64,000 nucleotides of DNA, from assembly GCA_963706595.1 (NCBI GenBank), contig OY970166.1:1376001-1440000 (forward strand), written 5' to 3'. The position numbers were made by a program, and so were the translations under genes. The notes under the pieces are model-generated. The model was not told the DNA's origin, searched no databases, and worked only from the letters and a program-made list of their open reading frames with translations. Shown here piece after piece: positions 1 to 64,000 of the stretch. Origin of the DNA: an uncultured cyanobacterium (GTDB lineage: Bacteria; Cyanobacteriota; Cyanobacteriia; Cyanobacteriales; Nostocaceae). The first letter of the stretch is position 1. Every line of letters begins with the position of its first letter.

Positions 1-1
1 G

Positions 2-526
2 TTAAGAGCGATCGCCGGATTATGGAATGCGGGTACTGGTCAAATTCTTCGCCCTGCTTTGTCAGAAATGATGTTTTTACCCCAACGTCCTTATATGGTC
101 TTGGGTTCGCTGCGAAGTCAGTTACTCTACCCCAATCCTGACAATGATATCCTCGAAAGCAAAATGCGCCATGTCTTAGAAGAGGTAAACTTGGCAGAGT
201 TACCAGAACGAGTTGGTGGCTTTGAAATCGAGTTAGACTGGGCAAATGTTCTCTCTTTAGGGGAACAACAGCGCTTGGCTTTTGCGCGACTGCTGCTGAG
301 TATGCCTAGCTATGTCATCTTAGATGAAGCTACAAGTGCGCTGGATTTAGCTAATGAAAAGAATCTGTATCAACAACTAAAAGCTAAAGGCACTACATTA
401 ATTAGTGTGGGACACCGCCCTAGTTTGTTACAGTACCATGAGTACGTGTTAGAACTCGATGGTAGCTCTAATTGGCGGTTGTTACCAATGGAGGAATATA
501 CTGTGAATTTGAATGCTTTTAGCTAA
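2..526 (+). CDS. ABC transporter ATP-binding/permease protein (ABCD/YddA-like), 3' part, truncated by window edge
   Basis: Open frame from base 2 (LRAIAGLW...FLPQRPY); LSLGEQQRLAFAR signature, Walker B ILDEATSALD, SVGHR switch. Confidence 0.9.
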   Translation, partial: LRAIAGLWNAGTGQILRPALSEMMFLPQRPYMVLGSLRSQLLYPNPDNDILESKMRHVLEEVNLAELPERVGGFEIELDWANVLSLGEQQRLAFARLLLSMPSYVILDEATSALDLANEKNLYQQLKAKGTTLISVGHRPSLLQYHEYVLELDGSSNWRLLPMEEYTVNLNAFS

Positions 527-622
527 TTTTACCCCATAAGTGCAGAGAAAATAACCCAAAGCCGATTAGTGGTAGGCGTTGATGGCGGGTCTAAATCCCC
601 CACCATAAGCCTTGATAACTGT

Positions 623-1162
623 TCACTGATTTAACCACCACTGCATAAAAACAGCACGACATTGTAAACAATAAAGATGGTTAAGTAAATCATTAACACC
701 AGTGATATTGATTGGGTAAATTGCACCAATATATTCTGGATCAATTTCCAGATTAGGTTCAATTTCAGCTACACAACCATAAAGTTTCTGATTAGAGAAA
801 GAACTATTCACCAACCACCCTTGAGTATTCAAGGCTGAAATTTTGGTAATATGATTTTCCCTAATTCCCAGTTCCCGCAACAGAATAGCTGAAACTGCAA
901 CTTCTGGAGATTCACCATCGCCCACACGACCACCAGGAAAGTCCAGGGTTAATTCCCCGACTCCAGGACGATAACTAGGCGGTGGGAGAATCATATAATT
1001 ATTCTGAATAGGTAATATTACAACTGAATCAGCTTTTTCAACCCGCCAATATTCTAATATTTGACCCTGATTATCTTGTAGATGTTCACCAATTACAGTC
1101 AGCCATTTTGAGCGTAACTCCAAAAAGCGATTCTGAACTTGCCACGGCTCTGATTGTTTCAT
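623..1162 (-). CDS. NUDIX hydrolase family protein
   Basis: LDFPGGRV...AILLRELG degenerate Nudix box; start moved to MKQSEPW because the upstream in-frame extension consists of SDR repeats. Confidence 0.75.
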   Translation of the reverse strand: MKQSEPWQVQNRFLELRSKWLTVIGEHLQDNQGQILEYWRVEKADSVVILPIQNNYMILPPPSYRPGVGELTLDFPGGRVGDGESPEVAVSAILLRELGIRENHITKISALNTQGWLVNSSFSNQKLYGCVAEIEPNLEIDPEYIGAIYPINITGVNDLLNHLYCLQCRAVFMQWWLNQ

Positions 1163-1171
1163 AAAGTTGAT

Positions 1172-1252
1172 AGCGATGGGTAAAGCCCCTCCTCCGGCGA
1201 TAGCGTTCGCGGAGCGTGTGCTTTGCACTCAGCGCTGCTGCAAGCAGATCGC
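1172..1252. repeat. Cluster of nested small dispersed repeats (SDR-like) in and around HIP1-type sites
   Basis: GCG-ctgctgcaagcag-ATCGC is a HIP1 site split by a mini-hairpin; adjacent GC-rich gcgttcgcggagcg unit. Confidence 0.5.
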
Positions 1253-1363
1253 ATCCACATTGCTACTCTCTCCATTTGCTGACAAACTAAACTTTATTGC
1301 TTCTTCAGTATTTTCTCACAATTAGTTAGGATTGTTATATATAGGCAGGTAGAGTATTGACAA

Positions 1364-2899
1364 ATGACTAAAAAGTGGTTTCAAATTGGGCTATTAAGTG
1401 TCTTTATCCTCTCAATAGGCTTACGGTTTTGGGGATTAGAGCGATTTAACACTCTAGTATTTGATGAAGCTTACTTTGCTAAATTTGGTAATAACTATCT
1501 CACCAATACACCATTTTTTAATGCTCATCCGCCTCTGAGTCAATATATCATTGGCATTGGTATGTGGATTGGTAGTCATCTGCCTTTTGGACAAGATACG
1601 GTAAATGAACTCACAGGTTCAGTGCGATCGCCTTGGAGTTATCGTTGGTTAAATGCCCTCACTGGCTCATTTATTCCTATAGTTGTCGCTGCTATTGCCT
1701 ATCAATTAAATCATCGTTATCGTTTTGCTTTACTAGCAGGTTTATTTACAGCTTGTGATGGTTTCTTTTTAGTTGAATCGCGATATGCTTTAAATAATAT
1801 TTATATTGTCATCTTTGGTTTATTAGGGCAATGGTTTTTACTATTAGCATTAAATAACCCAAATAATCAACGTTATTGGTGGTTAGTTCTGGCTGGTATA
1901 AGTTTTGGTGCATCAGCCGCCACTAAATGGAATGGCTTATGGTTTTTGTTAGGTGCTTATTTGATTTGGATAGCAGCTTATCTAATTCGGGGAATCCAGT
2001 CTTTTCCTAATACCCCAATTCGGCTGACATCTCCGGCAAAACTCATTAGACAAAGCCAGACTTTTTTGAGTGAGTGGTATCGTAAATGGATTGATATCAA
2101 TAAAACATCTCCAGAAATTGCCGTTCAGACACCACTACAAAATCTGACACAAATTAATATTGTGCAAATGCTGTTTTATCTGGGAATTATCCCAGCAATA
2201 GTCTACAGCGTCATCTGGATTCCTCATCTCCAGCTAGATAGAAGATATGGATTTATAGCAGTACATCAGAAAATTTTGAGTTTTCACCTCCAAATGGGTG
2301 GAAATAATGCCAATGTGCATCCTTACTGTGCCGCATGGTATAAATGGCCGTTAATGACTCGACCAATGGCTTATTATTATCAAACGGCTGAGAGTATTAA
2401 TCAACCATTGTCTATATTGCAGCCTCCTTTACCTGCGGGGACAGGAAAAGTTATTTATGATGTCCACGCAATGGGAAATCCTTTTTTGTGGTGGTTTGGT
2501 GTCACCGCTATTTTGTTTTTAGGAGTGATGCTAGTGTTAAAAGTGGTGATTCCTTGGTGGCAACAAAAGCATTTTTCTCTGCCTGCAAATCTTGCTGTTG
2601 ATACTTGGATTGCTTTATATTTAGTTTTGAATTATGCTGCTAACTTATTACCTTGGGTAAAAGTAACAAGATGCGTTTTTATTTACCACTATATGTGTGC
2701 TGTGGTATTTGTATTTTTAGCGATCGCTTGGTTTGTAGACCAGTGTCTTAGCAGTTATTACCGAACAATTCGGGCAGTCGGAGTCACCATAACATTCCTA
2801 ATTTTAGCAGCCTTCATTTTTTGGATGCCGCTATATTTAGGTTTACCCCTATCCCCAGAAGGTTTCAAAATCAGAATGTGGTTTAACACTTGGATTTAA
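1364..2899 (+). CDS. Protein O-mannosyltransferase-like (PMT/GT39) membrane glycosyltransferase
   Basis: VFDEAYF, AHPPL, ATKWNG, HPY..W..WP, GNP..WW and FIYHY motifs; multiple TM segments. Confidence 0.85.
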   Translation: MTKKWFQIGLLSVFILSIGLRFWGLERFNTLVFDEAYFAKFGNNYLTNTPFFNAHPPLSQYIIGIGMWIGSHLPFGQDTVNELTGSVRSPWSYRWLNALTGSFIPIVVAAIAYQLNHRYRFALLAGLFTACDGFFLVESRYALNNIYIVIFGLLGQWFLLLALNNPNNQRYWWLVLAGISFGASAATKWNGLWFLLGAYLIWIAAYLIRGIQSFPNTPIRLTSPAKLIRQSQTFLSEWYRKWIDINKTSPEIAVQTPLQNLTQINIVQMLFYLGIIPAIVYSVIWIPHLQLDRRYGFIAVHQKILSFHLQMGGNNANVHPYCAAWYKWPLMTRPMAYYYQTAESINQPLSILQPPLPAGTGKVIYDVHAMGNPFLWWFGVTAILFLGVMLVLKVVIPWWQQKHFSLPANLAVDTWIALYLVLNYAANLLPWVKVTRCVFIYHYMCAVVFVFLAIAWFVDQCLSSYYRTIRAVGVTITFLILAAFIFWMPLYLGLPLSPEGFKIRMWFNTWI

Positions 2900-2926
2900 A
2901 TTCAGGCATCATCATTAATAGACATA

Positions 2927-3010
2927 TAGCAGTATCCACTTCAATGAAGTACATCATAGCCCCCTCATCGCTTGCGGGGAGGGGGTTGGGGGTGGGGTTA
3001 TTATATTTCA
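2927..3010. mobile_element. Truncated copy of the MITE at 56354-56458 (opposite orientation)
   Basis: aagtacatcatagccccctcatcgcttgcggggagggggttgggggtggggtt is the exact reverse complement of the core at ~56384-56436. Confidence 0.7.
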
Positions 3011-3115
3011 AACAAAGAATGTAGAGACATTGCAGACAACATCTCTACAAAGGCACACTGAAAATGCTTATTTAAATTCGGTCGATGACAAATAAAAATT
3101 TATAACCAGCATCAT

Positions 3116-3604
3116 TTAATCCTCTGGTAAATTGGCAAATGTCTGTGCCACTAAATCCCTAGTCTTATTTTCTAAACATTGCCAATCCACCTCACCAGCC
3201 TGATCAATTAAACTAGGATCAATATTTGCGGCTTCACTCACAGGAGAGTAATTTATAAAACACACTTGATAACAAATTTCCCACAAATCTATACTCACCT
3301 GATGCTGTTGACGTTGCAAACGCAGATGATATCCTGGATGGGGCATGGGCAGGTCAGTAAGAGTTGCGCGAATTTCATCTGCCTGTTCTAAGGTCGCAGT
3401 TTCCATTTCTGCCAACAACTGAGTTACCAAAGCTTTAATTTCATCAGTGATGTTAGCTGGCCAAATCAGGACATCATGGTAAGTTCCCTTCCAAGTAGAA
3501 GTATCAAGATGCTTGCGAATATTATCGACAACACGAATAAAAGCCGGCTGCATGAGGAGTTCAGCCTGCTGCCATGTGACTGGATTAGTTATTTTAGGTG
3601 GCAT
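3116..3604 (-). CDS. Conserved cyanobacterial hypothetical protein
   Basis: W.QAELLMQPAFIRVVDNIRK.L and DLWE.CYQVCF motifs typical of a cyanobacterial family. Confidence 0.75.
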   Translation of the reverse strand: MPPKITNPVTWQQAELLMQPAFIRVVDNIRKHLDTSTWKGTYHDVLIWPANITDEIKALVTQLLAEMETATLEQADEIRATLTDLPMPHPGYHLRLQRQQHQVSIDLWEICYQVCFINYSPVSEAANIDPSLIDQAGEVDWQCLENKTRDLVAQTFANLPED

Positions 3605-3768
3605 TGGTAGTACACTGGGACACTAAATGACAAATAAACAGTCTAAGTTGATTAAAAAGCTAATTTTTTAGTTTAAATCTTTATCCCAAGATAGCGGATT
3701 TCATTCAAGAAAATTTGGAGATACTTATTAGCAGTCAGAAAATTAAGTAATAACTCTGAGGGGAAAAT

Positions 3769-5649
3769 ATGATTGGCAAGCTTCTAGACCATCGTTACCA
3801 AGTGATTCAAGTCCTGGCTCAAGGGGGATTTGGTCAAACCTATATAGCCCAAGATACTAGGCGGCCAGGCAACCCTATCTGCGTTGTTAAGCATCTCAAG
3901 CCTGCAACTTCTGACCCCAGGGTTTTTGAGACAGCCAAGCGTTTATTTAACAGCGAAGCTGAAACCTTAGAAAATTTAGGCAATCATGACCAAATACCCC
4001 GGCTACTGGCTTACTTTGATGAAAACCAAGAATTTTATTTAGTCCAAGAATATATTGCCGGACAAACCTTAGCTGAGGAACTCATACCCGGTCAGCCTTG
4101 GAATGAAAGCCAAGTCTTGCAACTTTTGCAAGGAGTTCTGGAAATCCTAGTTTTTGTTCACGGACAAGGCGTAATTCACCGCGATATTAAGCCAGATAAC
4201 ATTATCCGTCGCGCCTGTGATCAGAAATTAGTGTTAGTAGATTTTGGGGCAGTCAAGCAGTTAAGATTACCAATGGTCAGTGTTGGCGGGCAACCTACAG
4301 CTACAGTTGCCATTGGGACTCCCGGCTATATGCCTACGGAACAAGGACAAGGTAAACCCCGCCCCAACAGTGATATTTATTCTTTGGGTATTATTGCGAT
4401 TCAAGCGCTCACAGGAGTCCCCGCAGCTGAATTACCAGAAGACCCCAATACTGGAGAACTTCTTTGGCAGCATTTAGCATCAGTAAATGATCGGTTGGCA
4501 TCTGTGCTGACCAAAATGGTGCGTTATCACTTTAAAGACCGCTATCAAAGTGCAACAGAAGCCCTGCAAGCTTGTATCAGCACGACTCATCCGGTAGTTA
4601 CACCTGCCACACCTCCAGAATCATTTCAAAATCAGCAATACCAACCTACTAAGTCTTTATCTCAAGTATCCCCACAAAAAACTGTTGCAGTAGCGCCAGC
4701 AAATCCTGTTCCTGTCAAACCAGTTAGTCAAGAATCTTACAAACTCGACCCGTGGCCGTTCTTAATTGGTTTATTTTTGGCTGGTGGGGCTGCGGCTGTG
4801 GCTACAAATGTCTATCCAAATGTGAGGAATTTAGCTGCTAATTTTACGGGTAACAATACTGCAACGGACAATTGCTTGGCTGTAGTGGCTGGTAATTCTA
4901 ATGTTCGTTCTGAACCTAGCTCGATTAATTCTGATAATGTGGTGCAAAAGGTTGGTGAAAATACTGGGTTTGAAGTGACTGGTAAGCGCACAAAACGGGG
5001 TTGGGTAGAAGTTAAAATCAACTCTGGTGGTTTGGCTTGGGCGCACCTAGATGTAATTACTAATAATGAACAGTGGGTTTCTTGCCTAAGAGACAAAGGC
5101 ATTGCTATTAATACAGTCGATGATCGTAATTTGATTGCAACTCGACCGATTCCTCAACCTAAACCACAACCTACGCCAGAAGCGGCAGAGACACCAAATC
5201 AGTCAGAGTCCATTGAAGATAGTGAAAAAATTATCGCAGAAGCTAAACAGAAATATGAATCAGGAGATTTGCGAGGTGCGATCGCACTACTCCGGTCTAT
5301 TCCTGGTCATGCTTCTTCTGGCTTGAGAGAGACAGTTGCCATGATTAATCAATGGCAAAAAGATTGGGCGAAAGCGGAGGAGTTATTTAATGACATCAAT
5401 CAGGCAATAGACAAGGGTGAATGGGACAAAGTTCTAGATTATAAAAATCATGCCGAAAAGTTGCCTGATACTCAATATTGGCGCAACAAAATACAACCGT
5501 TATTTCAACAAGCCGATGAAAATTTGACAAAACAGGCATCACCTGGGGTAGATAATCAGCACCAGTCCCAACCAGAAATTCCCAATCCTGAAAAAGCATC
5601 AGCAACAGAAGAGGCAGGGGAGCAGGGTGCAGGGAGCAAGGGGGAGTGA
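3769..5649 (+). CDS. Ser/Thr protein kinase with TM helix and extracytoplasmic SH3b-like domain
   Basis: GGFGQTY, VVKHLK, HRDIKPDN, DFG, GTPGYMP.EQ; TM LIGLFLAGG...; SH3b-like NVRSEP...GWVEV. Confidence 0.93.
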   Translation: MIGKLLDHRYQVIQVLAQGGFGQTYIAQDTRRPGNPICVVKHLKPATSDPRVFETAKRLFNSEAETLENLGNHDQIPRLLAYFDENQEFYLVQEYIAGQTLAEELIPGQPWNESQVLQLLQGVLEILVFVHGQGVIHRDIKPDNIIRRACDQKLVLVDFGAVKQLRLPMVSVGGQPTATVAIGTPGYMPTEQGQGKPRPNSDIYSLGIIAIQALTGVPAAELPEDPNTGELLWQHLASVNDRLASVLTKMVRYHFKDRYQSATEALQACISTTHPVVTPATPPESFQNQQYQPTKSLSQVSPQKTVAVAPANPVPVKPVSQESYKLDPWPFLIGLFLAGGAAAVATNVYPNVRNLAANFTGNNTATDNCLAVVAGNSNVRSEPSSINSDNVVQKVGENTGFEVTGKRTKRGWVEVKINSGGLAWAHLDVITNNEQWVSCLRDKGIAINTVDDRNLIATRPIPQPKPQPTPEAAETPNQSESIEDSEKIIAEAKQKYESGDLRGAIALLRSIPGHASSGLRETVAMINQWQKDWAKAEELFNDINQAIDKGEWDKVLDYKNHAEKLPDTQYWRNKIQPLFQQADENLTKQASPGVDNQHQSQPEIPNPEKASATEEAGEQGAGSKGE

Positions 5650-5775
5650 AGAGGCAGGGGAGCAGGGTGCAAGGGGGAGTAAGAAATTACTTTAAACTTC
5701 CGCTTACTTCACAACCATTCCTCTTCTCCCCTGCCCCCTGCACCCTGCCCCCGTTCCTCTTCTCCCCTGCCCCTT
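5608..5775. repeat. GAGCAGG/CCCCTG-type short repeats forming an inverted pair between convergent genes
   Basis: gaagaggcaggggagcagggtgc twice, followed by complementary cccctgcccc runs. Confidence 0.6.
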
Positions 5776-5815
5776 GTCCTCTTCCTGGACACAAAATTAA
5801 TATTCTATTTTGGCG

Positions 5816-6481
5816 TTAGTGCATTTCGTCATATTCTGGGGCTTCAACTCGTCTGGCTTCCATCCGCGAAGAAGGCAAAAATTCAGCGCGACGTACAGGA
5901 GCTAAGGGGGGTGTGGCACCGTGATAAGGATGCATTACTTGTACTGTCCGTGTAGGACGCTGCCGTGGTGAAAATAAAGCCAATACACCAGCGACTACAA
6001 CACCACCGCCAATGGTGAGAGTTGCACCTCCTACAGCCCAAAGCATGGGCGAAGACCACCAAGAATCTTCAGTTTGAGGCTTGAGTACTTCTGCTACAGT
6101 TCTTTGGCTATTTTGTTGGGCTAATTGCATCTGCTGGTTATTCCAATTTTGGAATTGGAACTGGAGTTGTTGGTTTTGCGCTCTTAACTGCTCGTTATCG
6201 CTTTTTAGCCGTTCTAACTGCATATTTAGCCGTTCCATTTCCACACGCTGCTCTGGATTAGCCTGGGCAGAGGGTTGATTGGGATTAGGATAATATGGAT
6301 TCACCCCGTAAGGCGGATACATTGGGGTTTGCGGCATCATCGGCAGCGCTAGATTAGCCGGCATCTGCGGCGAAGAAACAGCGAAATTACTTTGCAAGGG
6401 ACTATCTGCGCCCCTGAGCATTACAAGCGCAGCCAGCCCAGCTACGGCGACTCCGCCGATAAATGCCATACTCTCACTCAT
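5816..6481 (-). CDS. patN: Heterocyst patterning membrane protein PatN
   Basis: N-terminal hydrophobic segment, Gln-rich coiled coil, second TM segment; sits directly downstream of trpA as in Nostoc/Anabaena. Confidence 0.8.
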   Translation of the reverse strand: MSESMAFIGGVAVAGLAALVMLRGADSPLQSNFAVSSPQMPANLALPMMPQTPMYPPYGVNPYYPNPNQPSAQANPEQRVEMERLNMQLERLKSDNEQLRAQNQQLQFQFQNWNNQQMQLAQQNSQRTVAEVLKPQTEDSWWSSPMLWAVGGATLTIGGGVVVAGVLALFSPRQRPTRTVQVMHPYHGATPPLAPVRRAEFLPSSRMEARRVEAPEYDEMH

Positions 6482-6708
6482 CGCCTTTGCTCCTCTTTCA
6501 CTTGTGACTGACTCACTCTCACACTCATTATTATTCGCCTACTCAACGTCACATAATACTCAACTATAAGCGACCGGACGAGCTAGTTTTTTTACAGCCT
6601 ACTATGTGCTGTTAATATTCAAAACTATATTCGCTAAATTGTCCACCAAATCATGGTAAAAAAACAACGCTGTGATCTTTTTTAATCTACTTTCTCTTTT
6701 TGGGCAAG

Positions 6709-7527
6709 TCAAGTGTTTTTACTGTTGCCAGTAGTCTGAATAGCAGCTTTGAGACTTTGACAAAATTCAGCGATCGCCTTGAGTCCCTGCTCTGGTGTCC
6801 CCTCTGCTAAACGTTTGACAAAGGCACTACCCACAATGGCCGCATCTGCTCCCCATTCTCTGACTTGACGAGCTTGTGCAGGTTCGGAGATGCCAAAGCC
6901 GACTCCGATAGGTTTGTCAGTAAAACTACGAATTTCTTTCAGTAAATCTGAGACTCGTGATTCCATTTGAGTTCGCATCCCGGTGACACCGGTGACACTG
7001 ACCAAATAAATAAATCCTTGGGAAGAACGAGCGATCGCTTCTATCCGGTCAGCCGAACTGGTAGGAGCCACCAACAAAGTTAAATCGATTCCCATCTCAC
7101 CGGCTGGTTTGAGCAAGCCTGCTGCCTCTTCTAAGGGCAAATCTGGAACAACTAAGCCTGATACCCCAGCCGCAGCAATTTGTTCGAGGAACTTGTCAAC
7201 GCCCCGGTACAAAATGGGATTGTAGTAAGTAAACAGGATTATAGGCGATCGCAAACTCGGAGTAGTAGCTTGCAACATTTCCAACACCTGTTCTAACTTT
7301 GTCCCTCGTTGCAAAGCGCGGGTAGCAGCCGCTTGAATCACCGGACCATCTGCAAGCGGATCGGAGTAAGGCACACCCAGTTCAATAATATCGGCTCCAT
7401 GAGTATCCAGAACCTTCAAAGCTGCTGCTGTTGTAGCTAAATCTGGATCTCCAGCAGTAATAAACGGAATCAGAGCGCACTCTCGATTTCGTCCCAAGGT
7501 ATTAAAGCAATCAGAAATCGCGGTCAT
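6709..7527 (-). CDS. trpA: Tryptophan synthase alpha chain
   Basis: [39 protein letters not shown]. Confidence 0.98.
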
Positions 7528-7596
7528 GAGTCAAAAATTAGGAATCAGTGGTCAATGGTCAGTTATTTGTTGTTTGTTAACTGACCAATGATAACT

Positions 7597-7908
7597 TTAC
7601 ACTTGAGTTTGTGATTCTTGTGCGATTTCGGCTTGAATTTTTGCTAGTTCTTCGGGAGTCAGTTCATCCAGCCGTTTTTGGAGAAAAGCTTTTTCATACT
7701 GTTCGCGTTGTTCATGGTAGGTCATTTTATTTCCCACCGCGCGGAATATGTAAGAAGCTAACCAGCCAAGCAAACCACTAACCAGTAAGACTTGGCTCCA
7801 GATTCCAGCTTGTTGACCATCTAAACCCACTAGCTGTAAACCTACATATCCCAAACCACCAGCAATAAAAACACCCAAGCCAATTCCAATAGCGTCAATG
7901 CGTCGCAT
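7597..7908 (-). CDS. DUF3007 family membrane protein
   Basis: MRRIDA... two TM segments, MTY..Q...YE...LQKRL.EL; lies between ndhL and trpA. Confidence 0.85.
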   Translation of the reverse strand: MRRIDAIGIGLGVFIAGGLGYVGLQLVGLDGQQAGIWSQVLLVSGLLGWLASYIFRAVGNKMTYHEQREQYEKAFLQKRLDELTPEELAKIQAEIAQESQTQV

Positions 7909-7932
7909 GAGAGTTATGACCTACCAATCTAT

Positions 7933-8145
7933 TTACACTTCAATTTGTCGTGGCCGGGGTCGAAGATTCACAAAAGGTGATAAAACTAACATCCCAGGCA
8001 AAAAGAAAAACACCATAAAATACATCACCGTCCGCTCGATGGAGCTAGCGACATACCAACGCTGTTTCAGGTACAGCATAACAACAGCAGGGATTGCTAA
8101 CAGATAAGCTCCAGCCAGAGCCAGATACAGCAGGGCTACAATCAT
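7933..8145 (-). CDS. ndhL: NAD(P)H-quinone oxidoreductase subunit L
   Basis: [29 protein letters not shown]; start at MIVALLY. Confidence 0.92.
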
Positions 8146-8221
8146 AGATTTTCTCTTTAAAGTGGACAAGAGCATTCAGTGCATCTATTTTCCATCATAG
8201 GCTGAACCACTCTGCAAGGCA

Positions 8222-8278
8222 GAAGTCAAAAGTCAAAAGTTTACCCTGAGCGCAGCCGAAGGGTCAAAAGTCAAAAAA
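8222..8278. repeat. STRR (GTCAAAA)n interrupted by SDR1-like element ccctgagcgcagccgaaggg
   Basis: Heptamers on both sides of a 20-nt GC-rich unit. Confidence 0.6.
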
Positions 8279-8556
8279 CTTCTTTTATTCATAAAAACGC
8301 AATATTTGATTTTTACCAGATGTGGAAAATTTTTTTGGATATTTCTGATATGTGTGCTACAGTTACAAAGGCACTAAAAAAGAATTGCTTAAGTAAAGCA
8401 AGATTGAAGATCCTAAAACCAGATAAATTCAGAAGAAACAGCAGAAACTTCTAAATCTGGAAAAAACTTTTCAATTTAGTTGTACAAAACACGCAATTAA
8501 TGCTAAATTAGGCAGGAGTTATTTGCTGCCTAAAGCAAAAGTGACTCCCAATAAAC

Positions 8557-8894
8557 GGGGGTGTGGCGGAATGGTAGACGCTACGGACTTAGAAAACTGG
8601 GCCTTGATTGAGAAATCTTTCAAGTGTAAGCTCTCAAATTCAGGGAAACCTAAATCTGTTTACAGATACGGCAATCCTGAGCCAAGCCGAAACAAGTGCT
8701 GAGTGTTGAAACTCATAACTCATCGGAAGGTGCAGAGACTCGACGGGAGCTACCCTAACGTCAAGACGAGGGTAAAGAGAGAGTCCAATTCTCAAAGCCG
8801 AAGGTTGTTAAAACCTGGCAGCAGTGAAAGCTGCGGGAGAATGAAAATCCGTTGACCGTAATAGGTCGTGTGGGTTCAAGTCCCTCCACCCCCA
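8557..8894 (+). tRNA. trnL: tRNA-Leu(UAA), split by a group I intron (exon 1 8557-8590, exon 2 8844-8894)
   Basis: Acceptor stem GGGGGTG/CACCCCC + discriminator A; D-arm TGGCGGAATGGTAGACGC; spliced anticodon loop CTT^AAAA; T-loop TTCAAGT; CCA not encoded. Confidence 0.97.
8591..8843 (+). ncRNA. Self-splicing group I intron (253 nt) in trnL(UAA)
   Basis: Conserved core AAATTCAGGGAAACC, GCAATCCTGAGCC, GTGCAGAGACTCGACGG, AGAGAGTCC; ends in ...GAGAATG (omega-G). Confidence 0.96.
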
Positions 8895-8916
8895 CTAAAA
8901 AGTTAACATACAAGCT

Positions 8917-8944
8917 AACCTGCCTAGATGAATATAGGCAGGTT
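8917..8944. terminator. Hairpin terminator between trnL and the convergent CDS
   Basis: Perfect 10-bp stem AACCTGCCTA/TAGGCAGGTT. Confidence 0.7.
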
Positions 8945-8951
8945 TAATTGT

Positions 8952-9875
8952 TTATAGAACTTTTCCCCGGCGTTCATCTAGGGAAGCTAGGGCTGCACCA
9001 GCAGTTTCAGCGATAATACTAATGAGACGATAGGAAGCGATCGCACTAATGATAACCGCAGATGGAAACCTGTGCTGCAAAAGTGCGATCGCAGTCACTT
9101 CAAATACACCCAAACCACCAGGCGCACCCGGAACCACAAAACCTAACAACCAAGCAAAGCTAAAAGCCCCTAATAATAGAGGTAATTGGCTGATATGCAA
9201 TGGCGTTAGGGCAAACACAGTTAAAATAAAGCCAGCACTACGCAGTCCTAAAAAGCCTAATTCCCCCAACAAAGGTATGAGAGGATAGCGTTTAACCTTG
9301 AAAGGAATCGTAAGCTCAGTAGTAGTAGCAGATTTTTTTGCCTTTAATTTGTAGACAAAGCGAATCGCTGGATTCAAAAATCGGGGATGAACCGTACACA
9401 GCAGCACAGCCAAACACAAAAATTGTAATATTTGTACAGACAGAGAATTATCAGTAGCGGCAAATTGACTGCCTAAAACAACAATAATCATTAAAGCCGC
9501 AGCCGCCATCAGTAGAGGTTCTAGCAACACACTTAAAGTAGCAGCCCCAGCCGGGATATTAGCATTTTTCGCTGCCACAATGCGCCCATAATGATGCCAG
9601 ACATTACCCGGTAAATACTTGGCAATATTTGTTTTTAGATAGACTTGAATAAATTCCGAACATGGCACAGATTGATCTAATTCGTGAAGAATCCAAGTCC
9701 ATATCCAACCACCCCAAATATGTGCCAGTAAAGTTACGCCTGTAGCTATGCACAGAATTGCCCATCCGACTGCATCAATTTGGATTGCTATCACTTGGGA
9801 CCAGTTATCCTTAAGGGCTTTCCCTAAAAAAAATAGCGTTCCGCCTAAAATTAGCCAGCGTAAAAATTGCTTCAT
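8952..9875 (-). CDS. Lysylphosphatidylglycerol synthase TM-region (UPF0104) family membrane protein
   Basis: AKYLPGNVW, PGAPGGLGVFE, YRLI motifs; many TM segments. Confidence 0.85.
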   Translation of the reverse strand: MKQFLRWLILGGTLFFLGKALKDNWSQVIAIQIDAVGWAILCIATGVTLLAHIWGGWIWTWILHELDQSVPCSEFIQVYLKTNIAKYLPGNVWHHYGRIVAAKNANIPAGAATLSVLLEPLLMAAAALMIIVVLGSQFAATDNSLSVQILQFLCLAVLLCTVHPRFLNPAIRFVYKLKAKKSATTTELTIPFKVKRYPLIPLLGELGFLGLRSAGFILTVFALTPLHISQLPLLLGAFSFAWLLGFVVPGAPGGLGVFEVTAIALLQHRFPSAVIISAIASYRLISIIAETAGAALASLDERRGKVL

Positions 9876-10140
9876 CTTTTGAAAAAATAAAAATCTTATA
9901 AATCACCACAACCGCGTTCATTATCGCCGTAAATCTCTCTACAGTTAGATAAAAGTTTGATTTTAGTATCAGCAATATTGTTACCTACGCTAGAGGCAAA
10001 CTTTTAAAAAAATTCGTAATCTTAGTAAGGGTTATCAAACATTTGCCATGTCTAACACCAAGCAAGAATTTGCTGATTATCCAAACTACTAAACTAAGCA
10101 AATCAATAACCTATTTTTCTGTATGTAAAAGGAGGGCTAG

Positions 10141-10707
10141 ATGAACAGTGTGATAGCTTTCTGGAAAAAGTTAAAACTACGCCAGATTTTAACTATCTTT
10201 GTAGCTGGGCTATTGCTAATAGTTACCACTGCTTGTAGTGGCGCAAATCCTCAAGGCGCAAATCCTCAAAATCCCGCCGTTCAGGCTGGGGGTGCTAACA
10301 ATCCTTATAAAGGTGGTGGAGACAAATATACCAAATATAGAATGACTACAGATCCCAAAGCCATTGAAAGGGAAGAGAAAAAAGAAAAAGAGCAAGCTAG
10401 TTTACAGTCAGATTTACAAGTTTTGATTGCCATAAATAGAGACTCTGAAATACTTTATCCCGGCGCTGAAACACCAAAAGGTAGAGTTGAAAAAGAAAGA
10501 GAATTGCCAATCATCACTGACAAAAACTTTCAAAGACCTGCTCCTGGTGGTTTAATTCAACGAGAACCAGATGTAGGAACTCGCATTCAAGAACGCATTG
10601 AAACAGTGCAGGATTCAGTTAAACAAGCTTCTAGTTTTTTGCAAGACAAAGCAGAAGAAGCAAGTTCCCGACCTGAGTTACAAAAAAATCCAGCCGTAGG
10701 TAAATAG
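10141..10707 (+). CDS. Cyanobacterial hypothetical lipoprotein
   Basis: RBS GGAGG; signal peptide ending in lipobox TTAC; PVQAGG.NNPYK motif. Confidence 0.75.
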   Translation: MNSVIAFWKKLKLRQILTIFVAGLLLIVTTACSGANPQGANPQNPAVQAGGANNPYKGGGDKYTKYRMTTDPKAIEREEKKEKEQASLQSDLQVLIAINRDSEILYPGAETPKGRVEKERELPIITDKNFQRPAPGGLIQREPDVGTRIQERIETVQDSVKQASSFLQDKAEEASSRPELQKNPAVGK

Positions 10708-10783
10708 AACTTTCTTATACAGACGAGATTCATCGCGTCTCCACAAGGGCAATTCTGATCATAAGCATTTCAGGAGTGAAATT

Positions 10784-11390
10784 ATGAAAAAAGTCATGAC
10801 TTGGCTAAAAAATATCCGTCCCGTTAGAATTTTAACAGTGTTTTTGGCAGCAACATTTTTGTTGATGACACAGGCGTGCAATCCAGGAATAGCGCAACAG
10901 CCACCACAACCAAATGCTCAACCACCTAATGTTGAGCGATATGATCCGACAAAAAGCTATGAACTTAACGCCCCAGAAGGGGGGATGAATAACTTTAGTG
11001 ATGTAGATCCTAGAGCCAAAGCAGTCTGAAAGAGCCGCAAATGCTAGAGCTAAAGAACTAGCAAAAAATGCGCGGAGAAACGTTGAGCAGAAGGGTATTG
11101 ACAGTTCAGAGCAATATATCCGCAATTATCAAGAAGGTACACCCTTGGATGAACGAGTCAAGCGCCTGGGTGAGGATGTTGGTAGTTCTGCTGAGGAATT
11201 AGGTGAAGGTTTCACTAAGGGAACTCAGCGCGGAGTGGAAAATCTCCAGAAAAATACTGGACGCGCTGCTGAGAACTTGAGTAAAAGTGTCAAACGCGGT
11301 GCGGAGGATACTACAACTAATCTTCAACGCCAAGCTGAGGATACAGCTGACGCAGTGAAAAGAAGCATGAGAGCAGTTGATTTAAATTAG
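10784..11390 (+). pseudogene. Frameshifted lipoprotein with LEA-like C-terminus (ORFs 10784-11029 and 11145-11390 are one gene)
   Basis: Lipobox TQAC, GGMNNFSDVDPR; one extra base in gcagtctgaa (~11025); the +1 frame ERAANARAKELAKNARRNVEQ... is open into the 11145 ORF. Confidence 0.75.
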
Positions 11391-11447
11391 TTTGAAGTTA
11401 AAGAACCCTGGTTTATGCAATAAATCGGGGTTCTCTCAATATACAAA

Positions 11448-11525
11448 GTTGGGTTGAGGCTTTGCAAAACCCAACGCCAAAAAACCTCAATTTGGTTGGG
11501 TTTCATTGCATTCAACCCAACCTAC
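11448..11525. repeat. REP-like paired palindromes (GTTGGGTT...AACCCAAC)
   Basis: gttgggttgagg...aacccaac and ggttgggtttcattgcattcaacccaacctac between convergent genes. Confidence 0.6.
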
Positions 11526-11559
11526 GAATATTTTATGTTTTCAAAGTCATGGAAGAGCG

Positions 11560-12834
11560 CTAATGACTTTTCGTAGCGGATTGATTTTGTAGATACCAAG
11601 TTTGTAATGCCAATCTTTGAATTTCACGCCAGGGAATATTGTGGTTGCGAGCTAACTCTGCACAGTCTTCATATTCTGGCTGGATGTTAATAATAGATTT
11701 ATCTTTTTCTTGTCCGTTCCATGCAACTTTAACGCGAACTTGGCCATATTCAATTTCTACTGATTGAATTTCCCGTTGTAAGATGGCGCGCTGTTGGGTA
11801 CTCCGGCGAATTCCTAAAGTTGTGGTTTCGCGAAATAAAACTGCTTCACAAGCCTGTAAATTCTCCTGATGACAGATTACGGTTAATAAAATTCCGGGAC
11901 GGGACTTTTTCATTCCTATGGGCTGGGTGAAGACATCCACTGCACCAACAGCAAATAAGGCTTCAAAAACATAGCCAATAGCCTGGGGATTTAAGTCATC
12001 AATTTGGGTTTCAAGTACGGTGATGGTTTCTAAATTTGGACTGGTATCTTCAGAATTATTAGCGCGATCGCCCAGCCAAAGACGTAATATATTAGAAATA
12101 GGTAAATTGATCGTTCCGGCTCCTAGTCCCACCTGTTTAATAGCCATTGGTGGTGGTGAACCAAATTCTGTAGCTAGGGTAGTAGCGATCGCCGCCCCTG
12201 TTGGTGTCACGAGTTCCCGATCAATGCCATTACTAAAAACCGGACAACCCCGCATTTCCCACAACTTCAATACTGCTGGTACTGGTACAGCCATCTCACC
12301 GTGGGCGGCTCGCACTGTTCCCCCACCTGTCGGCAACGCTGAACAGTATAGTAAAGGTAATCCCTCATGATTACTGCAAATCCCTAACCAATCCAACCCC
12401 AAACACGTACCCACAATATCAACAATGGCATCAACAGCGCCCACTTCATGAAAATGAACCTTTTCTGGCGCAATGCCATGTACTGCCCCTTCTGCCACGG
12501 CTAGCTGTCGAAATACTGCCAAACTCCAAGCTTCTGCCCGTGATGGCAATTGAGCTTTGAGGATCATTTTTTCTATTTCTGGCAGGTGGCGACCGTGATG
12601 GTGATCATGTTTGTGGTCGTGGTGGTGATGGTGGACTAAATCTACATGAACTTTCGTCGCCTCCTGACCATTACGTTGCACAAGTTCGACTCTGAGCTGA
12701 TACTCCTGAGCAATTCCCAATTGATTGAGTTTTTCACTTAAATATTCCACCGGAACACCCAGACTGACTAATGCTCCTAGACACATATCACCAGAAATTC
12801 CCGTTGGACATTGAAGATAAGCAACTTTAATCAT
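11560..12834 (-). CDS. larC: Nickel pincer cofactor biosynthesis protein LarC
   Basis: GISGDM.LGAL, His-rich tract, VHFHEVGA.D, TPTGAA, MKKSRPG, PEYEDC. Confidence 0.93.
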   Translation of the reverse strand: MIKVAYLQCPTGISGDMCLGALVSLGVPVEYLSEKLNQLGIAQEYQLRVELVQRNGQEATKVHVDLVHHHHHDHKHDHHHGRHLPEIEKMILKAQLPSRAEAWSLAVFRQLAVAEGAVHGIAPEKVHFHEVGAVDAIVDIVGTCLGLDWLGICSNHEGLPLLYCSALPTGGGTVRAAHGEMAVPVPAVLKLWEMRGCPVFSNGIDRELVTPTGAAIATTLATEFGSPPPMAIKQVGLGAGTINLPISNILRLWLGDRANNSEDTSPNLETITVLETQIDDLNPQAIGYVFEALFAVGAVDVFTQPIGMKKSRPGILLTVICHQENLQACEAVLFRETTTLGIRRSTQQRAILQREIQSVEIEYGQVRVKVAWNGQEKDKSIINIQPEYEDCAELARNHNIPWREIQRLALQTWYLQNQSATKSH

Positions 12835-12998
12835 ATAAATAACTTAATCAACTTTATTTTGAGACTTTGCACAATTATTTTGATGTAAATGATTGCGTAT
12901 TTGTGGCAGATGCTCATCTATCCGTGAAAATATGTGTAACACAGAATTTGATCTTTTCCCTGGAATCACAGTTGCCCACCTCTTATTTAGAACTTGCT

Positions 12999-13649
12999 AT
13001 GGCAAAAATTTTCGCTGTCCATCCTGATAATCCCCAAAGCCGTCGTATAGAGGAAATAAAGTCAGCGCTCTTCAGTGGCGCGGTTATGCTCTACCCTACA
13101 GACACAGTTTATGCTATTGGTTGTGATTTAAATGCCAAGTCGGCAGTAGAACGAGTGCGGCAAATTAAACAGCTAGCTAATGATAAACCACTGACATTTT
13201 TGTGTCCCTCCTTATCCAATGTGGCAACTTATGCCTTTGTCAGTGATACAGCTTATAGAATTATGAAGCGCTTGATACCAGGGACTTACACGTTTTTACT
13301 GCCTGCTACAAAGTTAGTGCCGCGACTAGTACAAAGTCCCAAGCGAAAAACTACTGGGATTCGTGTACCAGACCATCCGGTATGCTTGGCATTACTAGCA
13401 GCGCTGGAAAATCCGATTATTTCTACTTCGGCACATCTACCACCAGATGATGAACCAGTAGAGCTAGATTTAGAACCTAGACTATCACGGGTGGAGTTGT
13501 TTGACCGTTGGGATAAATTAGTAGATGTAATTATAGACACTGGCGAGGAACCAACTTATGAGGTGTCTACGATTTTGGACTTGACGGGAGACGAACCAAT
13601 GATCACAAGGCAGGGTTTAGGTTGGGAAGAAGCAGCAGTTTGGGTATAA
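12999..13649 (+). CDS. Sua5/YciO/YrdC family (threonylcarbamoyl-AMP synthase-like) protein
   Basis: YPTDTVYAIGC, GIRVPD, ISTSA, STILDL; start at MAKIF. Confidence 0.9.
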   Translation: MAKIFAVHPDNPQSRRIEEIKSALFSGAVMLYPTDTVYAIGCDLNAKSAVERVRQIKQLANDKPLTFLCPSLSNVATYAFVSDTAYRIMKRLIPGTYTFLLPATKLVPRLVQSPKRKTTGIRVPDHPVCLALLAALENPIISTSAHLPPDDEPVELDLEPRLSRVELFDRWDKLVDVIIDTGEEPTYEVSTILDLTGDEPMITRQGLGWEEAAVWV

Positions 13650-14010
13650 CAAACGTCACAGGCAGATCCTTCAGTTTCGGAGAAATGTGATAAAAGGCTC
13701 CAGTTTTGAGATCGTCATATTTACAATATCTGGCAGTGGGTAGAACAGAATGGCGATAAATGTGGATATAACAAGTCTTTTAACCACTTTTAAGGCGTGG
13801 CAGATATCTATGTGTCATACTCAATGTGGTTGCTTGTACAAAAAGCGACACACTACTTTTACTGTAACTTTTTAACTTGCTTACAGTCTTATATATGAGC
13901 AGTGCTGGCGGTGGGTTTTGAGAATGCTAAATACTTCTCCAGCCAAGGCTGGCCTCATTTGCTGTATCTGCGTTGTAGTTACGGTGCAATACCACACTCA
14001 AAGAAAAGTC

Positions 14011-15231
14011 ATGAAAGCCAACCTTGCAAATCTACTAACTTCCAAATCCGCTTTTTTCTGCGATGTTTCGCCGTCAGAATTGCTAGCAGACAGTCACAAT
14101 AACTTGAGACAACTGCTATATCAAGAAATGCGATCGCAAGTCAAGGCGACATCTGAGTGTGTACAAGCTGTATCACAGCGTATAGCTACAGAAGTTAAAA
14201 GAATATGTGATAAAAGCTCCCGCATTCAACAATCTGGGGAAATCGAGTCCTGGCAAGTTAATTTAGCCAAGCATCGCCTGCAAAAGTGCCTGCATTACTA
14301 CCAATTGGGTTCCAGACGGGGAAGAGTGGAATTACATAGTACTTTAGGTGCTATGGTTTATCGCCATGTCACCATTGCTGGTTCGGAGTTGGGGTTTAAT
14401 GCTCGTTACAGTCTGATTGAGGATTTTCTGCAAGCGTTTTACATCGAAGCTATCAAAGCTTTTCGGCGGGAAAACGAACTACCATTAGATTATCAGCCCC
14501 GGACTCAGTTGCAATTGGCAGAATATATTGCGTTTACAGAGCAATATGCCAAACGCCGGATTAATTTACCTGGGGGCAATAATCAGCAATTGGTTATTCT
14601 CCGCGCCCAAGGTTTTGCGCGTCGTCAGCCCCAGGAAACGACTGTAGATATTGAAATGGCGGTGGAAACTGCTAAGAGTGAAGAGGCAGAATCTTACCAG
14701 CGTAACTCGGCGGTGCAACAAATTCGGTCACAGATGGTTGCCCAAACTAACTTCGATCCTTCCGAGGAGTCGGAACGCGATCGCGTGATTGCGGAATTGG
14801 CTAAATACTTGGAATCTCAAGGACAATCTGACTGTGTGGACTACCTGACTCTGAAATTACAAGACCTCTCAGCCCCAGAAATTGACCAAATTCTCGGTTT
14901 AACTAGCCGTCAGCGCGATTATCTGCAACAGCGTTTTAAATACCATGTCGAAAAATTTGCCAAAAATCACCACTGGCAATTAGTTCATCAATGGTTAGGT
15001 GCGGGTTTAGAGCAAAAATTAGGTTTAACTTCTGCACAATGGGAAACCTTTGTGAGTGTATTATCTCCTGAGCAGCAAGAAATTTTGCAGTTGAAAGTTA
15101 GCCGACAGAGTGATCAGGCGATCGCCAAAACTATAAAATGCACACCCAAACAACTCCAAAAGCGCTGGACTCAAATGCTAGAACTAGCATGGGATATCCG
15201 TAATGGTGAGCATGATATTCAAGCTAGTTAA
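14011..15231 (+). CDS. HetZ-related protein
   Basis: YYQLGS..GRVELHSTL, LIEDFLQ.FY, QRDYLQQRFKYH, C-terminal HTH; no patU genes downstream, so a paralog rather than hetZ itself. Confidence 0.8.
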   Translation: MKANLANLLTSKSAFFCDVSPSELLADSHNNLRQLLYQEMRSQVKATSECVQAVSQRIATEVKRICDKSSRIQQSGEIESWQVNLAKHRLQKCLHYYQLGSRRGRVELHSTLGAMVYRHVTIAGSELGFNARYSLIEDFLQAFYIEAIKAFRRENELPLDYQPRTQLQLAEYIAFTEQYAKRRINLPGGNNQQLVILRAQGFARRQPQETTVDIEMAVETAKSEEAESYQRNSAVQQIRSQMVAQTNFDPSEESERDRVIAELAKYLESQGQSDCVDYLTLKLQDLSAPEIDQILGLTSRQRDYLQQRFKYHVEKFAKNHHWQLVHQWLGAGLEQKLGLTSAQWETFVSVLSPEQQEILQLKVSRQSDQAIAKTIKCTPKQLQKRWTQMLELAWDIRNGEHDIQAS

Positions 15232-15377
15232 ATCTGAATTTACCCCAGCTTAACTCCTGTGATTACAGATACCGACTACCAAAAATTCCCTCTACTACTT
15301 TTCCTGATTTAGGATAATTAGAGGCAAATGTGGGAAAATTAACAGGAGTTTACCTTATTTATAATTTCTCAACACTT

Positions 15378-15427
15378 TTGACACTCCTCGCGATCAATCG
15401 ACGGGGAAGTTTAAACCCAATTTTTCG
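15378..15427 (-). mobile_element. 50-bp IS200/IS605 scar (fused left and right ends)
   Basis: Minus strand: TTAC|CGAAAAATTGGGTTTAAACTTCCCCGTCGATTGATCGCGAGGAGTGTCAA; a left-end start joined through one hairpin to a TCAA right end. Confidence 0.6.
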
Positions 15428-15592
15428 GTAAAACAGTGATTTTTGTAGTACAAAAATACCATGATTCGGGGTTTTTGTTGATTAATTTAGTCTGACATAA
15501 CCAAAATTTAAAATTTATATAATTTTAGTATTTACTCTTGCTTCCTGGGAATCCTAAAATCAGGAAACCTTGTGAAATGAAACAGGATAAAT

Positions 15593-16075
15593 ATGAGTCA
15601 AGGCGGAAGAGCAGTTACATCTGGTAATGTCTTAGAAAACTCTGTAGAAGGTGCTTTACTGGGACATAGATATGTTCAAGTGGGCTGTGATTTACCCAGA
15701 AAACAGCGCCTTCAATGTCTTTTAAGCTCGCATGATCTACCCAAAAGATATGCAAAACAGGTTTTTATTGGACAAGGAATTTATGGTAGCGATATATATG
15801 TAGACTTTTATATTATTGGTGCAGCGCCAATTTCTTCTGGACTGATTATTGAATGTAAATGGCAGCAAAGTAGTGGTTCAGTGGATGAAAAACTGCCCTA
15901 TCTGAATTTGAATATTCAAAATTGCTATCCCACACAAGCCCTAGTATTAATCGACGGTGGAGGCATGAAAACACAAGCCATCTCATGGTTAGAAACACAA
16001 GTTATCTCTAACCAAAACTTATTTGCAGTTTATGACTTAAGGACATTTTTTATCTGGTCTAATAATCAGCTTTAA
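15593..16075 (+). CDS. PD-(D/E)XK nuclease superfamily protein
   Basis: VDF...IIECKWQQSSGSVDEK catalytic-like motif; N-terminal SG..LE helix. Confidence 0.75.
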   Translation: MSQGGRAVTSGNVLENSVEGALLGHRYVQVGCDLPRKQRLQCLLSSHDLPKRYAKQVFIGQGIYGSDIYVDFYIIGAAPISSGLIIECKWQQSSGSVDEKLPYLNLNIQNCYPTQALVLIDGGGMKTQAISWLETQVISNQNLFAVYDLRTFFIWSNNQL

Positions 16076-16149
16076 TTGTCACCAATAAACAAACCTATTG
16101 ATAACTGTTAAGTAGGGCAACCTAATTAAACATAAAATGTTGACGATAT

Positions 16150-16182
16150 AGATCTCCGACTTCTTTGAGAAGTCGGGGATCT
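16150..16182. repeat. 33-bp dispersed palindrome (AGATCCCCGACTTCT-N3-AGAAGTCGGGGATCT family), copy 1
   Basis: Further copies at 20167, 27639 and 42222. Confidence 0.8.
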
Positions 16183-16193
16183 GGATACTATTG

Positions 16194-16242
16194 ATAACTG
16201 ATAACTGATAACTGATAACTGATAACTGTTAACTGTTAACTG
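16194..16242. repeat. STRR heptamer (ATAACTG) x7
   Basis: Five perfect and two TTAACTG copies. Confidence 0.85.
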
Positions 16243-16244
16243 AT

Positions 16245-17072
16245 TTAATAGGAAGTAACTAATACCTCAGTGATTTTGCCTCGCTTTTTGGCATTAGAAT
16301 TAATAGACCTTGCGGCTGATATTGTGTGAATAGGAAACTTGCTATAAAGTTCACGAATAAAAGTACAATCTGAATTAGACAGCATAACTTTGACTCCACG
16401 CTGGGCTAATTTTGCAAATATATCCCTGAGTTCAATTTGTTGATTTTCAGCAAAGCAATAGCGGCTATAAGCTGTAAAATAGCTGGTTTCACTGAGAGGA
16501 TAGTATGGTGGATCAAAATAAACAAAATCATCACTGCTAGTCGCATGATTTAAAACATCTGTAAAATCAGCTTGTTCAATCTGCGATTTCACAAGTCCGG
16601 CTGAGGCGACTCTGAGAATATCTTCAGGACAAATATTAGGATTTTTGTATCTCCCCAAAGGCACATTGAATTTACCTTGTGAATTAACTCGATAAAGTCC
16701 ATTAAAACAAGTTTTATTCAGATAAATAAACCTCGCTGCTTTTTCTAAAGCACTACCTTCAGGATAGGCTCTCACATCATAGTAATACTCTTTGTTATGC
16801 CGCTTTTGATGTACTTGCAGCAATCCAATTAATTCCTCAACATCATCCCTAACACAGCGATAAGTAGTAATTAATTCGGCATTAATATCAGTTAATCTAG
16901 CAAATTGGGGATGGAGATGGAAAAAAATAGCTCCACCACCTAAAAATGGCTCATAGTAAGTTTTATATTGCTTGGGAAAATAAGGAAGGTATTGTGATAT
17001 TAACCGACTTTTCCCCCCAGCCCACTTTAAAAAGGGACGCGGGCAAGTTTCTTTGGGGATTTGACTTACCAT
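16245..17072 (-). CDS. dam: Dam-family DNA adenine methyltransferase (GATC, DmtA-like)
   Basis: LKWAGGKS, YEPFLGGG, FNGLYRVN..G.FNVP.G, DPPY. Confidence 0.93.
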   Translation of the reverse strand: MVSQIPKETCPRPFLKWAGGKSRLISQYLPYFPKQYKTYYEPFLGGGAIFFHLHPQFARLTDINAELITTYRCVRDDVEELIGLLQVHQKRHNKEYYYDVRAYPEGSALEKAARFIYLNKTCFNGLYRVNSQGKFNVPLGRYKNPNICPEDILRVASAGLVKSQIEQADFTDVLNHATSSDDFVYFDPPYYPLSETSYFTAYSRYCFAENQQIELRDIFAKLAQRGVKVMLSNSDCTFIRELYSKFPIHTISAARSINSNAKKRGKITEVLVTSY

Positions 17073-17248
17073 TTATTTACAGTTGAACTAAAACTCAGCT
17101 ACTCAATATAACAAATATCGCTGCCGAAGCATATTTTAATGCGGCCGATGTCTATTTTAGATGAATTTAGTAATTTTTTGGCTGCATAGATTACAATCGT
17201 ATAGAAGAAAAACAAATGTAATTGTATAACAAGGCAGTCTATATTCAA

Positions 17249-17455
17249 ATGTTTGACGGATTTTGGGATAACGTCTTTCGCTACCCCCGGTACTTCATTA
17301 CTATCCTCTTAGGGGTGTTTGTTAACTCGCTTGAGCCATTAATGCCACTGCTAAAACGTCCTGTCACCATGATTGCTCTCGTCGGTTTCTTTGTGGGTAT
17401 CCTAGTATTCATGAGTCTTACCGTCCGGGCGATGCTTGGTTTTAGTGCAGTCTAA
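17249..17455 (+). CDS. DUF751 family protein
   Basis: FW.NV.RYPRYFI...RAMLG; upstream of rbfA. Confidence 0.85.
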   Translation: MFDGFWDNVFRYPRYFITILLGVFVNSLEPLMPLLKRPVTMIALVGFFVGILVFMSLTVRAMLGFSAV

Positions 17456-17564
17456 GCTCAAAGTGTCCGGGTATTGACCTCTACCTCTAGGCAGCAGCTA
17501 TGGGCGTGTTGCCCAATTTATATATAATTTACGTCGTACAACCTCTGTGAGGAGGCAAAAATTT

Positions 17565-17972
17565 ATGGCTACTAATCGCCGCATTTCCCGCGTTGCTGAG
17601 TTGATTAAACGGGAAGTTAGCCAAATGCTACTCCACGGGATTAAGGATGATCGTGTGGGTACTGGAATGGTTAGTGTTACCTATGTAGATGTTTCTGGTG
17701 ATCTCCAACACGCCAAAGTCTACGTCAGTATTTATGGTACAGAATTAGCCAAGTCAGAAACAATGGCAGGCTTAAAGTCAGCTACGGGTTATGTCCGAAG
17801 CGAACTTGGTTCACGAGTGAGGCTGCGTCGCACCCCAGAAGTGATTTTTATCGAAGATGATTCCATAGAAGAGGGTAATAAGGTGCTGTCACTCTTAAAC
17901 AAACTCGAAGTTGAGCGATCGCCTGACAGTTTGACAATGGCAGAGAATACCACCGATGAGTTGTCAGAATAA
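17565..17972 (+). CDS. rbfA: 30S ribosome-binding factor A
   Basis: [32 protein letters not shown]. Confidence 0.96.
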
Positions 17973-19017
17973 GTAACTCACAATGTCACCTTAGAACAAT
18001 TTACCCTTAGTGAATTCGCTAAGGAGTTTACAGACGGGATTGTATCACGTCTGTTTTAATCTGACTATAACGAATTGTAAAGAGTTGGTAGTGGCAAAAG
18101 AGTAGCAGGACATTTCTTTCTTGAGGAAAAGGAACGAAATCAACACCCCCGCTAACAGCCGCTAATACGTCCCAGCGCACCTTTGCGCCGCGTCTCATAG
18201 CAAAGCGTTTCGACTCGTAAGTTAGGAGTTCACAACAAAATCAAATATTTCATGGCTGAATAAATTTATGACTCGCACCAATGATGATTGCCACAAAAAT
18301 CTTTCATGATCTCGGCGATTATTTACGTAACCTTTAGTTGCAAATAAGTAGACTAGTGCTTCTTGTGATCATCTCACATTAATTATGACTCAAATTGTCA
18401 CTGCCTTGACCTAAATACTGTTAACCTGACTATAAAGGCCAAGAGTCATATTTTATGACAAGTGTTTACCGAAACAAACCAGTTATCTTCAGTGCTGCAA
18501 TTTACCAGAAAACTCATCTGTTTTTTTCAGGAATTATTCACAAATGTCATATTATGAAGTTTTTCTGGTATGATCTCTCCTCATATTTGGCGATAGTTGA
18601 TGGCGATTTTTCCACAGAACATGAGCCATAACCAAATCCCAACATATCTCAGCCAGGCTTCTAGGTGATTTTTGTATACAATAGCAGCCCACTATATGAT
18701 ATAATTCCGCCGACACAAAGATGCACAAAATGAACAGTAGTAGGAACTTGAGATATATTGAAGATAAATCAACTTATCTTGCCAGCAAGTTAAGTTGATG
18801 ACGCGAAGATCACAAAATTCAGTACATTTTTCAGAAGAGTCAGGATTTGTTGACATTCTTAACATTTCTTTAGATAATTTGAAGGTGTATAGCGTCAAAA
18901 TAAAATGAGTTCCGTATAGCAAACTACAAAACCCTAGCCACAAGTGTAATCGTTGTCATGTTTGTTCCCAGCATTTAATGGGAAGACTATCTACTTGTAA
19001 ACTTTGTGAGTAAAACC

Positions 19018-19263
19018 ATGAGTGTGAATACGGTGCCTTCTATCAATTACTACTCTTACTATTCTTTGGATGTAATCCAAGATGAAGCACGCCATCTGGT
19101 GGAAAGGGGAATGGTAAGTCGGCAACAGCCAATATATACTCTGTGCCAATACATCCCAGCCAGAGAGTGGGTTTGTGTGGAGTGTGAGTTAGAAAAATGT
19201 GACTTTTTACTCCGCGATCGCATTGGCGATTTGATTGGTCGGGAACAATGGGAAAATGACTAA
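19018..19263 (+). CDS. DUF4327 family protein
   Basis: YSLDVIQDEAR.LV..G...RQQPIY.LC.YIPAREW...D.IGDL...E.W..D. Confidence 0.85.
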   Translation: MSVNTVPSINYYSYYSLDVIQDEARHLVERGMVSRQQPIYTLCQYIPAREWVCVECELEKCDFLLRDRIGDLIGREQWEND

Positions 19264-19518
19264 TTAGGATGTGATTCAGATTTTGGATTGGGAGTTTATT
19301 TTGGATGTCTATAATTTGACAGCAAGCAACTAAATGCTTGATTCGAGGGCTAATCTCTAGTTTTGATATATATTTCCCCATCCAGAATCTTAGTTTTTCC
19401 GTTAACGCAGAAGCTTTAGAATCTGAACTTATAGAATTTTTCAAGTTACGAATGCGTTGAGGCAAGTATTTGTCTAGACTCGTAGTCATAACTTGAGTAA
19501 CTGAATATAGAGTTGCTG

Positions 19519-19552
19519 ATCGGGGTAGTTTAACATATTAAACTACCCCGAT
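19519..19552. terminator. Perfect 15-bp hairpin, likely terminator
   Basis: ATCGGGGTAGTTTAA-cata-TTAAACTACCCCGAT just past the stop of 19560-19913. Confidence 0.7.
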
Positions 19553-19559
19553 AATTTTT

Positions 19560-19913
19560 TTATCCTACTTGTTCTAAGTATTGGTTAACGTCTTCAATAA
19601 TTCGCGTCAGTTCAGCTTCTGTGGTTAAGCGAATATTGAGATCGCGAACAGTCAGCAGGACTTTAGCAGCAAAGGGAGTAGGCCAAATATTAGGATTACA
19701 AAAAACTTCTAAAAATACATCACCAGTGTAGCGATACTCCACGGGAGGCTGAGGAGTCACTTTACCGCCGCCGGGAGTGGGTTTAGCGGCGACAACTTTC
19801 AAGCGTTCCATTAATTGATCTGTTGCTGCTTTTAATTCCTGTGCTGCTTGGGGTGAAAAACTGAAGGAGACAGAACCTTCAATCAGATTCAGTGTCAGAG
19901 GAGTTGAAGACAT
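19560..19913 (-). CDS. Conserved cyanobacterial hypothetical protein
   Basis: EGSVSF.F, FLEVFCNPNIWPTPFAAKVL motif. Confidence 0.8.
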   Translation of the reverse strand: MSSTPLTLNLIEGSVSFSFSPQAAQELKAATDQLMERLKVVAAKPTPGGGKVTPQPPVEYRYTGDVFLEVFCNPNIWPTPFAAKVLLTVRDLNIRLTTEAELTRIIEDVNQYLEQVG

Positions 19914-20166
19914 GAGTTATTTATAAAAACTGATTGATAATTACCTATTTTACCGGAATAGGTGATCTGATATCTGACTACATCTGAGGCAGTAATTTAA
20001 TTGTGGTGTTTGGCGCGGAGTTTTTCCCAGCCATGCAGCAAATTTTAACATCGTGGTTGAAAAAAATTGCTCCCGAAAATTACTCCTATTAATGATAATA
20101 ATCGGCTGTTATTTAGTATAGCGATCGCTGACCTTTATAGCAATCCTCCATAAGTTAAGAACCGAA

Positions 20167-20199
20167 ATATCCCCGACTTCTTCAAGAAGTTGGAGATTT
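20167..20199. repeat. 33-bp dispersed palindrome, copy 2 (degenerate)
   Basis: atatccccgacttcttcaagaagttggagattt. Confidence 0.65.
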
Positions 20200-20369
20200 G
20201 AGCCTTTGGGTGTTTGCCGCAAATTTTAGTTATAAAAATTCTCACTAAAACCAGAAAAAATTAGAGGCTATAGAGAGATATAATCCTGACTGCGTAAGAC
20301 TTTGACACACTTAATCTGAGTTTTAACTTTTACATTAGAAGTCATACAAATAAATGTTAAATATACTCT

Positions 20370-21257
20370 ATGACTTACGATAACCGCTCCGAAGTACGCA
20401 AAGTTTTAATTATCACCCTATTGCTTAACCTGTTGGTGATTGGATTGAAAGGATTTTTGGGCTATATGACAGGTTCTTTAAGCTTGTTAGCTGATGCCTT
20501 GCATAGTGTGACCGATGGTGCAAACAATATTTTAGGATTAATCGCTAGTAAATATTCTGCCCCCCAACCAGATATGGAACATCCTTACGGACACCAGAAA
20601 TTTGAAGGTGTGGGGGCTTTAGGAATTGCGGCTTTTTTAGCCATAGCCTGTTGGCAAATTCTCCAAGGTGCTGTGGAGAGGATAATTCAGGGTAGTGAAC
20701 CTGTGAATATTTCCCCGGTGGAGTTGTGGTTATTGCTAATTGTGCTGGGTATCAATATTTTTGTGGCATTTTATGAACGTGGTGTAGGTAAGCGCGTCGG
20801 TAGCCCAATTTTGATTGCTGATGCTGCACATACCATGAGCGATGTTTGGGTGACTATAACTGTAATTGGGGGTTTGATTGGGGTTTGGCTAGGTTATCAA
20901 TGGCTGGATGTGGTGTTAGCTTTTCCTGTGGCTTTGTTAGTCTTTTGGACTGGTTTCTCAGTGCTAAAAACCAATTTACCTTGGCTGGTAGATCAAATGG
21001 CGATCGCACCAGAAAAAATTCATGCAATTGTGACTGCTGTTCCAGGAGTGATTAATTGTCATGACATCGCCTCACGGGGTGTTCTTGGTCGCCAAGTGTT
21101 CATGGAAATGCACTTAATCGTCGATGCACCAGATGTAGAAACTGCCCACCGCATTACCGAAGCAGTAGAAAGGCGACTAGAAGAACGTTTCAGTCCCGTG
21201 AGAATTTTAATTCATATCGAGCCACCAACATACCAATCTGAGCAAATTAGCTTTTAA
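20370..21257 (+). CDS. Cation diffusion facilitator family transporter
   Basis: SLSLLADALHS.TD, HPYGH.KFE, ADA.H..SD, C-terminal IHIEP. Confidence 0.93.
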   Translation: MTYDNRSEVRKVLIITLLLNLLVIGLKGFLGYMTGSLSLLADALHSVTDGANNILGLIASKYSAPQPDMEHPYGHQKFEGVGALGIAAFLAIACWQILQGAVERIIQGSEPVNISPVELWLLLIVLGINIFVAFYERGVGKRVGSPILIADAAHTMSDVWVTITVIGGLIGVWLGYQWLDVVLAFPVALLVFWTGFSVLKTNLPWLVDQMAIAPEKIHAIVTAVPGVINCHDIASRGVLGRQVFMEMHLIVDAPDVETAHRITEAVERRLEERFSPVRILIHIEPPTYQSEQISF

Positions 21258-21681
21258 AAAGGTGATTTCCATGGTCAAAATTCATCAAATTGGCGATTGT
21301 GATCACTAATGCTTCGGGATCAACTGGTTTAGCCAGATGAATCTCAAACCCAGCCTCCAAAGCCCGGATACGATCCTCCGGGTCAGCATAAGCAGTTAAA
21401 GCCACTGCGGGGACTTGTCCACCTCTATCTTTTGCTAACTTCCGGACTTTGCGGATGAAGCTGTAACCATCTTCCCCAGGCATAGCAATATCACAGATAA
21501 AGACATCAGGCTGCAACTGGGGTAAAATTTCCAGTGCGGCGGCGGCTGAATCAACTGTTGTCACATTGGCACCATCTGCTGCCAACACAGTAGTAATATA
21601 AAAGCGGCTATCCTCATCATCATCCACTACAAGAATCCTGAAGCCAGCAAGAGCCAGAGGAGCTTGGATAATTTCTTTCAT
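21247..21681 (-). CDS. Stand-alone response regulator receiver protein
   Basis: ILVVDD, DIAMPGEDGY, ALTA, AGF..HLAKP; start at MKEIIQ. Confidence 0.88.
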   Translation of the reverse strand: MKEIIQAPLALAGFRILVVDDDEDSRFYITTVLAADGANVTTVDSAAAALEILPQLQPDVFICDIAMPGEDGYSFIRKVRKLAKDRGGQVPAVALTAYADPEDRIRALEAGFEIHLAKPVDPEALVITIANLMNFDHGNHLFKS

Positions 21682-22161
21682 TAGTGTTGGCAAAGTAATA
21701 ATTACTTGTAACTGATTGCTTGTGTTTTTTCTACACACCATGCCCTTGGCAATTTTACTGCGATCGCGCCAAACAATTTTAGATTTAGGATTGAGGATTG
21801 GGGATGGAATCAAGTCGGTCAAGCAATTTTGCTCAAATTTTTTAGTCACCCATGATACAGAGAGTTGTAAATCTCCATGTTTATTATCAAAACGTAATAT
21901 TAATTAATAGTATGTAAATTTTATTTACACTATGGTAAATAGGGATTTACGCGAAAATACAGCAATTTTAAATGAATTGTGAACTGCTCCTGCCGACAAT
22001 CATAAGTCGTTGGTATGAATCAAATTAATTATGCCTGTACTGTAGTTATCCTGGGAATGAGGACTATTTAACCATTAAGGTGTTTGCAGAATTTCACCAG
22101 ATTGCTACCTCACAATATTCGAGGATGTCTCCAGACAACTTGTCATCACCAGGACTTAAAC

Positions 22162-24420
22162 GTGAGTAATAATGATATTACCATCCCTTTCCCAGTTGAC
22201 CTCAGCAACTGTAACAAAGAGCCAATTCATATTCCTGGCTCTATTCAGCCTCATGGAGTTCTTTTTGCCTTAAAAGAGCCAGATTTAACTATCTTGCAGG
22301 TCAGTGATAATGCCTTCGATTTATTTGGTTTGTCACCCCAAGAATTACTCAATCAAAATTTAGCTAATTTTCTGGAATTAGCGCAAATTAATTTAATCAA
22401 AGATTCTTTAAATCAAGAGGATTTATTAATTTGTAATCCCATCGAATTGACCATAAATTTAGACAATAAACTTGTGAATTTTGATGGTATTCTTCACCGT
22501 TCTCATGAAACTTTAATTTTAGAATTAGAACCTACAACTTTAGAAAAAGGCAATACTTTTTTTGATTTTTACTATTTAGTAAAAGTAGCAATGTCGAAGC
22601 TACAATCTGCATCTAGTTTAGCGGAAATTAGCGAAATTATTGTCAAAGAAGTTAAGAAAATTACTGGTTTTGATAGAGTCATGCTCTATCGATTTGATGA
22701 AAATTGGCATGGTACAGTTATTGCTGAAGAAAAACCCGAATATCTGACACCTTATTTAGGGTTACGTTATCCGGCTTCAGATATTCCCACACAAGCGAGA
22801 AAACTCTACAGCCAAAATTGGTTGAGACTGATACCAAATATCTACTATCAACCTGTGGCCATTGTGCCAACCAATAATCCTTTGACTGATGAACCTTTAG
22901 ATTTAAGCCGCGCCGTGTTACGAAGTGTCTCGCCTGTACACGTTGAGTATATGCACAATATGGGCGTGACTGCATCCATGTCAATTTCCATTATTAAAGA
23001 TGGAAATCTGTGGGGACTAATTGCCTGTCATCATCAATCACCTAAATATATTCCCTATCAAGTTCGTAACGCCTGTGAATTTTTAGGGCAAATGACATCT
23101 TTAGAAATAGCGGCTAAAGAAGATAGTGAAGATGTGGAATCTAAGATGCAGGTGAAATCTTGCCATTCCAAGTTAGTGGAATATATGTCATTAGAAAGTA
23201 ACTTCATTGACGGTTTAATTAACAATCAACCAAATCTCCTAAATCTCGTGAATGCTCAAGGAGCAGCCGTGTGTTATCATGGCAACTATTTCACAGTGGG
23301 TAAAACTCCTAAACAGCAAGATATTCAAGATTTAGTGGAATGGATGCATCAAAACCAGAAAGAGGAAATTTTCTACACTGATTCCCTTTCTCAAGTTTAT
23401 CCACAGGCAGAAAAATTGCGGGATTTTGCTAGCGGTTTGATGGCGCTTTCCATTTCCAAAAGTCAAAAAAACTATGTTTTGTGGTTTCGCCCAGAGGTAG
23501 TGCAAACTGTAGATTGGGGTGGTAATCCAAATAAACCTGTAGAGGTAAAGCAAAATGGCAGTATCCGCCTATCACCCCGCAAATCCTTTGAATTATGGCA
23601 AGAAACTGTACTATTGAAATCGCTTTCCTGGAAATCTTATGAAGTCAATGCAGCGCTAGAGTTGAGGAATGCAATTATTGGCATGGTGTTGCGAAAAGCA
23701 GACGAACTCGCACAGTTGAATATTGAACTAGAACGTAGTAATAACGAATTAGATGCCTTTGCCTATATTGCTTCTCATGATTTAAAAGAACCACTGCGTG
23801 GTATTCACAATTACTCTAACTTCCTGATGGAAGATTACGGTGAAACCATCAACGAAGAAGGAAAGAACAAATTAAAAACATTGATTCGTCTGACCCAACG
23901 CATGGAGGATTTAATCGATTCGCTGCTGCATTTTTCTCGCTTGGGGAGAGTAGACCTTTCCATGCAGGAAACCGACCTAAATAGTATAGTAAATCGCAGT
24001 TTAGACTTATTGAGCGCCCGCATTGAGGAGATGCAGGTAGATATTCAAATTCCCCGACCTCTACCAATAATATATTGCGATCGCGTCCAAGTAGGCGAAG
24101 TATTTAATAATTTAATTGCTAACGCCATTAAATACAATGATCAAGCCGAAAAAATCATTGAAATTGGTTATATAGAGGAACCACCATTACCAATTACATT
24201 CTACGTACGAGATAATGGTATCGGTATTCGAGATAAACACTTTGAGGCAATTTTTCGGATTTTCAAAAGACTGCACGGACCAAGTAAGTATGGTGGAGGG
24301 ACTGGGGCGGGGTTAACTATCGCCAAAAAAATCGTAGAACGTCACGGTGGTAAAATTTGGGTCGATTCCACCTACGATCAAGGCAGTACCTTTTATTTTA
24401 CATTACAGGGAGTTGACTAA
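22162..24420 (+). CDS. Bacteriophytochrome-type histidine kinase (CphB/AphB-like, biliverdin-binding type)
   Basis: PAS-GAF-PHY-HK: N-terminal [24 protein letters not shown] (no GAF Cys), [15 protein letters not shown]; probable GTG start at 22162. Confidence 0.93.
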
Positions 24421-24424
24421 ACCC

Positions 24425-24880
24425 ATGATTGGTAATTTTGCCAGACCTCTATTAGTAGTTGAAGATAGCGACGAAGACTTTGAAGCCTTGAGTCGAATCA
24501 TGAAAAAACAATCTGTGGTCAATCCTGTTTTTCGCTGTAGCGATGGCGATGAAGCACTAGACTTTCTTTACCACACCGGGACTTACAAAAATTGCCGAAA
24601 ATTTCCTCGTCCAGCGCTGATTTTACTCGACCTCAATTTACCGGGAACTGATGGGCGAGAAGTTTTAGAGCAAATCAAGCAGGATGAAAAGCTCAGATAT
24701 ATTCCTGTCGTTGTCTTTACCACGTCATCTAATCCTAAAGATATAGAAATATGTTACAAATATTGCGTTGCTAGTTATATGTTGAAACCAATTGATATTA
24801 ATAGATTGGTGGAAACTATTCAAACTTTCATCACTTATTGGTTAGATATCGTAATCCTCCCTGATGCTGTTAACAATTAG
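24425..24880 (+). CDS. Rcp-type response regulator partnered with the phytochrome
   Basis: [25 protein letters not shown]...DI..CY, YWL. Confidence 0.92.
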
Positions 24881-24882
24881 TT

Positions 24883-27573
24883 ATGGCGCAACCGCTAACT
24901 GTTTTAATTGTCGATGATTCTCCTGAAGACCGCCAGGTTTATCGTCGTTATCTGCTGCAAGACCAGGAATACAGTTACACAATTCTCGAAGAAGAATCAG
25001 GAGAAGGAGCGTTGGCATTATGCCAGCAGTTTCAGCCTGATGCGATTTTATTAGACTTCTTGCTGCCAGACTTGGATGGTTTGGAATTTTTGGCGGAATT
25101 AAAACAGCAATCCCCGAAAGCCATACCAGCAGTAATAATGTTAACTGGTTATGGTAACGAAGCTGTGGCTGTACAGGCCATGAAAAGCGGTGTCCAAGAC
25201 TATTTAGTTAAAGGACAAACAACTGGCGAGTATTTGCGCTCAACTATTCACTCGGCAATTAAAAATGCTCAACTAAGTCAAGAGTTGCAACGCAGTGAGG
25301 AACGTTTCCGCACCTCCGTGGAGAATATGCTTGATTGTTTTGGCATTTTTTCGGCTGTGCGCCATGAGACGGGCGAAATCCTCCAGTTTCGGGTTGATTA
25401 TATGAACGCCGCAGCTTGTGAATTTAGCCAGATGAGTTCAGGAGAACAGGGCGAATATCTGGGTAAAATTATCTTAAATATGCGCGAAAATGGCTTGTTT
25501 GAAGAATGTTGTCAAGTGGTAAAAACGGGTCAGCCTTTAGTTAAAGAATCACTCGTTTATACTGCTTTAAATAGTCAACAGCAATCAACCAGAATTATTG
25601 ATATTCGCATCACCAAAATGGGGGATGGCTTCGTCGCAGCTTGGCGAGATGTCACTGAAAAAAAATGGGCAGAAGCAAAATTAAGAGAGAGTCAGCAGTT
25701 CATTGAACGCATTGCCGATACCACACCAGGAATTTTGTATGTTTATGATTTGATGGAACAGCAGAATGTCTATACTAATAGTCAAGTTATTAACCTTCTG
25801 GGTTATACTGTCCAACAAATTCAAGCTATGGATTCTGAGTTCCTATCATCTTTAATGCATCCTGAAGATTGGAGGCGATTTTTTGAACATCTGCAACTCA
25901 TTAACGCATCTGAGAATGGTGACATTTTGGAATTTGAATATCGGATGCGACACGCCAATGGGGAATGGCTGTGGTTTTTTAGTCGGGATACTGTATTCAA
26001 CAGAAATGTTGACGGTTCGCCACGTCAAATTGTGGGTACAGCTTTTGATATTACTGCGCGGAAGCAAGCAGAAGAACAGCTACGTTTAAGTAATGAGCGT
26101 TTTCAACTAGCAGCAGCAGCAGTTAATTGTCTAATTTATGATCGGGATTTGAAAAAGAATACGGTGAGCAGAACTGAGGGGTTAACCCGGATTTTGGGCT
26201 ATTCCTTAGAAGAAACCGAACCCAGCGCTGAGTGGTGGATAGAGAAGGTTCATCCCGAACATAGAGAGCTTCTGCTCAATCAATTGATGGATTTTTGTAC
26301 CCGTGAAAATTACTATGCTATTGAGTATAGGATGCGTCATCAAGACCAACAGTATCGATATGTCTTAGATCAGGGAATTATTGTCCGAGATCCTCATGGT
26401 CAGGTTGTGCGAACAGTGGGCAGTGTGACAGATATTAGCGAACGCAAACGGGCTGAAACAGCTTTGCGCGAAAGTGAGGAACGTTACCGTTATTTATCCA
26501 ATGCCATACCACAACTCGTCTGGATTTGCAATATTCATGGTGAATATGAGTATGTGAATCAGCGATGGTGTGACTTCACTGGGCAGAAGATTCAGGAGGC
26601 GATGGAGGTAGGCTGGACCAAAGTTATACATCCAGATGATATTCAAATAGCTATTCAAGCATGGATGAATGCCTTACAGACAGGAGAACCTTATGAACAG
26701 GAAATGCGCTACAAAAGGCTGGATGGTAGCTATGTTTGGCATTTAGCCAGGGGTGTGCCAATGAAGAATGACCAAGGAAAAATTATCAAGTGGTTTGGCA
26801 CAAGCACTGATATAGACCATCGCAAGCAATTGGAAGCGGAACGGGATCACCTGTTGCAGCTAGAACAAGCGGCGCGTGGTGCAGCCGAAAAAGCGAATCA
26901 AACTAAAGATGAGTTTGTAGCTATGGTATCTCATGACTTGCGATCGCCACTCAATGCCATTCTCGGTTGGGCAAAATTGCTGCGGACTCGGCAACTCGAT
27001 GCAGATACCGTTACCAATGCCTTAGAAACCATTGAACGCAATGCTCAATCTCAGGCAAAACTCTTAGAAGACTTGTTAAATATGTCACGCATTCTTCGGG
27101 GTCAGTTGCAGTTGGAAGTTCGCCCAGTGGAGTTGGTGAACATTGTCAAAGCATCTGTGGAGACTGCTTACCCGTCAGCTAATGCTAAGGACATTGATTT
27201 AGAATCGATCATTGATGAATCTATTCCCCCCATTGTCGGTGATACCAACCGTTTGCTGCAAGTTTTAGGTAATTTACTCTCCAACGCCATTAAGTTCACC
27301 CCATCCGGGGGAAGAGTGGAAGTGCAACTAGCAAAAAGTGATGATTCCCAAATCCTCATCCAAGTCAGTGACACAGGTCTGGGGATTCAACCGGAATTTC
27401 TGCCTCACGTATTTGAAAGATATCGTCAGGCCGATTGTAATTCCCAACACAGTGGCTTAGGTTTGGGTTTAGCGATCGCGCGTCATTTAGTACAATTACA
27501 CGGAGGTACTATTCAAGCACATAGCCAAGGCGAAGGGCTAGGGGCAACTTTTACCATCAAGTTACCTTTGTAG
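24883..27573 (+). CDS. Hybrid histidine kinase (REC - multiple PAS/PAC - HisKA - HATPase)
   Basis: N-terminal VDD/LLD receiver, PAS repeats (HPED, HPDD), SHDLRSPL, NLLSNAIKFT, GLGLGL. Confidence 0.93.
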   Translation: MAQPLTVLIVDDSPEDRQVYRRYLLQDQEYSYTILEEESGEGALALCQQFQPDAILLDFLLPDLDGLEFLAELKQQSPKAIPAVIMLTGYGNEAVAVQAMKSGVQDYLVKGQTTGEYLRSTIHSAIKNAQLSQELQRSEERFRTSVENMLDCFGIFSAVRHETGEILQFRVDYMNAAACEFSQMSSGEQGEYLGKIILNMRENGLFEECCQVVKTGQPLVKESLVYTALNSQQQSTRIIDIRITKMGDGFVAAWRDVTEKKWAEAKLRESQQFIERIADTTPGILYVYDLMEQQNVYTNSQVINLLGYTVQQIQAMDSEFLSSLMHPEDWRRFFEHLQLINASENGDILEFEYRMRHANGEWLWFFSRDTVFNRNVDGSPRQIVGTAFDITARKQAEEQLRLSNERFQLAAAAVNCLIYDRDLKKNTVSRTEGLTRILGYSLEETEPSAEWWIEKVHPEHRELLLNQLMDFCTRENYYAIEYRMRHQDQQYRYVLDQGIIVRDPHGQVVRTVGSVTDISERKRAETALRESEERYRYLSNAIPQLVWICNIHGEYEYVNQRWCDFTGQKIQEAMEVGWTKVIHPDDIQIAIQAWMNALQTGEPYEQEMRYKRLDGSYVWHLARGVPMKNDQGKIIKWFGTSTDIDHRKQLEAERDHLLQLEQAARGAAEKANQTKDEFVAMVSHDLRSPLNAILGWAKLLRTRQLDADTVTNALETIERNAQSQAKLLEDLLNMSRILRGQLQLEVRPVELVNIVKASVETAYPSANAKDIDLESIIDESIPPIVGDTNRLLQVLGNLLSNAIKFTPSGGRVEVQLAKSDDSQILIQVSDTGLGIQPEFLPHVFERYRQADCNSQHSGLGLGLAIARHLVQLHGGTIQAHSQGEGLGATFTIKLPL

Positions 27574-27575
27574 GC

Positions 27576-27606
27576 GGGGAGTGGGGAGTGGGGAGTGGGG
27601 AGTGGG
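27576..27606. repeat. STRR (GGGGAGT) x4
   Basis: Direct heptamer repeats after the kinase stop. Confidence 0.8.
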
Positions 27607-27638
27607 AAACAGAATTAAATATAAAATCTTGACGATAT

Positions 27639-27671
27639 AGATCCCCGACTTCTTAGAGAAGTCGGGGATCT
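27639..27671. repeat. 33-bp dispersed palindrome, copy 3
   Basis: agatccccgacttcttagagaagtcggggatct; shares the ttgacgatat left flank with copy 1. Confidence 0.8.
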
Positions 27672-27714
27672 GGGTATTACGTTTTTTAAGTTTGAGCTAT
27701 AACTGATAACTGAT

Positions 27715-28923
27715 TTACTGACTGGGTATAGTGATAAAATCTTTTACTGAACCCAAAGAATAATCATTTAATTTAAAATCAGCAAAAGGTTTATTTTCTA
27801 ACCTATCCCGTAAAGCTTCATCGATAATTACATCTTCTGATTGTGGCTGCACACCAATAATAATTACACTTCTTTGATATCTAGTTAAATCCTGATTCTC
27901 TTGACAATTACTTCTTTGAAATTGCCCAAGATTTAATAAGCGATAGCCTTGCACACTGGGTGTATTACTAAATAAACTTTTGGCTAAATTTTGAACTTTT
28001 TGAGCGCGTTCTAAAGCTTTACGTTGTTGAACGGCTAGATTACCTCCACAAGCAGCGATCCCTACAGAAATAATTTCACTAGGTTCTGCCATTATTTGCT
28101 GAATACCGACCTGTTCTAATTTTAACTTTAAAACTTCAAGACTAATAATTTGATCATTATATTGAACTTGAAAATTACTCCCAGCCAGCCATTTATATTC
28201 AACTGATAAAACAGCGATATTAAATTTAGCAACTTTACCTTGACTATCCATTCCTTCCTCATAAGGAAAGTAATCGACTGTACCATTTCTTTCTGGTGAT
28301 TGTGCTGATGTTGCCAAAGTAGCAAACTTGGGTGAACGTGTGGCTAAAGCTGTTAAACTCAGTAAACCTAAAGAAACTAAGAAAGCTGTAAACAAAGCTA
28401 TTAAAGGCACTTTTTCGGAATGCTTTGCTGATGTTGGTAAAGTCATATTAGTTTTAGACCTAGTTACCACATTTTTAGGTATCAATTGTTTTAACCAGTT
28501 TACAGCTTGTGGTTGCGAAACGAATTTATGCTGCTGCTTTAGCCACGCATCCAAGTGAGGCTGGTCAATTTTTTCCATGACAATGCAGTGCAGAACCAAA
28601 CCATTTCTCGTTTGATACTGAAAATAACCTTCAAATCGGGGAATTTCGGGATGATTCAGATGTTCTAACAGTGATGCTTCTTGGCAAAACAGTTCTACTG
28701 CTTGCGCGTCCTTTGATAGCTCTTGATTGAGTACCTTGAGGATTTTTGGTATATTCTGTTCATCAGCTGCATAGACTTTGCTAAAACCAGTTGTATCACT
28801 CAACAAAGTTATCACCCGATAGCGTCCTAAGACTTCCAATGGAGAACCACAACTTGGACAAAAACGGTCTTGATGATCTGGGTGATGGGGTTGAGGACAA
28901 ACTGGATTAATACAAAGGCTCAT
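27715..28923 (-). CDS. 4-Cys-prefix protein with truncated kinase N-lobe, TM helix and extracytoplasmic domain
   Basis: MSLCINPVC...FCPSCG prefix; kinase subdomains up to NWLKQL, then no HRD or DFG; TM LIALFTAFLVSLGLL. Confidence 0.75.
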   Translation of the reverse strand: MSLCINPVCPQPHHPDHQDRFCPSCGSPLEVLGRYRVITLLSDTTGFSKVYAADEQNIPKILKVLNQELSKDAQAVELFCQEASLLEHLNHPEIPRFEGYFQYQTRNGLVLHCIVMEKIDQPHLDAWLKQQHKFVSQPQAVNWLKQLIPKNVVTRSKTNMTLPTSAKHSEKVPLIALFTAFLVSLGLLSLTALATRSPKFATLATSAQSPERNGTVDYFPYEEGMDSQGKVAKFNIAVLSVEYKWLAGSNFQVQYNDQIISLEVLKLKLEQVGIQQIMAEPSEIISVGIAACGGNLAVQQRKALERAQKVQNLAKSLFSNTPSVQGYRLLNLGQFQRSNCQENQDLTRYQRSVIIIGVQPQSEDVIIDEALRDRLENKPFADFKLNDYSLGSVKDFITIPSQ

Positions 28924-28952
28924 GATTAAATGAAGTCAAAGTCAGACTGGTT

Positions 28953-29795
28953 TTATTTACATTCTGCTAAGAATGCTGCTACAGTCCGGTTAAATGCTTC
29001 AGGTTGAGTTAAAAATGGCCAATGATTCCCTGGAACTTGGCATAAACGGAAATTGTTCAAGTTGGTTTTGTAAGGTTTGATTTGCCAATTTTGACGGTTC
29101 AGACCTTTTTCTGGTTGTACGAACAGCGCCGGGGTATCCACAGGGTGAATAAAACCCGGTACACACATCACGTCTTCAAAAATGCGATCGCGCGCTGCTA
29201 TAGTAAATTTACTACCCCAACTCCCATCAAGTTTTTCCTCTATTCCCGCTTGAAATACTTGTTGTTGTAAAGTAGTCCAGCCCTCATATTGCTTTAACTG
29301 ACGCGCTTGGGCTTCGGCTTCTGCGTAACTAGCAAAAGGCCCCATACCTTTGAGGAAAGATAAGTAACGATATAACAGAGGGAAAGTTAACCGCAATAAA
29401 CTGGGCATTTTCCAGATAAAAATTGGGTCAACCAGAATCATACTGCGTAAACGGGCGGGATTTTTTCTCGCCCAGATAGCGGCTAGTTTCCCCGTCCAGG
29501 AGTGACTGACAACGTGTGCAGAAGACCATCCCAGACGATCCATGAGAGCTTCCAGGTCAGCGATCGCACTTTCAAAGGTATAATCATCTTCAGGCTTACT
29601 ACTTTCACCATGACCACGCATATCAGGCGCAACGATGTGATAATCTGCCGCTAGGTCATCTGCCAAACTAGACCAAACCACGGCGTTATCAGCTAAACCG
29701 TGTAACAGCAGTAAAGGTTCATCACCTTGTTTCCACTCTAAATAAGAAAGTTCGATATCAGGATTCGATAACGTTTGACGTAAAGGCATCGTCAT
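28953..29795 (-). CDS. Alpha/beta fold hydrolase
   Basis: LLLHGL, DMRGHGES, SHSWTG nucleophile elbow, C-terminal His (GNHW). Confidence 0.9.
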   Translation of the reverse strand: MTMPLRQTLSNPDIELSYLEWKQGDEPLLLLHGLADNAVVWSSLADDLAADYHIVAPDMRGHGESSKPEDDYTFESAIADLEALMDRLGWSSAHVVSHSWTGKLAAIWARKNPARLRSMILVDPIFIWKMPSLLRLTFPLLYRYLSFLKGMGPFASYAEAEAQARQLKQYEGWTTLQQQVFQAGIEEKLDGSWGSKFTIAARDRIFEDVMCVPGFIHPVDTPALFVQPEKGLNRQNWQIKPYKTNLNNFRLCQVPGNHWPFLTQPEAFNRTVAAFLAECK

Positions 29796-29838
29796 ACAAT
29801 TTTGGATTTTAGATTTCGGATTTTGGATTGACTGCGAC

Positions 29839-29944
29839 TATAGCAATTCCCATTCAAGTGAGGTAAAAGCAGTAATAATTAAACGCAGATGGACGCAGAT
29901 AAACGCAGATAATTCTGTACTTTATCATACTAGGAAATGCTATA
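29839..29944. mobile_element. TA-flanked MITE-like element
   Basis: Terminal inverted repeats TATAGCAATTCC / GGAAATGCTATA; internal ACGCAGAT repeats. Confidence 0.6.
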
Positions 29945-30036
29945 AAGTCGCCCAGTCCGGTTTCCTTTCAGGGTTTCTAACCCTGAGTTTCCAACATCCC
30001 GCGAGGTTAATATGATTAGGAAATTTTAACACAAAT

Positions 30037-30219
30037 TTATTTCGGCTTTTTATATTTAGAAAGATAATTATGTAGTGCCACAAAAAACATCAGGGTGTAA
30101 CTTGCAAAAATTACAAGACTGAAAGTAACAAAGGTAGGCAAATTAAGCCTTTGGATTACAATTACCATGACAACACTAAAAAATATACTAGCTAGAAAAG
30201 CTAATAAATCTTTATTCAA
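30037..30219 (-). CDS. Small two-TM membrane protein (putative)
   Basis: TTG start preceded by AGGAG; two hydrophobic helices and a basic tail. Confidence 0.5.
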   Translation of the reverse strand: MNKDLLAFLASIFFSVVMVIVIQRLNLPTFVTFSLVIFASYTLMFFVALHNYLSKYKKPK

Positions 30220-30501
30220 AATTATCTCCTAAATATTAGTTATTACGACTTGCTCTACTCATACTTGATTAATCCGCCTAAATACCGTAAACAATGATAC
30301 GTACAAACCTGTTTACGAGTTTATTTAGATTAGTTTTAGGATTTTAAATAAAATGATTTTTACTCACTTTAAATTAACAATAGAAAGATTCCCGATGATT
30401 TTAAGAATTAGAGAATCTGAAGCTATGCGTATTTGCAATAGTTCGGGAATTAATCTAATACTTAAATAGGTGTATTTATTCCATAAGGGAAAATTGACGA
30501 T

Positions 30502-32652
30502 ATGTATCTCTCTCTCTGGCCTGGTAAACCCTATCCTCTAGGAGCAACTTGGGATGGTAAAGGCACTAACTTTGCGCTATTTTCCGAAAACGCCACAGGA
30601 GTTGAATTGTGCCTGTTTGACCAGCAAGAGCGAGAAACCAGACTAACTCTCACAGAAATTAGTAACTTTACTTGGCATTGTTACGTGCCTTCTATCGTCC
30701 CTGGTCAGCGATACGGATTTAGGGTACACGGTCCCTTTAACCCCCAAGAAGGGCATCGCTTTAATCCCAACAAGCTGCTGATAGACCCCTACGCCAAAGC
30801 ACTAGACGGCGAAATTGGGTTTGGGGAAGAAATGTTTGGCTATCGCTGGGATGATTCTCAAGAGGATTTGGGATTTTCCGAACTGGATGACGCGCACCTC
30901 GTACCCAAAGCGGTGGTAGTGGATGAGTCTTTTGATTGGGAAGGGGATGAACTGCTGCAAATACCTTGGCACGAAACAGTAATTTATGAAACCCACGTCA
31001 AAGGTTTTACCAAGCTACACACAGAAATTCCTGCCAAGCTGCGAGGAACCTATGCTGGACTAGCTCATCCGGCTAGTATTTCTCATCTCCAGTCTCTGGG
31101 TGTGACAGCTGTAGAATTGATGCCCGTCCATCATTATCTCGCATATCCGCGACACTTATTCGATACAGGGCTGAGAAATTACTGGGGTTATGACTCTATC
31201 TGCTATTTAGCTCCCTACCACGGTTATAGTGCTAATTCCGGTCATGGAGAGCAGGTAAAAGAATTTAAGCAGATGGTTAAGGCACTCCACAAAGCCGGAA
31301 TGGAGGTGATTTTAGATGTAGTTTACAACCATACAGGGGAAGGTAATAATTTAGGGCCAACCTTATCTCTGCGGGGGATAGATAATAAATCTTATTATCG
31401 CTTAGTAGATGGTAACGCTCGTTATTATATGGACTTCACCGGCTGCGGTAATTCTTTGAATGTCCGCCATCCCCAGGTGCTGAAACTAATTATGGATAGT
31501 CTGCGTTACTGGGTGCTGGAAATGCACGTTGATGGTTTCCGTTTTGACTTAGCCTCGGCTCTGGCGCGGGAACTTTTCGCAGTTGACAGGTTGGCAGCGT
31601 TCTTTGATATTATTCACCAAGATCCGGTTTTAGCTGAGGTGAAATTGATTGCTGAACCTTGGGATGTGGGTGAAGGTGGCTATCAAGTGGGGGAATTTCC
31701 TCTGCTGTGGTCGGAATGGAATGGTAGGTATAGGGATACTGTGCGGGACTTCTGGCGCGGCGAAGATAGTAGTTTGGCAGAGTTTGCTTATCGGTTTACG
31801 GGTAGTTCTGACTTATATCAGTTAAACGGACGCAATCCGAGCGCTAGTATTAACTTTATCACAGCCCACGATGGTTTTACTCTCAATGATTTAGTGAGTT
31901 ACAACCACAAGCATAATGAGGCGAATGAGGAAGACAGTCGAGATGGGGAAAATCATAATCGCTCTTGGAACTGTGGCGCAGAAGGAGAAACGAATGATCC
32001 GGTCATCTTAAAGTTGCGGAAACAGCAACGGCGAAACTTTTTGGCTACTTTAATGCTTTCCCAAGGTGTACCGATGCTGGTGATGGGTGACGAAATGGGG
32101 CGGAGTCAAGGGGGGAATAATAACGCCTACTGTCAAGATAATGAAGTTGCTTGGTTAGATTGGGATTTACCAGAAGAAAATGAGGCGCTGTTAGATTTTA
32201 CCCGTCAGCTGATTGACTTTCGCCGCAAGCATCCAGTTTTTCGCAGACGCAAGTGGTTCCAAGGTAGAGCTATCCACGGTTCTGGGGTACATGACATTGG
32301 TTGGTTCAATCCCGATGGGACGCAGATGACCGAAGAACAGTGGAATAAAGGTTTTACTAAGGCGATTGGGATTTTTATGAATGGTGAAGAAATAGCGACT
32401 CCTGGACCACGGGGGGAACGAATTATGGATGATTCCTTTTTATGGTTCTTTAATGCTCACCATGAGATGTTGGAGTTCGTCATTCCTAAAGGATTACAGA
32501 ATTGGGAATGGTTGACGATGATTGATACAACTAAGCCACGGTTTGTGCAACGGGGTAAACGTTACATCGATGATAAACCAATTCCAGTGGAGGGGCGATC
32601 GCTTGTAGTTTTACAGCGCTTGGGTAGAGCTTTATTTGAAGATGAAGCATAA
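30502..32652 (+). CDS. glgX: Glycogen debranching enzyme (isoamylase) GlgX
   Basis: [49 protein letters not shown]. Confidence 0.97.
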
Positions 32653-32829
32653 TACACAGCGAGCGAATTATTCATGTCCGTTATGATTCCCACAGTCATT
32701 GCACCTCACCCCTTAATCCCCTCCCCGCCTGCGGGGAGGGGAGACAAAGCGCAGCTTTCGGGGTTTAAATCCCCGATTGTTTAATCTTTAGCAATCTTGC
32801 AACTGGAAAAACGTTAAATTTTATGTTTA

Positions 32830-33107
32830 GGGATTTCCAGAAAATAAATTGCCCCATTTTATCCTCACTTTTCATGTCATGTGGAAAAACCAACGCGAAA
32901 CCTAACCCCCTAGCCCCCTTCCCTACCAGGGAAGGGGGAAAATTCAAAGCCTCTCCCCTACAAGGGGAGAGGTTTGGAGAGAGGTTTTCCAGATCCCGTG
33001 AAAAGTCAGATTTCATCAGACCATATTTGTTCTTTATCCCCCCTGCTCCCTGCTCCCTGCTCCCCTGCCTACCTCAGCAATGGAATATTTTTTTAATTGT
33101 CAGTCCC
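32830..33107. mobile_element. MITE (GGGA.TTCCA ends) carrying a second nested MITE
   Basis: With 32864-33009 removed it aligns with the reverse complement of 48311-48426. Confidence 0.75.
32864..33009. mobile_element. 146-bp MITE with 13-bp TIRs and 8-bp target duplication
   Basis: TIRs CTCACTTTTCATG / CGTGAAAAGTCAG; flanks ATTTTATC (32856-63) and ATTTCATC (33010-17). Confidence 0.75.
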
Positions 33108-33163
33108 TTACCTTCAGCAGAAACCCGGTTTATTCCTTTCTTAAAACATAGTTAAATAGTTAA

Positions 33164-33871
33164 ATGTTCACAAGCATCAAGGCATTGAATGTGTTATCAA
33201 GTTACCGAGCCGTAATTTTTGATATGGATGGTTTGCTTTTTGATACGGAAAGTATTGCGCGATGGGCTTGGAAACAAGCTCTCAAAGATCATGGCTATAT
33301 CATGAATGACGATTTATATATGGAGTTTGTCGGGCGAGATTTAACATGGCGGGAAAAATTACTTAAAAAAATCTACGGGGACAGTCTCCCCTTTGAGTCT
33401 GTGACAGTGCAACGCATCGAAATTGGTGATGAGCGAGAATTGCGAGAAGGTTTACCGATGAAACCAGGGGTTTTAGATTTGCTTGATAGACTCAGTGACT
33501 TGGGTGTGATGATTGCATTAGCCACCGGGACGGCTCGAACTAGAGCTATCCGACGTTTAACAAACGCTGGAATTAATCAATATTTCACGACAATTGTCAC
33601 GAGTGCAGATGTGGCTGAGGGTAAACCTGCTCCAGATATTTTTTTGGAAGCTAGCCGCCGTCTGAATATTAATCCTGTACAGTGTGTGGTTTTTGAAGAT
33701 TCTTTTGTGGGTGTGGAAGCAGCTTTTCAAGCGGGGATGTGTGCCATTATGGTTCCCGATATCGAAGCACCATCTACTGAAATTAGACGTTTGGCTCATC
33801 GAGTGTTGGACTCTCTGGAACAAACAAGGGAATTATTAGCAGAACTATTTGGAGAACCCATCAAATATTAA
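33164..33871 (+). CDS. HAD family phosphatase (beta-PGM/CbbY-like)
   Basis: FDMDGLLFDTE, GKPAPDIF, FEDS..GV.AA. Confidence 0.92.
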   Translation: MFTSIKALNVLSSYRAVIFDMDGLLFDTESIARWAWKQALKDHGYIMNDDLYMEFVGRDLTWREKLLKKIYGDSLPFESVTVQRIEIGDERELREGLPMKPGVLDLLDRLSDLGVMIALATGTARTRAIRRLTNAGINQYFTTIVTSADVAEGKPAPDIFLEASRRLNINPVQCVVFEDSFVGVEAAFQAGMCAIMVPDIEAPSTEIRRLAHRVLDSLEQTRELLAELFGEPIKY

Positions 33872-33926
33872 AAATCACAAATTACGTAAAGCCTGCGGCA
33901 TAGCTACGCTTAGAGCGCAGATCCTC

Positions 33927-34024
33927 CGAATTACGAATTACGAATTACGAATTACGAATTACGAATTACGAATTACGAATTACGAATTACGAATTACGAA
34001 TTACGAATTACGAATTACGAATTA
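33927..34024. repeat. STRR (CGAATTA) x14 perfect
   Basis: 98-bp perfect heptamer array between convergent genes. Confidence 0.95.
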
Positions 34025-35161
34025 TTTAGGCTCAATTGTGGCGACTACTTCCCCAGTTTGACTGGTATTATAACCCCCGATGGCCTCTAGCTGTGAGAGG
34101 ACTCGCCGATGACCTAATGTGCCGAGTAATTTTTGTACAGGGGGTTCATCTAGATATGATTTGAGAACTGCTAAATCATATCGTGATTGTTGTAAGGGGA
34201 TGAATCCTAACCCGAAGGCGGCGGCTACAGATGCAGTGCTGATACCGGATGAAACTTTGCCGGTGGCTACGGCTTGGGCTACTTCTAGATGTCCGTTGAC
34301 AATTTGCTCAAATCCCTTGACGGCTGTAAATGGAATATTAGCATCTTGGAGCGATCGCTCTAATACTTGGCGACTCCCTGAACCTTCTTCGCGGTTAACA
34401 ATGGTGATACCTGTTTGGGCTAAGTCTGCAATAGTTTTTAATCCCAGAGGATTATTCGGCTGTGTCAGCATTCCCTCTTCCCAAACGCCGAGGTTAATTA
34501 ATACAGCCGCCGTATCTTTGAGAACGGAACGCACAAAGGGAGTGTTATATTCTCCCGTGTGGGGATCATACAGATGCATTCCGGCAAAGTGAACTTCTCC
34601 CCGCCGCAGTCGATGCAATGCCGTCATACTGTTATCTAAAGTCCAGTGTACTCTGAGGTTAGGATGCCAACGTTCAGCCGCCCGCGCCCATAAGGATAAA
34701 GCCGGCGCACAACCTGCCAAAATCACTGTGGAATGTAGATTTCCGGGGTCATCTAGTAACTTGACGACCATTGTATTTGTACCGGGTAGGCGATCGCCTT
34801 CGCCATCAGCTGGTATCATTTCTGTACGAAAAGCATTTTGACCAATTAAAGGATGAGCAATCCATTGATGACCCACTTGAGCCAAAATCAGCCGCAGTCG
34901 CTGACCTAATGGCACATTATAAGCTGGTACAGCTGCTATTTCTGGTAAATCCTGCTCTAACCAAAATAAATCTTCCACTTGACAACCCAAGGCTTTTGCC
35001 AATCGTAGGGCGATAGTGGTGGATGGCGCATATTGTCCCGACTCGACACCGCTAATCGTTTGCCGGGTAACATTAGCCACGTTAGCCAAATCTTGCTGAC
35101 TCATACCCAAGCGGATTCTCGTTTGTTTTAATTTGTTGCGAAGTTCGTCCTGTTTTACCAC
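34022..35161 (-). CDS. XRE-HTH + molybdate-binding (PBP) domain regulator, VnfR-like
   Basis: N-terminal HTH (SQQDLA...TRQTISGVESG.Y.P), C-terminal NREEGSGSR / HLEVA PBP domain; divergent from mop and next to mod genes. Confidence 0.85.
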   Translation of the reverse strand: MVKQDELRNKLKQTRIRLGMSQQDLANVANVTRQTISGVESGQYAPSTTIALRLAKALGCQVEDLFWLEQDLPEIAAVPAYNVPLGQRLRLILAQVGHQWIAHPLIGQNAFRTEMIPADGEGDRLPGTNTMVVKLLDDPGNLHSTVILAGCAPALSLWARAAERWHPNLRVHWTLDNSMTALHRLRRGEVHFAGMHLYDPHTGEYNTPFVRSVLKDTAAVLINLGVWEEGMLTQPNNPLGLKTIADLAQTGITIVNREEGSGSRQVLERSLQDANIPFTAVKGFEQIVNGHLEVAQAVATGKVSSGISTASVAAAFGLGFIPLQQSRYDLAVLKSYLDEPPVQKLLGTLGHRRVLSQLEAIGGYNTSQTGEVVATIEPK

Positions 35162-35246
35162 GTCTTAGCTATTGAGTTTTTGCGGTTATCCTCTTATTTA
35201 AAGTAGCGTGAACAGGTTAGCTGCGATCAATCGAATAATTTATTTT

Positions 35247-35282
35247 AGCAGGTCTATATAACATTATGCTAATATACTTGCT
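35247..35282. promoter_or_regulatory. 36-bp candidate Mo-regulon operator, copy 1 (between regulator and mop)
   Basis: AGCAGGTCTATATAACATTATGCTAATATACTTGCT; aligns without gaps to copies at 38580, 38712, 39662. Confidence 0.7.
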
Positions 35283-35345
35283 TAATCCAGGTAAACTATG
35301 ATCTGTAAGTACATATAGTATTCCACTCAACACGAGGAGTAAAAA

Positions 35346-35555
35346 ATGAAAATTAGTGCGCGTAATTCTCTGAAAGGCAAGGTAAAGGAAGTTACACCTG
35401 GAACTGTCAATGCAGAAATTGTGATTGAAATTGCGCCTGGAATTGAAGTTACCTCAATTATTACCAAGTCTTCTTACGAAAGTATGGGTATAGAAGTAGG
35501 TAAAGAAGTGTATGCAATTGTGAAATCAACTGATGTTTTAATTGGTGTTGACTAA
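35346..35555 (+). CDS. mop: Molbindin (Mop/TOBE molybdate-binding protein)
   Basis: MKISARN.LKG...SIIT..S...G....AIVKSTDV; RBS GAGGAG. Confidence 0.95.
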   Translation: MKISARNSLKGKVKEVTPGTVNAEIVIEIAPGIEVTSIITKSSYESMGIEVGKEVYAIVKSTDVLIGVD

Positions 35556-35766
35556 AATTTCTGACATAATATCCAAATCCAATTTTTAACCTCACCCCGC
35601 CTAAGAAGTTGCGTCAAAGTCTCCCCTCTCCTTAGTAAGGAGAGGGGTTGGGGGTGAGGTTCTGTATTTTATTAAATCCGCATTTATTCAAAGTTTGTAG
35701 TGAGGACTTCAGTCCTCATTAGCGTCAGGGAAATAAGGACTAAAGTCCTGACTACGAGCGTTATTT

Positions 35767-37577
35767 TTATTCCGGCATTAAGAAGAGTTTTGCTATATCT
35801 AAACGCACATACCAAGGAAAGGGTTTGTCTTTGATATTCGCCCATTTTTCCTTAAATACTTCCGCCTGTAGGTGGTAATCATGGCTGTGATTTAATGAAT
35901 GGTGCAGTCGTAAATACAATGTCATCCGGTGCGGTGTTTCTCGCGTTCTCACTAACCAACAGGGAAAGGTATTTTCTGCGTTGGGGTCGCTTGTAAAGCT
36001 GATATGATGGGCGCGAATACCTATATAAGCTGGTGACTGGGGTAAAGGTTCCATGATTTTCAGGGTGCAGTCCCAATCTAAGGCTTTGACTTGATTCGCA
36101 GATAGCGTACTTTTACTGGGGAAAAGTTTTTACAACCTGTTAACTGAGCGACTGTGTAACTATTGGGATGGTCAAAAATATTTTGTTTATCATCGTTAGC
36201 AATAACTTGTCCTTGGGACATAACCAACAATTGTTGACAAATTTCGTAGGCTTCTTCTAAATTGTGGGTAACAAATAGTGTTACTCCTGAATAAGTGCTG
36301 AGGGTTTCACTTAATTGCTCTTGTAATTGGTGGCGCAGATATGTATCCAGCGCTGAAAAGGGTTCATCTAATAGTAATGCTTCTGGTTTAATGGCTAAAG
36401 CTCTGGCTAAAGCAACTCGTTGTTGCTGTCCTCCAGAAAGTTGGTGAGGATAGCGATTTTCTAATCCTTCTAACTGCACTGCTAATAGTTGCGCCTGGAC
36501 CTGCTGCTTAATTGCTAATGTGGATAAGCCTTTAGGTAAGCCAAAAGCGATATTTTGCATGACAGTCAGATGCGGGAATAAAGCATAATTCTGCATTAAG
36601 AAACCAATGCGGCGATCGCGTGAAGGCAAATTAATTCTTTTTTCCGAATCAAACAACACTCGCCCATTTAAAATAATACGTCCTTTTGTGGGTGTTTCGA
36701 TGCCAGCAATGCAGCGCAAAATCATACTTTTACCAGCCCCAGAACCTCCCAAAAATCCCAGGGTATGACTATCACCGCTAAAACATACTTGCAATCTAAA
36801 GCCTGGAAGTTGTTTGGTAATATCTACGAATAATACTGATAAATCAGTTTTCTGCGAGGTTTGACATATCTGGTATTCCTGGTTTCTGAGTAATGTGGGA
36901 AATGGGGAATTTTGTTGTTTCCTTTTTCCTCGGTTTTCTTGCCAAAGGTTGACTCCAATAATCCCAGATAAAGAAATACTCATGATAGCGATCGCCCAAA
37001 ACCAAGCTTCATTCATCGCGCCAGCTTCCACAGCAAAATAAATCGCCATCGGGATCGTTTGAGTTTCTCCGGGGATATTACCAGCTAACATTAAGGTGGC
37101 TCCAAATTCACCCAAAGCCCTTGCAAAAGCTAAACTTGTGGCGGCAACAATTCCGGGAAATGCTAGGGGTAAACTGATGCGCCAAAAGATGGCAGATTCA
37201 GATGAACCAAGGGTTCTGGCTACGCGTAACAGATTCCCATCGATTTGTTCAAAGGCTCCCAAGGCGGTTTTATACATGATGGGAAATGCGACAACTGTCG
37301 CCGCGATCGCTGCACCATACCAAGTAAAAACAATGCTAAAATCTAAAGGCTGCATGAGTTTACCTACAGGTCCATTTCTCCCAAAAAATAATAGTAATAA
37401 AAAGCCCACAACTGTAGGCGGTAAAATCAAAGGAGCGATAAAAATTCCTTCAATTAATGATTTGGCTTTACCTCGATATCCTAACATCCAGTAAGCTGAC
37501 CAAATTCCCAGAAAAAAGGTAATAAATGTGGCAAGTAAGGAGGTTTTTAGTGATATCCAAAGGGGTGATAAATCCAT
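35767..37577 (-). pseudogene. modB: ModBC fusion (molybdate permease + ATPase) with a frameshift near 36106 separating the C-terminal domain
   Basis: PLILPPTVVG, FARALGEFGAT, GGSGAGKS, LSGGQQQR, LDEPFSALD; after KNFSPVKV the shifted frame LSANQVKALDWDCTLKI runs into ORF 35767-36054. Confidence 0.8.
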
Positions 37578-37696
37578 GATATTTTGAGGTAATTCGTGAT
37601 TTCTGTCGAATTATAGGAGGAATGAACCGCAAAGGACACAAAGGACACAAAGGAAGAAGGAAAAACGAAGAAGGAAAAACGAAGAAGGAGATGCTA

Positions 37697-38491
37697 TTAA
37701 TTCACAATAAATCCGTATTTTTTTAGTACAGCCTTGGCTTGATTACTAGATAAGAATTGGACAAATTCTTTCGCAGCCGGGATATTTTTACTTCTTTTAA
37801 TTACTGCCATTGGATAAACAATTGGAGAGTGATATTTTTCATCAGCAGCAACTACAACTTTGACTTTATTGGAAATTTTAGCATCTGTGGCGTAAACTAA
37901 GCCCGCATCGGCGTTACCACTTTCTACAGCTGCTAAAACTTGACGCACATTGTTAGCCAAAACTAATTTAGACTTGATTTTATCAAAAATTCCCAATTTC
38001 TTGAATACTTGGTCGGCGTATTGTCCTGCGGGTACGCTTCTGGGTTCTCCTACGGCAATTCTCTTAACTCTGGCATCTGCTAAATTAAAAAAGCTATTAA
38101 TGTCTGTGGTGTTATTAGGTACAATCAGAACTAAGCGGTTGTTTGCTAGATTGGTACGAGTACCTGGAACTAAAAGTCCTTTTTGCTCCAGTGCATCTAC
38201 TTGTCTTCTCGCGGCGGAAATAAAGATATCTGCTGGCGCACCCTGTTCAATTTGTTGCTGTAATGCTCCAGAACTCCCAAAGTTATATCTGATATTGACG
38301 TTTGGTTTACTTTGTTGGTAAATGGGCTGAATTTCTTCTAGTGCATCTTTCATACTTGCAGCCGCAGACACCAGCAAGTTGACGTTTGACTGTGCTGTTA
38401 AGGGAGTGGGAATAATTAAAGGTAAGGCAACGGCTAGGAAACAGCTAATAACTGCGATACCAATCCAACCCAGAATCTGTTTTTTATTCAT
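37697..38491 (-). CDS. modA: Molybdate ABC transporter substrate-binding protein
   Basis: VSAAAS, FGSSGAL..QIEQGAP.D, P.SVPAG.YA, ADAG.VY.TDA. Confidence 0.96.
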   Translation of the reverse strand: MNKKQILGWIGIAVISCFLAVALPLIIPTPLTAQSNVNLLVSAAASMKDALEEIQPIYQQSKPNVNIRYNFGSSGALQQQIEQGAPADIFISAARRQVDALEQKGLLVPGTRTNLANNRLVLIVPNNTTDINSFFNLADARVKRIAVGEPRSVPAGQYADQVFKKLGIFDKIKSKLVLANNVRQVLAAVESGNADAGLVYATDAKISNKVKVVVAADEKYHSPIVYPMAVIKRSKNIPAAKEFVQFLSSNQAKAVLKKYGFIVN

Positions 38492-38579
38492 ATTTTTATT
38501 TTTGCTGTGTAACTAAAGTGTTCAGGCTGTTTGAAAGGTGCTTGTTCCTATTTACACACGAACTTAATTTGAATTCTGT

Positions 38580-38615
38580 AGCAAGGATAACTGACAAAAC
38601 GCCAGGATAAATGCT
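38580..38615. promoter_or_regulatory. 36-bp candidate Mo-regulon operator, copy 2 (upstream of modA)
   Basis: AGCAAGGATAACTGACAAAACGCCAGGATAAATGCT. Confidence 0.7.
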
Positions 38616-38711
38616 TTTCAGAGAGAAAACCCAGCCTTTGCACAAGCAGAAGGACTGGATTTTGGACTCAAACTTAGTAAAACCAATAGTTTTGCTAATC
38701 ATGAGTTTTTT

Positions 38712-38747
38712 AGCCAGCTTATTTTACTTTTAGCTAAAATACTTGCT
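38712..38747. promoter_or_regulatory. 36-bp candidate Mo-regulon operator, copy 3 (upstream of modA)
   Basis: AGCCAGCTTATTTTACTTTTAGCTAAAATACTTGCT. Confidence 0.65.
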
Positions 38748-38749
38748 TT

Positions 38750-39595
38750 TTAAGCGGCATGAGATTTGGCTTTGTGAAATACCCGAAATGCAGAGATATT
38801 TAAAATTACCCCTAAGATAATTTTCAGTATGGGTGCGGAAATAATACCAACCAGCATTCCCCCGATGATAGCTCCAATGATTGAGCCAACCCCCATCGGT
38901 GCAACGGTATTTTTCAAGATGTTGCGATTCCTACGGAGCGCTTCGCTATCGCTAAAAGCGCCTCTACTGGCATATTTAATCACCCCGACTAGCACAGTGG
39001 GGAAGCTGATTAACAGGCTAGCTGTACCGGCTGTCCGAATATCTACACCAAAAGCAAAAACTAAGGTAGGAATAATCACCTCACCCCCAGCAACTCCCAG
39101 TAAACTGCTGACTAATCCAATTGCTAACCCAAATAGGATACCTGCGGGAATGTTCCAAGATGCAGGTAGTAAGGCTGGTATTTCTTGCGGCAGAAAACCT
39201 TCAATTATCAAGGCGATACCAATGATTACCAATAGCCAGAGAATAATTTGCTCTAGCTGTTCGTTGGAAAGCCTGATTGCTAATGTTGCTCCAAAAAAGG
39301 CAGTAATTACCGCGCCAGCAATTAAGGAAAGGATCACTGGTAACAAGGGAATTACTGAATCGAAAGAAAGCAGACTACCTCGAATTGCTAAGGATGCAGC
39401 AATGGAAATCAAGCTGACGGCAAGATTTACAGGTACGGCTTGCTGTGCTGAATAGCCCAATATGCTGGCTAGGACTGGTAGGCGAAATTCTGCACCGCCT
39501 AAGCCAATTAGCCCTCCTAATATCCCTATGGGTACTGAGTAAAGAAAGGATAATTGAAAACGCTTGATTTGTGGAGAGGAATTATGATCTTTCAT
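38750..39595 (-). CDS. TauE/SafE (sulfite exporter) family membrane protein
   Basis: GGLIGLGGAEFRLP and SSLLGVAGGE...P duplicated halves; about 8 TM segments. Confidence 0.88.
   Translation of the reverse strand: MKDHNSSPQIKRFQLSFLYSVPIGILGGLIGLGGAEFRLPVLASILGYSAQQAVPVNLAVSLISIAASLAIRGSLLSFDSVIPLLPVILSLIAGAVITAFFGATLAIRLSNEQLEQIILWLLVIIGIALIIEGFLPQEIPALLPASWNIPAGILFGLAIGLVSSLLGVAGGEVIIPTLVFAFGVDIRTAGTASLLISFPTVLVGVIKYASRGAFSDSEALRRNRNILKNTVAPMGVGSIIGAIIGGMLVGIISAPILKIILGVILNISAFRVFHKAKSHAA
38929..38949. mobile_element. 21-bp SDR-type element inserted in frame into a HIP1 site inside the TauE gene
   Basis: GCGAT[tcctacggagcgcttcgctat]CGC; adds 7 aa (SEALRRN). Confidence 0.75.
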
Positions 39596-39661
39596 TGTTA
39601 TTTTGGGATGCCTGCCAAGCTACTTATTTGTATTTACACATTAAGTGAATTTTTATTCTGT

Positions 39662-39697
39662 AGCAAGAATAGCTGACATTTTGCCAAAATAAATGCA
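39662..39697. promoter_or_regulatory. 36-bp candidate Mo-regulon operator, copy 4 (upstream of the TauE gene)
   Basis: AGCAAGAATAGCTGACATTTTGCCAAAATAAATGCA; flank tatttacaca...attctgt shared with copy 2. Confidence 0.7.
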
Positions 39698-40060
39698 ATG
39701 AGAGGTGTTTTTTTAACGCAGAGGTACGCTGAGTTGTTTACTAGTGCTATGGATTTGGTGAGTAATTCCGTATTTTCATCATGACTTTAATTAATCTTTA
39801 ATTTATCTACCAGTAATTACAGATAAGATATCTGGAACAAGATGTAATTGCCTAGTTAAATTTACTCTGTTTAAAATGTGGCACGTATTAGCATCTGAAC
39901 TCTCTGCGCTTGGTGCGTGAGCAAAATTCCTATTCTCAATCAGCAACATCGGATAATTTATTGCTTGGTATTCCCCTCAGAATGAATCCTGCAAATTTTG
40001 CTGATAGTCTGGGCAATTTATGTATCAACATATATAGCAAAATTCACAGAGCAACATAAT

Positions 40061-40630
40061 ATGAAGAATGCTTGGTGGTATCAAATTTCAACAATTAACC
40101 TAGCTTTGATAGCAGTAATTCCGACGCTGGTATTTTCAGCATTCTCTTACCAAGCCATGGCTGAAGATCCAGGATTATGTTTTATGATTACCTCTTCTGG
40201 CAGAATGGTGCGCTTGGGGAAGCTTTGCGGTGTAACGAAGACACCTCTCCCCAAGAATAACAGCAAAATTTTTCGGGTTCCCATCAAACGCCGCCTGGGT
40301 AGAACTCCTGTGATTGATGTCACCTTCAATCACAACAACACTTTTGAAATGATTGTAGATACTGGCGCTCATGGTACTCTAATTACTGCCAAAATGGCCA
40401 ATACTCTGCAACTCCAGGCTACAGGAATTATGCAAGCTCAAATTGCGGATGGGACTCAAGTCCTATTTCCCACTGGTAAGGTAAATTCTGTGGCTGCGGG
40501 TGGAGTTGTGGCTAATAATCTAGAAGTGGCGATTGCCCCAAAAGCCGGGGTAGGATTACTAGGACATGATTTCTTTGGCAACTACGACATCAAAATTCGC
40601 GAAAAAGACGTAGAGTTTTACTCCCGCTAA
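40061..40630 (+). CDS. Retropepsin-like aspartic protease, exported
   Basis: Signal peptide, C.M....G....L..LC motif, MIVDTGA, GLLGHDFF. Confidence 0.88.
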   Translation: MKNAWWYQISTINLALIAVIPTLVFSAFSYQAMAEDPGLCFMITSSGRMVRLGKLCGVTKTPLPKNNSKIFRVPIKRRLGRTPVIDVTFNHNNTFEMIVDTGAHGTLITAKMANTLQLQATGIMQAQIADGTQVLFPTGKVNSVAAGGVVANNLEVAIAPKAGVGLLGHDFFGNYDIKIREKDVEFYSR

Positions 40631-40875
40631 TCCTAATTTAGAATTTTAACTCCCATCTGTACTTTGCACTTTACATATATAAAAGCCATTATTTAACAGA
40701 CTTAAAATATTCTTCAAACCAGACAATAATCACTATTATAGGTCTTTTTAAAACTAGTTTTGTCCTTGACTTTCTTGAATTGCCTGAATAAAAATAGCAG
40801 TAACAGTTAAGCGAAGCGAGCTTAATTGTTAATCAACTAAATCTATTAGCAATCAATGCTTGAGGAGCAAATATT

Positions 40876-41109
40876 ATGGCAAATATCACTCTTTCTGAAC
40901 TCAACAATGCTGGTGCAGAATTATTTCAAGATTCTGAAAGTTTCTTGAATGAATTGAAAGATGTGGATGCTATCTCCGGTGGCAGCAGCTACAATCAAGG
41001 CTATGTCAGCGATATGTCCACATTGACTAAGTTGGCTGAGGCGTTTGTGACAACTTATGCTATTGGTCATGTGACTGTCCTAGCTAAGTCATTCAGCTAT
41101 GGATACTAA
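40876..41109 (+). CDS. Double-glycine leader peptide precursor, copy 1
   Basis: RBS GAGGAG; 36-aa leader ...ELFQDSESFLNEL...ISGG; 41-aa core. Confidence 0.8.
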   Translation: MANITLSELNNAGAELFQDSESFLNELKDVDAISGGSSYNQGYVSDMSTLTKLAEAFVTTYAIGHVTVLAKSFSYGY

Positions 41110-41267
41110 TAGCTGTAATCGCTTCATTTAACTAGTATTTCTGCACGATAATCAATTGATTTTGTGCTGTACTAGATGGCTGTTCAGGGATTAAATTTAC
41201 TAACAATAATCCCTGAAAGCTAGTCAGGTTGAAAATTATCACAACAAATGCTTGAGGAGCAAATATT

Positions 41268-41504
41268 ATGGCTAACATCATTCTTTCTGAACTCAACAAT
41301 GCTGGTGTTGAATTATTTCAAGATTCTGAAAGTTTTCTGAATGAATTGAAAGATGTCGATTCCATCTCCGGCGGCAGCACCGACGTATACGCTGGCTATG
41401 TAAGCGATCTGTCCACATTGACAAAGTTGGCTGAGGCATTTGTGACAACTTATGCTATTGGTCACGTGACTGTCCTAGCCAAGTCATTCAGCTATGGATA
41501 CTAA
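41268..41504 (+). CDS. Double-glycine leader peptide precursor, copy 2
   Basis: Same RBS and leader; 42-aa core. Confidence 0.8.
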   Translation: MANIILSELNNAGVELFQDSESFLNELKDVDSISGGSTDVYAGYVSDLSTLTKLAEAFVTTYAIGHVTVLAKSFSYGY

Positions 41505-41621
41505 TGGCTTTAATCGCTTCATTTAACTGATAGCTTTTCAGGGATGAGATTTACTCGCAATCATCCCTGAGAGCTAATCAAATTGAACATTGTCGTCACA
41601 AATGCTTGAGGAGCAAATATT

Positions 41622-41858
41622 ATGGCAAACATCACTCTTTCTGAACTAAATAATGCTGGTGCTGAATTATTTCAAGATTCTGAAAGTTTCTTGAATGAAT
41701 TGAAAGATGTAGATTCCATCTCCGGTGGTAGCACCGACACCTACGGCGGCTATGTCAGCGATATTTCTACATTGACTAAGTTGGCTGAGGCATTTGTCAC
41801 AGTTTATGCAATTGGTCATGTTACCTACTTAGCCAAATCATTTAGTTCTGGATACTAA
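41622..41858 (+). CDS. Double-glycine leader peptide precursor, copy 3
   Basis: Same RBS and leader; 42-aa core. Confidence 0.8.
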   Translation: MANITLSELNNAGAELFQDSESFLNELKDVDSISGGSTDTYGGYVSDISTLTKLAEAFVTVYAIGHVTYLAKSFSSGY

Positions 41859-41973
41859 TGGCTTTAATCGCTTTATTTAACTGATAACTTTTCAGGGATG
41901 CTCCCCTCACAATCATCCCTGAAAGCCAGTCAAGTTGAAAACTATCATCACAAGCACTTGAGGAGCAAATATT

Positions 41974-42204
41974 ATGGCAAACATCACTCTTTCTGAACTA
42001 AACAATGCTGGTGTGGAATTATTTCAAGATTCTGAAAGTTTTCTGAATGAATTGAAAAATGTAGATTCCATCTCCGGTGGTAGCACCCATCAACCCTATG
42101 TCAGCGATATGTCCTTCCTGACTAAGCTGGCTGAGGCGTTTGTCTTCACTTACTCCATTGGTCATGTTACCTACTTAGCCAAGTCAGTTAGTTCTGGATA
42201 CTAA
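41974..42204 (+). CDS. Double-glycine leader peptide precursor, copy 4
   Basis: Same RBS and leader; 40-aa core. Confidence 0.8.
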   Translation: MANITLSELNNAGVELFQDSESFLNELKNVDSISGGSTHQPYVSDMSFLTKLAEAFVFTYSIGHVTYLAKSVSSGY

Positions 42205-42221
42205 ATAAGTTAATAAACTAA

Positions 42222-42254
42222 AGATCCCCGACTTCTTAAAGAAGTCGGGGATCT
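42222..42254. repeat. 33-bp dispersed palindrome, copy 4 (probable terminator of the peptide array)
   Basis: agatccccgacttcttaaagaagtcggggatct. Confidence 0.8.
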
Positions 42255-42289
42255 AAACCTCTGAGTGGAGAACAAATCAGATAGGATTG

Positions 42290-43435
42290 CTATATAAAAG
42301 TCTCATAATTATCCTTTAGGAATCCTTCTAAGTTGGGTACATCTATCCAATTTGATGTTTGATGAGATTTATGAGATAAATCCATTAATAGTTGGGAATA
42401 AACGCCTTCTCGCAAGGATGGGACTATTTCTTGTTGGCGTTCAATTCCTAATACCCATTGGTCTACTACACGGGTAAATGCCGAAATGCGTCCGTCGGTG
42501 TGATGTTGGGGAAAAACTAAGCGACTGGGGATTTCGATTTCTTGGAGAGGTTGACCAGGCTGAGAACCCCAAACCCGAAATCCATGTATATAATCTTTTT
42601 GATTTTCACTACCTAATACTAGAGTACCGCGATCGCCATACACTTCTACCCAGTGTGTCCTCGATGCATGAACTACTGCACTGATAGTAACTTGGCAAGG
42701 TGTGCCATCAGCTAATTCCAGAGATAGCAGACAGGTATCATCTGTATTTACTGGCTTTAATTCTTGGCTAGCTGGGTCAATTCGTGCGGGAATGGCGGTA
42801 CTCAGGTGGGCGTTTAATCTGCTGACTGGCCCAAATAGCCAGGAAATATAATCGAAGGCGTGGGAACCTAAAGAACCTAATGCACCCCCGCCTTTGTCTT
42901 GGGAGGAATACCAATTCCAAGGGCGGGAAGTATCGGCGCGGGAGGAACCTAACCAATCAATTTTAATTAAGCGTTTGTTTCCTACATAGTTGCTGGCTAA
43001 TAATTCCGCAAATAATTGCCATCCGGGGACAAAGCGAAATTCAAAGTCTACTGTGGCGGTTACGCCTTTTGCTTGCGCTAATTGATATAGTTCTTTAGCT
43101 TCAAATACATTTAAAGTTGTGGGTTTTTCTAATAATAAATGTTTGCCGGCTTGCAGCACTTGTTTAGCCATTTCATAGTGCAGAAATGGTGGTGTGGCGA
43201 TACTCACGGCTTGCACTTCTGGTAATGCTAAAATATCGCCTACAGTGTCGCAGGCGTGCGGGATATGATGAGTCTCGGCGATGGCTTGGGCTTGATTAAT
43301 ATCTCGATGATAAACTGCTACTATTTCGGTGCGATGATGGGCTTTAAATCCGGGAATATGGACTTTTTGACCAAATCCTGTGCCAAGAATTGCTACACCA
43401 ATTTTATTTTGATTTGTGGGGATTTCGGAAGGCAT
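42290..43435 (-). CDS. Gfo/Idh/MocA family oxidoreductase
   Basis: ILGTGFG, IATPP..H, KHLLLEKP, GGGAL..LGSH..D. Confidence 0.92.
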   Translation of the reverse strand: MPSEIPTNQNKIGVAILGTGFGQKVHIPGFKAHHRTEIVAVYHRDINQAQAIAETHHIPHACDTVGDILALPEVQAVSIATPPFLHYEMAKQVLQAGKHLLLEKPTTLNVFEAKELYQLAQAKGVTATVDFEFRFVPGWQLFAELLASNYVGNKRLIKIDWLGSSRADTSRPWNWYSSQDKGGGALGSLGSHAFDYISWLFGPVSRLNAHLSTAIPARIDPASQELKPVNTDDTCLLSLELADGTPCQVTISAVVHASRTHWVEVYGDRGTLVLGSENQKDYIHGFRVWGSQPGQPLQEIEIPSRLVFPQHHTDGRISAFTRVVDQWVLGIERQQEIVPSLREGVYSQLLMDLSHKSHQTSNWIDVPNLEGFLKDNYETFI

Positions 43436-43477
43436 AATTAATAGCGTTTATATTATGGAAAATATGGATATGTTTCA

Positions 43478-43560
43478 CGCAAAGGCGCAAAGGCGCAAAG
43501 GTAAGAAGGTAAGAAGGTAAGAAGGTAAGAAGGTAAGAAGGTAAGAAGGGAAGAAGGTAA
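43478..43560. repeat. Octamer tandem repeats (CGCAAAGG) x3 then (GTAAGAAG) x~7
   Basis: Directly visible. Confidence 0.85.
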
Positions 43561-43656
43561 TTGTGACCAATACTTCCTTAGTGGTACAAGCCCCCAGATT
43601 TATCTGTGGAATCAATCCAAAATCCGAAATCCAAAATCCAAAATTGTATGACGGCT

Positions 43657-44826
43657 TCAGAATTTGAGGATTTCTTGATCATAGTTGTCGGGAAGGGGTT
43701 CTATTTCCCAGACTATACCTTCTCCTGCTTCTAAGGCAACTTCTATATACAGTTGTTCTACTGCTGTTGTGGCGATATCTTCATTGTTGGGAAATGGTTG
43801 TAAGTCTTCGGTGAGGAGTCTGAGTTTAAAACCGCCAGGAATCGCTGCGCCTATGGTTGCGTTACGTAATTCAAAGCGCCAATGTCGGGTGTCTGGTTGT
43901 CCTTGGGGTGTAATTAGCAGTTCATATAATTGACCTGCGATCGCAAGTTGGCGTGATAAGCTGACTTCTGGCTGTCTTTCTTCTATACTCCGCGCCCCCG
44001 CAGCACTTAATTGCAGATTTAACTTTCCCCAGCCTTTTGCGGCTGCAATTTGAGAAACACCGCTTTGCAACCATTGGATAACTGACCATTGTTCTGGTAG
44101 TCCTAAACGTTGTTCATATAAACGTTGTCGCCAACCGCCGGATGCAATTAGTCCCCCCCACAATGGAAAAGGGACAGCTAAACGCGGGGTGATGATTTCG
44201 GGATTTCCCAGGCGGGTAATTAAATTTTCGGCTTGTGCTTGTGGTAGAGTGGGTAAATCTACAGTGGCAATCCGTTTAACTTCATCTTGACAAAATTCTT
44301 TCGCCACGCTTAACACACTCATATCAGTAATTATATCATCTTCATCCAGCGCATAAGTGCGATCGCCTGGGTAATAATTACCTTTATTTTTCAGTTGTGC
44401 ATGAGTACAATAACCCCAAACCCTGACATAGCCTGCATCCGGTTCTACTTGTACTGCTAAGTAATAATCCCCCGCCCAGCTTGGTAAATCCACCCATTCT
44501 TGCGGCACACGCAATTCACTACTATCAATATTTTCACTGGGAACCAAAATAAATCTAGTTGCGTCTACGGTTACAGCTGTACCATTAACCAGTTCCCAAA
44601 AACTGGATACAGCCGCAGCATCAGGCCAAACTCTGGCTTGGGGTGTAAAATCTTCTTGCAACCAAGGCAAAACAGCCCCCAGACAAAGTTCATTAATATA
44701 AGCTTGATAACTCGTAGAATCAGCAAAAGATTGACTGTGAAGATTAACTTGATGTTTGACAGAGGTGGGAATTTCCAATATCAGGTCTGTGGAAGCAAAA
44801 CTTAAGATGGGGGTATTTGTATTCAT
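43657..44826 (-). CDS. DUF1822 family protein
   Basis: AY.NELCL, FWELVNGTA, ELRVPQEWVD.P.W.GDYYLAVQV, V.VWGY.TH. Confidence 0.88.
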   Translation of the reverse strand: MNTNTPILSFASTDLILEIPTSVKHQVNLHSQSFADSTSYQAYINELCLGAVLPWLQEDFTPQARVWPDAAAVSSFWELVNGTAVTVDATRFILVPSENIDSSELRVPQEWVDLPSWAGDYYLAVQVEPDAGYVRVWGYCTHAQLKNKGNYYPGDRTYALDEDDIITDMSVLSVAKEFCQDEVKRIATVDLPTLPQAQAENLITRLGNPEIITPRLAVPFPLWGGLIASGGWRQRLYEQRLGLPEQWSVIQWLQSGVSQIAAAKGWGKLNLQLSAAGARSIEERQPEVSLSRQLAIAGQLYELLITPQGQPDTRHWRFELRNATIGAAIPGGFKLRLLTEDLQPFPNNEDIATTAVEQLYIEVALEAGEGIVWEIEPLPDNYDQEILKF

Positions 44827-44922
44827 AGGGTTTTCTCCGGAGAATCTTCGGCTTTTTTGAGTCCATTAGGGAAATATTCTCTTCCCCGGCAAAACAGACG
44901 TGACCATCTGTTCTAACATAAG

Positions 44923-46098
44923 TTATTCAGTAAACACATTGTAATAATTGTGCAACCATTCCTCAATCACAGCACTCATACTAGTTAGTAGGTCTGTTGT
45001 TACAGAAATATGCAAAATATCTTGACTCCAATTAGCCAAAGACCGCAGCAATATTTCTTTGGCTTTTGTCAGTCGTCGCGAAACTGTATATTGCTTGATT
45101 TCTAATTGTTTAGCAATTGCGTCTTGATTTAGCTGTTGACTATAGTATAGTTGTAAAATCTCTTGGACTTGCGGTTCGAGTTGAGCGATCGCATCGGCTA
45201 AAACTTGGTTAATCTCCACTTGTTGAGATGTGCGAATTTGGGCTTCTTCTTGGGCGACAATTTCATGGATTAAAGATTCTCGGTCTGTTCCTGGAAGATT
45301 ATCAAGTAATTCCCCTGAACCATCACCACCTTTAGATATATTTAGCGAATCCGGGGTGGGATAAAGATATTTTCGGACAGCTTTCGCTACACTTAGTAGC
45401 CACTTTTCTAAAGTTTGGGGGTTGACTTTTTCACTGCTTTGTGAATTGTAAGCTGTGGCGATCGCTTGCCAAATTTGCTCATCAGGTCGAGAAAGTTGGC
45501 GAGATTTAGCAGTTTTCGTAGGAACATAGAGAGTTTTAAAACATTGCCAAGCCAGAATATAAGCGTTAATCGTCTCTGAGGACAAGCCAGCATTTTGCAG
45601 AGACTCATCTAAACGCTTTTGGGAAGTTTTCCGCAATAAGCCCCAATCTGTACAGATATCAACTTCCCGGAGTTGGCGCAAAGCTTCGCGGATAGCACTC
45701 CCAAACACAATACTGGCGTAATTTTTCAAAGTACTGCTGTGACTGGGATTATAACCCTGAAGAACTTTATCCACCTGCGCGATCGCAATTTGAAAGCAAT
45801 CTGAAAGTTTGTACTGAGTACTAACGAAGTTAGCGGCTGTTTTTTGAGAACTCCAATAACAAGCTTCTTGTAAGTAAGCAGTGAGATGTTGTTGTGCCAA
45901 AAACTTAGTTTCAGGAACTTGCCAAAACTTATACCAATACAATACCCAAAAATTTGCAGTTGTATCATTGGGTATTTTTTGAAGACAACTTTGGATGCTG
46001 CGGCGCAGTCTGGATTCCGTCGCCCAATGACCAAAATTATCTCCGTCAAACTGCACGAAAGTTGAAAAAATTTCCGTGATGCTGGTTCGAGGCTGCAT
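44923..46098 (-). CDS. Cyanobacterial sigma-70-like factor (DUF1822-associated)
   Basis: HL.AYLQE.CYW, DW.LLRK.S..RL, C-terminal region-4 HTH QDAIAKQLEIKQYTVSRRL. Confidence 0.85.
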   Translation of the reverse strand: MQPRTSITEIFSTFVQFDGDNFGHWATESRLRRSIQSCLQKIPNDTTANFWVLYWYKFWQVPETKFLAQQHLTAYLQEACYWSSQKTAANFVSTQYKLSDCFQIAIAQVDKVLQGYNPSHSSTLKNYASIVFGSAIREALRQLREVDICTDWGLLRKTSQKRLDESLQNAGLSSETINAYILAWQCFKTLYVPTKTAKSRQLSRPDEQIWQAIATAYNSQSSEKVNPQTLEKWLLSVAKAVRKYLYPTPDSLNISKGGDGSGELLDNLPGTDRESLIHEIVAQEEAQIRTSQQVEINQVLADAIAQLEPQVQEILQLYYSQQLNQDAIAKQLEIKQYTVSRRLTKAKEILLRSLANWSQDILHISVTTDLLTSMSAVIEEWLHNYYNVFTE

Positions 46099-46137
46099 AA
46101 AAAATAGTAGACCAACCTAAAAGGAAAAGTGACAGCG

Positions 46138-46163
46138 TTAAAAGTCGCCTGCACAAACTTTAC
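46138..46163 (+). promoter_or_regulatory. 26-bp motif shared with 47477-47502
   Basis: TTAAAAGTCGCCTGCACAAACTTTAC. Confidence 0.55.
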
Positions 46164-46266
46164 TACACAGAATGAGTCTCATGTTTCGCCTTGCACTCAA
46201 AAGATTCAAAATTCTGAATGCAAGGTTAATTAACCAAAAAACATTTTCTAAAATTGTGGAGAAAAA

Positions 46267-47286
46267 ATGATGTTGGGAAATTTTAAGAGAGCTAAATTGA
46301 TATTTTTAGCTGTTTTAAGCAGTTTATTAGTGAGTGTTAGCGCTTTTGCCCAAATACCCCGGATACCCCAAAATACTCAACTGGTAAAATCACAAGTTAC
46401 TATCACACAGTTAAGAAATGCAACAACTAAATTAAACCAGCTAGAAACTGCATTAAACCAAGTAGAACGCAAAAAAGTAGCTACTCTCAAAGACACTGAA
46501 CAAGTTGAAGAAGCAGCATTTGCTTATGCAGAAGCCATAAAAGCCGGCTTAGATAATGCTTTAAAAGAAGCCGAAACTTTAGCCAAAACCGAAGGCAAAC
46601 AAGGCAGTATTAATTCTTTGGTGACATTTGAAAAAGCCGAAAAAGAGAATCAGCCCCGGTTAGAAAAAATTGAACAAAGGGCGAACACGATTGAGAGACA
46701 AATCAAAGTAGGAACTATCAGACTTGATAAATCGATTATCCAAAATTTATCAGTTCCAGAACGCCAGGAGTTATTGGAATCCTTAGAACCACCAGCAAAA
46801 CAGATTTATCTGCGAGAACAACCAGCATTATTCAAACCTGTTCTGGAATTACAAATCAATAACCCTAATTTACAAACACCTCGAATTAACCCTAATTTAC
46901 AAACACCTCAAATTAACCCTAGTTTACAAATACCTCGAAACAATCTGAAATTCCTCGAAGAGAAGTTTGATAAATTCCAAAGCTTTGTCCCCGGAAATCT
47001 AGAGAATACATTAGCTAACTATCATGTTGGCATGGCAGTTTCTGGGATGATGCAAAGCATCAGCAATATGTTAATCCCTCCCGCTTATGCAGCCGCAGCA
47101 ATCCCCTGTATTGGTTACGCCGTTGCCGGCAAATGGAGTGGTTTAGCAGCTTGTGTAGTGAAGGCAGGTTCACAAGCCACAAGCATATATAATGATTTTG
47201 TCAGATGTTGGAATAACGCCAAGCGTCCTTTCCGTTGGCTAAAAAGAACCCGTTGCGTAGCGAGATTAATCGTCAGGATTGCTTAG
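46267..47286 (+). CDS. Secreted hypothetical protein: coiled coil, 9-aa repeats, cationic 4-Cys C-terminal domain
   Basis: Signal peptide ...VSAFA; 27-bp x3 repeat at 46861-46941. Confidence 0.75.
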   Translation: MMLGNFKRAKLIFLAVLSSLLVSVSAFAQIPRIPQNTQLVKSQVTITQLRNATTKLNQLETALNQVERKKVATLKDTEQVEEAAFAYAEAIKAGLDNALKEAETLAKTEGKQGSINSLVTFEKAEKENQPRLEKIEQRANTIERQIKVGTIRLDKSIIQNLSVPERQELLESLEPPAKQIYLREQPALFKPVLELQINNPNLQTPRINPNLQTPQINPSLQIPRNNLKFLEEKFDKFQSFVPGNLENTLANYHVGMAVSGMMQSISNMLIPPAYAAAAIPCIGYAVAGKWSGLAACVVKAGSQATSIYNDFVRCWNNAKRPFRWLKRTRCVARLIVRIA

Positions 47287-47476
47287 GTTAAACCTTTTAA
47301 TAATTTAACTGTAGGGTGTGTTATCGCGTCAGCGTAACGCACCTTATTTTTGGAAACCGAATTCATTTTATTGACAAATTTACTCACTAAATGGAGTTTT
47401 TTGAAAAACCCAAAAACATTTTTGTTCAAAATCTGCATATAATGAGCAAATTCCACCTATTGATTAACTGAAGGCA

Positions 47477-47502
47477 TTAAAATTCGCCTGCACAAACTTG
47501 AC
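47477..47502 (+). promoter_or_regulatory. 26-bp motif shared with 46138-46163
   Basis: TTAAAATTCGCCTGCACAAACTTGAC (24/26 identical). Confidence 0.55.
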
Positions 47503-47519
47503 CACAAGGAAAAAGAGAG

Positions 47520-48311
47520 ATGTTTCACCTACCATTTAAATCTTTAACTCTGGGTAGCATGGTAATCCTGTCTACTGCAACTACCGTTTTAGCCCAAGTA
47601 CAAGTAAGCCCACTAATCGCCCAAAGAACGAACTTTAGTTGTGGCCCTCATACAAGTACTTACGTAGTGGGAATATCAGATAATCTTGAAGTATCTGGTA
47701 TTCGCTGCGTCACCTTCAGTCAAGGTAAACCAGGAAGTACAATTCCCCGACTAGCATGGTACGGCGAAGGGAGTTGGGGTGGTTCAACTTATCGCCATGT
47801 AGGACAAGCTTTTTACAGAGGTTCTAACCTGGTTGGTTATGCTTCTGATATTCATGGTAACGGCGAAAGTTACAACAATGATTTTGGTAACGGCGATCTG
47901 AATATCGAAATTGTCAACAGATCAACTATTCGGATTACTGGTGCATGGAATGAAGAATGGAAATTAGTCTCAGCCGCTAATTACACACCATTACCCAAAG
48001 CGGAAACTTGCGGTACATATTTCGATGAATACACAGTTTCTGAACCCAATGGTAATAGTCAAGGTAATGGCTTACGTTGTGTGCTGCGGGTTGGTAGGAG
48101 AAATACTACTTGGTTTGGTAATGGTAATTGGGGAAATTCTACTTATTCCCATCTGGGAACCCGTTCTTTTAATGGTTACGGTGCGAATGATATTTGTGGC
48201 GATGGTTTCGGATCATTTTGTAATACCTTTGACTACGGTTCTGTGAAATTAAGTCCTGTAACTGGCGGATTTAATGTTACAGGTGCTTGGAATGAAAAGT
48301 GGCGACGATAG
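47520..48311 (+). CDS. Secreted hypothetical protein built from two ~115-aa Cys/Trp/Gly-rich repeats
   Basis: Signal peptide ...TVLA; duplicated CG...Y.V, G.RCV, W.G.G.WG.STY.H.G, TGAWNE.W. Confidence 0.8.
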   Translation: MFHLPFKSLTLGSMVILSTATTVLAQVQVSPLIAQRTNFSCGPHTSTYVVGISDNLEVSGIRCVTFSQGKPGSTIPRLAWYGEGSWGGSTYRHVGQAFYRGSNLVGYASDIHGNGESYNNDFGNGDLNIEIVNRSTIRITGAWNEEWKLVSAANYTPLPKAETCGTYFDEYTVSEPNGNSQGNGLRCVLRVGRRNTTWFGNGNWGNSTYSHLGTRSFNGYGANDICGDGFGSFCNTFDYGSVKLSPVTGGFNVTGAWNEKWRR

Positions 48312-48426
48312 GGACTTCCAATTTAAAAAACATTCCATCGCTGAGGTAAGCAGGGGAGCAGGGAGCAGGGGGGATAAAGAACAAATATGGTCTGATGAAA
48401 TGGGTCATTTATTTTCTGGAAATCCC
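48311..48426. mobile_element. MITE (GGGACTTCCA...TGGAAATCCC ends), empty form of the element at 32830-33107
   Basis: Terminal inverted repeats; internal ataaagaacaaatatggtctgatgaaat matches the reverse complement of 33010-33037. Confidence 0.75.
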
Positions 48427-48468
48427 ATAATCCGATAATCAACCTCAGCGCCACTCTGGGTTAAAAAT

Positions 48469-50409
48469 TTAGATTTGCAACATCCCCTCTGGATTTACAG
48501 TTAAGAGCGATCGCCTTTGTAATCCCTCACGATATAAAATTTCATTAGCTGCTAACAAACCACTACTAACAGCCCGTTCCATTAATCCACAAGGAAAAGG
48601 CATTTTCACCCAATCGCCAGCAAACATTAAATTAGCAATACCAGAACTAGATTCTGGACGTTCAGCATAACTCTGGGGTGGATATCCCGAAAAGTTACGT
48701 TGATTGACTATTTCCCGATGCAGCATCGTGGCTTGTTTCAACTCAGGGACAATTTCATAAAGTTCCTGTTCAAAAGTAGTTAACAAAGCCTCTTGGGTAG
48801 GAAATTCCTTTTCCTTATAACAATAGGCGTGTAACTCAACTACACTTCCACCTGTGCGTTTTGACCAATCAATAAATTGTTGTTGAATACGATGATAAAG
48901 AGTAATGCTGTCTGTTAATGAATAGCCAGATAAAGAAGTAAAATTACTTTGTTCCCACTCAAAATCCTGGTCAAACCAGAAACGACACACAGCAAAAGGA
49001 TCGGCGATACTTAATTTTTCCACTTGCGATCGCACTTTGGGATCGACATCCCCACTCACCCGCTTAAATATTTGTTGCACACCAGGGACATCAGTAGCAA
49101 AAACATAATAATCGGCGGTGATTGTCTGCGGTGGTAATGATTCCGCATTTACTGCAACCAACTGTAACTGATCATCCTGGCGTTGGACTATTTCAAACTT
49201 CGGTAAATCGCGTTGGGCTGGCCCTTTGACAACCTTACCATCAGCAGCGAAAACCGCCCCATGACAAGGACAATGAAAATTACCATCTGCGGCTGGTTTG
49301 ACAGTACAACCTTGATGAGTGCAAGTTAGAGAAATAGCTGATTTACTATCAGCAGCAACGGCAAATACTTGATCAGCAGCACCAAAATATTCTACCTTTT
49401 CATCAGTAATAATTGCATTGCGCTTCACCCAGAAAGGCACATTATTGCTATCACTACCAAGATAATATTTGAGGCTATCAATCTTACCATCTACAGCCGG
49501 AATCTCACTTACTGTAGCATCAGTAATAATTTGTCCGCCGTTACTTTGAATAAATTTGGCAATCGGTTGGATTAAACTTGTCCCCATATCATCTACAGTG
49601 CCATTAAAAGCTAATCCTTCTGGGTTCCCAAAAAAGTAAAAATGGAAAAACTGCATGAGTTCGCCCACACTCATCTCATCTGGTGCATTCAAGCTAGATT
49701 TGGCAAAGGGGAGAAAATATAAATCATATAAACCTTGGGGAAATTCAGTTTTTACCCAGTCAGCCACAGAGATGTTATCAAAGCGGCGATAGTTTTTTTC
49801 GCGTTCAAAACCAGTAATGGCCTGAAAAACTTGTAAATGTTTGAACTTAGTGAGATTAATTCCCCAACGTAACCGATTTGGAGAGGCGATCGCTAAATCT
49901 ACAATATTCCAAGGGAACGCCGAACTACTGGGGCGAAACACTTCTGGTTTGTATTTTAAATCGCGATAAACCAGAGAATAAAAGTTTAATGATTGAAAAT
50001 TATCAGTAATTTCCAATTCCGAAACAATACTTTTGAGATTATAATATTGAGGGAAAAATCCATGAAAACCATGTTCCATCATAAAAGATTCCCCAGCCGC
50101 TTCAATCGGCCAACTGGCAATTTTGCCACCAAGTTGGGGGGCTTTTTCTAAAAGCGTCACAGCAAAACCCCTCTGACTCAATTCATAAGCACAAGCCAAA
50201 CCCGCTAAACCGCCCCCGACTACCGCAACAGTTTTATTTTTATTTAAGATTTGCGGCAATTCCAGAGTATCTGGTTGATAAACTGTGGGTTGAGGCTTAC
50301 TAAACCGGGAATATCCCGTACCTGCGACAACTGCACCCACACCAAATAACTTAAGTAGTGTCCGCCGGGATATAGTAGATGCTTCTGGTGAATTAAATAG
50401 TAAACTCAT
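48469..50409 (-). CDS. CrtU/CruE-like FAD-dependent carotenoid desaturase/methyltransferase with inserted Rieske domain
   Basis: VVGGGLAGL FAD motif, EHGFHGFFPQY, Rieske CTHQGC...CPCHG, FAGDW...MERAVSSG. Confidence 0.8.
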   Translation of the reverse strand: MSLLFNSPEASTISRRTLLKLFGVGAVVAGTGYSRFSKPQPTVYQPDTLELPQILNKNKTVAVVGGGLAGLACAYELSQRGFAVTLLEKAPQLGGKIASWPIEAAGESFMMEHGFHGFFPQYYNLKSIVSELEITDNFQSLNFYSLVYRDLKYKPEVFRPSSSAFPWNIVDLAIASPNRLRWGINLTKFKHLQVFQAITGFEREKNYRRFDNISVADWVKTEFPQGLYDLYFLPFAKSSLNAPDEMSVGELMQFFHFYFFGNPEGLAFNGTVDDMGTSLIQPIAKFIQSNGGQIITDATVSEIPAVDGKIDSLKYYLGSDSNNVPFWVKRNAIITDEKVEYFGAADQVFAVAADSKSAISLTCTHQGCTVKPAADGNFHCPCHGAVFAADGKVVKGPAQRDLPKFEIVQRQDDQLQLVAVNAESLPPQTITADYYVFATDVPGVQQIFKRVSGDVDPKVRSQVEKLSIADPFAVCRFWFDQDFEWEQSNFTSLSGYSLTDSITLYHRIQQQFIDWSKRTGGSVVELHAYCYKEKEFPTQEALLTTFEQELYEIVPELKQATMLHREIVNQRNFSGYPPQSYAERPESSSGIANLMFAGDWVKMPFPCGLMERAVSSGLLAANEILYREGLQRRSLLTVNPEGMLQI

Positions 50410-50666
50410 GTTGCAAAATTCAAGCTAGATTAGTTGAGTTCGTAGTTGTGCTTCCGGGATAAATGAGATTTTCAAATCACTTTTCCCCTGTCACTTTATC
50501 GTAAAAAAAATATTTTTGCAGAATTAGACAACTTGTTTAAGATTCATAGTAAAAATTTTTATCTGATAGAATATCAGACAGCAAAAGTTGAGTAAACCAA
50601 TTAGAAGATTATTTGATAGTTTAGTATATTATTTACTATTTAGCTACCAGGGGTTAATTTGCCGTC

Positions 50667-51440
50667 ATGAAGTATTGGCGTGAAACCATAGCTGTCACAC
50701 AGCGGATTTTAATTGAACTGTTGCGCCGCAGACGCAGCTTAATTTTTTGGAGTATTTTCCCAATTTCCGTATTAATCCTGAGTGGATTCATTTTAGCAGA
50801 ACGGGCAGAACTACCACTAGCTGACGCTTTCGGCTATGCTGCGCCCTCCAGTTTAGTAGGTGCGGCGTTATTTTTTAGCTGTTTGGGTGGTAGTGTCGCC
50901 ACTGTAGTTGCAGAAAGAGAACAGCAAACCCTCAAACGCTTGTTTATTTCGCCCTTAAGTGGTATGTCCTACTTTTTAGGAATTTTTCTTGCTCACACTT
51001 GCATTGGTTTAGGACAGACACTTTTGGTTTATACTGTTGCTGCGTTTTGGGGTGCTACTTTCAACGGTTCTATTCTTTTAGGACTGACAATTATTATCAT
51101 GAGTATCGTGGCTTATGTTGGTTTAGGCTTTATTTTGGGTACTCAATTAGCCCGGCGCATTGAAGATGTCAATGCTTTGGTGGCTGCTTTTGGCGTTCCT
51201 TTATTAATTCTCGGCGGAGCATTTTTACCCGCTTCTTTGTTTCCCCAAAGTTTGATTAATATCGCCAAATATAATCCTATTTATCACATGAATGAAGCTT
51301 TAGTAGGAGTTTCTTCTCAGGGTGCTGATATTAGTAAAATTCAATCACATTTGGGATTTTTATTAGTATTTGCTGTGGTGATGGTTATTGGTGGATGGTT
51401 ATCTTATCGGCGAATGTTAGTAGTAGAAAGAAGACTTTGA
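50667..51440 (+). CDS. ABC-2 type exporter permease
   Basis: EREQQTLKRL..SPL, GG.F.P, NPI..M; six TM segments. Confidence 0.9.
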   Translation: MKYWRETIAVTQRILIELLRRRRSLIFWSIFPISVLILSGFILAERAELPLADAFGYAAPSSLVGAALFFSCLGGSVATVVAEREQQTLKRLFISPLSGMSYFLGIFLAHTCIGLGQTLLVYTVAAFWGATFNGSILLGLTIIIMSIVAYVGLGFILGTQLARRIEDVNALVAAFGVPLLILGGAFLPASLFPQSLINIAKYNPIYHMNEALVGVSSQGADISKIQSHLGFLLVFAVVMVIGGWLSYRRMLVVERRL

Positions 51441-51503
51441 TAAAATTTGCTCGTAGTCAGGACTTTAGTCCTTTTTTTTTATCCCATTTAAGCGAAAATA
51501 TTT

Positions 51504-52394
51504 ATGCTAAAAATCACCAATTTAAATAAATCATACAGCAAAATCAAAGTTTTGCAAGATTTGACACTACACATTAAGCCTGGGGAAATTTACGGCTTAC
51601 TGGGTGCAAATGGATCTGGTAAAACTACAACTATCAATATTATTTGTAATTTACTGAAAGCTGATAGTGGTGATATTACCATCAATCATCAAAAAGTTTC
51701 GGAAGCCACAAAAAAAATAATTGGGATTGCGCCCCAAGAGAATTTACTCTACAAAACCTTATCTTGTGAGGAAAATCTCAAGTTTTTTGCCAAAATTTAT
51801 GGTTTAAATCGGGAAACACGGCAAAAAAACACACAGGAAACTCTCGCATCTGTCAACTTATTAGATAGAGCTAAAAGTCCGGTAGAAACTCTCAGTGGGG
51901 GAATGCAGCGACGTTTAAATATTGCAGTTGCTTTGGTACATCAGCCGCATTTAGTAATTTTAGATGAACCAACTACAGGATTAGATATTGAAGCTCGATA
52001 TGAAGTTTGGGAATTAATCCGAAATTTAAAAAATCAGGGAGTTACTGTTTTATTAACCACCCATTTATTAGATGAAGCCGAGCGACTTTGTGATAGGATT
52101 GGTATCCTCAAAAATGGTCACATTATCGCTGAGGGCAGTTTAGCTGAGTTACGCAATTTAATTCCCGCAGCAGAAGTTTTAGTAGTCCAAACTCATCAAA
52201 AAGAGCAAGCGATCGCTCGTGGCAAAGAGTATGGTTTTATACATAAATTTTATGGTAATCAGTTAGCTTTTTGGTTGCCACAACCTCTAGAATTAAAGGA
52301 AATCATCGCCCGATTTGAAGGGATAGAATTTGAGTCAATTTCCCGGCTACCTGTGGGATTAGAGCATATTTATTTAGAAGTGACACAAGGATAA
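51504..52394 (+). CDS. ABC-2 type exporter ATP-binding protein
   Basis: GANGSGKTT, LSGGMQRR, LDEPTTGLD, TTH. Confidence 0.93.
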   Translation: MLKITNLNKSYSKIKVLQDLTLHIKPGEIYGLLGANGSGKTTTINIICNLLKADSGDITINHQKVSEATKKIIGIAPQENLLYKTLSCEENLKFFAKIYGLNRETRQKNTQETLASVNLLDRAKSPVETLSGGMQRRLNIAVALVHQPHLVILDEPTTGLDIEARYEVWELIRNLKNQGVTVLLTTHLLDEAERLCDRIGILKNGHIIAEGSLAELRNLIPAAEVLVVQTHQKEQAIARGKEYGFIHKFYGNQLAFWLPQPLELKEIIARFEGIEFESISRLPVGLEHIYLEVTQG

Positions 52395-52460
52395 AGAACC
52401 TCACCCCCAACCCCTCTCCTTAGTAAGGAGAGGGGAGAATTTGGAGTAATTAAACTACTT

Positions 52461-52666
52461 TTGACATACCTCCTCTTCCTGAAGGAGAGAGGATTCCTTA
52501 ACGCTTCATTGGGTTGTGCTATCGAAATAGTCTTACCATCCCTCGACGTTCGTTTAAAGTCTCCCAATGCCCTGTGGCGACTATATTCAAATTTTACCAG
52601 AAAGCCGTCCTAAAAGGCTTGTACTGAGCTTGTCGAAGTGACGGGGCTTGTATCCCATTATTCTCG
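52461..52666 (-). mobile_element. Non-autonomous IS200/IS605-family element without tnpA/tnpB, retaining a putative omega-RNA region
   Basis: Minus strand: TGAC|CGAG...TACAAGCCCCGTC..CCTTTTAGGACGGC left-end hairpin; right end GAAT-CCTCTCTCCTTCAGGAAGAGG-AGGTATGTCAA. Confidence 0.75.
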
Positions 52667-52736
52667 GTCAAGTTTCGGGATTTCTAAAGCTTGTTCACGA
52701 AAGTACAAAAATAAAGGTCCAACTGGTTAATTAATC

Positions 52737-52952
52737 CAATGGCAAAAACCCCATCCCTATCCTTGGCAAATACCACTACTGACAATGCAGTTTATCAAAG
52801 ATGAATTAAGTTTTAGCTTCTTTTCCACAATAACCACCCTCGGTACTCCTCATGACATCCTGTTGCAGGAACTACGGATTGAAAGCCTGTTTCCCGCAGA
52901 CAAGATGACAGAAGTTAATTTGAGAAAACTAGAAATAGCATCTAAATTATAA
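52737..52952 (+). pseudogene. C-terminal remnant of an MmyB-like (XRE-family) transcriptional regulator
   Basis: Translation ...LSFSFFSTITTLGTPHDILLQELRIESLFPAD...; no N-terminal part. Confidence 0.7.
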
Positions 52953-53546
52953 AGTCGCTGCGAGTTCCCGCAAGCGATCGCCTCCATCCCGAAACACAGG
53001 CCAACCATCACCCACCAAGACTGCTTCGATCTTAGGTAGTGCCGCCAGCCGCCGCACAGAAGCCACAGCCGCCTTGCGATTCAGCAACTTCTCATCAGGC
53101 AAAATTGTTAAACTCCCAGCCTTGCGGGCGCGTACCAAGTCCCCTGTGATTAAAGTTGTTTCCTCCAGTAACAAAGCCAACTCACCCGGAGTCTTAGAAC
53201 CGTGGAGTTCCAACACCTGTAAACCTGGAACCACCTCATCACCATCAGCCAACCAGCGATCGCAATGTATGGGAAAATTATCCTTCTCCCCCACAGGTCC
53301 AGCAATCTTCGCATAAGTTTGATCAGCAATTTCCTTCGCAGACCTGACGTGTTCAGAATTCGTCAACACAATCCAAACCACACCACCGAGGGATTTCAGG
53401 TGATTCCAATCATGATTGGATAAAGCTACAGGGTCAACCAAGACATTACCACCTGGACGAACCCACGCAATCCCATTGAAATCGATATTTCTTGCAGGAT
53501 TGAAAGTAGACCAGCCATATAGATCGGGACGGTGTAGAGATTTCAT
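52947..53546 (-). CDS. MBL-fold metallo-hydrolase
   Basis: VLVDP, LTNSEHVR, SKTPGE, ITGD, VGDG. Confidence 0.85.
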   Translation of the reverse strand: MKSLHRPDLYGWSTFNPARNIDFNGIAWVRPGGNVLVDPVALSNHDWNHLKSLGGVVWIVLTNSEHVRSAKEIADQTYAKIAGPVGEKDNFPIHCDRWLADGDEVVPGLQVLELHGSKTPGELALLLEETTLITGDLVRARKAGSLTILPDEKLLNRKAAVASVRRLAALPKIEAVLVGDGWPVFRDGGDRLRELAATL

Positions 53547-53798
53547 GATGATTCTGGTTCAGTACCTTCAATAACACTGGATTTATAGTTCAGCATCAAT
53601 AATGTATCAACAATCGAGTCTATAATTCAACGCTTATATATAGTAATTTGCAATTACCTGAGTCAAATCAGCAGGATTTACGCCAAAATTTTCTCAAACT
53701 CTGATGAATCTGTGTCCTCTGTGTCTGGTGTGGTATGCGCTGCGCGCACGCTATGCGAACGTTCCTCCTGCCAAAAACTTAACTTCCCAGAACCCATC

Positions 53799-53882
53799 AT
53801 GGCCACCTACGACAACATCCGACAAACAATAGGTAACACGCCATTAGTCAGACTCAACAGCATACCCCAAAACATCAGCTAG
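53799..53882 (+). pseudogene. cysK: N-terminal fragment of cysteine synthase
   Basis: MATYDNIRQTIGNTPLVRLNSIPQNIS*; stops before the PLP lysine. Confidence 0.7.
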
Positions 53883-54397
53883 ATTTGCAAGTTGATTGAG
53901 AAAATGCTTGATCTTCATCTCAGATACTAGGCGAATATTTATTTTTTGACCACAAATACACAAAGAAGACTAAATCATGAAGGTTATACCTCTAAAGGGG
54001 GAAAATTTAAAAAAGCAGACATTGTTTTGGTGCTAGATATTAGCTGATATTGTGATCCCAAGTTAAGCACTGAATAGCCCAAATAAATCTCCACCTAAAG
54101 ATGGGAGATTAAAACTATTGCCAAACAAGAGATCCAGAAAAACCACAGTTATATTATGTGGTATTGGCTTAAAACTCCGGTAATTATATCGGGTTAGTAG
54201 GTTGATAAAAACTACGAAAAAAATGGTATTGACTCTACAAAAAATATGATTACTGTTATAAGTAGTCCTGCTTAAAGCAGTGAACAGTTATCAAGCCAAT
54301 TAAGTAAGAGATTGCAACCAAATTATGTCTCTTGACTGATAACTGATAACTGATAACTGTTAAAACACAAACATCAATAATTCTGGAGATATTTTTT

Positions 54398-54760
54398 ATG
54401 ATGATGATGATGACTGAAACCATGACCACCGAAATGCAAAACTGCATTAACGCTTGCATGGAATGTCACAAAATGTGCCTGGAAACCATGACTCACTGCA
54501 TGAGCCAAGGCGGTAAGCAAATGAACATGAGCATGATGGGGATGATGCGCGACTGCTCAGAAATGTGCATGATGTGTATGAACATGATGATGGGCGGTTC
54601 TGAGTTCATGGGACGCACTTGTATGCTTTGTGCTGAAATGTGCGATCGCTGTGCCACAGCTTGCGAACAAATGAGCCAAGACCAAAAGATGATGCAATGT
54701 GCTGCTTCTTGCCGTAAATGTGCAGAAGCTTGCCAATCCATGCAAATGATGCCTGCTTAA
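54398..54760 (+). CDS. Four-helix bundle copper-binding protein (Csp3/DUF326-like), very Met-rich
   Basis: Repeated CxxxCxxC patterns; 17 Cys and 33 Met in 120 aa; RBS GGAG. Confidence 0.88.
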   Translation: MMMMMTETMTTEMQNCINACMECHKMCLETMTHCMSQGGKQMNMSMMGMMRDCSEMCMMCMNMMMGGSEFMGRTCMLCAEMCDRCATACEQMSQDQKMMQCAASCRKCAEACQSMQMMPA

Positions 54761-54887
54761 TTTCAATTCCTCGCAGAAGTTTCTCTGCAACCTATGATGC
54801 AAGCGCTCAGGCTTTCGAGTTTGGGCGTTTGCAGTTTTGGAGTCAACCAATTTCCGTTAAACTGACATCGACAGCCGTACAAAGCTG

Positions 54888-55688
54888 ATGATGAAACACC
54901 TCAAATCTACTTCCCAAGACTTGCGGAATTTGTTTGAAAGCAGTATTACCATTGAATATGTAGCCGAATCCCTCAAAGCTGTATCAGCAGACGAGCCGGT
55001 AACAGAGGTACTGCACTGGATGAAGACGCAGGATTTTGATGTTGTAGGTATTAAAACGGGAGAGAAAATTACTGGCTATGTGGAACGTTCTAGTTTAATA
55101 TCAGCTAAATCTGGTAAATGTAGCGACTATCAACGGTTATTTCATCCCCAAGAACTGATTGCTATTTCTACTCCTCTGCTGAAGTTGCTACCTATCCTGC
55201 AACAAACACCGCGATTGTTTGTCCTCGACTGTAATCATGTCAGTGGAATTATTACCTGTGGCGACTTGCAGAAAGCACCAGCGCGAATGCTGCTGTTTGG
55301 TTTGGTGACACTGTTGGAAATGAATTTACTTCGGTTAGTGCGGCTTTACTATCCCCAGGATTCCTGGCAAAAAGTCCTCAAACCTGAACGCTTAGAGGTT
55401 GCACAACGGCTATGGCGAGAGAGTCAGGAAAGAAATGAAGCTACAGATTTGTTGGACTATCTTCAGTTCTGTGATAAACGTGAGTTGGTTTTAAATCAAC
55501 CCGAACTGCTTCAGCAATTGGGGTTAAAGTCGAAACGGTTTGGTGAACGCTTTCTCAAATCTGCCGAACAGTTGCGAAACCGATTGGCGCACGCCCAAAA
55601 TTTAGTCAGTGCTTCTTCTTGGATAGAGTTGATTTCGCTAGCTGAGGCGATGGAAATGCTGTTAATTCGCTGTGAAGAAATTGAGTAA
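54888..55688 (+). CDS. Hypothetical protein with CBS-like N-terminus and HEPN-like RNRLAH C-terminus
   Basis: GIIT..DL (CBS-like); LRNRLAH R-x4-H motif. Confidence 0.65.
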   Translation: MMKHLKSTSQDLRNLFESSITIEYVAESLKAVSADEPVTEVLHWMKTQDFDVVGIKTGEKITGYVERSSLISAKSGKCSDYQRLFHPQELIAISTPLLKLLPILQQTPRLFVLDCNHVSGIITCGDLQKAPARMLLFGLVTLLEMNLLRLVRLYYPQDSWQKVLKPERLEVAQRLWRESQERNEATDLLDYLQFCDKRELVLNQPELLQQLGLKSKRFGERFLKSAEQLRNRLAHAQNLVSASSWIELISLAEAMEMLLIRCEEIE

Positions 55689-55723
55689 GGGCTAAAGCCC
55701 TGATTTGAGGACTAAAGTCCTCA

Positions 55724-56263
55724 CTACGAACTGAATTGTGGCAATAATGTCTCAACGCTGGCATTGTGATCTAAAAAGGAAAACAAATGTCTGTAAAGTA
55801 ATTTACCATCTTGATCCAAAACAAACTGGGCTGGTAAAGGCGCACCCAAAGCTTGTCCTACCTTGTATGTCCGAAATACCCGACAACTAGGGTCACTCAG
55901 CAATGGCATTTTTAAACCTAAATCTTTGACAACTATTTGACTTTGCTTTTCATCTGTACTAGTAATCATTAAAACTTCAATACCACGACTTTTAAATTGT
56001 TCGTAGTTTTCATTCAAAGCTTTAATATGAGGAAAACAAAAGGGACAATATTGTTTTTCTGTAAATATGCGCGTAAAGGCCAGTAATACTGGTTGCTTGC
56101 CTTTGTAATTTGAGAGTTTCACCACAGTGCCATTAGTGATATCTGGCAGTTGAAAATCTGGTGTCCCTACTCCCAGCCTAAGCTGATTTATCGCCGGGAT
56201 TGGTAAAAAATTACGAAAGAAGCGCTCATTTAATAAGCCACTAAAATCAGTAGAAGTAAGCAT
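55724..56263 (-). CDS. AhpC/TSA family redoxin
   Basis: PDFQLPD, YCPFC, LLSDP, PAQFVLD. Confidence 0.85.
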   Translation of the reverse strand: MLTSTDFSGLLNERFFRNFLPIPAINQLRLGVGTPDFQLPDITNGTVVKLSNYKGKQPVLLAFTRIFTEKQYCPFCFPHIKALNENYEQFKSRGIEVLMITSTDEKQSQIVVKDLGLKMPLLSDPSCRVFRTYKVGQALGAPLPAQFVLDQDGKLLYRHLFSFLDHNASVETLLPQFSS

Positions 56264-56353
56264 ATTTTTAAGACAATTTATTGATAAAAAACTTTAAAAT
56301 TAAAAACCACAGATATACATAGAAGACAACACTAAATAATAAATATCTGTGTT

Positions 56354-56458
56354 TATAGCGGTTCTCGGTTGAGTGAGATACAAGAACCCCACCCCCAACC
56401 CCCTCCCCGCAAGCGATGAGGGGGCTATGATGTACTTGATTCAAGTGCATACCGCTAT
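56354..56458. mobile_element. MITE with ATAGCGGT/ACCGCTAT termini
   Basis: Terminal inverted repeats; near-identical partial copy at 2927-3010. Confidence 0.7.
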
Positions 56459-56505
56459 GTCTGTGTGCATCTGTGGTTTTTTTCGTCGGAATCTTCTAAG
56501 GAAAT

Positions 56506-57117
56506 CTAGACAGCCGAGAAGTAGACTTTGGACTTCACAGGGTCAGGATTCATGGTTTTGTCCCCAGGTTGCCAACCGGCTGGGCAAACTTCATCAGGGT
56601 GAGACTGAACATACTGAAGGGCTTGTAATGTCCGCAGGGTTTCATCCACGCTGCGACCAAAAGCCAAGTTGTTGACGGTAGAATGCTGGATGACACCATC
56701 TTTATCAATAATGAACAAACCGCGCAAAGCAATGCCGGCGGCTGGGTCAAGGACGTTATAGGTGGCGCTAATTTCTTTTTTGATGTCGGACACTAAGGGA
56801 TAATTTAGGTCGCCCACACCACCAGACTTACGATCAGTTTGAATCCAGGCTAGGTGAGAGAACTCGCTATCAACGGAAACACCGAGAACTTCAGTGTTAA
56901 CTTTCTTAAATTCTTCGTAGCGATCGCTAAATGCTGTAATCTCAGTCGGGCAAACAAAGGTAAAGTCTAGAGGGTAGAAAAACAGAACGACATACTTACC
57001 GCGATAGTCGGAAAGTTTAATGGTCTTAAATTCTTGGTCTACCACAGCCGTGGCTGTAAATTCAGGAGCCTGTTGACCAACGCGTAGGCATCCTTCTGCT
57101 GCGTAAGTGAGGGACAT
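56506..57117 (-). CDS. ahpC: 2-Cys peroxiredoxin
   Basis: [13 protein letters not shown] and EVCPAGW. Confidence 0.96.
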
Positions 57118-57257
57118 TAAACGAATTCTCCTTCAACTTATATAAGTATAATAGTGTGGAACTTTGGGTCTGTTGACACTGAACCCATCTACAATTGTTA
57201 CAGTTTAATTACAATCTGTTACGACTATATCATAGTCATAACGATTTTGAGTAACAA

Positions 57258-59258
57258 ATGCCTGATTTAGATACAAGAGAATGGTTACTGACCAATGGCT
57301 TGGGGAGTTTTGCCAGTGGGACAATTTCGGATGTTCGCACGCGGACTTATCATGGTTGGCTATTTGCGGCGACAAATCCGCCCTGTGGTCGCACTTTGTT
57401 GTTTTCTCACCTAGAAGCTAGTTTGGAAGTATCAGGAAGGTTGATAGCACTAGGAACGAACTTCTGGGGCAATAATCAGATTTCGCCCCAGGGCTACAAA
57501 CTGCTGCACTGTTTTGATATTAACCCAGTTCCCAAATGGATTTGGCAACAAGATAACTGGCAAATAAGCAGGCAATTGCTGATGCCTCACGGGTTGGGAG
57601 TTGGGGACAAAGACATTTGTTCACATCGGCTGTTGATGCATTATCGCTATGAAGGCAGTGAACCGGCAATTTTAAGGCTACGCTTGCTGATAGGCGATCG
57701 CGATTTTCACCACCAGCAAAAACGTGATTCAGGCTTACAGTTTTCCCAATTACTTGCTCAAAATCAAGTTTGTCTCCAAGGCATATTTTCTGGGGAATTT
57801 GGCACACCTTGGCATTTGCGTTGGACTCAAGGAGAATATCAAGCAGATGGCGTTTGGTATTGGGATTATCAGTTACCAGAGGAGAAAGAACGAGGATTAG
57901 GCGATCGCGAAGACCTGTATAGTCCTGGTTACTTAACCGTTATACTTCAGCCAGGAGATGCAGTCACCTTGGAAGCGCAAACGGGTTTTCCCAATCGGGA
58001 GCAAAGTCTACTCACTCCCGAAATTTTTGCAGAGGCGATAGAGATAGAACAAGAAAGACTAGCGCAGATTTTTGGCTGGGGAGAAAATAAACCCTTCACA
58101 TCTCCCATTAGGCAGAAATTATTAACAGCCAGCGACCAGTTTATCGTTTATCGAGCCTCAATATCTGGTCCCACAGTCATTGCTGGTTATCACTGGTTCA
58201 ACGATTGGGGACGTGATACCTTAATTGCTTTACCGGGTTTAGCCTTAGTCACCCAGCGCTATGAATTAGCAAAAGGGTTATTACAAACCTTTGGGCGTTA
58301 CTGTCGCCACGGTTTAATTCCCAACGTTTTTCCTGATATTGACGGAGAACCGGCTTATAACAGTATTGATGCGGCGTTATGGTGGATTGAAACTTTAGGA
58401 CTTTATTTAGAAGCTACCCAAGACTGGGAATTTTTAGCAGCACAGTTTCCCGTAGTGCAGCAAATCCACAAAGCCTTTATGGGTGGTACACTTTACAACA
58501 TCCAAATTGATGCTACTGATGGGTTAGTTAGTTGGGATGCGCCTGGTGTTGCTCTTACCTGGATGGATGTGGTGATTTCGGGACAGCCTGTAACACCCCG
58601 CAATGGTAAACCAGTAGAAATCAATGCGCTGTGGTATTCGGCTTTATGTTGGATGAGTCAATGGGCGGAACGCTTGAGCCAACTGGAGTTGGGCGATTCA
58701 GCCCGTCTGGGAAAACAGGCGCTGCGTTATGCTCAACAAGCGGAACAAGTGACTATTTCTCTGCAAAAGTTTTGGAATCCACAGATTGGTTATTTGTATG
58801 ACACGATTTATCCCGATGATAGTCGTAATTCCCAGGTGCGTCCGAATGCGGTTTTAGCATTGTCGCTGCATCATTGTGGGTTCTCGGAGCAGCAAAGGCG
58901 CGCAGTAGTGGATTTAGCAACTTCCCGTTTACTTACTCCCTATGGTCTTCGCAGTCTTGATGCAGCCGACACCGATTATATAGGTAAATACACAGGCGAC
59001 TCAGAACAGCGCGATCGCTCCTATCATCAAGGTACAGTTTGGGCTTGGCTGATTGGTCCCTTTGTGCGTGCATGGCAGCGTTCTTACCCAAAACGAAGTT
59101 TACCCTTTGATTGGCAACCATTGCTGGATCATTTCCTAGCTGATGGCTGTATTCACTCGATTTCGGAGATTTTTGACGGAGATTCGCCTCATGCTCCCAA
59201 AGGTGCGATCGCACAAGCTTGGTCAGTTTCCGAGGTAATTAGACACTATAGCCTATAA
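57258..59258 (+). CDS. Amylo-alpha-1,6-glucosidase (glycogen debranching family)
   Basis: EWLLTNGLG, IAGYHWF.DWGRDT, TWMD, K.VEINALWY, RPN, YHQGTVW, QAWSVSE. Confidence 0.93.
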   Translation: MPDLDTREWLLTNGLGSFASGTISDVRTRTYHGWLFAATNPPCGRTLLFSHLEASLEVSGRLIALGTNFWGNNQISPQGYKLLHCFDINPVPKWIWQQDNWQISRQLLMPHGLGVGDKDICSHRLLMHYRYEGSEPAILRLRLLIGDRDFHHQQKRDSGLQFSQLLAQNQVCLQGIFSGEFGTPWHLRWTQGEYQADGVWYWDYQLPEEKERGLGDREDLYSPGYLTVILQPGDAVTLEAQTGFPNREQSLLTPEIFAEAIEIEQERLAQIFGWGENKPFTSPIRQKLLTASDQFIVYRASISGPTVIAGYHWFNDWGRDTLIALPGLALVTQRYELAKGLLQTFGRYCRHGLIPNVFPDIDGEPAYNSIDAALWWIETLGLYLEATQDWEFLAAQFPVVQQIHKAFMGGTLYNIQIDATDGLVSWDAPGVALTWMDVVISGQPVTPRNGKPVEINALWYSALCWMSQWAERLSQLELGDSARLGKQALRYAQQAEQVTISLQKFWNPQIGYLYDTIYPDDSRNSQVRPNAVLALSLHHCGFSEQQRRAVVDLATSRLLTPYGLRSLDAADTDYIGKYTGDSEQRDRSYHQGTVWAWLIGPFVRAWQRSYPKRSLPFDWQPLLDHFLADGCIHSISEIFDGDSPHAPKGAIAQAWSVSEVIRHYSL

Positions 59259-59447
59259 ATCCACACAGGTGAAACTCACTTGTGTCATGTCACTCTCTAT
59301 ACTGCTGGAATACCCAAGAGTTTAGTTTTACACCCCAACAGCAAACTACCCCCCGTGAGTAGCATGGCATTTTTTCTGTGATCAAAATTGTGCTAGATTC
59401 GCTAACGATAACTCGTTTAATGCTCCTAATAATCATTATCAAAAGCA

Positions 59448-60296
59448 TTATTTAGATTTATCTATTCTACTAAACAATTTCATAGTTTTATACTCAATCA
59501 AACTTACAGGAAACATAATTCCCGGCTTCTTATTAATAGGATTTAGGGTATTAAATACTCTGTCCCAAAAGCCATGAATGCCATAATTTCCATTAAAACC
59601 AGTGTGATGAAGATCATGAAAATTTGAGGGAATAAAAAATATTGATAAAGAACTATGTCCTTCTAAATTATAAATATTACCTATCAAAGTCCATGCACAA
59701 AGTTGAGTTATATCATATCCAAAAATAAGGATAGGTAAAACATCTGTGATGGTAACAATAATATATTCCAGAAGGCTTTTATGTCCAGCTACAAAACTTG
59801 ATGTATCTTTAAATTCATGATGTTTAAGATGAATTTTGATAAATGATTTTGTATGAAATAATCTATGGACTACATAAAAGCAGAAATCAGCCGCAACTAT
59901 TCTCATCAAAAACCATCCAAAATTCAGAAGTAAATTACTATCTCTATGAACTTGTGGAGCTAAATATAGTATGATTAATGCTGCTATTAAACTTTTAATT
60001 TCTCCTGTAATTATACCTTTTAAAGTAAAAGCAGGAAATGATTGTTTTTTTACTTTGTTAACTCTTGCAGTTAATTTTTCAGTTAAATTATCTTTACTTT
60101 TGATGAATTTTTCGATGAAAAAACCAATAGCATAAAATGAGCTAGAACCAATCAGCCAGTATAGTAATACCTGGGTGATAAAATTAAATTCTATATTATT
60201 GAACAGAAAATAAAATATCTGCTGAACCATTGTACAACTAATAGCAATTTTGAGATAAAATTCTAACTCAAAACACCAATAAAAGAACCTTTGCAT
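59448..60296 (-). CDS. Sterol desaturase / fatty acid hydroxylase family protein
   Basis: His boxes HRLFH, HLKHH, HDLHH and NYG...WD; AT-rich. Confidence 0.88.
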   Translation of the reverse strand: MQRFFYWCFELEFYLKIAISCTMVQQIFYFLFNNIEFNFITQVLLYWLIGSSSFYAIGFFIEKFIKSKDNLTEKLTARVNKVKKQSFPAFTLKGIITGEIKSLIAALIILYLAPQVHRDSNLLLNFGWFLMRIVAADFCFYVVHRLFHTKSFIKIHLKHHEFKDTSSFVAGHKSLLEYIIVTITDVLPILIFGYDITQLCAWTLIGNIYNLEGHSSLSIFFIPSNFHDLHHTGFNGNYGIHGFWDRVFNTLNPINKKPGIMFPVSLIEYKTMKLFSRIDKSK

Positions 60297-60442
60297 CTTT
60301 GTAACTCCTCATTTATCTATACAAGTATTTGATTAATTTGATTGGTTTGATTAAAAAGTACGTCAGATGTGAAAATTATATTCATTATTAATGATTTATT
60401 TAATCTGATACATCCCTTTAATTAAGCTAAAAAAACTCATTT

Positions 60443-60520
60443 AACTTGACAAAAAATCAATCCAAATCACCCTTTTTTATTTTTACAACTTTTTACAGTT
60501 TTCCATCCTTTAGTCTGCAA
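60443..60520. repeat. 78-bp upstream segment duplicated at 63591-63668
   Basis: aacttgacaa.aatcaatccaaa...tttttacagtttt..atccttta.tctgcaa, ungapped. Confidence 0.75.
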
Positions 60521-60682
60521 TTGTTTTTCCATAGTTACTAAATTAAACTTCCGAATTTGGCATTTATAGAATATCATTGTTTTTCGCATTGATAGATAGA
60601 CATCCCAAAAACAAAACTTAACTAATTACCTAATTTACCCAAAGTTAAGGATGAAAATTTGAAAGACAAAGAGTATACGAAA

Positions 60683-62266
60683 TTAATCTTCCTTAATTGC
60701 ATTACCAGCAGGAAGTAGAATACCTTTCACCAATAAAGTATCCATAAACATCTTCCGCAGAATTCGCTGGATGTGAATATGTTTTCCTGGCTTTACTTTT
60801 GTCAACGTTCGCAGCAATAAATTAGATTCACCCATACTTTCTACACCATCTACTAAAGTGGGTTCAAGTACATCTGGATAATTTGTTTGTAACTGCTGTC
60901 CTATTTCTTCAATCACTTGATATATATGAGTTAAATTAGAATCATAAGGTACATAAACTTCCACGACTGCAAATATGTACTGTTTGGAGTAATTGGTAAT
61001 TGAACCAATATCCCCATTACGAATAATCTGCAATTGACCATTCGGATGTCTGATGCGGGTAGTTCTCAGTTCAATGGCCTCAACAGTACCTTCTACTGCT
61101 TTCTCTTCAGCTTTACCAGCTTCAATATAGTCACCTACCAAATAATAGTTTTCAAAAAGAATAAAAAAGCCACAAACTATATCATTAATTAGTGTTTGTG
61201 CGCCTAAACCCACAGCGATACCAACAATCCCAGCACCAGCTAAGATAGGAGTAGGATTAATATCAAGAATATAGAGAATGGAAACTGCAACGCTGAAGTA
61301 AATTAAATATTGCAACAAACTACGAAACAAAGGAATCATAGTTAAGCGTCTGCTTTTTTGGGTGTCGGTCAAATCCTGGTCTTTGAATAGCACCTCTTCT
61401 AGCAGTAAGTAAATCACCTCAAATATCACACGACTTATGAAAATGATAGCGATGATGTTTATAATTTTTAAACCAAAAATCGCCAGCTTGGCTATTAACT
61501 GCACCTGCTGAATTACCAATGTGACTGTGCAGACGTAAATCACAAATTCTAAACATCGCTTTAAAAAGGGAATCAGGTGTTGGAGACGATCATAAAATCT
61601 TAATAGATTATCAGGACTGGAGTATTTGACGCTCAGAACATCTAGAATATCAACAATTGCCGCAACTGCTTTGAGAATGAGTAATCCCACACCAATGATC
61701 AAATAAATCCGCAGTGCAATGTAAAGATACTCTGAAGCTAGTGTGGGTAATTTGAGAAATTGGGTACAAGCAATCAGAACCCATAACCAAATTCCACCTC
61801 TGATTCTTTGATTGAGTGCGGTGAAAAAAGTGTCAATACTTTCATCGTCGGACGTATTTTGATCTAAGTTCTTAGCGCGATTACTAGCTATCTTCAACCA
61901 AGATTTGATGACTTTGAGAGCGAATATTGCTGCAATTATAACACCACCACTTTTAGCAATACCAATTCCTAATGCCATCCAAAATCCTGATGGAATCTTG
62001 CGAATCAAGGCTATTGTATATTGTTGGAGGTCTTCACCCCGATAGATGAGATAACCATTAGCACCGACAATCAAAATGCACAATACTATGCAACTCAGCA
62101 ATAATAAACCAGTAATATTGCGGCGCATAATTTTGATTTTTAAATCGTCGCCCTTGAATATTGATAATCTAACCAACAACTTGAATAACTTACCTACAAG
62201 CCATCTTAATAAGAGAAAAACAATTATTAAAATGCCGACTTCAGCCAAAATAATTAATAGGTTCAT
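60683..62266 (-). CDS. Mechanosensitive ion channel, MscS family
   Basis: LAGAGIVGIAVGLGAQ...D...GFFIL, G.VEAIELRTT, NYS. Confidence 0.92.
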   Translation of the reverse strand: MNLLIILAEVGILIIVFLLLRWLVGKLFKLLVRLSIFKGDDLKIKIMRRNITGLLLLSCIVLCILIVGANGYLIYRGEDLQQYTIALIRKIPSGFWMALGIGIAKSGGVIIAAIFALKVIKSWLKIASNRAKNLDQNTSDDESIDTFFTALNQRIRGGIWLWVLIACTQFLKLPTLASEYLYIALRIYLIIGVGLLILKAVAAIVDILDVLSVKYSSPDNLLRFYDRLQHLIPFLKRCLEFVIYVCTVTLVIQQVQLIAKLAIFGLKIINIIAIIFISRVIFEVIYLLLEEVLFKDQDLTDTQKSRRLTMIPLFRSLLQYLIYFSVAVSILYILDINPTPILAGAGIVGIAVGLGAQTLINDIVCGFFILFENYYLVGDYIEAGKAEEKAVEGTVEAIELRTTRIRHPNGQLQIIRNGDIGSITNYSKQYIFAVVEVYVPYDSNLTHIYQVIEEIGQQLQTNYPDVLEPTLVDGVESMGESNLLLRTLTKVKPGKHIHIQRILRKMFMDTLLVKGILLPAGNAIKED

Positions 62267-62345
62267 ATTTCGGTAATTTTCGCATTTTCATGATACCAAA
62301 TACCCGAACCCTCAAAGAATTCGGGTATATTTACGCTGAAGTTTT

Positions 62346-63461
62346 TTAATTATTGCTGTTTTGCATCGGTTTATATTTTTCTGGTTCTGTTCTCAACTCT
62401 ACATATAGAGAATCAATACCCTCTTGTTCTAAAAGTTCCAAGATGGCTAAATTTAAGTTTCTTTCAGCATCAAAGTAAAGATTATCATCATTAACAAATG
62501 CCATAAGTTCAATAACTCTGGCATTTTTTTCAATATTTTTGAAACGTACTGTACACTTAGGAGAAAAGCCAGGAATAGATGTTGGTATTTGTTGAATAGC
62601 ATCACAAATTCTCGCAGTTTGTTTTGCCGAAATACCATCAATTTTGAGAATTAAATTTAATCCCCACTTTAATTCGTCCCCTGGATTTTGTGACCAATTT
62701 TCTACAATTCCAGAAATCATGCGAGAATTGGGCATTTTGACGATTGAACCCCACTTAGCTAGATGCAGTGTTGTGGTTCTAAATCCAATAGTTAGGATCT
62801 CGACAAAACCATCTATTCCTGATATTCCCACCCAATCACCTTCTCGATACAGATTATCAGAGTAGATAATAATTGTACAAAACCAATCATAAAGAATGTC
62901 TTTAAAGAGTAAACCTAAAGTGATACCGGCACCACCGAGTAAACCCACAAGTGCAGCAGCTGATTGTCCTAAAAATATTTCACTGATTTTAATTGTCAGT
63001 ACAATAATTGCTGCTGATTGAAAAATTTTCGGCATCAAAGGTCTGAGCAATTCATCAAGTTCAGTTTCAGTATGCAGTACTATGTTAGCAATTACTTGAC
63101 CTAAAATTGAAGAACTACGATAAACAACATAGCCAACAATAAAAATAACTATTAGGTTCAGACTTTTACCAATAGTATCGGTTAAGCTAGAACCTAATTC
63201 TTCTGCAAGAATTTCCTTAATCAGCCAAAATCCACCAATGAGAATTAGCCAATTTAAAGCTGGCTTAATAATAGCAATTAATTCATCATCAAGAGTAGTT
63301 TCTGTTTTGCTTGTGAAATTTTCAATGGTTTTAATGATCACTGCCAGAACAAATCTTCTTAATGTCTGTGTCAACGTCAGAATGACAATTACAGCAGCAA
63401 TTTTAGCAATGGGAAAATTAGAATAGTCGATACTTTTGAGCGCATTATAGATGATTTCCAT
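62346..63461 (-). CDS. Mechanosensitive ion channel, MscS family
   Basis: GLLGGAGITLGL..KD, GDWV...DG.VE..IGFRTT, PNS...ENWS. Confidence 0.9.
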   Translation of the reverse strand: MEIIYNALKSIDYSNFPIAKIAAVIVILTLTQTLRRFVLAVIIKTIENFTSKTETTLDDELIAIIKPALNWLILIGGFWLIKEILAEELGSSLTDTIGKSLNLIVIFIVGYVVYRSSSILGQVIANIVLHTETELDELLRPLMPKIFQSAAIIVLTIKISEIFLGQSAAALVGLLGGAGITLGLLFKDILYDWFCTIIIYSDNLYREGDWVGISGIDGFVEILTIGFRTTTLHLAKWGSIVKMPNSRMISGIVENWSQNPGDELKWGLNLILKIDGISAKQTARICDAIQQIPTSIPGFSPKCTVRFKNIEKNARVIELMAFVNDDNLYFDAERNLNLAILELLEQEGIDSLYVELRTEPEKYKPMQNSNN

Positions 63462-63590
63462 TTTTACCCTGGTTACACTGTTATATATTTGAGTCTGTTG
63501 ATTTTAAATCATTGGATGATTTTTATCAGCGTTCAGGATTTTAACAGCTATTTAAATCTTGATTTATAAATGCTGTCCAAAAATTCATGA

Positions 63591-63668
63591 AACTTGACAA
63601 ATAATCAATCCAAACCACCATTTGTCATCTGTCCAAGTTTTTACAGTTTTCAATCCTTTACTCTGCAA
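63591..63668. repeat. 78-bp upstream segment duplicated at 60443-60520
   Basis: See paired copy. Confidence 0.75.
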
Positions 63669-63708
63669 ATGATGATCTAACACTGTTAATGATTGAGCAA
63701 TCATTCCT

Positions 63709-63999
63709 TTAATCCTCTTTGTTGACTCTGGGTGTTTCTGGATCAACGCCAAGTTCAAACAGGATTTTATATTGAGGATGGATGCGATTTGCTAATAAAC
63801 CAACCCGGATTAATTTGTTGATATAAACAACTGCTAAATGCCCAAGGTAGAAAATTAATTTCTTTCTTAAAAGGTCGGGATTAAGGTAAAATGTATCTTC
63901 GCTAATAAAAGTCTGGAAAAGTGTTTCTTGCAAATTCCACGAGTTCTCAAAGTAATTGAGTAGAGTTTGGGAATTTGAGCAGATGCCATCTGATGAATT
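63709..63999 (-). pseudogene. ovoA: Truncated 5-histidylcysteine sulfoxide synthase (OvoA-like), N-terminal part only
   Basis: YFENSW...LF...FY.NPD.LR..LIFYLGH.AV.YINKL...LFE.GVDP, then a stop; frame is open to the window edge. Confidence 0.7.
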
Positions 64000-64000
64000 T

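Follow-up and report, generated by a model that had tools for sequence, protein, structure and literature searches.

The window, by which we mean the whole 64,000-nucleotide stretch of DNA that was analysed (G000:C1:1376001-1440000), carries a tandem array of four short precursor genes, with a repeat unit every 352-392 nt (Table 1). Open reading frames bore out the preliminary description of four genes encoding 76-78 residues behind a common ribosome-binding site, and an identical 20-nt string containing this site precedes all four. The leader reported as near-invariant is 36 residues long, ends in ISGG and varies at four positions among the copies. The cores had been called variable; this holds for their first 5-7 residues, which are hypervariable, but the term was overstated for peptides that are 82-90% identical in pairwise comparison. 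As also reported, none of the four cores contains cysteine.

Table 1. Positions of the precursor genes and of predicted regulatory and repeat elements in the window
Feature	Position	Strand	Description
Candidate regulator-binding site	40721..40745	+	AGAC-N17-GTCT palindrome; common to parent array and single copy
Predicted promoter	40766..40795	+	sigma-70-like, TTGACT ... TAAAAAT; from consensus scan, TTGA and TAAAA invariant in alignment
Predicted 5′-UTR hairpin	40801..40831	+	fold z -2.35; stretch conserved across loci
Precursor 1	40876..41109	+	77 aa, 36-aa leader and 41-aa core
Spacer hairpin 1	41177..41222	+	part of repeated unit; spacer fold z -4.1
Precursor 2	41268..41504	+	78 aa, core 42 aa
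Spacer hairpin 2	41528..41580	+	spacer fold z -3.2
Precursor 3	41622..41858	+	78 aa, core 42 aa
Spacer hairpin 3	41889..41925	+	spacer fold z -3.3
Precursor 4	41974..42204	+	76 aa, core 40 aa
Perfect 16-bp inverted repeat	42222..42254	.	between array and converging oxidoreductase-like gene; terminator-like

The first spacer hairpin may act as an mRNA-stability element. The 16-bp inverted repeat is also present upstream of the larger paralogous array described below, and is therefore read as a dispersed repeat. Elsewhere in the window, a tandem 8-nt repeat (AAGGTAAG) lies at 43482-43568 between oxidoreductase-like and DUF1822 genes, and two open reading frames of 339 and 263 aa at 46267-48311 begin with signal-peptide-like sequence and matched no Pfam model above cut-off. 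We do not regard the aspartic protease gene upstream of the array (39998-40630) as a partner, because it flanks only some of the loci of this type.

Of 470 candidates, 466 proved to be relatives of the window peptides at E<=0.001, and those named among the best 120 matches are 'hypothetical' proteins of Nostocales. Among the four window copies, dN/dS was 0.07 for the leader and 0.15 for the predicted core helix. The many relatives and the low dN/dS place the array far beyond chance, and the four genes are real and under selection. Pfam, NCBIfam, PHROGs and PDB sequences name no family for the precursors. Models for CTB family bacteriocins, NHLP and Nif11 gave no NCBIfam match at E<=1, and the one Pfam match (E 0.11) was spurious; similarity to the CTB cluster of the ESM Atlas was only 0.81. 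An AlphaFold2 model of precursor 3 from a 32-row alignment had helices at residues 6-32 and 48-73 at low confidence, and its pLDDT of 57.6 made it too weak for a fold search. In one metatranscriptome (word share 0.04), five of six short contigs were placed on the genes or spacers without a silent-stretch control; as these contigs are of low depth and mostly derive from relatives, they were not counted as evidence.

Segment lengths and dN/dS across the family were obtained from 128 of 181 genes that could be parsed, leaving out 53. All 128 encode a leader of 36-38 aa, a linker of 7-23 aa rich in Ser, Gly, Tyr and Asp, which evolves by insertions and deletions, and a helix of 25 aa. Among 29 genes from detached arrays like that of the window, hereafter satellites, dN/dS was 0.10 for both leader and helix, calculated over pairs that are not independent. 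The array had been proposed to belong to a diversifying family; its helix is instead under purifying selection and fixed in length, and the alignments indicate that a single hydrophobic helix has been maintained in the family while its dose was multiplied, the active part not diversifying. A likeness to pilins or coat proteins, also suggested, gained no support: none of 32 members matched PHROGs, no PDB match fell under E 0.37, and there was no Pfam pilin match.

Residue conservation was scored at 70 loci with a single precursor per locus, and K-S-[FY] served as the anchor for 66 of these sequences. Of the 66, 64 retain Lys at -20 and Glu at -17, and all have Ser at +2; the four unanchored sequences also have S-F-S. 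A C-terminal S-x-S, which in window gene 4 is S-V-S, occurs at 70/70 loci and is the only invariant Ser/Thr site. The other Ser/Thr positions of the helix are 32-68% conserved, with few in distant subfamilies, so heavy dehydration is not what has been conserved. Core net charge is 0 to -1. Cysteine occurs in two of 181 precursors, both times within the leader, and in no core.

Ten paralogs, the last one strongly diverged, lie at C1:3295664-3299881, 1.9 Mb from the window on the same contig. A single copy at C1:5213382 brings the family to 15 genes genome-wide. Identity to the window peptides is 54-81%, as measured for six genes of the larger array and the single copy. Directly behind the ten paralogs and on the same strand are genes for an APH kinase (PF01636; 81.7 bits with the LxmK model NF038156, below its cut-off of 315) and then for a HopA1-domain protein (PF17914, 203 bits), the putative lyase. 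Facing this pair are genes for a PPIase, HlyD and a 1016-aa cNMP-C39-ABC transporter. We call this locus the parent cluster; it also holds two genes that we take to encode an M16 peptidase pair. The statement that C39 transporters, HlyD and RiPP-modifying enzymes are absent was correct for the window, where the kinase, lyase, HlyD and C39 sequences of this genome, used as tblastn queries, gave two ATPase-domain matches only (~215-230 aa, 28-30%), but a modifying pair adjoins the ten paralogs elsewhere. The idea that the GG-leader peptides are served in trans fits the genome, which encodes five C39 domains, one of them in the paralog cluster with Cys and His intact.

For both the kinase and the lyase 43 orthologs were found, and 33 and 31 of them, respectively, were aligned. 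Lyase residues R206, K237, R247 and Y254 are invariant in 31/31 sequences, and kinase residues K53, H217-D219-K221-N224 and D250 in 33/33. The four lyase residues align with those of the lexapeptide lyase chain (PDB 9dk1), and their spacing matches R187/K219/R229/Y236 of CaoY as given in the accessible text of PMC9486802. According to the accessible parts of the respective reports, kinase/lyase pairs of this kind dehydrate Ser/Thr in cacaoidin (PMC9486802) and lexapeptide (PMC12141560), and distant cyanobacterial homologs have been noted (PMC7794033). No cyclase, reductase or decarboxylase was seen by eye among the ORFs between lyase and PPIase at the 43 loci, from which linear dehydro-peptide products would follow. 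The parent cluster also has UbiA and HAD genes; we do not take them for tailoring enzymes, as they are present at 0/74 related loci.

Several further genes lie in or near the parent cluster. Two diverged single-copy genes with leaders lie at conserved positions on either side of the parent array (C1:3299618-3299881 and 3294779-3295087), the upstream one with its own AGAC-N17-GTCT site; these may be second components or regulators. In 21 of 43 parent clusters, the gene after the lyase belongs to the HetP family (NF037966); it is missing from the parent cluster of this genome, in which HetP-like genes are found at C1:3249145 and C1:3644760. A lasso-peptide-like set (PqqD, transglutaminase-like B2, HPr kinase-like, nucleotidyltransferase, ABC) lies upstream of the parent cluster at C1:3282180-3289938, and two further C39/HlyD loci with other small GG-type genes nearby are at C1:1103295-1110934 and 1908088-1914441.

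The 190 nt upstream of the first gene are homologous at the window, parent and single-copy loci. They contain, in this order, AGAC-N17-GTCT, about 22 nt, TTGA(C/T)T, TAAAA and a conserved UTR, and AGAC and GTCT are invariant in 14/14 aligned upstream regions. The strict full pattern has three sites in the 5.57-Mb genome, exactly at the three precursor loci, and a looser pattern has 11, one of them before a 102-aa leader-like gene upstream of the parent array. As the pattern was derived from these loci, an independent test at other loci was needed. The palindrome with a downstream TTG preceded the first detected precursor at 45 of 59 related loci, compared with 147 of 5000 random windows, and at 34 of 48 when the 11 derivation loci were removed. 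A further AGAC-N17-GTCT followed by TTGA, at C1:2397803, is intergenic and unlinked to any precursor, and may be due to chance. A candidate for the protein that binds the palindrome is the 210-aa product of an IS630-like HTH gene (C1:3311850-3312482), whose place at the end of the parent cluster is conserved.

At the threshold used, precursors were detected in 76 of 151 genomes of the taxonomic family and in 49 of 251 of the order. We compared 74 family loci, drawn from the best 80 of 170 confirmed stretches. Kinase and lyase genes lie within 10 kb at 43 of these, 30 of which also have a C39 gene within the flank that was compared. Flanking genes of the window type occur at 15 loci, with the kinase at none of them; six loci have a single copy, and another ten fit no class, several of these being cut by contig ends. 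The window-type loci carry 1-5 copies and come from Nodularia, Anabaenopsis, Umezakia, Chrysosporum, Cyanocohniella, two 'Anabaena' CCY strains and LEGE 11386. At a separate locus (L059:8948-9964) two family precursors are inverted, face to face, and no enzymes were detected around them.

A tree of 122 coding sequences places 29 of the 30 satellite genes in a single clade (99/92). This clade is joined (96/91) by five single copies and by three genes that stand first in parent arrays. We infer the direction from parent to satellite rather than reading it from this tree, since the bootstrap had not converged (0.981), the root was placed at the midpoint and one satellite gene falls outside the satellite clade. 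Duplication of the promoter and first gene, followed by local tandem expansion, would be the simplest reading of these sequences.

A second kinase/HopA1 pair, with no precursor adjoining, is encoded at C1:5461062-5463424. Its lyase has Gln or Glu in place of the catalytic Lys in 13/13 copies examined, and for this reason is likely not a dehydratase. This second type of pair probably accounts for the HopA1 genes found in 150 of the 151 genomes of the taxonomic family. Because their presence is thus uninformative, we used copy number and the orthologous lyase instead. At least two HopA1 genes were found in 76/76 genomes with precursors and in 38/75 without, counts to which no p-value is attached because related genomes are not independent. 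The orthologous lyase (>=80%) is encoded in 11 of 12 close genomes. In the exception, the draft genome G279, which has satellites, no orthologous kinase or lyase was found, and both cluster flanks end near contig ends; this genome encodes another kinase/lyase pair, in which the catalytic Lys is present.

By sequence comparison, the window family appears to be the same as Family 1A of Eyles et al. (2021), described in the accessible text as 570 peptides in 183 cyanobacterial clusters (PMC8153245), and as group II of Wang et al. (2011). The preliminary description had left room for a match to an already characterised family; the family is catalogued (PMC8153245), but its product is not characterised. 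Shared with Family 1A are the cyanobacterial host, the leader and GG motif, tandem non-identical copies and the kinase/HopA1 pair. The Eyles 2021 dataset contains DSESFLNEL 69 times and the helix motif KLAEA 64 times; the 30 rows seen with the latter are network 1 entries throughout, the Nodularia spumigena parent array among them. The 40% cut-off of that network is exceeded by the 54-81% identity to parent-array peptides, whose counterparts are network 1 rows. For the satellite subclade, two satellite-typical leader words gave no matches in the table. The window locus differs in having no HopA1 gene beside it, the pair adjoining instead the ten paralogs that share its promoter. Moreover, Family 1A C-termini are described, in the accessible text of PMC8153245, as highly variable and lacking conserved Ser/Thr, whereas the window subfamily has the fixed 25-aa helix and the invariant S-x-S.

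The parent cluster resembles group II in having a long-type C39 ABC transporter, HlyD, a SurA-like PPIase, a putative M16 peptidase pair and an APH domain around GG precursors; it differs from group II in that this genome's copy lacks the HetP-like gene, and the window locus consists of precursors only. The accessible part of Wang, Fewer and Sivonen (2011, PMC3140520) assigns an APH domain to group II clusters and lists asl1933 among their precursors, at 77 aa. Four proteins of strain PCC 7120, BAB73632-35 (77, 77, 77 and 81 aa), are divergent family members and, from their lengths and order, would correspond to asl1933-1936; asl1936 is given as 81 aa in the accessible text of PMC2823733. Class V lanthipeptides (cacaoidin CaoK/CaoY, lexapeptide LxmK/LxmY, pristinin A3) have a homologous kinase and HopA1-type lyase whose catalytic residues are kept here, available to the window peptides in trans only. 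They differ from the present system, in which the leader is another one and ends in GG, export would be by C39, no decarboxylase or reductase was seen in the cluster, and the cores have no Cys for lanthionine or AviCys. A literature search, covering titles, abstract openings and few subscription journals, found no report of the product of a kinase/HopA1 cluster of the Family 1A type.

Taken together, these comparisons make it on balance probable that the window genes are a copy, detached and expanded, of the parent cluster's first gene and promoter, and that their products are co-expressed with that cluster, dehydrated, cut after GG and exported. The shared promoter would bring about co-expression. 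The parent-cluster kinase and lyase would then act in trans, guided by the leader, with phosphorylation followed by elimination at some Ser/Thr residues, most plausibly at the invariant C-terminal S-x-S. Cleavage after GG and export would be carried out by the parent-cluster C39/HlyD, yielding neutral, hydrophobic, helical peptides of ~41 residues made in bulk. Export taken alone seems likely; the whole chain of co-expression, dehydration, cleavage and export is put forward with moderate confidence. As no core contains Cys, the window peptides are not lanthipeptides.

As to function, we tentatively favour a bulk cell-surface or matrix peptide over an antagonist or a signal, although without holding it to be probable outright. 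In its favour are the gain in copy number (15 genes), the fixed helix, a core net charge of 0 to -1, and the lack of any recurrent candidate for an immunity ORF when the stretch between lyase and PPIase was read by eye at the 43 loci. These last two features count directly against membrane-active, bacteriocin-like antagonists, modified or not, whose variable linker would tune the target, as do the weak amphipathicity of the helix (moment 0.05-0.12), purifying rather than diversifying selection, and the near-identity of copies within genomes. We regard such a role as rather unlikely, although a GG leader, C39/HlyD export and a hydrophobic helix make up standard bacteriocin anatomy (accessible text of PMC3140520), one ESM Atlas neighbour cluster is automatically named 'putative Bacteriocin', and the diverged single-copy paralog immediately ahead of the kinase might provide a second component. 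As this alternative is about function, it does not conflict with the processing route that we prefer.

A different alternative does concern processing: the peptides would be cleaved after GG and exported in trans either unmodified or only phosphorylated, and serve as self-assembling surface or biofilm subunits like EbfG of Synechococcus elongatus, with the kinase/lyase pair acting on another target in the parent cluster. EbfG1-4 are likewise encoded by tandem small GG-leader genes and exported by a C39 transporter, PteB; they are needed for biofilm (PMC4997328) and EbfG1-3 form amyloid (10.1101/2022.07.13.498973), according to the accessible parts of these sources, which provides a precedent for a non-antibiotic matrix role. 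In the window family, the hydrophobic pattern and the Lys, Glu and Tyr positions are better conserved than most Ser/Thr, and the near-universal second HopA1 gene, with its catalytic Lys replaced in 13/13 copies, indicates that not every pair dehydrates. The parent-cluster lyase, however, retains all catalytic residues in 31/31 orthologs, and in the conserved cluster its gene follows directly on the precursors, in the same orientation. Identity between Asl1933-1936 and EbfG1-4 is only 9-17% (PMC12267927, Table S5), and the accessible text describes no kinase or lyase for the EbfG system. We therefore consider absence of dehydration unlikely, and retain dehydration in trans as the preferred route.

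Developmental or density signals linked to heterocyst biology are less likely still. The HetP-family gene behind the lyase in 21/43 clusters, the long, HetC-like domain order of the exporter and the inclusion of asl1933 in a heterocyst-former core set (PMC4365693) would agree with such a role. The same report, in its accessible text, gives asl1933 as not expressed after nitrogen step-down, which bears on the present family through the putative membership of asl1933. No TCCGGA or GTA-N8-TAC site was found upstream of any of the three loci, half of the genomes in the taxonomic family have no precursors at the threshold used (76/151 have them), and tenfold gene amplification would be unusual for a signal. 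Very improbable, in our view, is a Cys-free use of class V lanthipeptide chemistry to make an extracellular, covalently cross-linked polymer, in which dehydroalanine formed from the invariant C-terminal Ser is linked through lysinoalanine to the invariant Lys of neighbouring helices, its subunits coming from three dispersed loci under one dedicated operator and displaying variable Gly/Ser/Tyr arms at the surface. That the satellite is a non-functional by-product of duplication can be given hardly any credence: dN/dS is about 0.1 in 29 satellite genes, and several named genera have retained its promoter, RBS and position.

The window array is thus a detached member of a catalogued family and not a new kind of system, nor is it a lanthipeptide, pilin or coat protein. 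New relative to that catalogue are the tie between satellite and parent cluster at the level of the promoter, the invariance of S-x-S, and a second lyase, present family-wide, without catalytic Lys. Precursors of this family also lie at distant satellite loci, where they are overlooked by neighbourhood mining. The conserved operator-promoter would define a small regulon and offers a reporter for inducing conditions, and S-x-S, being conserved, is the likely site of modification. As the model strain PCC 7120 carries members of the family (BAB73632-35), the product and its function are directly testable there.
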